39,272 nucleotides of DNA, taken from contig CAYVKI010000005.1 in NCBI GenBank assembly GCA_964452075.1, positions 1 to 39,272 of the forward strand, given 5' to 3'. The notes under the pieces are model-generated. The model saw nothing but the letters and a program-made list of their open reading frames with translations. It did no database searches and was not told where the DNA came from. Each line of letters opens with the position of its first letter. Positions within the stretch are counted from its first letter, which is position 1. Below, in pieces: positions 1-39,272 of the stretch. A program made the translations under genes and the position numbers. This stretch comes from an uncultured Rhizobium sp. GTDB lineage: Bacteria; Pseudomonadota; Alphaproteobacteria; Rickettsiales; UBA1997.

Positions 1-86
1 AATTTTTACCAAAAAGACGAAGTTAATGTGATCAATAGATTTATGTTTTGGTATATAGATTTTTAGTTTGGTATAAACGCTTCGCT

Positions 87-1475
87 TTAATTTTTTTTAG
101 CGTTTAAAGCACTTCTTTTATATCCATATCCAAAATAGACTATTAAGCCAAGAATTGTCCAAACGGCAAAATATTTACCATTTTCAATCAAAAGATTGTA
201 AACCAAATAGCTGCATCCAACAATCGCAAGAGGTGCCGTGATAAAAACCGCCGGACATTTAAAAGAGCGTGGACGCTCTGGCTCTCTAACTCGCAGAACT
301 ATAACTCCAATTGCAACAACTATAAAGGAAAACAACGTTCCTAAACTGGTAATATGGCTAAGAGTTTTAAGCGGGAATAATCCAGAAATAAAAGCAACTG
401 CAAGAGCAACCATTGCAACGCTGAAGCTTGGGGTGTTGAATTTTTTACTTAATTTAGAAAACGATTTTGGAATTAATCCATCGCGCGACATAACGAAAAA
501 TATACGAGATTGTCCGTAAATTAAGACTAATAAGACCGATGTTATTCCCGCAACTGCTCCAGTAGCAACAAGTGCTGACCCAATATTGCTACCATTTTCG
601 CGCAGAGCTCTTGCCAAAGGCTCAGGATTGTTTAATGATTCGTAGGGAGCGATGCCAGTTAAAACCAAAGAAACTGAGATATAAAGAACTGCACAAACTA
701 AAGCAGAAGCAATGATTCCAATTGGTAAATCTTTTTTTGGGTTTTTGCATTCTTCGGCAGCAGTTGCAACTGCATCAAAGCCAATGTAAGCATAAAAAAC
801 TGTAGCAGCCCCTATAAAAATTCCGCTAATTCCAAAAGGTGCAAAATTTGACCAATTTTCTAACTTTACCATTGGGGCGGCAGTTACAATAAAAATAAAA
901 ATTACAGCTAATTTGATGGTAACGAGAATTCGGTTTAGGGTTACGCTTTCCTTAGTTCCTCTGATAAGCAAAAAACCGATAAAAAGAGAAATTAAAATCG
1001 CGGGAACGTTGATAATTCCGCCACTAGAAGGAGATTTTGTTAAGTCGCTAGGAAGAGCAATTCCAGAGCTTTCTAATATTCCAACTACATATCCAGACCA
1101 GCCTAGAGCAACAGTTGCAGCCCCTACCCCATATTCAAGAACAAGACCCCAACCAACAAGCCAAGCAACAAATTCACCTAATACGGCGTAAGAATAGGTA
1201 TAAGCACTACCAGAAACTGGCACCATTGATGCTAATTCCGCATAAGCAAGACCAGCGAAAATGCAGACTATGGCAGCTATTAAATATGAAATTGAAATAG
1301 CGGGACCGGCATAAGTTGCGGCAGCAACTCCCGTGATAACAAAAATTCCCGTTCCGATGGTGCATCCAATGCCTAACATCACAAGGTCAAACGCGCCAAG
1401 AGTTTTTTTAAAAGAATTTTTGTTAGATAAGGCAACTAGATCTTCGATACTCTTTTTGCGAAACAGATTAAGCAT
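87..1475 (-). CDS. APC-superfamily amino acid permease (cationic amino acid transporter-like), paralog 1
   Basis: 462-aa ORF that is hydrophobic along its whole length. It has the N-terminal FDLVMLGIGCTIGTGIFV motif and the AEECKNPKKDLPIGI motif typical of APC/CAT-type permeases. An 8-nt gap separates it from a closely related paralog. Confidence 0.9.
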   Translation of the reverse strand: MLNLFRKKSIEDLVALSNKNSFKKTLGAFDLVMLGIGCTIGTGIFVITGVAAATYAGPAISISYLIAAIVCIFAGLAYAELASMVPVSGSAYTYSYAVLGEFVAWLVGWGLVLEYGVGAATVALGWSGYVVGILESSGIALPSDLTKSPSSGGIINVPAILISLFIGFLLIRGTKESVTLNRILVTIKLAVIFIFIVTAAPMVKLENWSNFAPFGISGIFIGAATVFYAYIGFDAVATAAEECKNPKKDLPIGIIASALVCAVLYISVSLVLTGIAPYESLNNPEPLARALRENGSNIGSALVATGAVAGITSVLLVLIYGQSRIFFVMSRDGLIPKSFSKLSKKFNTPSFSVAMVALAVAFISGLFPLKTLSHITSLGTLFSFIVVAIGVIVLRVREPERPRSFKCPAVFITAPLAIVGCSYLVYNLLIENGKYFAVWTILGLIVYFGYGYKRSALNAKKN

Positions 1476-1483
1476 TTCTTAGA

Positions 1484-2869
1484 TTAATTTTTCTTGTTCA
1501 AAGGGCTTTTGCGGTAAGTGTAAGCGAAATATACTACAACACTTAAAGTAAACCAAATTAGAGAAAGATTGCCAGTTTTTACAAATAATTGATAAAGCAG
1601 AAAACCACAGCTTAAAACTGCCAAAGTACCGACAACAAAAACAGCTGGACATTTAAAAGGTCTTTCAGCATTTGGCTTGGTTATGCGTAAAACCATAACT
1701 GCAATTGCAACCATTACAAAAGCGAATAATGTTCCGAGACTACAAAGATCTCCCATCACTTCAATTGGCGTAAAACCAGAAACTAATGCCGCCACAATGG
1801 CAACAAACGCACAACCAAATGAAGGAGTGTCAAATCTTTTACTTAATTTGCTAAATGCTTCTGGCAATAAACCATCGCGAGACATAACGAAAAATATACG
1901 TGATTGGCTATACATAAAAACTAGCAACACAGCCATTAATCCAGCGAGAGTTCCAGTTGCAACTAATGCGGATCCTATGTTGCTACCGTTCACCCGTAAA
2001 GCATAAGCCATTGGTTCTGCGTTATTTAACGTTGTGTAATGTGTAATTCCGGTAAGAACCAAAGAAACAACAAGATAAACCACTGCACAAATCAATAAGC
2101 CGCCAATTATACCAATTGGCAAATCGCGATTTGGATTTTTACATTCTTCTGCAGTTGTAGCGATTGAATCAAAACCAAGATATGCAAAGAAAATTGCTGC
2201 CGCGCCAATCATTACTCCATTCCAACCAAATGGCAAAAATTCAGCATAGTTTTCCATTTTAATGTGTGGAGCGGCAAGAGTTAAAAATAGAAAAATGACA
2301 GCAAATTTAACCGCAACCAAAATTCGAGTAACTACCAAACTCTCTTTCGTACCGCGAATTAGCAAAACTCCTATTGATAAGCATATTAAAGCCGCTGGCA
2401 GATTAATTAACCCACCTTCAGAAGGAACTTTAGTTAAATATTCTGGCAGCAAAACCCCTGCACTTTTTAAAATTCCGACAAAATAAGCCGACCATCCAGC
2501 TGCAACTGTTGAAGCGGTTAGAGAATATTCTAAAACCAATCCCCAAGCAACAAGCCAAGCAACGAACTCGCCAAGTGCGACATAAGTAAAAGTGTAGGCA
2601 CTTCCAGCAACTGGAATCATTACAGCTAATTCAGAGTAAGCTAGTGCCGCAAAAATACATACAATTCCAGAGAATAAGTAAGACAGAGAAATTCCTGGGC
2701 CAGCATATTTAGCGGCAGCAACTCCGGTTAAAACAAAAATTCCTCCACCAATAATACAGCCAATTGCTAAAATAATTAGGTCAAAAGCGGTTAATGTTTT
2801 TTTAAGTGAATTTTTCTTTGCGCTGGAAAGAGTGTTTTCAAGAGTTTTTTTTCTAAATATTGACTTCAT
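1484..2869 (-). CDS. APC-superfamily amino acid permease, paralog 2
   Basis: 461-aa ORF collinear with the neighbouring permease over its full length. It carries the same motifs (FDLIILAIGCIIGGGIFV, AEECKNPNRDLPIGI). Confidence 0.9.
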   Translation of the reverse strand: MKSIFRKKTLENTLSSAKKNSLKKTLTAFDLIILAIGCIIGGGIFVLTGVAAAKYAGPGISLSYLFSGIVCIFAALAYSELAVMIPVAGSAYTFTYVALGEFVAWLVAWGLVLEYSLTASTVAAGWSAYFVGILKSAGVLLPEYLTKVPSEGGLINLPAALICLSIGVLLIRGTKESLVVTRILVAVKFAVIFLFLTLAAPHIKMENYAEFLPFGWNGVMIGAAAIFFAYLGFDSIATTAEECKNPNRDLPIGIIGGLLICAVVYLVVSLVLTGITHYTTLNNAEPMAYALRVNGSNIGSALVATGTLAGLMAVLLVFMYSQSRIFFVMSRDGLLPEAFSKLSKRFDTPSFGCAFVAIVAALVSGFTPIEVMGDLCSLGTLFAFVMVAIAVMVLRITKPNAERPFKCPAVFVVGTLAVLSCGFLLYQLFVKTGNLSLIWFTLSVVVYFAYTYRKSPLNKKN

Positions 2870-2910
2870 TACGACTCGGATTTTCTATTAAAATTATAAT
2901 TTTATTAACT

Positions 2911-3939
2911 TTATTCGTTGGCAGATAAAGCGTCATCAGCAACCTGTTTACTGATTATTCCCTTCATAAGTAAATCATTCACAGAATCTTTCATCAGGCA
3001 CATGCCAGATTTTTTACTAAGCTCTATTATTGAATTCATTTGAGGAATTTTATCTTCACGAATTAAATTTCGAATTGAAGAATTTGCGATCATAATTTCA
3101 TAAGCGGCACATCTACCTCCGCCCTCTTTTTTCAAAAGTCGTTGCGAAACAACAGCTTTAATCGAAGTTGAAAGCATCGTGCGTATAACTGGCTTGTCTT
3201 CAGATGGAAATACGTCGATAATTCTGTTAATTGTTTGAGCGGCAGAGCTAGTGTGAAGAGTTCCAAGAACTAAATGCCCAGTTTCTGCAGCGGTTAATGC
3301 AAGATGCACTGTTTCAACGTCACGCAGCTCTCCAACCAAAATAACATCAGGATCTTCTCTTAATGCACTTTTTAACGCGTTAGAAAAAGAAATCGTACTA
3401 CTTCCCACTTCTCGTTGATTGATTAATGATTTTTTATTTTTGTGAACAAATTCTACCGGATCTTCAATTGTAATGATGTGATGCGCGGAGTTAGAATTAA
3501 TTTGATCAATTAAAGCGGCAAGAGTAGTTGATTTTCCACTTCCCGTAGGCCCAACAACCAAAACCAAGCCTTTTTTAAAAGAAGCCATGCTGCTAATAAT
3601 TTCTGGAGCGTTGAGCTTTAAAAGACTTTTTATTTCAGTTGGAATTTCACGAAATACTGCCGCTGGTCCGTAGATTGTACGAAATGCATTCACACGAAAA
3701 CGCAAATCCCCAGTTACTTTAATAGAAAAATCTAGCTCTAATTTTTCAGCATAGGTTTTTTTCTGAACATCATTCATGATTGAATTCAGCATCGCCATTA
3801 CAGCGTTTTCATCTAAAACAGGCGCATCAGGAATAATGGAAATATCGCCGTCAACACGCAACATAGGAGGAGATCCTGTTGAAATATGAATGTCAGAACA
3901 TTTCTGCTTTTTGGCGTAGACAAGAATTTTTTCTATCAT
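2911..3939 (-). CDS. pilT: Type IV pilus retraction ATPase PilT (twitching motility protein)
   Basis: 342 aa. Walker A GPTGSGKSTT, the TIEDPVEF and LREDPDVILVGELRD boxes, a His box (GHLVLGTLHT) and the PilT-signature SIRNLIRE (AIRNLIRE-like). Confidence 0.9.
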   Translation of the reverse strand: MIEKILVYAKKQKCSDIHISTGSPPMLRVDGDISIIPDAPVLDENAVMAMLNSIMNDVQKKTYAEKLELDFSIKVTGDLRFRVNAFRTIYGPAAVFREIPTEIKSLLKLNAPEIISSMASFKKGLVLVVGPTGSGKSTTLAALIDQINSNSAHHIITIEDPVEFVHKNKKSLINQREVGSSTISFSNALKSALREDPDVILVGELRDVETVHLALTAAETGHLVLGTLHTSSAAQTINRIIDVFPSEDKPVIRTMLSTSIKAVVSQRLLKKEGGGRCAAYEIMIANSSIRNLIREDKIPQMNSIIELSKKSGMCLMKDSVNDLLMKGIISKQVADDALSANE

Positions 3940-3945
3940 GATTGG

Positions 3946-4806
3946 CTATATTTTGTTTCTTAGGGTTTTTAGTCGTTCTTGAAGTTTTTCAATGTCAATC
4001 GAAGAGTTTTGGCTTGAGTGCTTTTCTTCGACTTGTGTATACAAATCAATTGCTTTTTCAACTTGAGAGGTTTTGTCGTAAGCAACCGCTAAATTATATT
4101 TATATTCCAAATTATCAGGCTCGATGACAGAAGATCTTTCAAGAAGTTCAACGGCCTTTTGATAGTCTTTATTTTTATCATAAGCTAAAGCTGCTTGAGC
4201 AAGAATATATGCCGAATCTGGATTTTGCGTTGTAAGTCTAGAAAGTAGATAAGTCGCATCTTTTGGAGATTCATCAATCAAAATAGAAAGCAAATTTCCA
4301 ATGATTTCTTGTTGGTTGTCTGGATTTAATTTTAACAAATCTCTGTATAAAGTTTTTGCCTGACTGGTTTGACCAAGTTTTTGATAAACAACCGCTAAAG
4401 AAAATTTACTGTAAATATTGTTTGGCTCTTCAGCTATAACTTGTTTATAAAGCTCAACAGCAATTTCATATTGTCCAACAAGGGCGGCGTTATAAGCCAA
4501 TTTTTCTTTTTCTCTTAAGTCAAAATTTTCTGCCTTCGGATCAACAACTATAATTTCTATCTCGCTTTTCTTTTCTGGAGATTCTTGCTCGCCCGCGCTT
4601 ATTGTGAAGTCGCTAGTTTTTGAAGATTTTCTTTTTTTATAAACATCTATTTTTTCACGAGATTCTTTATCAAAAAGCAAAGTTTTTTCTATTTCTTTTA
4701 CAACATCAGTTGTGCTCGAAATTTCGGATGCCGAAACTGAAAAAGAAAGGCTTTGAAAAGAAATTAATAATGTAAGAATAGCAAAGATTTTTGAGCCGTT
4801 AAACAT
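3946..4806 (-). CDS. Exported tetratricopeptide-repeat (TPR) protein
   Basis: The N-terminus MFNGSKIFAILTLLISFQSLSFSVSA looks like a Sec signal peptide. The C-terminal two thirds contain repeated A-x-x-Y-x-x-A...P-(D/N)N TPR-like units. The stop codon lies 6 nt upstream of the pilT start, so co-transcription is likely. Confidence 0.75.
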   Translation of the reverse strand: MFNGSKIFAILTLLISFQSLSFSVSASEISSTTDVVKEIEKTLLFDKESREKIDVYKKRKSSKTSDFTISAGEQESPEKKSEIEIIVVDPKAENFDLREKEKLAYNAALVGQYEIAVELYKQVIAEEPNNIYSKFSLAVVYQKLGQTSQAKTLYRDLLKLNPDNQQEIIGNLLSILIDESPKDATYLLSRLTTQNPDSAYILAQAALAYDKNKDYQKAVELLERSSVIEPDNLEYKYNLAVAYDKTSQVEKAIDLYTQVEEKHSSQNSSIDIEKLQERLKTLRNKI

Positions 4807-5009
4807 AGAGGAATAATTTGGAGAAATTTTTAAAATCTTTAAGAGGGTGAACTTTTATTTTTGAAAAAATAAAAAATAAAGAAATGAAACTGATTAAAAA
4901 TTTAATAAAAAATTCTGAGCTTTTTTAAGAACCATCGAAGCAAAAAATATTGATCGCAGTAGCTAGAATTTTTTCCAGAAAAAAATCAAAAGACAGGATT
5001 TGCGACTTT

Positions 5010-6890
5010 TTACTTTGGCGTATTTTTAACCTTATTTTTAACATATATCACAACAGCCATTATTGCTGCAGGAGTAATTCCCTGAATTTTAGAAGCTGCT
5101 GAAATTGTTGCTGGTCGAAATTTGTTTAATTTTTCACGAACTTCTGAAGATAAACTTTCAATTTTTGAATAATCGAGATCCAAAGGAAGTTTAACATTTT
5201 CGTCGCGACGGAAAATTTCTAAATCACGTTCTTGGCGTTTTAAATAAGAGTTATAAAGTGCGTTGATTGAAATTTGTTTTTGAACTTTTTCTTCAATTTC
5301 CGAAATTTCTTTTGGCCATATTTTTGAAATAACCTCAAAACTAATTTCTGGAAAAGAAAGCAGTTGGAAGGCGTTTCTAACTATGCCATCTTGTTTTATA
5401 TTTACGCCAAACTCAGCCAGTTTATTTGGTGAAATTTTTAAATTTTCTAAAGATTTGGTTGCAGATTCGATTTTGTTTTTCTTCTCATTAAAAAATTTCT
5501 CGCGCTCACTTTTTACAGCACCAATTTTTATTCCCAATTCTGTTAAGCGAAAATCAGCATTATCAGCGCGCAAACTCAAACGATATTCGGCACGAGATGT
5601 TAACATGCGATAAGGTTCAGAAGTTCCTAAAGTTGTTAAGTCGTCAATCATAACGCCAATGTAGCTGTTAGAGCGATCTAAAACAAATTCTTGCGAAGAT
5701 TTATTTGCAACCAGAGCCGCATTAATTCCAGCAATCAATCCCTGCCCCGCCGCTTCTTCATAACCAGTTGTGCCGTTAATTTGACCAGCGAAGAAAAGCC
5801 CGCGAATTTTTTTAGTTTCAAGGGTTGGCAAAAGCTCGCGCGGATCAACAAAATCATATTCAATGGCATATCCAGCTTGAGTAACTTGGCAATTTTCTAA
5901 TCCGGGAATTGATCTCAAAAATTCAATTTGAACATCAAGTGGCAGAGAAGTTGAAATGCCATTTGGATAAATTAAATCGCTATCCAAACCTTCTGGTTCT
6001 AAAAAAATTTGATGACGTTCTTTGTCATAAAAACGGTGAATTTTATCTTCAATTGAAGGGCAATAACGCGGCCCAGTTCCAGAAATATGACCGCCATACA
6101 TTGCAGATTTTTGCAGATTATTTTTGATGATTTTGTGAGTTTTAAAGTTGGTGTAAGTTATAAAACAGCTTGTTTGCGGAGCAAAAACTTCGCTGTTTAA
6201 ATAAGAAAATGGTTGCGGAGGATTGTCTCCTGCTTGCTCCTCAAGATTTGTAAAATCAATTGAGTTTTTATTTATGCGTGGCGGAGTTCCGGTTTTGAGG
6301 CGAGAAAGAGCAAAATTATAATTTTCTAACATTTTTGAAATGCCGCAAGATGGCTCTTCGCCAACCCGACCAGCGGGAGTTTTTTGATCACCAATGTGAA
6401 TAACTCCGCGCAAAAATGTTCCCGTGGTGAGAATTACTGTTGCAGATTTTATGATTTTGCCATTTTGCAAAACCACTCCACAAACAACCCCGTCTTCAAC
6501 TTTAATGTCTTCAACTGAAGCAAAGGCGATTTCAAGATTTTGATAATTTTCCAGAATTTTATTGATCGCTTTTTTGTAAAGCTTGCGATCAGCTTGAGCT
6601 CGTGGCGAATGAACCGCCGCACCTTTTGAAGCGTTTAAAATGCGAAAATGAATTCCCGCCTCATCAATTGCTTTCGCCATCACGCCATCAAGCGCATCTA
6701 TTTCTTTAACAATAGTTCCCTTTGCAACTCCGCCAATAGCTGGATTGCAAGACATTTCACCTAAATTATCGGGTTTTTTAGTGATGAGTAAAGTTTCAAC
6801 CCCCATTCTAGCGGCAGCACAAGCCGCCTCTATTCCAGCATGTCCCGCTCCAATTACGATGGTGTTGTAAGATTGTTTGACGAGAGACAT
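5010..6890 (-). CDS. mnmG: tRNA uridine 5-carboxymethylaminomethyl modification enzyme MnmG (GidA)
   Basis: 626 aa. FAD-binding N-terminus VIGAGHAGIEAACAAARMG plus the SCNPAIGG, GPRYCPSIEDK and FFAGQINGTTGYEEAA motifs. Confidence 0.95.
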   Translation of the reverse strand: MSLVKQSYNTIVIGAGHAGIEAACAAARMGVETLLITKKPDNLGEMSCNPAIGGVAKGTIVKEIDALDGVMAKAIDEAGIHFRILNASKGAAVHSPRAQADRKLYKKAINKILENYQNLEIAFASVEDIKVEDGVVCGVVLQNGKIIKSATVILTTGTFLRGVIHIGDQKTPAGRVGEEPSCGISKMLENYNFALSRLKTGTPPRINKNSIDFTNLEEQAGDNPPQPFSYLNSEVFAPQTSCFITYTNFKTHKIIKNNLQKSAMYGGHISGTGPRYCPSIEDKIHRFYDKERHQIFLEPEGLDSDLIYPNGISTSLPLDVQIEFLRSIPGLENCQVTQAGYAIEYDFVDPRELLPTLETKKIRGLFFAGQINGTTGYEEAAGQGLIAGINAALVANKSSQEFVLDRSNSYIGVMIDDLTTLGTSEPYRMLTSRAEYRLSLRADNADFRLTELGIKIGAVKSEREKFFNEKKNKIESATKSLENLKISPNKLAEFGVNIKQDGIVRNAFQLLSFPEISFEVISKIWPKEISEIEEKVQKQISINALYNSYLKRQERDLEIFRRDENVKLPLDLDYSKIESLSSEVREKLNKFRPATISAASKIQGITPAAIMAVVIYVKNKVKNTPK

Positions 6891-6895
6891 TTTAA

Positions 6896-9800
6896 TTAGT
6901 AAAGTCTAAGAAAAGATCCTACAGCCCCAAGAACGTCTGGTAATTTTTCAGCGACTTTTTTAGTATACTTACCCATTATTTTGTTGCGATGTTTACTGTG
7001 AGTATCCTTAGTAGATTTCACCCCATCATTATCTTTTATTGTAGATTTCACCCCATCATTAGCTTTTATTGTAGATTTCGTTCTCTGCTCAGAATCTGAT
7101 TCGTTAGGTTGTAGAATTTTTCTCGCCTCTCTTCCTTTAGTTAATGGGTAACATGATATAGGCACAAAGGATAATTTAGGAGTTATCCCGTCGAGTGTTT
7201 TTTTAGCTAAAGTATCTTCTAAAGCTTTACAAAGTTCTCGTGATTTTGTTCTATCTTTCATTGGGGGGGCATTTACTTGTAAATGCACTTTTTTTACTCC
7301 GTTTTTTTCCAGAAAATCCAGCAACTCTTTATCATTTCCATGTTCGAGCTTAGATTGTTCAGAGCTAAAAAAGGAGCGATTCGCTCCAAAAGGAACTTCT
7401 TTTAAATCGGCATCTTTATCAAGAAGGTTTCTTAAATATATTGTATGAGTATTTTCTGGATACCACTTTTTATCATTACCGCGCTTCATCTTAACAACAA
7501 GATCAAATTCTTTTCCCAACGGTAATATGCTATCAAACTTATTTTCATTGTCGGTGGCTTTTTCATCAATTGCCTTTTCCACTTTTGCAAGAGTTACGCA
7601 AGGGGTTGTGCGACCCTCAAACAAAACTGCTGTTTTGCGCTCACCACCAATCATTGAAATGGCGCTAACACTCAAAGTTTCATAACGTTTTTTATTATGA
7701 TCACTTAATTCACTGACTGATTTTGGCTGATATTTTCCATTTTTATCAATGTAAAAAACCGTGCTTTTGTCAAAAATAAGATCACCGGCTTTATGCTTTT
7801 CCGTCTTAAATTTTCCAGAATCATAAACTGGATAATCTGCGTTTGCAGAAGCCAATTCTACCTTTACGTAATATTTTGTTCCAGGCTCTGTTCCACGCAC
7901 TTCAATATAAGAGATTTTTTCTCCATCATAGGGCCCTTCACCACCTTTCAAACCTTTGAAAGTCACTGTAGCAATATTTTCATCTCCTTCCGATCTTCTG
8001 TAAGACAATCCATCATACCTTCCAGTCCAACCGTCTACATTATTTAAAAAATGATCAAATCTTTCCTTCTTTTTTCCACGCAGATCAAAATCTTCATAAT
8101 AAATATTGGAATTTTTTATAATGTTTTTTTCACGCTCAGAATAGCCAAGATCAACACATTTTAAATCTTCATCAACTTCTTTGTAGCTGGCTCTTGTTCG
8201 TAACTCATTTTTTCTTTCTGGAGTTATTTTTTTGATTTGTTCATCAAGTTTTTCTTTGGTAAAAAAATCTTTCTGACCTGGTAATGTATAATTTAGTAAC
8301 TCTTCCACAGCCTCAGATCTAGTTGGAAAAAACTCTTTTAGCATCTCCAAACATTCTTTACGCCCAGATTCCGAAAGAGTGCTATTATCGTAATTTAAAA
8401 GATTTGGGTCTTTTGCTATTTTATTGATAAAAGCTAAAAAAGGATCTTTCATATCTTTTCGCTTTATGTGATCTTTTTCTGATACCACAAGACCAGCTTC
8501 ATCGATTTTATTCGCATATTTTGTAAAAATATTATCAAAATATATTTCGAGTTGCCTATCTCTAAAATTGGCGTTTGGATAATTCGGATTGTTAACAGCT
8601 TTAATTATCTTCAAAAAATCCACTTCAGACTCAAAGATATTCAAAGCTTTTTCTGATTTTTTCCAATCTGTCCAAGCTTTTGTTGAGTTGCCATTGAGAG
8701 AATTTTCGGCATTTTTTAACATTCTAACAAAACGACATTTTTCTGGATCGTCTAAATAATTTGGATTTTCTCTAAGTTTTTGGTATTCGCCCCCTAATGA
8801 AAAACCATTATGATGAAGTATGTCTAATCGAGCTTCAGCCTCAAGTGATTTTTGAAACTCAACTTCAGATTCTTTTAATATCTGTTTAAAGGCCGATTCA
8901 GAAACAATTTTGGTTGAAATTCCATGTTGCGGAGAAGAAAAAACCAAATGATGCTCGATCGATTTATCGCTTTTTTCGACCTTAACCATAGTCATCGAAG
9001 GGTTTCTGTATCTTGCAAAACCTCTGGCGTCGTCTAAATGATCATTAAGAATTTTAATTGCAGGTTTTTCACCTTCAGATTTGTAATTAACGACAAAAGA
9101 ACCGCTATTTCTATATAAGGTTATTGGCGTTTTTGAACCAGAACCCTTAAGCTGAAAAATATAAGAAGCATTTTGCCTATTATTTTCATCAAGAATTTCG
9201 GTATATTTTCCAGAATAGCCGTAGTCTTTCTGCAATTCAGAAACAGAAATTTGTATTTCGTCAAAATCTTCATCTGTTTGCGTACTTTTGTCTACTTTCG
9301 CAGCTTCTGTTTGTGTACTTCGGACAACCGTTTTCGGATTTTTATCCGTTTCTGTTTCTGTAGCAAGAGGGATGCTTGAACTATCATTTGTTAGAAATTG
9401 ATGATCTTCAGAATGTAAGTTCGCTGGATTAGGATTAGGATTATATTTAGTTTTAACTCCACCGAATGGATCGTTCCCGCCAGAGCTTGGTTGGTAAAAA
9501 GTTTGGTCATTAGGTTGTTTTGATGAATTACCTAAGGTAGCTGCACCGAGTAGGTACTCCGTTGAACTGCGTTTGGAAGAAGTTTCATCATCATATTCCG
9601 TTTGCTCAGGGGGTTTTTTATAGAGAGAAGTTCTGTCATCAAACTTTGTTAATCCTTTAGAAGTCTCTGCGCTTCCTCTATTAAAAATTCCACTCCTAAC
9701 TTCGCGTGAATTAGAATTTCGTTTGACATCCAAACTTCGTTGGGAAGAAATTTCCTCATCTAAAATTAGTTGAGGATGTTCAGAAACTTCAGACTCTCCC

Positions 9801-18316: not shown

Positions 18317-19339
18317 TTACTCATCTTTTTTCCCCTCAGCCATTCTAATCAAAGTGGCGTTAATTTTATGCCATTTTTTTATTGGCAAAGCAGGGATTCC
18401 AGCTATCGCTTGCATTGGCTCAACATCACGCATTACTCCGCTCATTCCAGCAATTTTTGCGCCATTATTAATTTTTATGTGACCAGCAATACTTGTGTTT
18501 CCGCCAATTTGCACAAAATTTCCAATATTTACACTTCCAGCAACCGCGGTACAGCCAGCAATTACCGTGCTTTTGCCAATGATAACATTATGTCCAATTT
18601 GCACCAAATTATCAATTTTTGTTCCATCACCAATAATTGTGTTTTCAATCGCCCCGCGATCAACACATGAATTCGCGCCAATTTCTACAAAATCGCCCAA
18701 TTGCACAAAACCAAGTTGGATAATTTTGTGATTAATTCCTGCATCATGAGCAAATCCAAAGCCATCTTGCCCAATTTTCGCGCCATTATAGATTATGCAA
18801 TTTTTGCCAATAACGGCAAAAGAAACTACTGCGCCAGCATTAACTATCGTATTATCGCCAATGACGCAGCCATCCATAATTGAAGCGTTTGCACCAATTA
18901 AACAATTTTTTCCAATTTCAACATTTGCGCCAATGTAAGCGTTTGGAGCGATTCGAGTTTTATCGCCAATTTTTGCACTCGGGTGAATTAGTTTTTCTGA
19001 AATAAAATCAGGAATTTTTTCTTCATAAAAAGCGGCGGCGATTTTTGAATAAGCGAAATAAGGATTTTTATGAATCAAGGCAATCATTGATTGCGGTGCG
19101 CGGCTAGCATATTTTTCTTCTAATAAACAAAAACCAGCTTTTGAGCTAGAAAATTTTTCTAGATATTGCCCGGAATTTAAAAAAGAAATTTGCTCTTCTT
19201 GAGCCGAATTTAAAGTGGCGATGTCAAAAACTTTTCGGCTCAAATCTTGATCTGAAATCAAGGCTGCGCCGGTAATTTCAAGAACTTGACCAAGAGTTAA
19301 AAATTCAAATTTTTTATTAAAGAAGCGATCGCGAGACAT
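18317..19339 (-). CDS. lpxD: UDP-3-O-acylglucosamine N-acyltransferase
   Basis: 340 aa. The N-terminal LpxD domain is followed by long hexapeptide (left-handed beta-helix) repeats, including [14 protein letters not shown] and IGHNVIIG. Confidence 0.92.
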
Positions 19340-19344
19340 ATTTT

Positions 19345-20349
19345 TTAATCTTTTTCGTTTTCAGGTTTGTTGTGAATTGCTCTAAAGTAAATCTCAGAAA
19401 TGTAGCGACGACCTTTGGCACCGCGTTTTAATTGAACCACAATGTCCACCACGTTTTTGATGTAAGAGGTTATTTCTGTCGGAGTCATTCCAAGTCCAGC
19501 TTGCATTACCATCATTTTTAACTGCTCAATCGCCATTCTTGGGGTGTCGGCGTGCAAGGTTGAAATTGATCCGGGGTGACCAGTATTAATTGCTCGTAAA
19601 AAACTAAAAGCTTCTGAGCCACGCAATTCACCGACAATAATTCTTTCTGGACGCAGGCGTAAGCAAGCTTCGATTAAATCTTGGGTAGTAACTTTTGATC
19701 TACCTTGACCGCCTTTTGAAGCGATTAAATGAACTCTATTTTGATGAGAAGAAAGATTAATTTCTCGAGCATCCTCAACCGTAATCAGCCTTTCTTCTGG
19801 AGGAATGGCTCGAATTACCGCATTAGTAAAAGTTGTTTTACCAGTTGAAGTACCACCAGAAATAATGATGTTTTTTTTGTAAATAACGGCGCGGGTTAAG
19901 AAGTCTTTAATACGATTTAGTTGCAGCAATTTTGCTAAAATTAAATCGTTCTTATCCTCAACTTCACCAACTGAGGCTGAATCGAACATGCCCATTTTGT
20001 CATAATCTTCCAAAGTCCATTGCAAACTAGATGGTTTACGAATTGAAATCACCACAGAGCCTTGTTCGCAGGCTGGCGGAAAAACAATTTGAATACGATA
20101 GCCATTGGGCAAAGTGGCTGAAAGTAAAGGCTCTTCTTCGCTTAATCTTTGCTCAGTTGCTTGCGCTACAAGCCTGCCCAAAGATTTTAAATGCTCCATG
20201 TCAAAAGTTGGCAATTCTTCACGAATCATGTCGCCTTTACATTCAATCCAAACCTCAAAAGGCCTGTTGATTGAAACCTCGTTCACGCCGTCGCGGTCGA
20301 GAATCTGTTTTAATGGCAGTAGATATGAGTCTAATGCGGCAATACTCAT
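19345..20349 (-). CDS. virB11: Type IV secretion ATPase VirB11
   Basis: 334 aa. The N-terminus [31 protein letters not shown] is VirB11-like. It also has Walker [20 protein letters not shown] and the His box [11 protein letters not shown]. Confidence 0.85.
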
Positions 20350-21567
20350 TTAAAATGAAATTAAAATTCCGGTTAAAAAAACGTAACCCCGAACGCAACT
20401 CTGATTGTTTTTGGCAAGTGTTTCTGAGCCTGATGGGGTTTTAAGATTTGGCTTAAAAGTAAATTTTGTTATCTCAAAATATGGCATCAAATCTCTAGTA
20501 AGCTTATAGTCAAGATCAAGAGATAATGCCTGATAATCATTTTTTTGAAATTGGCTTTTTAGGCTAGTAATACTTGTTGCAACCGGCCCAAAAGAATATC
20601 CAAGTCCGAAGCTGTGATAGTTTGCTCTTGATGAAGCAAGAAAGTTTTCTTGTTTTTGCAATGAATTTTCCCATGAGCCAAAAGAGGCTCCAATGTCAAA
20701 TCCAAAATAATTTAAAGTTGCAGAAGCGTCGTAGGCAAAAAGATCTTTTCTATAACCTTTTTTAACTTTTCCTTTTTCTGCCGTTACAGAAATTTTAACT
20801 CCAAGATTGTCAAAATCATCTGCGTAATTAACGCCAGCCGAAAAAACATCTTTAATTGTCGCTACAGAATTATGGTAATATTTCGTTGTGGTAATTCCGC
20901 TATTTTCAGTGTTTGGTGCGTAGCTAAATCCGAGTTTTAAACCTTCAAAGCGCGGCGTAAAATAAGAGAATTTTGTAGCGTCTTCAACTCCATCAAAACT
21001 GTTATCTTTTAGCGCGCGAAAATTATTTTTTCTTAAATAGCTTTCTGAATTTGCGGCATATCCACCATGACCAATTGGCGATTGAGCTAATAAAATAAAT
21101 GAACCAGACGATGGAAGTTGAAGTGCTTCAATATATTTTCCGTTAATTCCCCCCGCTCCTCTGGCAAATTCGGCTGGGCCAGATTTCATTTTTTGATTGG
21201 CGGCTTGACTATTGCCAATTTCAAATTTTCCAAAATTCCCTTCTGAAAATAAAAATATTTGATCGAGATTAGGATTTTGTCTAACTCCGCCACTGTTAGC
21301 ATTAAATTCAAACTTCGCTATTATGCCATGCTTGGTTTTTTCTTCGGTCATAACTCCACTTTTTAGAAAAAGTTGCGAGTCGTTACCAACAAAAGATTCT
21401 TCTTTAAAATTGTCGCCTTTATTAGAATTGACGGCAAAAAAATTTGCAAAACCATCAGCGACAAAAATTGGCGAATTGGTTTTAGTGAATTTTTTATTTG
21501 AAATCGTTTGAGAGTTAGCCTCGTTTTGCAAGAATAACGAAATCAAAGCTAGAAGAAAAAAATGCAA
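20350..21567 (-). CDS. Outer membrane porin (alphaproteobacterial general porin-like)
   Basis: 405 aa. It has a hydrophobic N-terminal leader, alternating beta-strand patterns, a KFSYFTPRFEGLKLGFSYAPN motif and a terminal Phe (..GILISF). The apparent start codon is TTG. Confidence 0.65.
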   Translation of the reverse strand: MHFFLLALISLFLQNEANSQTISNKKFTKTNSPIFVADGFANFFAVNSNKGDNFKEESFVGNDSQLFLKSGVMTEEKTKHGIIAKFEFNANSGGVRQNPNLDQIFLFSEGNFGKFEIGNSQAANQKMKSGPAEFARGAGGINGKYIEALQLPSSGSFILLAQSPIGHGGYAANSESYLRKNNFRALKDNSFDGVEDATKFSYFTPRFEGLKLGFSYAPNTENSGITTTKYYHNSVATIKDVFSAGVNYADDFDNLGVKISVTAEKGKVKKGYRKDLFAYDASATLNYFGFDIGASFGSWENSLQKQENFLASSRANYHSFGLGYSFGPVATSITSLKSQFQKNDYQALSLDLDYKLTRDLMPYFEITKFTFKPNLKTPSGSETLAKNNQSCVRGYVFLTGILISF

Positions 21568-21649
21568 AGTTTGATAAATTGGATTTAGTCTAAATTAATT
21601 GAGAGCCTTTCCTAAGAACAAATTATTAAATCTCTAATTTTTAATTAAA

Positions 21650-22948
21650 ATGGTTTATCTGCCGCATTGGCCAATACCGAGCACTCTTGGTAAAAGACAA
21701 ATCGACTATGAAACGGTCTTTGAAAGAATGTTTATGGTTTTGGAAAAATTAGGAAATCCTCATAAAAAACTTCCGCCAATAATTCACGTTGCCGGCACTA
21801 ATGGCAAAGGCTCAGCCACAGCATTGCTTGGAAAAATATTTAGTTGCGCAGGTTATAAAGCTCACATTTACACCTCGCCTCATTTGCATGATTGCAACGA
21901 AAGAATTGTTCTTTTGGGCGAAAAAATTTCTGATAATTTCTTATTTGAAATCATGGAAGAGGTTCGCTTGGCAGCTTGCGACACGCCGTTAACTTTTATG
22001 GAAAGTTTTACAATTGGTGCATTTTTAGCTTTTTCAATAATTCCAGCAGATGTTGCGATTATTGAGTGTGGAATGGGCGGAAGAATTGATGCAACAAATA
22101 TTTTAGAAGAAAAATTAGCAACATTAATAATGCCAATTTCTTTTGATCACACGGAATATTTAGGAAATTCTATCGAAAGAATCGCGCTAGAAAAGGCGAT
22201 GATTCTAAGACCAAAAACGCCTTTAATTATTGCTTCACAACCTCAAAGAGCAAAAGAAATAATAAAAATTCTTGCCCAAGATCAAGGAGTTCCAGCATAT
22301 TTTTACGACGAAGATTTTGAGATTTTACTTAATGAAAAAAACGGAGAATTTGATCTCAGATTTCAAAATGAGGTTTTAAGAAACCTTCCCAAACCCGCTA
22401 TTCTTGGCGATCATCAATATGTAAACTTCGCTACTGCAATTGCCGCGATCATTGCAATTGCAGATAAATTTCAGATTAGCGAAGGCTCGATAAAAACAGC
22501 GATTTCATCTGTTTTTTGGCCGAGTCGGTTAGAAAAAATAACTAATGGTTTAAATCGGCTTTTAAAAAATAGTGAAAGCGAAATTTTTATTGATGGCGCG
22601 CATAATGTCGCCGGAGCTTTTGCTTTGCGGCAATTTATTCTTCAAGAAAAGCCAAAAAAAACTTTTGTGATTTGCGGATTTAGCCGCGGTAAATGCAAAA
22701 AAGAGTTTTTGGAAAAATTTAAAGATGTGGCAGAAGTAATTGCTGTAAGGGTTGATGGCGAGCCTTATCCTGAATTAGCAGAAACAATATCAGAAATTGG
22801 CGAATCTGCGGGAATGAAAGTTTTTGCGGCGCAAGATTTAGCTGATGCAGTTGATTACGCAGGAAAAATAAGCGAGGAAAAAATTTGCAGAATTATTATT
22901 TGCGGATCGCTGCATTTGGCGCGAGATGTTAAAAAGTTTTCTAGATAG
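21650..22948 (+). CDS. folC: Bifunctional folylpolyglutamate synthase / dihydrofolate synthase
   Basis: 432 aa. Mur-ligase P-loop HVAGTNGKGS, the GMGGRIDATN and FDHTEYLG motifs, and C-terminal DGAHN. Confidence 0.88.
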   Translation: MVYLPHWPIPSTLGKRQIDYETVFERMFMVLEKLGNPHKKLPPIIHVAGTNGKGSATALLGKIFSCAGYKAHIYTSPHLHDCNERIVLLGEKISDNFLFEIMEEVRLAACDTPLTFMESFTIGAFLAFSIIPADVAIIECGMGGRIDATNILEEKLATLIMPISFDHTEYLGNSIERIALEKAMILRPKTPLIIASQPQRAKEIIKILAQDQGVPAYFYDEDFEILLNEKNGEFDLRFQNEVLRNLPKPAILGDHQYVNFATAIAAIIAIADKFQISEGSIKTAISSVFWPSRLEKITNGLNRLLKNSESEIFIDGAHNVAGAFALRQFILQEKPKKTFVICGFSRGKCKKEFLEKFKDVAEVIAVRVDGEPYPELAETISEIGESAGMKVFAAQDLADAVDYAGKISEEKICRIIICGSLHLARDVKKFSR

Positions 22949-22952
22949 CCCT

Positions 22953-24221
22953 TTAATTATCTTCCAACTCCTCTTCTAAAAACCCAAATCTTTCATCTTT
23001 TTGATCCGACACCAAACCAGATAAAATTTTTCCCGAAGCTGCAGAAAGCGTCCAGCCCAAAGAACCATGACCTGTATTTAGAAACAAATTGCCATATTTT
23101 TTTACTTCACAAATTAACGGCAATGAATTTGGACGAAACGGCCTAAATCCAGACCAATCATTAACTTCATTAATATTTCCGAAATCAGAAAAACTTTTGC
23201 AAACCGTGCTTTTCAAGAAAGCGATATTTTTCTTATTTTTCTTTGGCTTTAAGCCGCATATTTCAACCGTTCCAGCGGCTCTAAAAATTTTGCCTAAACG
23301 ACTATAAACCACTTTATTTTCAGTGTCTGTTAATGCCATTCTTGGCGCAATAAATTCTTCATCAGCAGCAATTGATAAGCTGTAACCCTTTAGTGGATAA
23401 ATTTTTGTCTCAACTTTAATGCCTTTTAGCAAATTGTCGCCCATTGCGCCAAGCGCGTAAACATATTTATGAGCGACATAAACACCTTTTGAAGTGTTGA
23501 TGCCAGTGATTTTTTTGTAGTTTGTAAGAAGGTTTTTTATCTCCGTTTCATATTCAAAATTTACGCCATATTTTTCTTTGCAGATTTTTTCTAAAGCACG
23601 CACAAACAAAAGGCTGTTGCCACTTCCATCCATTTCGTAAAATATGCCGCCAGCAAGATTTTTTTCGTCGAACAATTTAATTAAAGTTGGCTCTTTTCTT
23701 ACGCATTCTTCAGCGGTTAAAATTTGAGTTTTTACTCCAATCGAGCTAATAAATTCAGCATCTTTTATGGCGCTATCAAACTTTTTTTGACTGCGATAAA
23801 AATGCAAAGTTCCTTCGTTTTTATAGTCGAATTTTAAGTTTTTTTCTTCAGATAAAATTTCGCTTAAAACCTCTTTGCTGTAAGATGTAAGCCTAAACAA
23901 TCTTCTGCTGCTTTCGTGAGATTTTTCTGGCTGGGAATTTTGATAAAACTCATAAAACCATTTAATAAATTTTTTATTAGCAAATTGAGAAAGTGATAAA
24001 AAAGAATTTGGAATTATTGCCGCCCTTAAAATTGAAGCCAAAGACGATTTTGCCGCCCAAGTTTCAACATGAGAATAACTGAGCTGACCGCCATTGGCTT
24101 CTGAACATCCAAGAGCGGAATATCGGTTTTTATCGAGAACCAAAACCTGATGACCTGCGCGCGCTAAAAAATAGGCGGTTGTAACACCAATTACTCCGGA
24201 TCCCAAAACTATTACTTTCAT
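22953..24221 (-). CDS. dadA: FAD-dependent D-amino acid dehydrogenase (DadA-like)
   Basis: 422 aa. Dinucleotide-binding N-terminus MKVIVLGSGVIGVTTAYFLARAGHQVLVLD and the C-terminal NTGHGSLGWTLSAASGKIL motif typical of DadA. Confidence 0.8.
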   Translation of the reverse strand: MKVIVLGSGVIGVTTAYFLARAGHQVLVLDKNRYSALGCSEANGGQLSYSHVETWAAKSSLASILRAAIIPNSFLSLSQFANKKFIKWFYEFYQNSQPEKSHESSRRLFRLTSYSKEVLSEILSEEKNLKFDYKNEGTLHFYRSQKKFDSAIKDAEFISSIGVKTQILTAEECVRKEPTLIKLFDEKNLAGGIFYEMDGSGNSLLFVRALEKICKEKYGVNFEYETEIKNLLTNYKKITGINTSKGVYVAHKYVYALGAMGDNLLKGIKVETKIYPLKGYSLSIAADEEFIAPRMALTDTENKVVYSRLGKIFRAAGTVEICGLKPKKNKKNIAFLKSTVCKSFSDFGNINEVNDWSGFRPFRPNSLPLICEVKKYGNLFLNTGHGSLGWTLSAASGKILSGLVSDQKDERFGFLEEELEDN

Positions 24222-24337
24222 CGCAAAATTACTCTTTTAAAAAATTAATAAATCTCACGCCCGCTCTGAAAACGCTGTTCGAGCGGTTGGCGATAAGCTG
24301 ACCAAAAGGCTTGGCAAACAACTACAAATTAACTTAA

Positions 24338-27127
24338 ATGACAGATAAACCCAATGTTTTCAACATTCCAGCGAATTATCATTTTTTTGAATCGCTTCTT
24401 TTTTGGGCGGAAAAAAAATTTGGTGATAAGTTAAACGAAGTAAAATTCTTTTTGCCAAATCGACGTTCTTGCCGCGAATTTCATGAAGTTTTGTTAAAAA
24501 GTAAACATCTGTTACTTCCGAATCTTAAAGCTATTTCGGATATTTCTTACGAAGATTTTTTTGATTTTTTACCCAATTCAGAAACAAAGCAAATCATTGA
24601 TGAAATATTGCAAACCAAGTCTTTGTCCGACATTGATTATCTGTTTTTCTTAAGTGAAAAAATTCAGCAATATGGTGCTTTTGGTGAAAATACTGATTTT
24701 GCCCAAGCCTTTAAAATTGCCATAAATTTAAAAAACTTATTTGACGAAATAGAGCGTGAAGAAATTGATCCAAATAAATTTCTTGAAATCGACGATTCTA
24801 ACTTGTCGCAACATCGCATACTTACTCTTGATTTTCTTAAAAAATTTCACATCGAAATCAAAAACTCTTTGTTAAAAGAACGAGTATTTTGCGACAGCAT
24901 GAGTAACAATTTTATTGTTAAAAAATTTACTCATCTGCTCGAAAATTACGAAAGCAAATCGCCAATAGTTGTCGCCGGATCAACTGGAAGCGTTGAGTTT
25001 AGCTCTAAGTTAATAAAAGCCGCCTCCAAGAAACATTATGTTATTTTACATGGAGTTAATGACGAAAATCACGAAGAAGAAAACCATCCGCAATTTTTTT
25101 TAAATCGCTTAATTAAAACTTTAGAAATTCCAAAAAGTGCAATTTTTCAAATTAAAGAAGAGAAATTTCTTTTAAGCCCAGAAGTTCGCCAAAACCTTCT
25201 TTCTTTGCTTTCGCTTCCATCAGATCAAATAGCAAAATGGCAAGAGATTTCTAAATATATCGACTCCAACTTTGCTAAAAAAGATCTGGCTAAAAATTTT
25301 CGCTTAATTGAAGCGCGCAATGAAATTGAAGAGGCAAAGCTTATAAAACTTGCTTTAATTGAGGCGGTTAAAATCAATAAAACTGCCGCCGTAATTACCA
25401 ATAATAGCAAATTAGCTGATTTGCTGAAGCTTGAACTGCAAAGCAATTCAATGCTTTTTAACGATTCTAGAAGTCGCAATATTTCTGACTTAAAATTGGT
25501 GAGCTTTTTATTGTTAATTTTAGAATTAATCGAAACAAATTTTAACTCTCACGTTCTTCTAACTCTCTTAAAACATCCGCTTTCTTTTTATTCGCAAAAT
25601 CAGGAAATGCTCGTTGATTTTGAAGTTAATGTTTTGCGACAAGATCGTGTGGAATCAGGTTTAAAAGGCATTTACAAAAAACTAGAAAGCCAACCTTCTT
25701 TGCTACATTTTTTTAATAAATTTTATGAGGCACTTGGCGCGCTTGCTAAAATTAACAAAACAAAACCTCTTTCTGAAATTGCCACATTATTGATTTTGGC
25801 TTGTGAAAATTTAAGCAAAAAAAACTGGTCAGAATTGCTAGTTGAGGAAGAAGCGCAGACCGAGATATTTGAGGCTTTTGAGAAACTTAAGCAGCAAGAA
25901 AAAATACTGATAAATCCTAGCCAAATTCTTGACAGTTTTAAAACAATTTTATCGCAAATTAAATTCTTTGAAAAGTCTTTTGCTTTTGCACCAATTCAAA
26001 TTTTATCAACGCTTGAAGCGCGTCTTTTGAATTACGATTTGGTTATAGTTTCATCTTTAAACCAAGGAAGTTTTCCAGAAATTGAAGGTGAAAATTGGCT
26101 GGGAAAAAAAATCAAAAAAGATTTAGGAATAGACAAAACTTTAAGAAAATATGGTCAAAGTGCGAATGATTTTTGTAATTATCTTTCGAATAAATCAGTT
26201 ATTTTAACGCGTTCTAAAAGCAGAAATGGCGCAGTTTTAATTGAATCTCCATTTCTTTTGAAATTCAGAGTAATTTGCAAAAAAATTGATGCCGAAATTG
26301 ATGGTGGCAAAGAATTTTTTGATCTTCTCGATCAGAAAAATCGCATTACAAAAAAAGTTAAAACAATTCCAAACCCAAAACCAAAACTAGAATTTCGTCC
26401 TCAAAAAATTTCTATAACCGAAGTCATAAAATTAATGACCAACCCTTATGAAATTTATGCTAAAAAAATATTGAAGTTAGAAGAATTAAAGAAAATTGAT
26501 TTTGAGCCAAGTCACGCAGAGTTTGGAAGCTTTGTTCACAAGGCTTTAGAAGAATATGTTAAAAATCCAACTGACGCAAATTTTCGCAAAAAAGCCCGCG
26601 ATATTTTTGATGATTATTTTTTACTTAGCGAAAGTGAAATAGTTTGGTGGCCAAAATTTGAAAATATTTTTGATAATTTTGTTTTGGAAAATGAAAATTT
26701 CTCAGGTTTAAAAAACATGGTTGAAATTCCTGCCGAAGTAAAAGTTGGAAATGTCGCGCTGCGCGGAAAAATTGACCGCGTGATTATTAATGAAAAAGAA
26801 GAACTGATAATTCTTGATTACAAAACTGGGCAAATTCCATCTAAAAGCGACGTGTTTTCTGGCGTTAATCCTCAACTCACAATCGCTGCATTGATGCTTG
26901 AAGATAAGCCAATTTCTTATTTGGGTTATTGGAAATTATCTTCATCTTCTGGCAGCGAAATTAAAAAAATTAGCGACGAGCAAGAAGAAATTTACGATCT
27001 TATTTTTGCCACTCAAGTTGGTCTAAAGAAGCTTTTTAAGTTTTTTGCTGATGAAAAAAACGGCTATTTGGCCACTGAAAATTATGCTTACAATCCATAT
27101 CAAAACCTAGCACGAATCACACAATGA
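24338..27127 (+). CDS. addB: Double-strand break repair protein AddB (alphaproteobacterial type)
   Basis: 929 aa. The N-terminus (NVFNIPANYHFFESLLFW...FLPNRRSCREF) and the C-terminal PD-(D/E)xK nuclease motif (GKIDRVII..LIILDYKTGQIPS) fit the alphaproteobacterial AddB family. Confidence 0.75.
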   Translation: MTDKPNVFNIPANYHFFESLLFWAEKKFGDKLNEVKFFLPNRRSCREFHEVLLKSKHLLLPNLKAISDISYEDFFDFLPNSETKQIIDEILQTKSLSDIDYLFFLSEKIQQYGAFGENTDFAQAFKIAINLKNLFDEIEREEIDPNKFLEIDDSNLSQHRILTLDFLKKFHIEIKNSLLKERVFCDSMSNNFIVKKFTHLLENYESKSPIVVAGSTGSVEFSSKLIKAASKKHYVILHGVNDENHEEENHPQFFLNRLIKTLEIPKSAIFQIKEEKFLLSPEVRQNLLSLLSLPSDQIAKWQEISKYIDSNFAKKDLAKNFRLIEARNEIEEAKLIKLALIEAVKINKTAAVITNNSKLADLLKLELQSNSMLFNDSRSRNISDLKLVSFLLLILELIETNFNSHVLLTLLKHPLSFYSQNQEMLVDFEVNVLRQDRVESGLKGIYKKLESQPSLLHFFNKFYEALGALAKINKTKPLSEIATLLILACENLSKKNWSELLVEEEAQTEIFEAFEKLKQQEKILINPSQILDSFKTILSQIKFFEKSFAFAPIQILSTLEARLLNYDLVIVSSLNQGSFPEIEGENWLGKKIKKDLGIDKTLRKYGQSANDFCNYLSNKSVILTRSKSRNGAVLIESPFLLKFRVICKKIDAEIDGGKEFFDLLDQKNRITKKVKTIPNPKPKLEFRPQKISITEVIKLMTNPYEIYAKKILKLEELKKIDFEPSHAEFGSFVHKALEEYVKNPTDANFRKKARDIFDDYFLLSESEIVWWPKFENIFDNFVLENENFSGLKNMVEIPAEVKVGNVALRGKIDRVIINEKEELIILDYKTGQIPSKSDVFSGVNPQLTIAALMLEDKPISYLGYWKLSSSSGSEIKKISDEQEEIYDLIFATQVGLKKLFKFFADEKNGYLATENYAYNPYQNLARITQ

Positions 27128-27870
27128 CCCAGCGTTATAAATTAACCATCGAATATGACGGCACCAATTATTGCGGCTTTCAAAAGCAATTTGGCATTGT
27201 TCAAAAATCAGTTGAAGAAGTTTTACAAAAAGCAATTTTTCAATTGTCGCAAGAACAAGTAAAAATTGTGGTTTGTGGTCGAACCGACACCGGAGTTCAT
27301 GCTTTGGGTCAAGTTGTGCATTTTGACATGAAAAAAAATCTTGAAGCGCGTCAGGTAACTTTGGCTTTAAACAACTATCTGCGCGATGAAAACGTTATGG
27401 TTCTTAATTGCGAAATTGTGGATTCAAATTTTCACGCCAGATTTAATGCCAAAATGCGACACTATCGTTATATCATAATCAACCGCACCGCTCCTTTAAC
27501 CATCAAGAAAAACCAAGCTTGGCATGTAGCTAAAAAATTGGATGCAAAAAAAATGCAAGAAGCGGCAAATTTTCTAATTGGCGAGCATGATTTTTCATCA
27601 TTTCGAGATGCCGAATGCCAAGGAAAAACGCCAATAAAATCGATTGAAAAAATTACAATTGTTAAAAGTGGCGAAGAAATTCTGGTCAACATAAGCGCAA
27701 GATCATTTCTGCATCACATGGTCAGAAATATTGTAGGAACCTTATATTTAGCTGGCACAGAAAAAATCTTGCCAACTCAAATGAAAGAAATTTTGGAAGC
27801 AAAAGACCGAACAAAATCTGGCCCAAATGCACCAGCTTGTGGGTTATATTTTTTGGAAGCGGATTATTAA
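27124..27870 (+). CDS. truA: tRNA pseudouridine(38-40) synthase TruA
   Basis: 248 aa. YDGTNYCGFQKQ, the catalytic GRTDTGVHA, HDFSSF and SFLHHMVRNIVG motifs. An ATGA overlap joins it to the addB stop. Confidence 0.93.
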   Translation: MTQRYKLTIEYDGTNYCGFQKQFGIVQKSVEEVLQKAIFQLSQEQVKIVVCGRTDTGVHALGQVVHFDMKKNLEARQVTLALNNYLRDENVMVLNCEIVDSNFHARFNAKMRHYRYIIINRTAPLTIKKNQAWHVAKKLDAKKMQEAANFLIGEHDFSSFRDAECQGKTPIKSIEKITIVKSGEEILVNISARSFLHHMVRNIVGTLYLAGTEKILPTQMKEILEAKDRTKSGPNAPACGLYFLEADY

Positions 27871-27889
27871 ATGTCGCAATAAAATCAAA

Positions 27890-28174
27890 ATGAAAAATAA
27901 ACAGGAAGAGATATATAAACGTCAAAAAATCGATTTTCTCGACAGTCTTCAACCGGACGATTTTAGAAACGGCGAAAGCTTTAACCAAGCCGAATTCATC
28001 ATTGATAAAATTAACGAGAACGCTTTTCGCACTGCTTTAAACAAAAAAGATCCACAAGAATTTGTGTTAAAAGCATTAACTCATCTTTTTCGCGAGGACT
28101 CTGAAGTGGTAAAAAAAGCCGTTAATTTAGCTAATATTTATTTGGAACTGAAGTTGGAAGATTGTGAAAAATAA
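27890..28174 (+). CDS. Small hypothetical protein
   Basis: 94 aa counted from ATG 27890. The track ORF starts at 27827, inside truA. It is hydrophilic and helical-looking, with no recognisable motif. Support comes only from the open frame in an AT-rich context. Confidence 0.45.
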   Translation: MKNKQEEIYKRQKIDFLDSLQPDDFRNGESFNQAEFIIDKINENAFRTALNKKDPQEFVLKALTHLFREDSEVVKKAVNLANIYLELKLEDCEK

Positions 28175-28179
28175 ATATT

Positions 28180-29613
28180 TTAATGGTGATAAATATCCAA
28201 ATTACCAAATCGCGTAAACTCTCCGTCAAAAAATAAACTAATGCTGCCCACTGGGCCATTACGCTGTTTGGCAATTATCACTTCTGCCAAATGACGAACT
28301 TCATTCATTTTTTGATTCCATTCGGCAAATTTTGGATCACCATCCTGCGGACGTTTTCTTTCATGATAATAACTGTCACGATAAACAAACGCCACAACGT
28401 CAGCATCTTGCTCGATTGAACCCGATTCACGCAAATCTGCAAGTTGCGGTCTTTTATCTTCGCGTTGCTCTACGGCACGAGAAAGTTGAGACAAGGCGAT
28501 TACTGGAATACTAAATTCTTTAGCAATTGCCTTCAAACCTTGCGTGATTTCAGAAACTTCTTGGACACGATTTTCATTAGATCTGGTAGAAGTTCCGCGA
28601 ATTAATTGAAGGTAATCCACAATTAAAAGCGAAAGATTGTTTTTACGAACCATTCTTCTAACTCGAGTTCTGATGGCGGAAATTGAAAGAGCTGGCGTGT
28701 CATCAATAAAAAGTGGCATTTTAGAAATTTCTGCGGAGCGCATAGCAACAGCTTCCCATTCGGTTTCGCTTAATTGTCCAGTGCGAAACTTTCCAGCGTT
28801 AATGCTACATTCCATCGAAAGAATTCTTGATGCCAGTTGGTCAGAAGACATCTCCAATGAAAAGAAACCAACCGCTTTTTTGTTTTTAGAGTCAGAAATA
28901 TCTTGGTTCAAAAATTTGCAGGCATTTACAGCAATATTAACGCCAAGAGCGGTTTTTCCCATTGAAGGTCGTCCAGCAAGAATGATTAAATCTGATTCTT
29001 GCATTCCACCAAGAATTTTATCTAGATCGCTAAATCCAGTTGAAACTCCGCTAATGTTAGCTCCTCGCTGTTTGGCAATTAAGGTTTTGTCGAGAGTTTC
29101 TTTCAAAGAAGCTGAAATGCTGCGAAAATCACTGCGACCATTTCCATGTTCTGATAATTTAAAAAGATTAGCTTCGGCGGATTCAATTTGCTCGGTTGCA
29201 GAAGCTTTATCTTCTGTTTTGTAAATTCGATTTACAATATCTTCACCAATCATTGAAAGCTCGCGCTTCAAAGCTAAATCGTGAATTAATCGACCGTAAT
29301 CAGCAATGTCGATAATTGATGAAGCGGCACCCAACAAAACTGACAAATAAGCGACTCCACCAAATGATTTTACAGCTTCGTCATTTTCAAAAAACTGCTT
29401 AAGAGTCACTTGATTTGCAACAATTTGAGCCTTTTCAACATTATGAACAATTTGAGCAAAAATATTGCGATGCGCCGGTTCGTAAAAATGCTCTTCGCGC
29501 AGAAATTCTGAAACACGATTTAAATATTCGTTGTTGAGAATAATGGTTCCAAGAACCGCTTGTTCTGCTTCGATGTTAGAAAGTTCTTTGCGAATTTGAT
29601 CGGTCATTTGCAT
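28180..29613 (-). CDS. dnaB: Replicative DNA helicase DnaB
   Basis: 477 aa. N-terminal EAEQAVLGTIILN, Walker A AGRPSMGKTA, LIVDYLQL, ALSQLSR and IIAKQRNGPVG motifs. Confidence 0.95.
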   Translation of the reverse strand: MQMTDQIRKELSNIEAEQAVLGTIILNNEYLNRVSEFLREEHFYEPAHRNIFAQIVHNVEKAQIVANQVTLKQFFENDEAVKSFGGVAYLSVLLGAASSIIDIADYGRLIHDLALKRELSMIGEDIVNRIYKTEDKASATEQIESAEANLFKLSEHGNGRSDFRSISASLKETLDKTLIAKQRGANISGVSTGFSDLDKILGGMQESDLIILAGRPSMGKTALGVNIAVNACKFLNQDISDSKNKKAVGFFSLEMSSDQLASRILSMECSINAGKFRTGQLSETEWEAVAMRSAEISKMPLFIDDTPALSISAIRTRVRRMVRKNNLSLLIVDYLQLIRGTSTRSNENRVQEVSEITQGLKAIAKEFSIPVIALSQLSRAVEQREDKRPQLADLRESGSIEQDADVVAFVYRDSYYHERKRPQDGDPKFAEWNQKMNEVRHLAEVIIAKQRNGPVGSISLFFDGEFTRFGNLDIYHH

Positions 29614-29617
29614 TTAA

Positions 29618-31111
29618 TTATCTTAATTTATCCTGATTTTTTTCAGCAAAAGCTTGCACAACAGTGATTCTAACTGGCGATGGATTTGGAGTTCTCGCCT
29701 GATTTTCAGTATTTACAATGTCGCATAAAATATCGAGCGAAAGCCCGCCATCGTGACACATGCAAATGGTATAAGTTTTTTTATCGAGATCGCTTACGGT
29801 ATTGCGACTAATGATTCGCAATCCGCCAGCACTACGAGAAAATAAAAATAAACGATTTAGAATTTTTACATAACCGTTGATGCGATTATCTGGATGAGCA
29901 GGAACTGTTCCAGTGATGATTTCTTCATTTGTAGCATTAATCAAATAATCAAAAATTTGATCTGCAATTTCGGCAGTTTCTTCTTCAATTTTTTGAAAAA
30001 CTTCAGTTATTGCTTGCAAGTTTTCAAAAATTTCTACTGAAGGACGCTTTAAAGAACTTGAAGGTTTTTCGTTAGCGTTTTCTGAAGCCTTGTTTTTTTG
30101 ATCGCTTTCTGGGGTAAGATATTTTTTAAGAAAAACGGCAATATCCGCCAAAATTGGATTTTCAGATTTTAGCCTCAACATAACAAAATTGAGAACCCGA
30201 GGTATCAAACTTAAATATTGATGCTTGCCGTCGCGAAGAGATAATCTGGCAAAAATACCTAATATTTTTATGTTGCGCTGCAGCGAAAGAATTTCGTAAT
30301 CATTTTTAAAATCTTCTTTGTCGCAGGTAGATTCTTGCAAGTAATGATTAAAAATTCTGCCTCGATTTTCTTCGGACAAATCTCTTCTCGCATCTTCAAG
30401 CAAAGAAACTAAGTCATAAGCTCTAGAGCCAATAACCGCGTCTTGAAAATCTAATAATCCAACTTTTTTTATTCCGCTTCTTTCTGGCAAAACCATTAAA
30501 TTATCGGCATGAAAATCACGCAGAACCAAAACAGGATTTTCATTCTTTTGCAAATGATCTCGCAAAGATTTTGACTGCGATAATTGGTCAAAAACCTGAA
30601 ACCATAAATGTTTAAAAGTGGCGATATCTTCAACAGAAATCGATCTTTTTTGCAAAGGTAAATACCACTCGATCAACAACATAACTTCACGAAAAAGAAG
30701 TGCGTGGTTATATTGCTGCAAGTCTTTTAAAATAGGTTTTGAATGCAGATCTAGCAAGCAATCACAAGCCGCTTTATAAAGCGCAAACTCTTGCGAAATA
30801 TCTCGCTCTAAAACTTTTGTGTAAGTGTCGTCGCCAAAATCCTCTAGAAGCAAAAACCCAAATTCATCGTCACGCGCAATAATTTTTGGAGCGGAAAAAC
30901 TTTGTTCAACAAGAAATTCGGCAACCTTAACAAATGGACGAACATCTTCGTGCAAAGGAGGAGCAAACATCAAAATATTAGTTCCTGCGGATGTGTGAAT
31001 TCGATAATAAGAACGAAAAGAAGCGTCTCCCGCAACTTTGCTTATTTGATAATTGGTAATGCCACTTTTTGCTAAAAAAGTTTGCGCTAATTTTTCGTTA
31101 AGTTCAGTCAT
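29618..31111 (-). CDS. Aminoglycoside-phosphotransferase-fold kinase, AmgK-like (MurNAc/GlcNAc anomeric kinase), with an unknown C-terminal extension
   Basis: Residues 1-~335 carry GDASFRSYYR, LRDFHADNLMV, LDFQDA, YDLVSLLEDAR and KILGIFARL, typical of the AmgK/APH family. Residues ~336-497 have no recognisable motif. Confidence 0.75.
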   Translation of the reverse strand: MTELNEKLAQTFLAKSGITNYQISKVAGDASFRSYYRIHTSAGTNILMFAPPLHEDVRPFVKVAEFLVEQSFSAPKIIARDDEFGFLLLEDFGDDTYTKVLERDISQEFALYKAACDCLLDLHSKPILKDLQQYNHALLFREVMLLIEWYLPLQKRSISVEDIATFKHLWFQVFDQLSQSKSLRDHLQKNENPVLVLRDFHADNLMVLPERSGIKKVGLLDFQDAVIGSRAYDLVSLLEDARRDLSEENRGRIFNHYLQESTCDKEDFKNDYEILSLQRNIKILGIFARLSLRDGKHQYLSLIPRVLNFVMLRLKSENPILADIAVFLKKYLTPESDQKNKASENANEKPSSSLKRPSVEIFENLQAITEVFQKIEEETAEIADQIFDYLINATNEEIITGTVPAHPDNRINGYVKILNRLFLFSRSAGGLRIISRNTVSDLDKKTYTICMCHDGGLSLDILCDIVNTENQARTPNPSPVRITVVQAFAEKNQDKLR

Positions 31112-31112
31112 G

Positions 31113-31790
31113 TTAAAAATCTAATTTAGAATACCATTCAGGCGGATTAACGTTTGGCAGACGATCTTTTAAAATTTCTGAAAAAATTTTATGAGATTTT
31201 ATTAAACTATACCAATCTTTTGCTGGCAAATAATGATGCCAGTTAATGTCACCAAAATAATCAAGCACCGAAAGATGCGAAGCTGCTGCAAAATCGGCAA
31301 CAGAAATATGATCTCCAGCTAGATATTTTCTGGTTTCAAGCAAATATTCAATATAGCTCAAATGAATATTTAGATTGCGTCTGGCAACGCGCAAAACCTC
31401 AGAATTTGGCGAGCTAGCTCCAGGCAAATAGCGATTAAAAAACCTTTCGTTCAAAACATGCCTGCCAACTTCATTGTAAAATTTTTCATCAAACCAGCAT
31501 TGCAAACGCCTTATTTCTGAGCGATCAACCAAAGACTCTCCCAAAAAATTTCTGTTTTCAGAATGTTTTTCTTCGACATATTCAGAAATTACCGAACCGC
31601 CAATCACAACTGCGGCATTGCTGTTATCAAACAATACTGGCAAAGTTCCAGCGGGATTCATCGCGATAAATTCTTTGCGTCTTTCCCAAAAGTTTTCTGG
31701 CACAGATTCAAAACCAATCTCTTTTGCAGCTAAATGCACTCTGATTTTGCGCGAAAAAGGGCAAATCATGTGATGGTAGAGACGATACAT
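31113..31790 (-). CDS. Glutathione S-transferase family protein
   Basis: 225 aa. The thioredoxin-like N-domain has a CPFS motif and NPAGTLPVLFD. The C-domain is helical. Confidence 0.8.
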   Translation of the reverse strand: MYRLYHHMICPFSRKIRVHLAAKEIGFESVPENFWERRKEFIAMNPAGTLPVLFDNSNAAVVIGGSVISEYVEEKHSENRNFLGESLVDRSEIRRLQCWFDEKFYNEVGRHVLNERFFNRYLPGASSPNSEVLRVARRNLNIHLSYIEYLLETRKYLAGDHISVADFAAASHLSVLDYFGDINWHHYLPAKDWYSLIKSHKIFSEILKDRLPNVNPPEWYSKLDF

Positions 31791-31893
31791 AATTTTTTGA
31801 AATTTTTTATTTTTAGAAATTTTCTAGAAGATGAAGGTGTTTTTAAAATATAACATTTAACTTGCGACAATTCTCAATGATTTTCTGTATTTT

Positions 31894-34797
31894 ATGTCAA
31901 AAAAAATCGCATTAATCGACGGATATGGCTTTGTATTTCGCGCCTATCATTCACTTCCACCACTTACCAGAGCAGATGGAACGCCAGTTGGAGCTGTTTA
32001 CGGTTTTGTAAACATGCTAATAAAATTACTCGCTAGTTTAGATGTAACTCACGCAGCAGTGATTTTTGATTCTGGTTCAAAAACATTTCGTAACGACATT
32101 TTTCCAGATTATAAAGCCAATCGTCCGCCCTGCCCCGAAGATCTTAAACCGCAATTTCCCATCGTGCGCCAAAGTGCCGAAGCATTGAATTTGGCGATAC
32201 TCGAAAAAGTTGGCTTTGAAGCTGATGACATAATTGCCACACTTGCCAAACAAGCTGAAAAAGATGGTTTTGAAGTTTTAATTGTTTCTTCCGACAAAGA
32301 TTTGATGCAGCTAATCACAGAGCGCGTTTCAATGTATGACGCCATGAAAAATCGCTTGGTTGGAATTGCTGAAGTAAAAGAAAAATTCTTGGTTGAGCCA
32401 AATAAAGTTTTAGACGTTTTGTCACTTATGGGCGACGCTTCAGACAATGTTGCTGGCGTTAGGGGAATTGGCCCAAAAACCGCTGCAGAATTAATAAATG
32501 AATTTGGATCGTTAGAAAATATTTTTCTAAATGTAGATAAAATAAAGCAGGAAAAACGTCGGCAAATTTTAACTGAAGGAGAAGAATCAGCAAAACTTGC
32601 TAAAATTTTAATTTCTTTAAAAGAAGATGTTGAGCTTGGAATTACCGCAGAAGATTTAAAAGTTCAAAGCTTAGAGCCTTATAAGTTAGTGGCTTTTTTA
32701 GAAGAACAAGGTTTTAGATCTTTGGTCACCAGAATTAAAAAAGAATTTGATATTTCAACTTCACTTTCCACAGAAGAAAATGAAAAAAAAGATATAGCAG
32801 AAATTTCCGTCACTTCATTTTCCAAAGTAAAATTAACCGAAATAAATTCGCAGGAAATAGTTAATAGACTTAATAAAGAAGCGATTCAAAACGGAATCGT
32901 CACAATAGATTTTCAACGAGATTTTTTTACAATTTCAACTAACAAAGTTGGCGATTCACCTCAAGAAATTTTTTATTTTGAATCTAAAAATTCTAAAAAC
33001 TCAACAAGCCAAGCTCCGAGCTTAGACTTATTTAGTTTTGAAGAAGAGAAAAACATCATCAAAGATGGTGAGGTTTTTGATCTAACGATATTGGATAAAA
33101 TTCTTTTTGACGATTCAATTAAGAAAGTTTTTTTTGATGCTAAAAGTTTTTTAAAAATCGCAAGAACCCCTCACCCCAACCCTCTCCCACAAGGGGAGAG
33201 GGAGCATACCGATATCGATTCTCCTCTCTCACAAGGCAAAAAAGGGCTTAACACATCGCTCGCTCTAGCTCCCTCTCCTCTTGTGGGAGAGGTTTGGGGT
33301 GAGAGGTTGCGTACTCGCATCACCTTCGAAGATGTTTCATTAATCAATCACCTTCTAACCTCATCAACCAAAAATGATCTGCGCGAGTTGATCGATTTTA
33401 ATCTAAATGAAAACATCGAAGAGCTTGGATTTGGAAAGTTTTTTGCCGAAATTGACAAAAATCGTGAACCAGATTTTTCACAAGAACCGCAAAAAAAAGC
33501 CGAGTTTTTTGCTTTTAGAAATTTTGCAATTGCTCAACTTTATAAAATTTTCTCTCCAAAAATTCTCACCGAAAAACTTTCAGAAGCTTACAACTCTTAC
33601 GAAAAACCTTTACTGCAAATTCTTGCTCAAGTTGAAGAATCTGGAATCAAAATCGATGTCGAGAAATTACACAATTTATCTCAAGAATTTGGGGAAAAAA
33701 TTAACAATTTAAGCGGCGAAATTTATGAAATCGCTGGAACAGAATTTAACATCGCTTCGCCCAAACAACTTGGGGAAATTTTGTTTGAAAAATTAGGTTT
33801 AGATTCATCAAAAAAATCTAAAAAAACCGGCGCGCTTTCAACTGGAGTTGGAGTTCTTGAAGAGCTTGAAGAAGAAGGTCACCCAATAGCACGAAAAATT
33901 TTGGATTTTCGCAAATTCTCCAAACTTAAAAACACTTACACCGACTCTTTGCCTAAAGAAATCAATGCAAAAACCAGTCGCGTTCACACTCATTTTTCAA
34001 CAACCTCAACAATTACAGGAAGGCTTAGTTCGAGCCATCCAAACCTGCAAAACATTCCAATAAAAAGTTTGGAAGGTCAAAAAATTCGCGAGAGTTTTAT
34101 TGCCACCAAAGATCATTTATTAATTTCTGCCGACTATTCACAAATTGAGCTTCGAATCATTGCCCACGTTGCAAAAATCGATAATTTGATTGCCGCTTTT
34201 AAAGAAAATAAAGACATTCACCGCATTACGGCGAGTCAGGTTTTTGGCATTCCCGAAAGCGAAATTGACGATGCGACGCGTTCAAAAGCCAAGGCAATTA
34301 ATTTTGGAATTATTTATGGAATTAGTGCTTTTGGTTTAGCGCGACAACTCAACATTTCTCGCCAAGACGCCGCAGAATATATTCGATCATATCTTGTCGC
34401 CTATCCAGGAATTGATTCTTATATGAAAAACACCGTTGAAACAGCGCGCCACAATGGTTTTGTGCAGACTTTTTCAGGTCGAAAATGCTTCATTTCGCAA
34501 ATCAACAATAAAAATCCAATAATTCGCAACGAAGCCGAACGCCTCGCAATTAACGCTCCAATTCAAGGAAGCGCAGCGGACGTAATTAAAAAAGCGATGA
34601 TTCGTTTAAATAAAAAATTCATCGAAGAAAAAATTCAGGCAAAAATTATTTTACAAATTCACGATGAATTGATTGTGGAAGCTCCAAAAGATGAAGTTGA
34701 AATTGTGACGAAAATTCTAAAAACAGAAATGGAAAACGCGGTAAGTTTGGACGTGCCTTTGGCAGTTGATGTAAAGGTTGGTGAGTTTTGGAGATAA
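31894..34797 (+). CDS. polA: DNA polymerase I
   Basis: 967 aa. 5'-nuclease N-terminus (LIDGYGFVFRAYH, SSDKDLMQL, GVRGIGPKTA). Polymerase motifs A (LISADYSQIELRIIAH), B (RSKAKAINFGIIYG) and C (QIHDELIVE). It contains a 48-codon in-frame repeat-element insertion. Confidence 0.95.
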   Translation: MSKKIALIDGYGFVFRAYHSLPPLTRADGTPVGAVYGFVNMLIKLLASLDVTHAAVIFDSGSKTFRNDIFPDYKANRPPCPEDLKPQFPIVRQSAEALNLAILEKVGFEADDIIATLAKQAEKDGFEVLIVSSDKDLMQLITERVSMYDAMKNRLVGIAEVKEKFLVEPNKVLDVLSLMGDASDNVAGVRGIGPKTAAELINEFGSLENIFLNVDKIKQEKRRQILTEGEESAKLAKILISLKEDVELGITAEDLKVQSLEPYKLVAFLEEQGFRSLVTRIKKEFDISTSLSTEENEKKDIAEISVTSFSKVKLTEINSQEIVNRLNKEAIQNGIVTIDFQRDFFTISTNKVGDSPQEIFYFESKNSKNSTSQAPSLDLFSFEEEKNIIKDGEVFDLTILDKILFDDSIKKVFFDAKSFLKIARTPHPNPLPQGEREHTDIDSPLSQGKKGLNTSLALAPSPLVGEVWGERLRTRITFEDVSLINHLLTSSTKNDLRELIDFNLNENIEELGFGKFFAEIDKNREPDFSQEPQKKAEFFAFRNFAIAQLYKIFSPKILTEKLSEAYNSYEKPLLQILAQVEESGIKIDVEKLHNLSQEFGEKINNLSGEIYEIAGTEFNIASPKQLGEILFEKLGLDSSKKSKKTGALSTGVGVLEELEEEGHPIARKILDFRKFSKLKNTYTDSLPKEINAKTSRVHTHFSTTSTITGRLSSSHPNLQNIPIKSLEGQKIRESFIATKDHLLISADYSQIELRIIAHVAKIDNLIAAFKENKDIHRITASQVFGIPESEIDDATRSKAKAINFGIIYGISAFGLARQLNISRQDAAEYIRSYLVAYPGIDSYMKNTVETARHNGFVQTFSGRKCFISQINNKNPIIRNEAERLAINAPIQGSAADVIKKAMIRLNKKFIEEKIQAKIILQIHDELIVEAPKDEVEIVTKILKTEMENAVSLDVPLAVDVKVGEFWR
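33165..33308. mobile_element. GC-rich nested palindromic (MITE/RPE-like) element inserted in frame in polA
   Basis: The 41-nt arms at 33165-33205 and 33268-33308 are inverted repeats matching at 38/41 positions. The left arm contains a perfect 9-bp stem with a 5-nt loop. Total length is 144 bp, or 48 codons, with no stop. GC content is sharply higher than in the flanks. Confidence 0.75.
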
Positions 34798-34816
34798 TCT
34801 ATTCTCTAAATCATTC

Positions 34817-35887
34817 TCAATTTTTTTTTCTTCCAACAATCTCCGCCAATCTTTTTTCAAGAGCCGCGTAAGAATATTTTTCACGCAATTTTTTTGCAGC
34901 GTTTCTAACAAAAACATTCGGCAATTCTCGCTGATTTATAATTTCTATCACCACCGCTGAAAACTTTTCAGGCAATGATTTTGCGGAATTTAAACCAATC
35001 AAAATTCCATCAAATCCGTCTTTAAGAATCTCCTTTGAGCCGTCAGTATCAGTGGCGATAATTGGCTTGGCATATTTCATCGCTTCCAGCAAAACCAGCC
35101 CAAAAGTTTCATTGCTTGAGGCGCTACAAAAAATGTCAATTGTGGCGAAAAATTCTTTTTTATTTTCTACCCAACCCAAAAACTCAACTTCATTTTCCAC
35201 TTTTAAATCTTTTGCAAGTTGACGCAAATTTGCCTCATAAGATCCAGAGCCAGCTATTTTTAGAGTGAATTTTTTTTGACCAATTTTATTTAACTGAGAA
35301 ATTGATGTAATTAAATGCTCAAAACCTTTTTGATCGTCAATGCGCGCCATTGCGCCAAGTGTTATTGTTGTTTTTTGTGTCAAATTTATTTCCGCTATTT
35401 CTTCAATCGCTCCATCAAGATTAATTGCATTTGGAATCACAAAGCTTCGATCTTCTCTCTGACCTAAATCAATAGTTTTATGAAAAGCTTTTTGATTTAC
35501 CGAAAGAACAATATCGGCACCAATTGAACGATTAACGTTCATACTGTGATTAACAGCGACAAAAAAAACTTTTTTATTACCAATTTTTTTTAGCGATTTT
35601 TTTACCAAAACCATCGATCTTCCAATGTTGGCAAAAACGGCATCAGCAGCAAAATCTTCAATAATTTTTCTAAGCTCTTTTATAGCAAAAAAATCGTGAT
35701 AACCAAAGCGATTTTTGATTTTTTTAACAGCAATTCCGAAGTCTAAAATTTGTTTTTCGTAAGGAGCGTCATCTTTTATAATAGCCAAAACTTCATGACC
35801 TAAGTTTTTTAAAACCACCAAATAGTCAACAAATGCTTGCTCCGCGCCGCCATTTTGCGATGTAAGAATTATATTAATTATTCTCAT
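34817..35887 (-). CDS. Glycosyltransferase, GT-B fold (group 1 / GT4 family)
   Basis: 356 aa. The C-terminal ETFGLVLLEAMKYAKPIIATDTDGSKEILKDG (E-x7-E) motif is typical of group 1 glycosyltransferases. Confidence 0.85.
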   Translation of the reverse strand: MRIINIILTSQNGGAEQAFVDYLVVLKNLGHEVLAIIKDDAPYEKQILDFGIAVKKIKNRFGYHDFFAIKELRKIIEDFAADAVFANIGRSMVLVKKSLKKIGNKKVFFVAVNHSMNVNRSIGADIVLSVNQKAFHKTIDLGQREDRSFVIPNAINLDGAIEEIAEINLTQKTTITLGAMARIDDQKGFEHLITSISQLNKIGQKKFTLKIAGSGSYEANLRQLAKDLKVENEVEFLGWVENKKEFFATIDIFCSASSNETFGLVLLEAMKYAKPIIATDTDGSKEILKDGFDGILIGLNSAKSLPEKFSAVVIEIINQRELPNVFVRNAAKKLREKYSYAALEKRLAEIVGRKKN

Positions 35888-36644
35888 TAGCTAAAATTTC
35901 TTTGGCTTTCAAGCGCGAAACTAATGGATATGCAGCAGCAAGCACAGCAATCAAAAATCCCAACGCACCTTCTTTATAACCTTTTTTAGCAATAAAAGAT
36001 TTTAAGAAACGAAACTTAAAACTAACCAATTCTTTAAATAGCGATTGTTTTTTATGAGCCTTTCCACTCGAAATCATATCTTGCGCACGCCATTTTGTGT
36101 TGCGGTCGAAACGCAAAATTAAATCTGAAATGCTGTCATCCATCATGTGCGTAAGTGGATTTTTTATTTCTTTCGCCTCGCCTTTTAAATCGCCAGTTGG
36201 GTGAATTTGCTTGTCTTCATGATATATTTTAAATCCGCGATAGAAGAGAATTTTTTTATCCATAACGCCAATAACGCGCAACCAACCATGTTTTACATGA
36301 CGCTTACCAACGAAATTCGCCATTGGTAAAATGAACATACAAGGCTCGCTAGTTTTAATTGATAAAATTTCTTCAGCCAATTCTGGCGAAACTCTTTCAT
36401 CGGCATCAATTTCAAAAATCCATTCACCGCTACAAGCGTTAAGACCAATATTGCGACGAACACCTTCAATTTCCCAGCTTCCTTCAATAATTTTATCAGT
36501 AAATTTTTGAACTATTTCTTTGGTGCCATCACTGCATTTATCTAAAACAACGACAATTTCATCGGCAAAACTTAAACTTTTTAAACAATCAGCAATTTTT
36601 TTTTCTTCGTTGTGAGCAACAATTACGGCGGAAATTTTAGTCAT
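35874..36644 (-). CDS. Glycosyltransferase family 2 (LPS-core WaaE/KdtX-like)
   Basis: I place the start at MTKISAVIVAHNEEKKIADCL (ATG 36644), the typical GT2 N-terminus. It has a DxD-like EIDADE motif. A 14-nt overlap joins it to the downstream GT1 gene. The track ORF extends to 36701. Confidence 0.8.
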   Translation of the reverse strand: MTKISAVIVAHNEEKKIADCLKSLSFADEIVVVLDKCSDGTKEIVQKFTDKIIEGSWEIEGVRRNIGLNACSGEWIFEIDADERVSPELAEEILSIKTSEPCMFILPMANFVGKRHVKHGWLRVIGVMDKKILFYRGFKIYHEDKQIHPTGDLKGEAKEIKNPLTHMMDDSISDLILRFDRNTKWRAQDMISSGKAHKKQSLFKELVSFKFRFLKSFIAKKGYKEGALGFLIAVLAAAYPLVSRLKAKEILANENN

Positions 36645-36701
36645 TTGATAATTGAATAATTGACTTGGGAAAGCGTGCAAATTAAGTTTTGTGCCATGCA
36701 A

Positions 36702-39272: not shown

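What the first reader, a model, noticed from the sequence alone, without database searches (positions are those of the whole stretch)
33165..33308. 144-bp GC-rich nested palindrome inserted in frame inside DNA polymerase I
Positions 33165-33205 (aacccctcaccccaaccctctcccacaaggggagagggagc) and 33268-33308 (gctccctctcctcttgtgggagaggtttggggtgagaggtt) are 41-nt inverted repeats. The reverse complement of the left arm matches the right arm at 38/41 positions. The left arm also folds on itself (ccctctccc-acaag-gggagaggg, a perfect 9-bp stem). A third partial copy of the core (ctcctctctcacaagg, 33221-33236) sits in the 62-bp spacer. The whole unit is 144 bp, or 48 codons, with no stop. PolA therefore reads through it as ..FLKIA-RTPHPNPLPQGEREHTDIDSPLSQGKKGLNTSLALAPSPLVGEVWGERL-RTRITFEDV.. 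The element is much more GC-rich than the surrounding AT-rich gene, which suggests foreign or selfish origin. A by-eye alignment to E. coli Klenow places it in a loop after the Exo II-equivalent segment (KVFFDAKSF vs GQNLKYD). That 3'-5' exonuclease domain appears to have already lost its catalytic carboxylates (IDFQRD vs FDTETD). A dispensable domain would explain why the insertion is tolerated. In behaviour this resembles Rickettsia palindromic elements, which insert in frame into essential genes. The sequence, however, is a different GC-rich family.
Basis: partly seen in the sequence, partly recalled or inferred. Interest (0 to 1): 0.7.

Follow-up and report, generated by a model that had tools for sequence, protein, structure and literature searches.

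The report
Triplex-motif repeat doublet inside polA
A 144-bp palindrome read through in frame inside the DNA polymerase I gene of an AT-rich alphaproteobacterium is an inserted pair of a known bacterial repeat (boxC/PIT/"triplex motif"), and tracing its relatives showed that this decades-old orphan repeat regularly brackets a small DUF559 endonuclease gene, a link I could not find in the literature.

Summary
In detail: 41-nt arms at 33165-33205 and 33268-33308 are 93% complementary, each holds an inner hairpin, and the 144 bp is read through by polA in the only stop-free frame of six.

The segment is an insertion. About 110 PolA orthologues have a short loop there. Only the 91% sister (102-bp version) and a 99.3%-identical independent assembly carry it.

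Each arm is a unit of the boxC/PIT/TM_ECO "intrastrand triplex motif" repeat (Holder 2015), reported as always intergenic in E. coli. The left arm matches the published pattern exactly.

The same doublet subfamily sits in frame in a CCA-adding enzyme gene of a relative whose polA site is empty, and in a RecG-like gene elsewhere. Single units lie inside AlaRS and ABC-transporter genes of AT-rich bacteria.

AlphaFold2 models the insert as a disordered loop (pLDDT <50) in a vestigial exonuclease-fold domain, and it is decaying.

New lead: units flank DUF559 (YcjD/Vsr-like) endonuclease genes. This held for 5 of 5 in fetched loci and 4 of 4 extra genes on both sides, with a unit next to ycjD in E. 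coli K-12. In two cases the whole module is in frame inside host proteins. The polA element looks like an ORF-less derivative. Mobilisation by DUF559 is inferred, not shown.

The parts
31894..34797 (+). polA (DNA polymerase I, 967 aa), the host gene. It has a 5'-nuclease domain, a vestigial 3'-5' exonuclease-fold middle domain and a polymerase domain.
   Evidence: ORF and translation. Pfam PF02739, PF01367 and PF00476 only. The PDB profile matches positions 4-279 and 512-919 only. Foldseek TMt is 0.85-0.88 to Bst and Klenow large fragments.
33165..33205 (-). Left arm, a complete boxC/PIT/TM_ECO triplex-motif unit read on the minus strand: CCCTCTCCC-CTTGT-GGGAGAGGG-TTG-GGGTGAGGG at 33168-33202. 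Its C-rich tail faces outward.
   Evidence: Exact match to the published pattern CCCTCNCCC-N3-6-GGGNGAGGG-N3-GGGNGAGGG (pattern from PMC4666352). Inner 9-bp hairpin (I19). 41/41 identical to an arm in L283.
33206..33267 (+). 62-nt spacer. It holds a partial third core (33222-33243). The direct repeat CTCTC(C/T)CACAAGG (33182-33194 and 33224-33236) bounds the 42 bp that L001 lacks. The last ~20 nt (…CTCGCTCTAGCT) are homologous to the spacer of the L283, L298 and L299 doublets.
   Evidence: (D2).
33268..33308 (+). Right arm, a degenerate triplex-motif unit on the plus strand: CCCTCTCCt-CTTGT-GGGAGAGGt-TTG-GGGTGAGaG, with 3 mismatches to the pattern. Its G-rich tail faces outward.
   Evidence: (I1). 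L297 has one mismatch fewer (CCCTCTCCC).
33163..33309 (+). Approximate extent of the net insertion relative to empty-site orthologues. There are 53 residues between LKIA and FEDV against 4 in orthologues, so +49 codons. The exact junctions cannot be resolved, and no target-site duplication was seen.
   Evidence: Protein and DNA alignments. Flank comparison of five insertion sites.

Best explanation
The segment is a dead or decaying, ORF-less, tails-outward inverted doublet of the boxC/PIT/TM_ECO 'intrastrand triplex motif' repeat family. It entered polA (net +147 bp) in the common ancestor of the window organism and its 91% sister.

It landed in the loop between helix 416-422 and strand 478-480 of a vestigial 3'-5' exonuclease-fold domain. 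It happened to be in the only stop-free frame and a multiple of three in length. It has since been carried as a disordered 48-49-residue Pro/Gly/Ser-rich loop with no function of its own, that is, as a tolerated passenger.

**Shown:**
- membership of the repeat family;
- filled versus empty sites in two host genes of one lineage;
- other in-frame copies;
- disorder and location in the model;
- faster evolution and internal deletion.

**Inferred:**
- The insertion happened by the same process that spreads these units elsewhere.
- That process is driven in trans by the DUF559 (YcjD/Vsr-like PD-(D/E)XK) endonuclease that full-length relatives carry between the same units.
- Selection then kept only in-frame, surface-loop insertions, because AT-rich compact genomes leave little intergenic room.
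For: **Family.** The left arm matches the published TM_ECO pattern exactly (pattern and E. coli table in PMC4666352). Inverted doublets are a described configuration, with 5 sites in E. coli K-12.

**Insertion.**
- Of the 70 closest PolA homologues printed from an alignment of 120, only the window protein and P0002 carry this element. Most of the rest have a 4-residue loop at that position, and a peptide scan of all 120 found TM-encoded motifs only in those two.
- L002 has a clean empty site at DNA level.
- P0002/L001 has a 102-bp version, with a 42-bp deletion between direct repeats.

**Real sequence.** L297 is an independent assembly.

**Repeat family in this lineage.**
- L283 comes from the same assembly as L002. 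It has a doublet with a 41/41-identical arm and homologous spacer end, inside a PolyA_pol-head (CCA-adding) gene.
- Orthologues of that gene mostly lack the insert, and a 77% relative shares it.
- A compact doublet of the same subfamily lies in frame in a RecG-like ORF (L298), and two more look intergenic.

**Other in-frame units.** These lie in AlaRS (L213) and in an ABC ATPase (two units) and an ABC-2 permease (L288).

**Passenger status.**
- pLDDT is below 50 for residues 426-475, against 87-93 for the flanks.
- The insert is 74% aa-identical to L001, against 93% for the rest of PolA.
- The right arm is degenerate, and L001's left arm is truncated.

**DUF559 link.**
- In PriA (L287) and a radical-SAM protein (L289), units flank an in-frame DUF559 ORF.
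- 5 of 5 DUF559-like ORFs in 2.55 Mb of fetched loci lie within 205 nt of a unit.
- 4 of 4 further DUF559 genes from other phyla have units on both sides.
- 16 of 120 DUF559 homologues have unit-encoded peptides at the domain edges, against 2 of 120 PolA proteins.
- E. coli K-12 ycjD lies 168 nt from published TM #9, and a unit-like hairpin overlaps its stop codon.
- The DUF559 ORFs in L287 and L289 are AT-rich (GC 0.23-0.33), yet their flanking units keep the canonical GC-rich sequence. This argues for constraint on the units.
Against: - Only one copy lies in the 39-kb window, and no DUF559 gene is in the window, L001 or L002. Multi-copy status in this exact genome is therefore not shown.
- No target-site duplication or conserved target was seen, so the insertion chemistry is unknown.
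- The DUF559-bearing examples mostly have tails inward, while the window doublet has tails outward. L287 and E. coli #17/#18 are also tails-outward. The exact relation of ORF-less doublets to gene-bearing modules is unresolved.
- Only about 2% of units in the fetched loci are near a DUF559 gene.
- Holder et al. found no association with mobile elements and proposed replication and repair instability instead.
- No nuclease activity of any DUF559 protein on these units is known to me.
- Collection scans were capped at about 120 rows, so counts are lower bounds and samples are not random.
Confidence: 0.8

Rival explanations
1. The doublet was copied into polA without any element-encoded enzyme. 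The triplex- or hairpin-forming units stall replication, and template switching, gap repair or illegitimate recombination with another unit-bearing locus pasted the sequence in. DUF559 genes merely tend to lodge in, or be retained at, the same unstable sites.
For: Holder et al. link these motifs to local instability, small deletions and 'palindromic' partial deletions that keep a hairpin. The L001 version shows just such a deletion between direct repeats, with hairpin potential kept. No target-site duplication was seen. Most units have no DUF559 nearby. ycjD sits at a rearrangement-prone site in E. coli.
Against: Near-identical 29-41-nt units occur in many phyla and at many unrelated sites, including AT-rich genomes. 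That is hard to get from local slippage alone. Units flank DUF559 genes on both sides in inverted orientation in 4 of 4 sampled cases, like terminal repeats. Units stay canonical while the enclosed ORF drifts to AT-rich.
Confidence: 0.3
2. The insert has been co-opted. One option is that the 41-bp RNA duplex in the polA mRNA acts as a regulatory or processing site, for example an RNase III target or a translational pause between domains. Another is that the Pro/Gly-rich loop has a role in the protein.
For: The hairpin is very stable (-85 kcal/mol, z = -10.5). The frame and length have stayed a multiple of three in three assemblies. L001 keeps long-range pairing despite its deletion.
Against: Closer and more distant orthologues do without it. 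The peptide is the fastest-evolving part of the protein and is predicted to be disordered. The arms are accumulating mismatches. Other lineages carry unrelated palindromic inserts in the same loop, which points to tolerance rather than function.
Confidence: 0.08
3. It is an ordinary lineage-specific loop expansion, or an assembly chimera, that happens to be palindromic.
For: This PolA loop varies in length among orthologues.
Against: Three independent assemblies carry it. The arm occurs 41/41 identical in another gene of a related genome, and as an exact match to a published repeat pattern. Chance expectation is 0.00.
Confidence: 0.02

Closest known systems
boxC / PIT elements / TM_ECO G/C-rich intrastrand triplex motif (Bachellier 1990s; Hoyne & Maher 2000; Holder et al. 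2015, PMC4666352)
   Same: The unit sequence and geometry are the same: C-stem, loop, G-stem, 3-nt loop, second G-stem. The left arm is an exact pattern match. Units are dispersed and multi-copy in Proteobacteria. They occur as inverted doublets. Internal deletions preserve a hairpin.
   Different: The family is described as always intergenic in E. coli, with no link to mobile elements and no known function. Here the doublet is inside an essential gene, translated in frame, in an AT-rich alphaproteobacterium. It has a longer spacer that shares homology with other doublets. Relatives of the units bracket a DUF559 endonuclease gene.
Rickettsia palindromic elements (RPEs; Ogata et al. 2000; summarised in PMC10969869)
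   Same: Both are palindromic elements of about 100-150 bp inserted in frame into unrelated housekeeping genes of AT-rich Rickettsiales-like bacteria. Both are read through as extra surface peptide, and both show presence/absence among close relatives.
   Different: This is a different sequence family: GC-rich triplex-motif arms that are widespread far beyond Rickettsiales. RPE families are Rickettsia-specific, and no associated enzyme is known for them.
REP / REPIN doublets with their RAYT transposases
   Same: Short hairpin units occur singly and as inverted doublets that fold into one long hairpin. A small minority flank a single-copy nuclease-type gene, while most are ORF-less. No target-site duplication is seen.
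   Different: The flanked gene is a DUF559 PD-(D/E)XK (Vsr-like) endonuclease, not an IS200/IS605-type Y1 (HUH) transposase. The unit sequence is unrelated to REPs. REPINs are extragenic.
MITEs
   Same: Small, non-autonomous, terminal inverted repeats, dispersed, sometimes in-frame within genes.
   Different: No target-site duplication was detected, and no related IS with a transposase. The arms are themselves hairpins.
Free-standing homing endonuclease genes and inteins inserted in essential genes
   Same: DUF559 modules sit in frame inside PriA and a radical-SAM protein. They also sit wedged between genes of operons (trpC/trpF, hsdS/hsdM), as homing endonuclease genes do. From memory, Vsr-like folds are known among homing endonucleases (I-Bth0305I).
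   Different: There are no splicing domains or intron. The window element has no ORF at all. Homing activity is untested.

Membership tests
boxC / PIT / TM_ECO triplex-motif repeats | Sequence pattern 5'-CCCTCNCCC-N3-6-GGGNGAGGG-N3-GGGNGAGGG (one stem mismatch allowed) | tested here: met
   Window 33168-33202 on the minus strand is an exact match, with chance expectation 0.00. The right arm has 3 mismatches, so it is degenerate.
boxC / PIT / TM_ECO triplex-motif repeats | Dispersed, multi-copy within genomes | tested here: inconclusive
   There is one element in the 39-kb window, and the rest of this genome is not available. The feature is met in a related genome (L283 against L002, same assembly) and in many other genomes, with several copies per MAG.
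boxC / PIT / TM_ECO triplex-motif repeats | Occurrence as closely spaced inverted pairs | tested here: met
   There are 5 such sites in E. coli K-12. Here the arms are 62 nt apart. The same layout occurs in L011, L013, L023, L033, L283, L298 and L299.
boxC / PIT / TM_ECO triplex-motif repeats | Intergenic location (as described for E. coli) | tested here: not met
   The element lies inside the polA ORF and is read in frame. This is a descriptive feature of the E. coli copies, not part of the sequence definition.
boxC / PIT / TM_ECO triplex-motif repeats | The single strand folds into a purine-motif intrastrand triplex in vitro | not testable with these tools
   Needs CD/NMR as in PMC4666352. 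The left arm has the required mirror-repeat G-stems.
Rickettsia palindromic elements | Palindromic ~100-150-bp element inserted in frame in ORFs, with presence/absence among relatives | tested here: met
Rickettsia palindromic elements | Sequence homology to one of the RPE families of Rickettsia | not tested
   No RPE reference sequences were on hand. Rfam has no match. The arms belong to a different, named family, so membership is not claimed.
MITE | Terminal inverted repeats | tested here: met
   I1.
MITE | Target-site duplication flanking the element | tested here: not met
   No shared direct repeat flanks the element in the window, L001, L283, L298 or L299. Divergence from the empty site limits resolution for polA.
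REPIN/RAYT system | Inverted REP doublet forming one long hairpin | tested here: met
REPIN/RAYT system | Units flank a RAYT (IS200/IS605-like Y1 transposase) gene | tested here: not met
   The gene found between units is DUF559/PF04480. RAYT genes were not specifically searched for.
Intein / homing-endonuclease insertion | Splicing (Hint) domain, or an encoded endonuclease within the insert | tested here: not met
   The insert is 48 aa, disordered, with no domain. DUF559-bearing relatives exist elsewhere (L287, L289), but not in the window.

The most novel reading that the evidence does not exclude
The boxC/PIT/TM_ECO triplex-motif repeats have been an orphan repeat family since the 1990s, with no known origin, mobility or function. 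On this reading they are the terminal inverted repeats (or homing-site halves) of a widespread, unrecognised selfish element. Its autonomous form is a ~110-aa DUF559 (YcjD, Vsr-like PD-(D/E)XK) endonuclease gene. ORF-less doublets and solo units are its abundant non-autonomous derivatives. Five of the six frames of a unit are stop-free and encode Pro/Gly/Ser-rich linkers. The element, with or without its nuclease, can therefore persist in frame inside essential genes (polA, priA, alaS, recG, cca) in AT-rich compact genomes across phyla.
Probability: 0.4. Interest if true: 0.8.

Novelty: new variant of a known kind. Interest (0 to 1): 0.65.

Why it matters
The repeat itself is known, but three findings are not in the literature I could search.

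1. **Coding-region residence.** The repeat can live inside coding sequence, translated in frame, in essential replication and translation genes. This shows that RPE-like colonisation of genes is not peculiar to Rickettsia's own elements.
2. **Evidence of mobility.** Clean filled and empty sites in two genes of one lineage give direct evidence that these units are mobile. Earlier work found no link to mobility.
3. **A candidate enzyme.** The consistent bracketing of DUF559 endonuclease genes by the units offers a concrete, testable enzyme for a repeat family whose spread has been unexplained for about 30 years. It also suggests a first function for E. coli YcjD and the large DUF559 family.

On the practical side, such inserts inflate and distort annotated proteins in MAGs. 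They also mark loops that tolerate insertions.

Tried and rejected
**Searches that led nowhere**
- Rfam at gathering threshold on the whole window gave nothing. At E-value threshold on the element it gave only spurious miRNA/snoRNA-like hairpin matches.
- Looking up the window's PolA by exact sequence to find its source contig failed; it is not on record.
- Pairwise and profile sequence searches against the PDB could not place the insertion on Klenow. The middle domain does not align by sequence. Mapping rests on the AlphaFold2 model, Foldseek and weak Pfam hits.

**Methods that misled or were limited**
- My first 'ORF-cover' statistic on GC-rich viral loci gave meaningless long frames, for example 4284 aa in L054 against the real ORF list. 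I used it only for AT-rich loci, and there I confirmed it by Pfam.
The prefix I had taken for lineage-specific was not. Counts are lower bounds.

**Ideas considered and rejected**
- A TCGCA target-site duplication around the element would break the reading frame on excision, so I rejected it (reasoning).
- I looked in the window for an empty copy of L283's host gene, to make a reciprocal test. The gene is not in the window.
- I asked whether P0013's insert at the same loop is a decayed copy of the same element. It is not; it belongs to a different palindromic family.
- Ten hits upstream of pilin-like genes in gut MAGs may be leader or intergenic sequence in paralogues, so I did not count them as in-frame insertions.
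Full report
**1. The observation**

The sequence is as described.
- The repeat finder reports arms 33165-33205 and 33268-33308: 41 nt, 93% complementary, 62 nt apart (I1).
- The left arm has an inner perfect 9-bp hairpin (I19).
- A third partial core lies in the spacer (D2).
- Arm-derived patterns with up to 3 mismatches occur only at these two places, and are expected 0.00 times in shuffles.
- The element is 55% GC in a 35.7% GC window.
- ORF 31894-34797 encodes a 967-aa DNA polymerase I that reads straight through it.
- Only one of the six frames across the 144 bp lacks a stop, and it is the polA frame.
- As a single strand, the 144 nt folds into one long hairpin: RNA -85.1 kcal/mol, z = -10.5; DNA -42.9 kcal/mol, z = -8.1.

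**2. It is an insertion and it is real**

A search with PolA returned thousands of relatives. Sources that name them mostly call them 'Rickettsiales bacterium' MAGs.

In an alignment of the best 120, almost all read …FFDAKSFLKIAxT-NSFEDVSLINHLL… with 4 residues where the window has 53.

Only P0002 (91% identical) has a related insert, which is shorter. At DNA level:
- L002 (79% relative) shows a clean empty site.
- L001 (P0002) has a 102-bp version. It lacks 42 bp bounded in the window by the direct repeat CTCTC(C/T)CACAAGG.

A subfamily-specific pattern scan of metagenomes found L297. This is an independent contig with the same polA (21 differences in 2904 nt) and the same 144-bp element with 2 SNPs. 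Assembly artefact is therefore excluded, and the insertion predates the split of the window and L001 organisms.

**3. What the arms are**

The hairpin-plus-tail unit is not lineage-specific.
- A 23-specified-base version occurs in 63 viral or proviral contigs with GC from 0.38 to 0.70. The stems are invariant and the loops vary.
- A literature search on the string led to Holder et al. 2015 (PMC4666352). The unit is the G/C-rich 'intrastrand triplex motif' TM_ECO, earlier called boxC and PIT element. It is defined as CCCTCNCCC-N3-6-GGGNGAGGG-N3-GGGNGAGGG.
- The window's left arm, read on the minus strand (33168-33202), matches that pattern exactly. The right arm is a copy with three mismatches.

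According to that paper:
- there are 3610 copies in 262 proteobacterial genomes;
- E. coli K-12 has 23 copies, 'always located intergenically', five times as inverted pairs;
- there is no association with mobile elements, and no promoter or terminator activity;
- a triplex forms only as an isolated strand in vitro;
- the copies are statistically linked with local genomic instability, including partial deletions of palindromic pairs that keep a hairpin.

The L001 deletion is of exactly that kind.

**4. Other copies, and in-frame behaviour**

Hosts included Bradyrhizobium and many soil Alphaproteobacteria, Planctomycetota, Gastranaerophilales, several gut MAGs, Chloroflexota and Nitrospinota. 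One contig was binned as an archaeon.

The key hit is L283. It is a contig of the same assembly (GCA_964461905.1) as L002, the genome whose polA site is empty.
- It carries a tails-outward doublet whose arm is 41/41 identical to the window's left arm.
- Homology extends into the spacer.
- The doublet lies inside a 487-codon ORF with a PolyA_pol head domain, a CCA-adding enzyme.
- Most orthologues of that enzyme lack the insert, while a 77% relative shares it.

So one element subfamily shows filled and empty sites in two different genes of one lineage.

The metagenome scan added a compact doublet (22-nt spacer) in frame in a RecG-like ORF, and two doublets that look intergenic.

In AT-rich hosts, single units lie deep inside Pfam-supported ORFs. 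One is in AlaRS, at aa 279 within the class-II core domain. Two are in an ABC ATPase, and one is in the adjacent ABC-2 permease.

Hits upstream of pilin-like paralogues in gut MAGs may be leaders, so I did not count them.

**5. Why polA tolerates it**

- **Disorder.** An AlphaFold2 model built from a 42-sequence alignment (mean pLDDT 80.9) gives pLDDT below 50 for residues 426-475. The flanking helix 416-422 and strand/helix 478-489 score 87-93.
- **Fold.** The model superposes on Bst and Klenow large fragments with TM-score 0.85-0.88, normalised to the target. The middle domain therefore has the exonuclease fold.
- **Lost sequence signal.** By sequence the domain is unrecognisable. None of the 120 listed homologues has PF01612. 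A profile of the family matches PDB Pol I chains only in the 5'-nuclease and polymerase domains. With the insert removed, the domain gives only sub-threshold hits: PF22619 (E = 0.033, spanning the junction) and PF01612 (E = 0.049, ending at the junction).
- **Catalytic residues.** Extending the alignment without gaps puts F538 and R542 opposite Klenow Y497 and D501. This is inference.
- **Separate proofreading gene.** A separate DNA_pol_A_exo1 gene lies a few genes downstream in L002. The window ends just before the syntenic position.
- **Faster evolution.** The insert is 74% aa-identical to L001, against 93% for the rest of PolA and 88% for the rest of the middle domain.
- **A permissive loop.** The loop accepts other elements as well. 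P0013 (69% relative) carries a different 144-nt palindrome there.

**6. The DUF559 link (beyond the original finding)**

Two of the AT-rich hits had an unexpected neighbour.
- In a Gastranaerophilales PriA (L287), the order is host, unit, a ~110-aa DUF559 (PF04480) ORF, degenerate inverted unit, host. All of it is in one frame.
- In a radical-SAM protein (L289), the order is inverted unit, DUF559, unit.

I tested the association in four ways.
1. tblastn with these two domains against all 295 loci held (2.55 Mb) found five DUF559-like ORFs. All five lie within 205 nt of a unit. Only 8 of 386 units are near one.
2. Of 120 DUF559 homologues from the protein database, 16 contain unit-encoded peptides. 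These are always at the domain's C-terminal edge (aa 112-119) or N-terminal edge (aa 10-15). The control is 2 of 120 for the eight-fold longer PolA set, and those two are the window protein and its sister.
3. I fetched four further DUF559 genes chosen because they lack such peptides. Their contigs are from a Nitrospirae MAG, a Desulfococcaceae MAG, an Actinobacteria-labelled MAG and one unnamed assembly. Each is wedged between unrelated genes, such as trpC/trpF and hsdS/hsdM. All four are flanked on both sides by triplex-motif units in inverted orientation, tails inward, within about 10-30 nt of the start and stop codons.
4. In E. coli K-12, ycjD is the annotated DUF559 gene. It lies 168 nt from published TM #9. 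A unit-like hairpin overlaps its stop codon, and a duplicated fragment of its 3' end lies between the two.

In L287 and L289 the DUF559 ORF is AT-rich (GC 0.23-0.33), yet the flanking units keep the canonical GC-rich sequence. This suggests selection on the units themselves.

Literature searches for DUF559, YcjD, and triplex motif with endonuclease found no paper that makes this connection. What is known:
- YcjD-like proteins are PD-(D/E)XK nucleases related to Vsr (PMC1189080).
- ycjD occupies the site where the eef operon is missing in some E. coli phylogroups (PMC12817139).

**7. Mechanism**

Shown:
- a known repeat doublet was inserted into polA;
- it is translated, by ORF continuity in three assemblies;
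- it sits in a disordered loop of a vestigial domain;
- it is decaying;
- the same subfamily has inserted elsewhere in the lineage;
- units bracket DUF559 genes.

Inferred:
- DUF559 is the enzyme that moves or copies the units.
- ORF-less doublets are non-autonomous derivatives, analogous to REPINs and their RAYTs.
- In-frame copies are the survivors of selection in gene-dense AT-rich genomes. A single unit is stop-free in 5 of 6 frames and encodes Pro/Gly/Ser-rich linker-like peptides (frames read).

Unresolved:
- the insertion chemistry, since no target-site duplication was seen;
- how tails-outward doublets (window, L287, E. coli #17/#18) relate to the commoner tails-inward gene-bearing arrangement;
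- whether the 41-bp mRNA duplex affects polA expression.

The main rival for the mechanism is enzyme-independent copying by replication template switching or repair at these structure-prone motifs, as Holder et al. favoured.

**8. Comparison and verdict**

It is a member of the boxC/PIT/TM_ECO family by the family's sequence definition. It departs from the described intergenic habit.

It behaves like a Rickettsia palindromic element (about 150 bp, in frame in housekeeping genes; PMC10969869), but I do not file it as one.

It resembles REPIN/RAYT in organisation, but the associated gene is a different kind of nuclease.

I rate the finding itself as a new variant of a known kind, with interest 0.65.

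The most novel reading not excluded is that these repeats are the ends of a DUF559-endonuclease selfish element. I give it about 0.4. The association is strong, but the enzymology and direction of causation are untested, and my literature view is limited to open-access text.

Noticed in passing
window 39085-39265: A 24-nt tandem repeat (consensus TTGTCACCCCGTCGAGTGGGTATT, 7.6 copies, 79% matches) runs to the end of the contig, just after the GH3 gene. This is probably why the assembly stops here. In L002 the syntenic position holds a stand-alone DNA_pol_A_exo1 gene.
   Followed up: partly
L300 11285-11428 (polA of P0013, 69% relative): A different 144-nt palindromic element (arms CCGTCATCCTTGG…CCAAGGATGACGG, -62.8 kcal/mol) is inserted in frame at the same PolA loop. 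So this loop has been colonised independently by another repeat family.
   Followed up: partly
CCA-adding enzyme orthologues P0243-P0247, P0251, P0264, P0272 (alignment): At the loop that holds the triplex-motif doublet in L283, other relatives carry inserts with recurring peptides …PRNKCGVT… and …CHPALVAGS/CHPVFTTGS…. This looks like a third in-frame palindromic repeat family in these AT-rich alphaproteobacteria.
   Followed up: no
L287 4213-4660 and L289 5250-5700: A whole DUF559 (PF04480) endonuclease domain, bracketed by triplex-motif units, is embedded in frame inside PriA (between the 3'BD and helicase domains) and inside a radical-SAM protein in AT-rich gut bacteria. It resembles an intein-less in-frame endonuclease insertion.
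   Followed up: partly
L295 (E. coli K-12 NC_000913.3 1351030-1351840): Published TM #9 lies downstream of ycjD (DUF559). A second unit-like hairpin (CCCTCGCTCTTTCAGGGAGAGGG) overlaps the ycjD stop codon. A ~23-nt piece of the ycjD 3' end (GAATATTCTCCAGCACCGTCTCC) is duplicated between them, suggesting a remnant of a second copy.
   Followed up: partly
L302 1280-2000: A DUF559 gene sits between trpC and trpF of a tryptophan operon. It has four tandem triplex-motif units upstream and two downstream, in inverted orientation.
   Followed up: partly
L002 17037-17648: A stand-alone 203-aa DNA_pol_A_exo1 (3'-5' exonuclease) gene lies a few genes from polA in the relative. It may supply in trans the proofreading that the degenerate PolA domain has lost.
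   Followed up: no
L234 7735-7775: A triplex-motif unit lies at the 3' end of an HlyD-family gene, on a contig binned as a Methanomethylophilaceae archaeon (GC 0.30). This is either a mis-binned bacterial contig or cross-domain spread of the unit.
   Followed up: no
L191, L211, L226, L229, L241, L248, L253 (RGIG8805) and L236, L238, L285 (Gastranaerophilales): Units recur 20-60 codons upstream of, and in the same open frame as, the prepilin-type N-terminal motif (AFTLAEVLITLGIIG…) of many pilin-like paralogues. It is unclear whether they are translated leaders or 5' untranslated regions.
   Followed up: no
L283 430-575: The spacer of the doublet in the CCA-enzyme gene contains about three tandem ~45-nt repeats, each ending in a half-unit (…GAACTCGG·T·A·CTCCCTCTCC…). 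They encode the repeated peptide KE(I/V)YSELGLAPS. So doublet spacers can grow by internal duplication.
   Followed up: no
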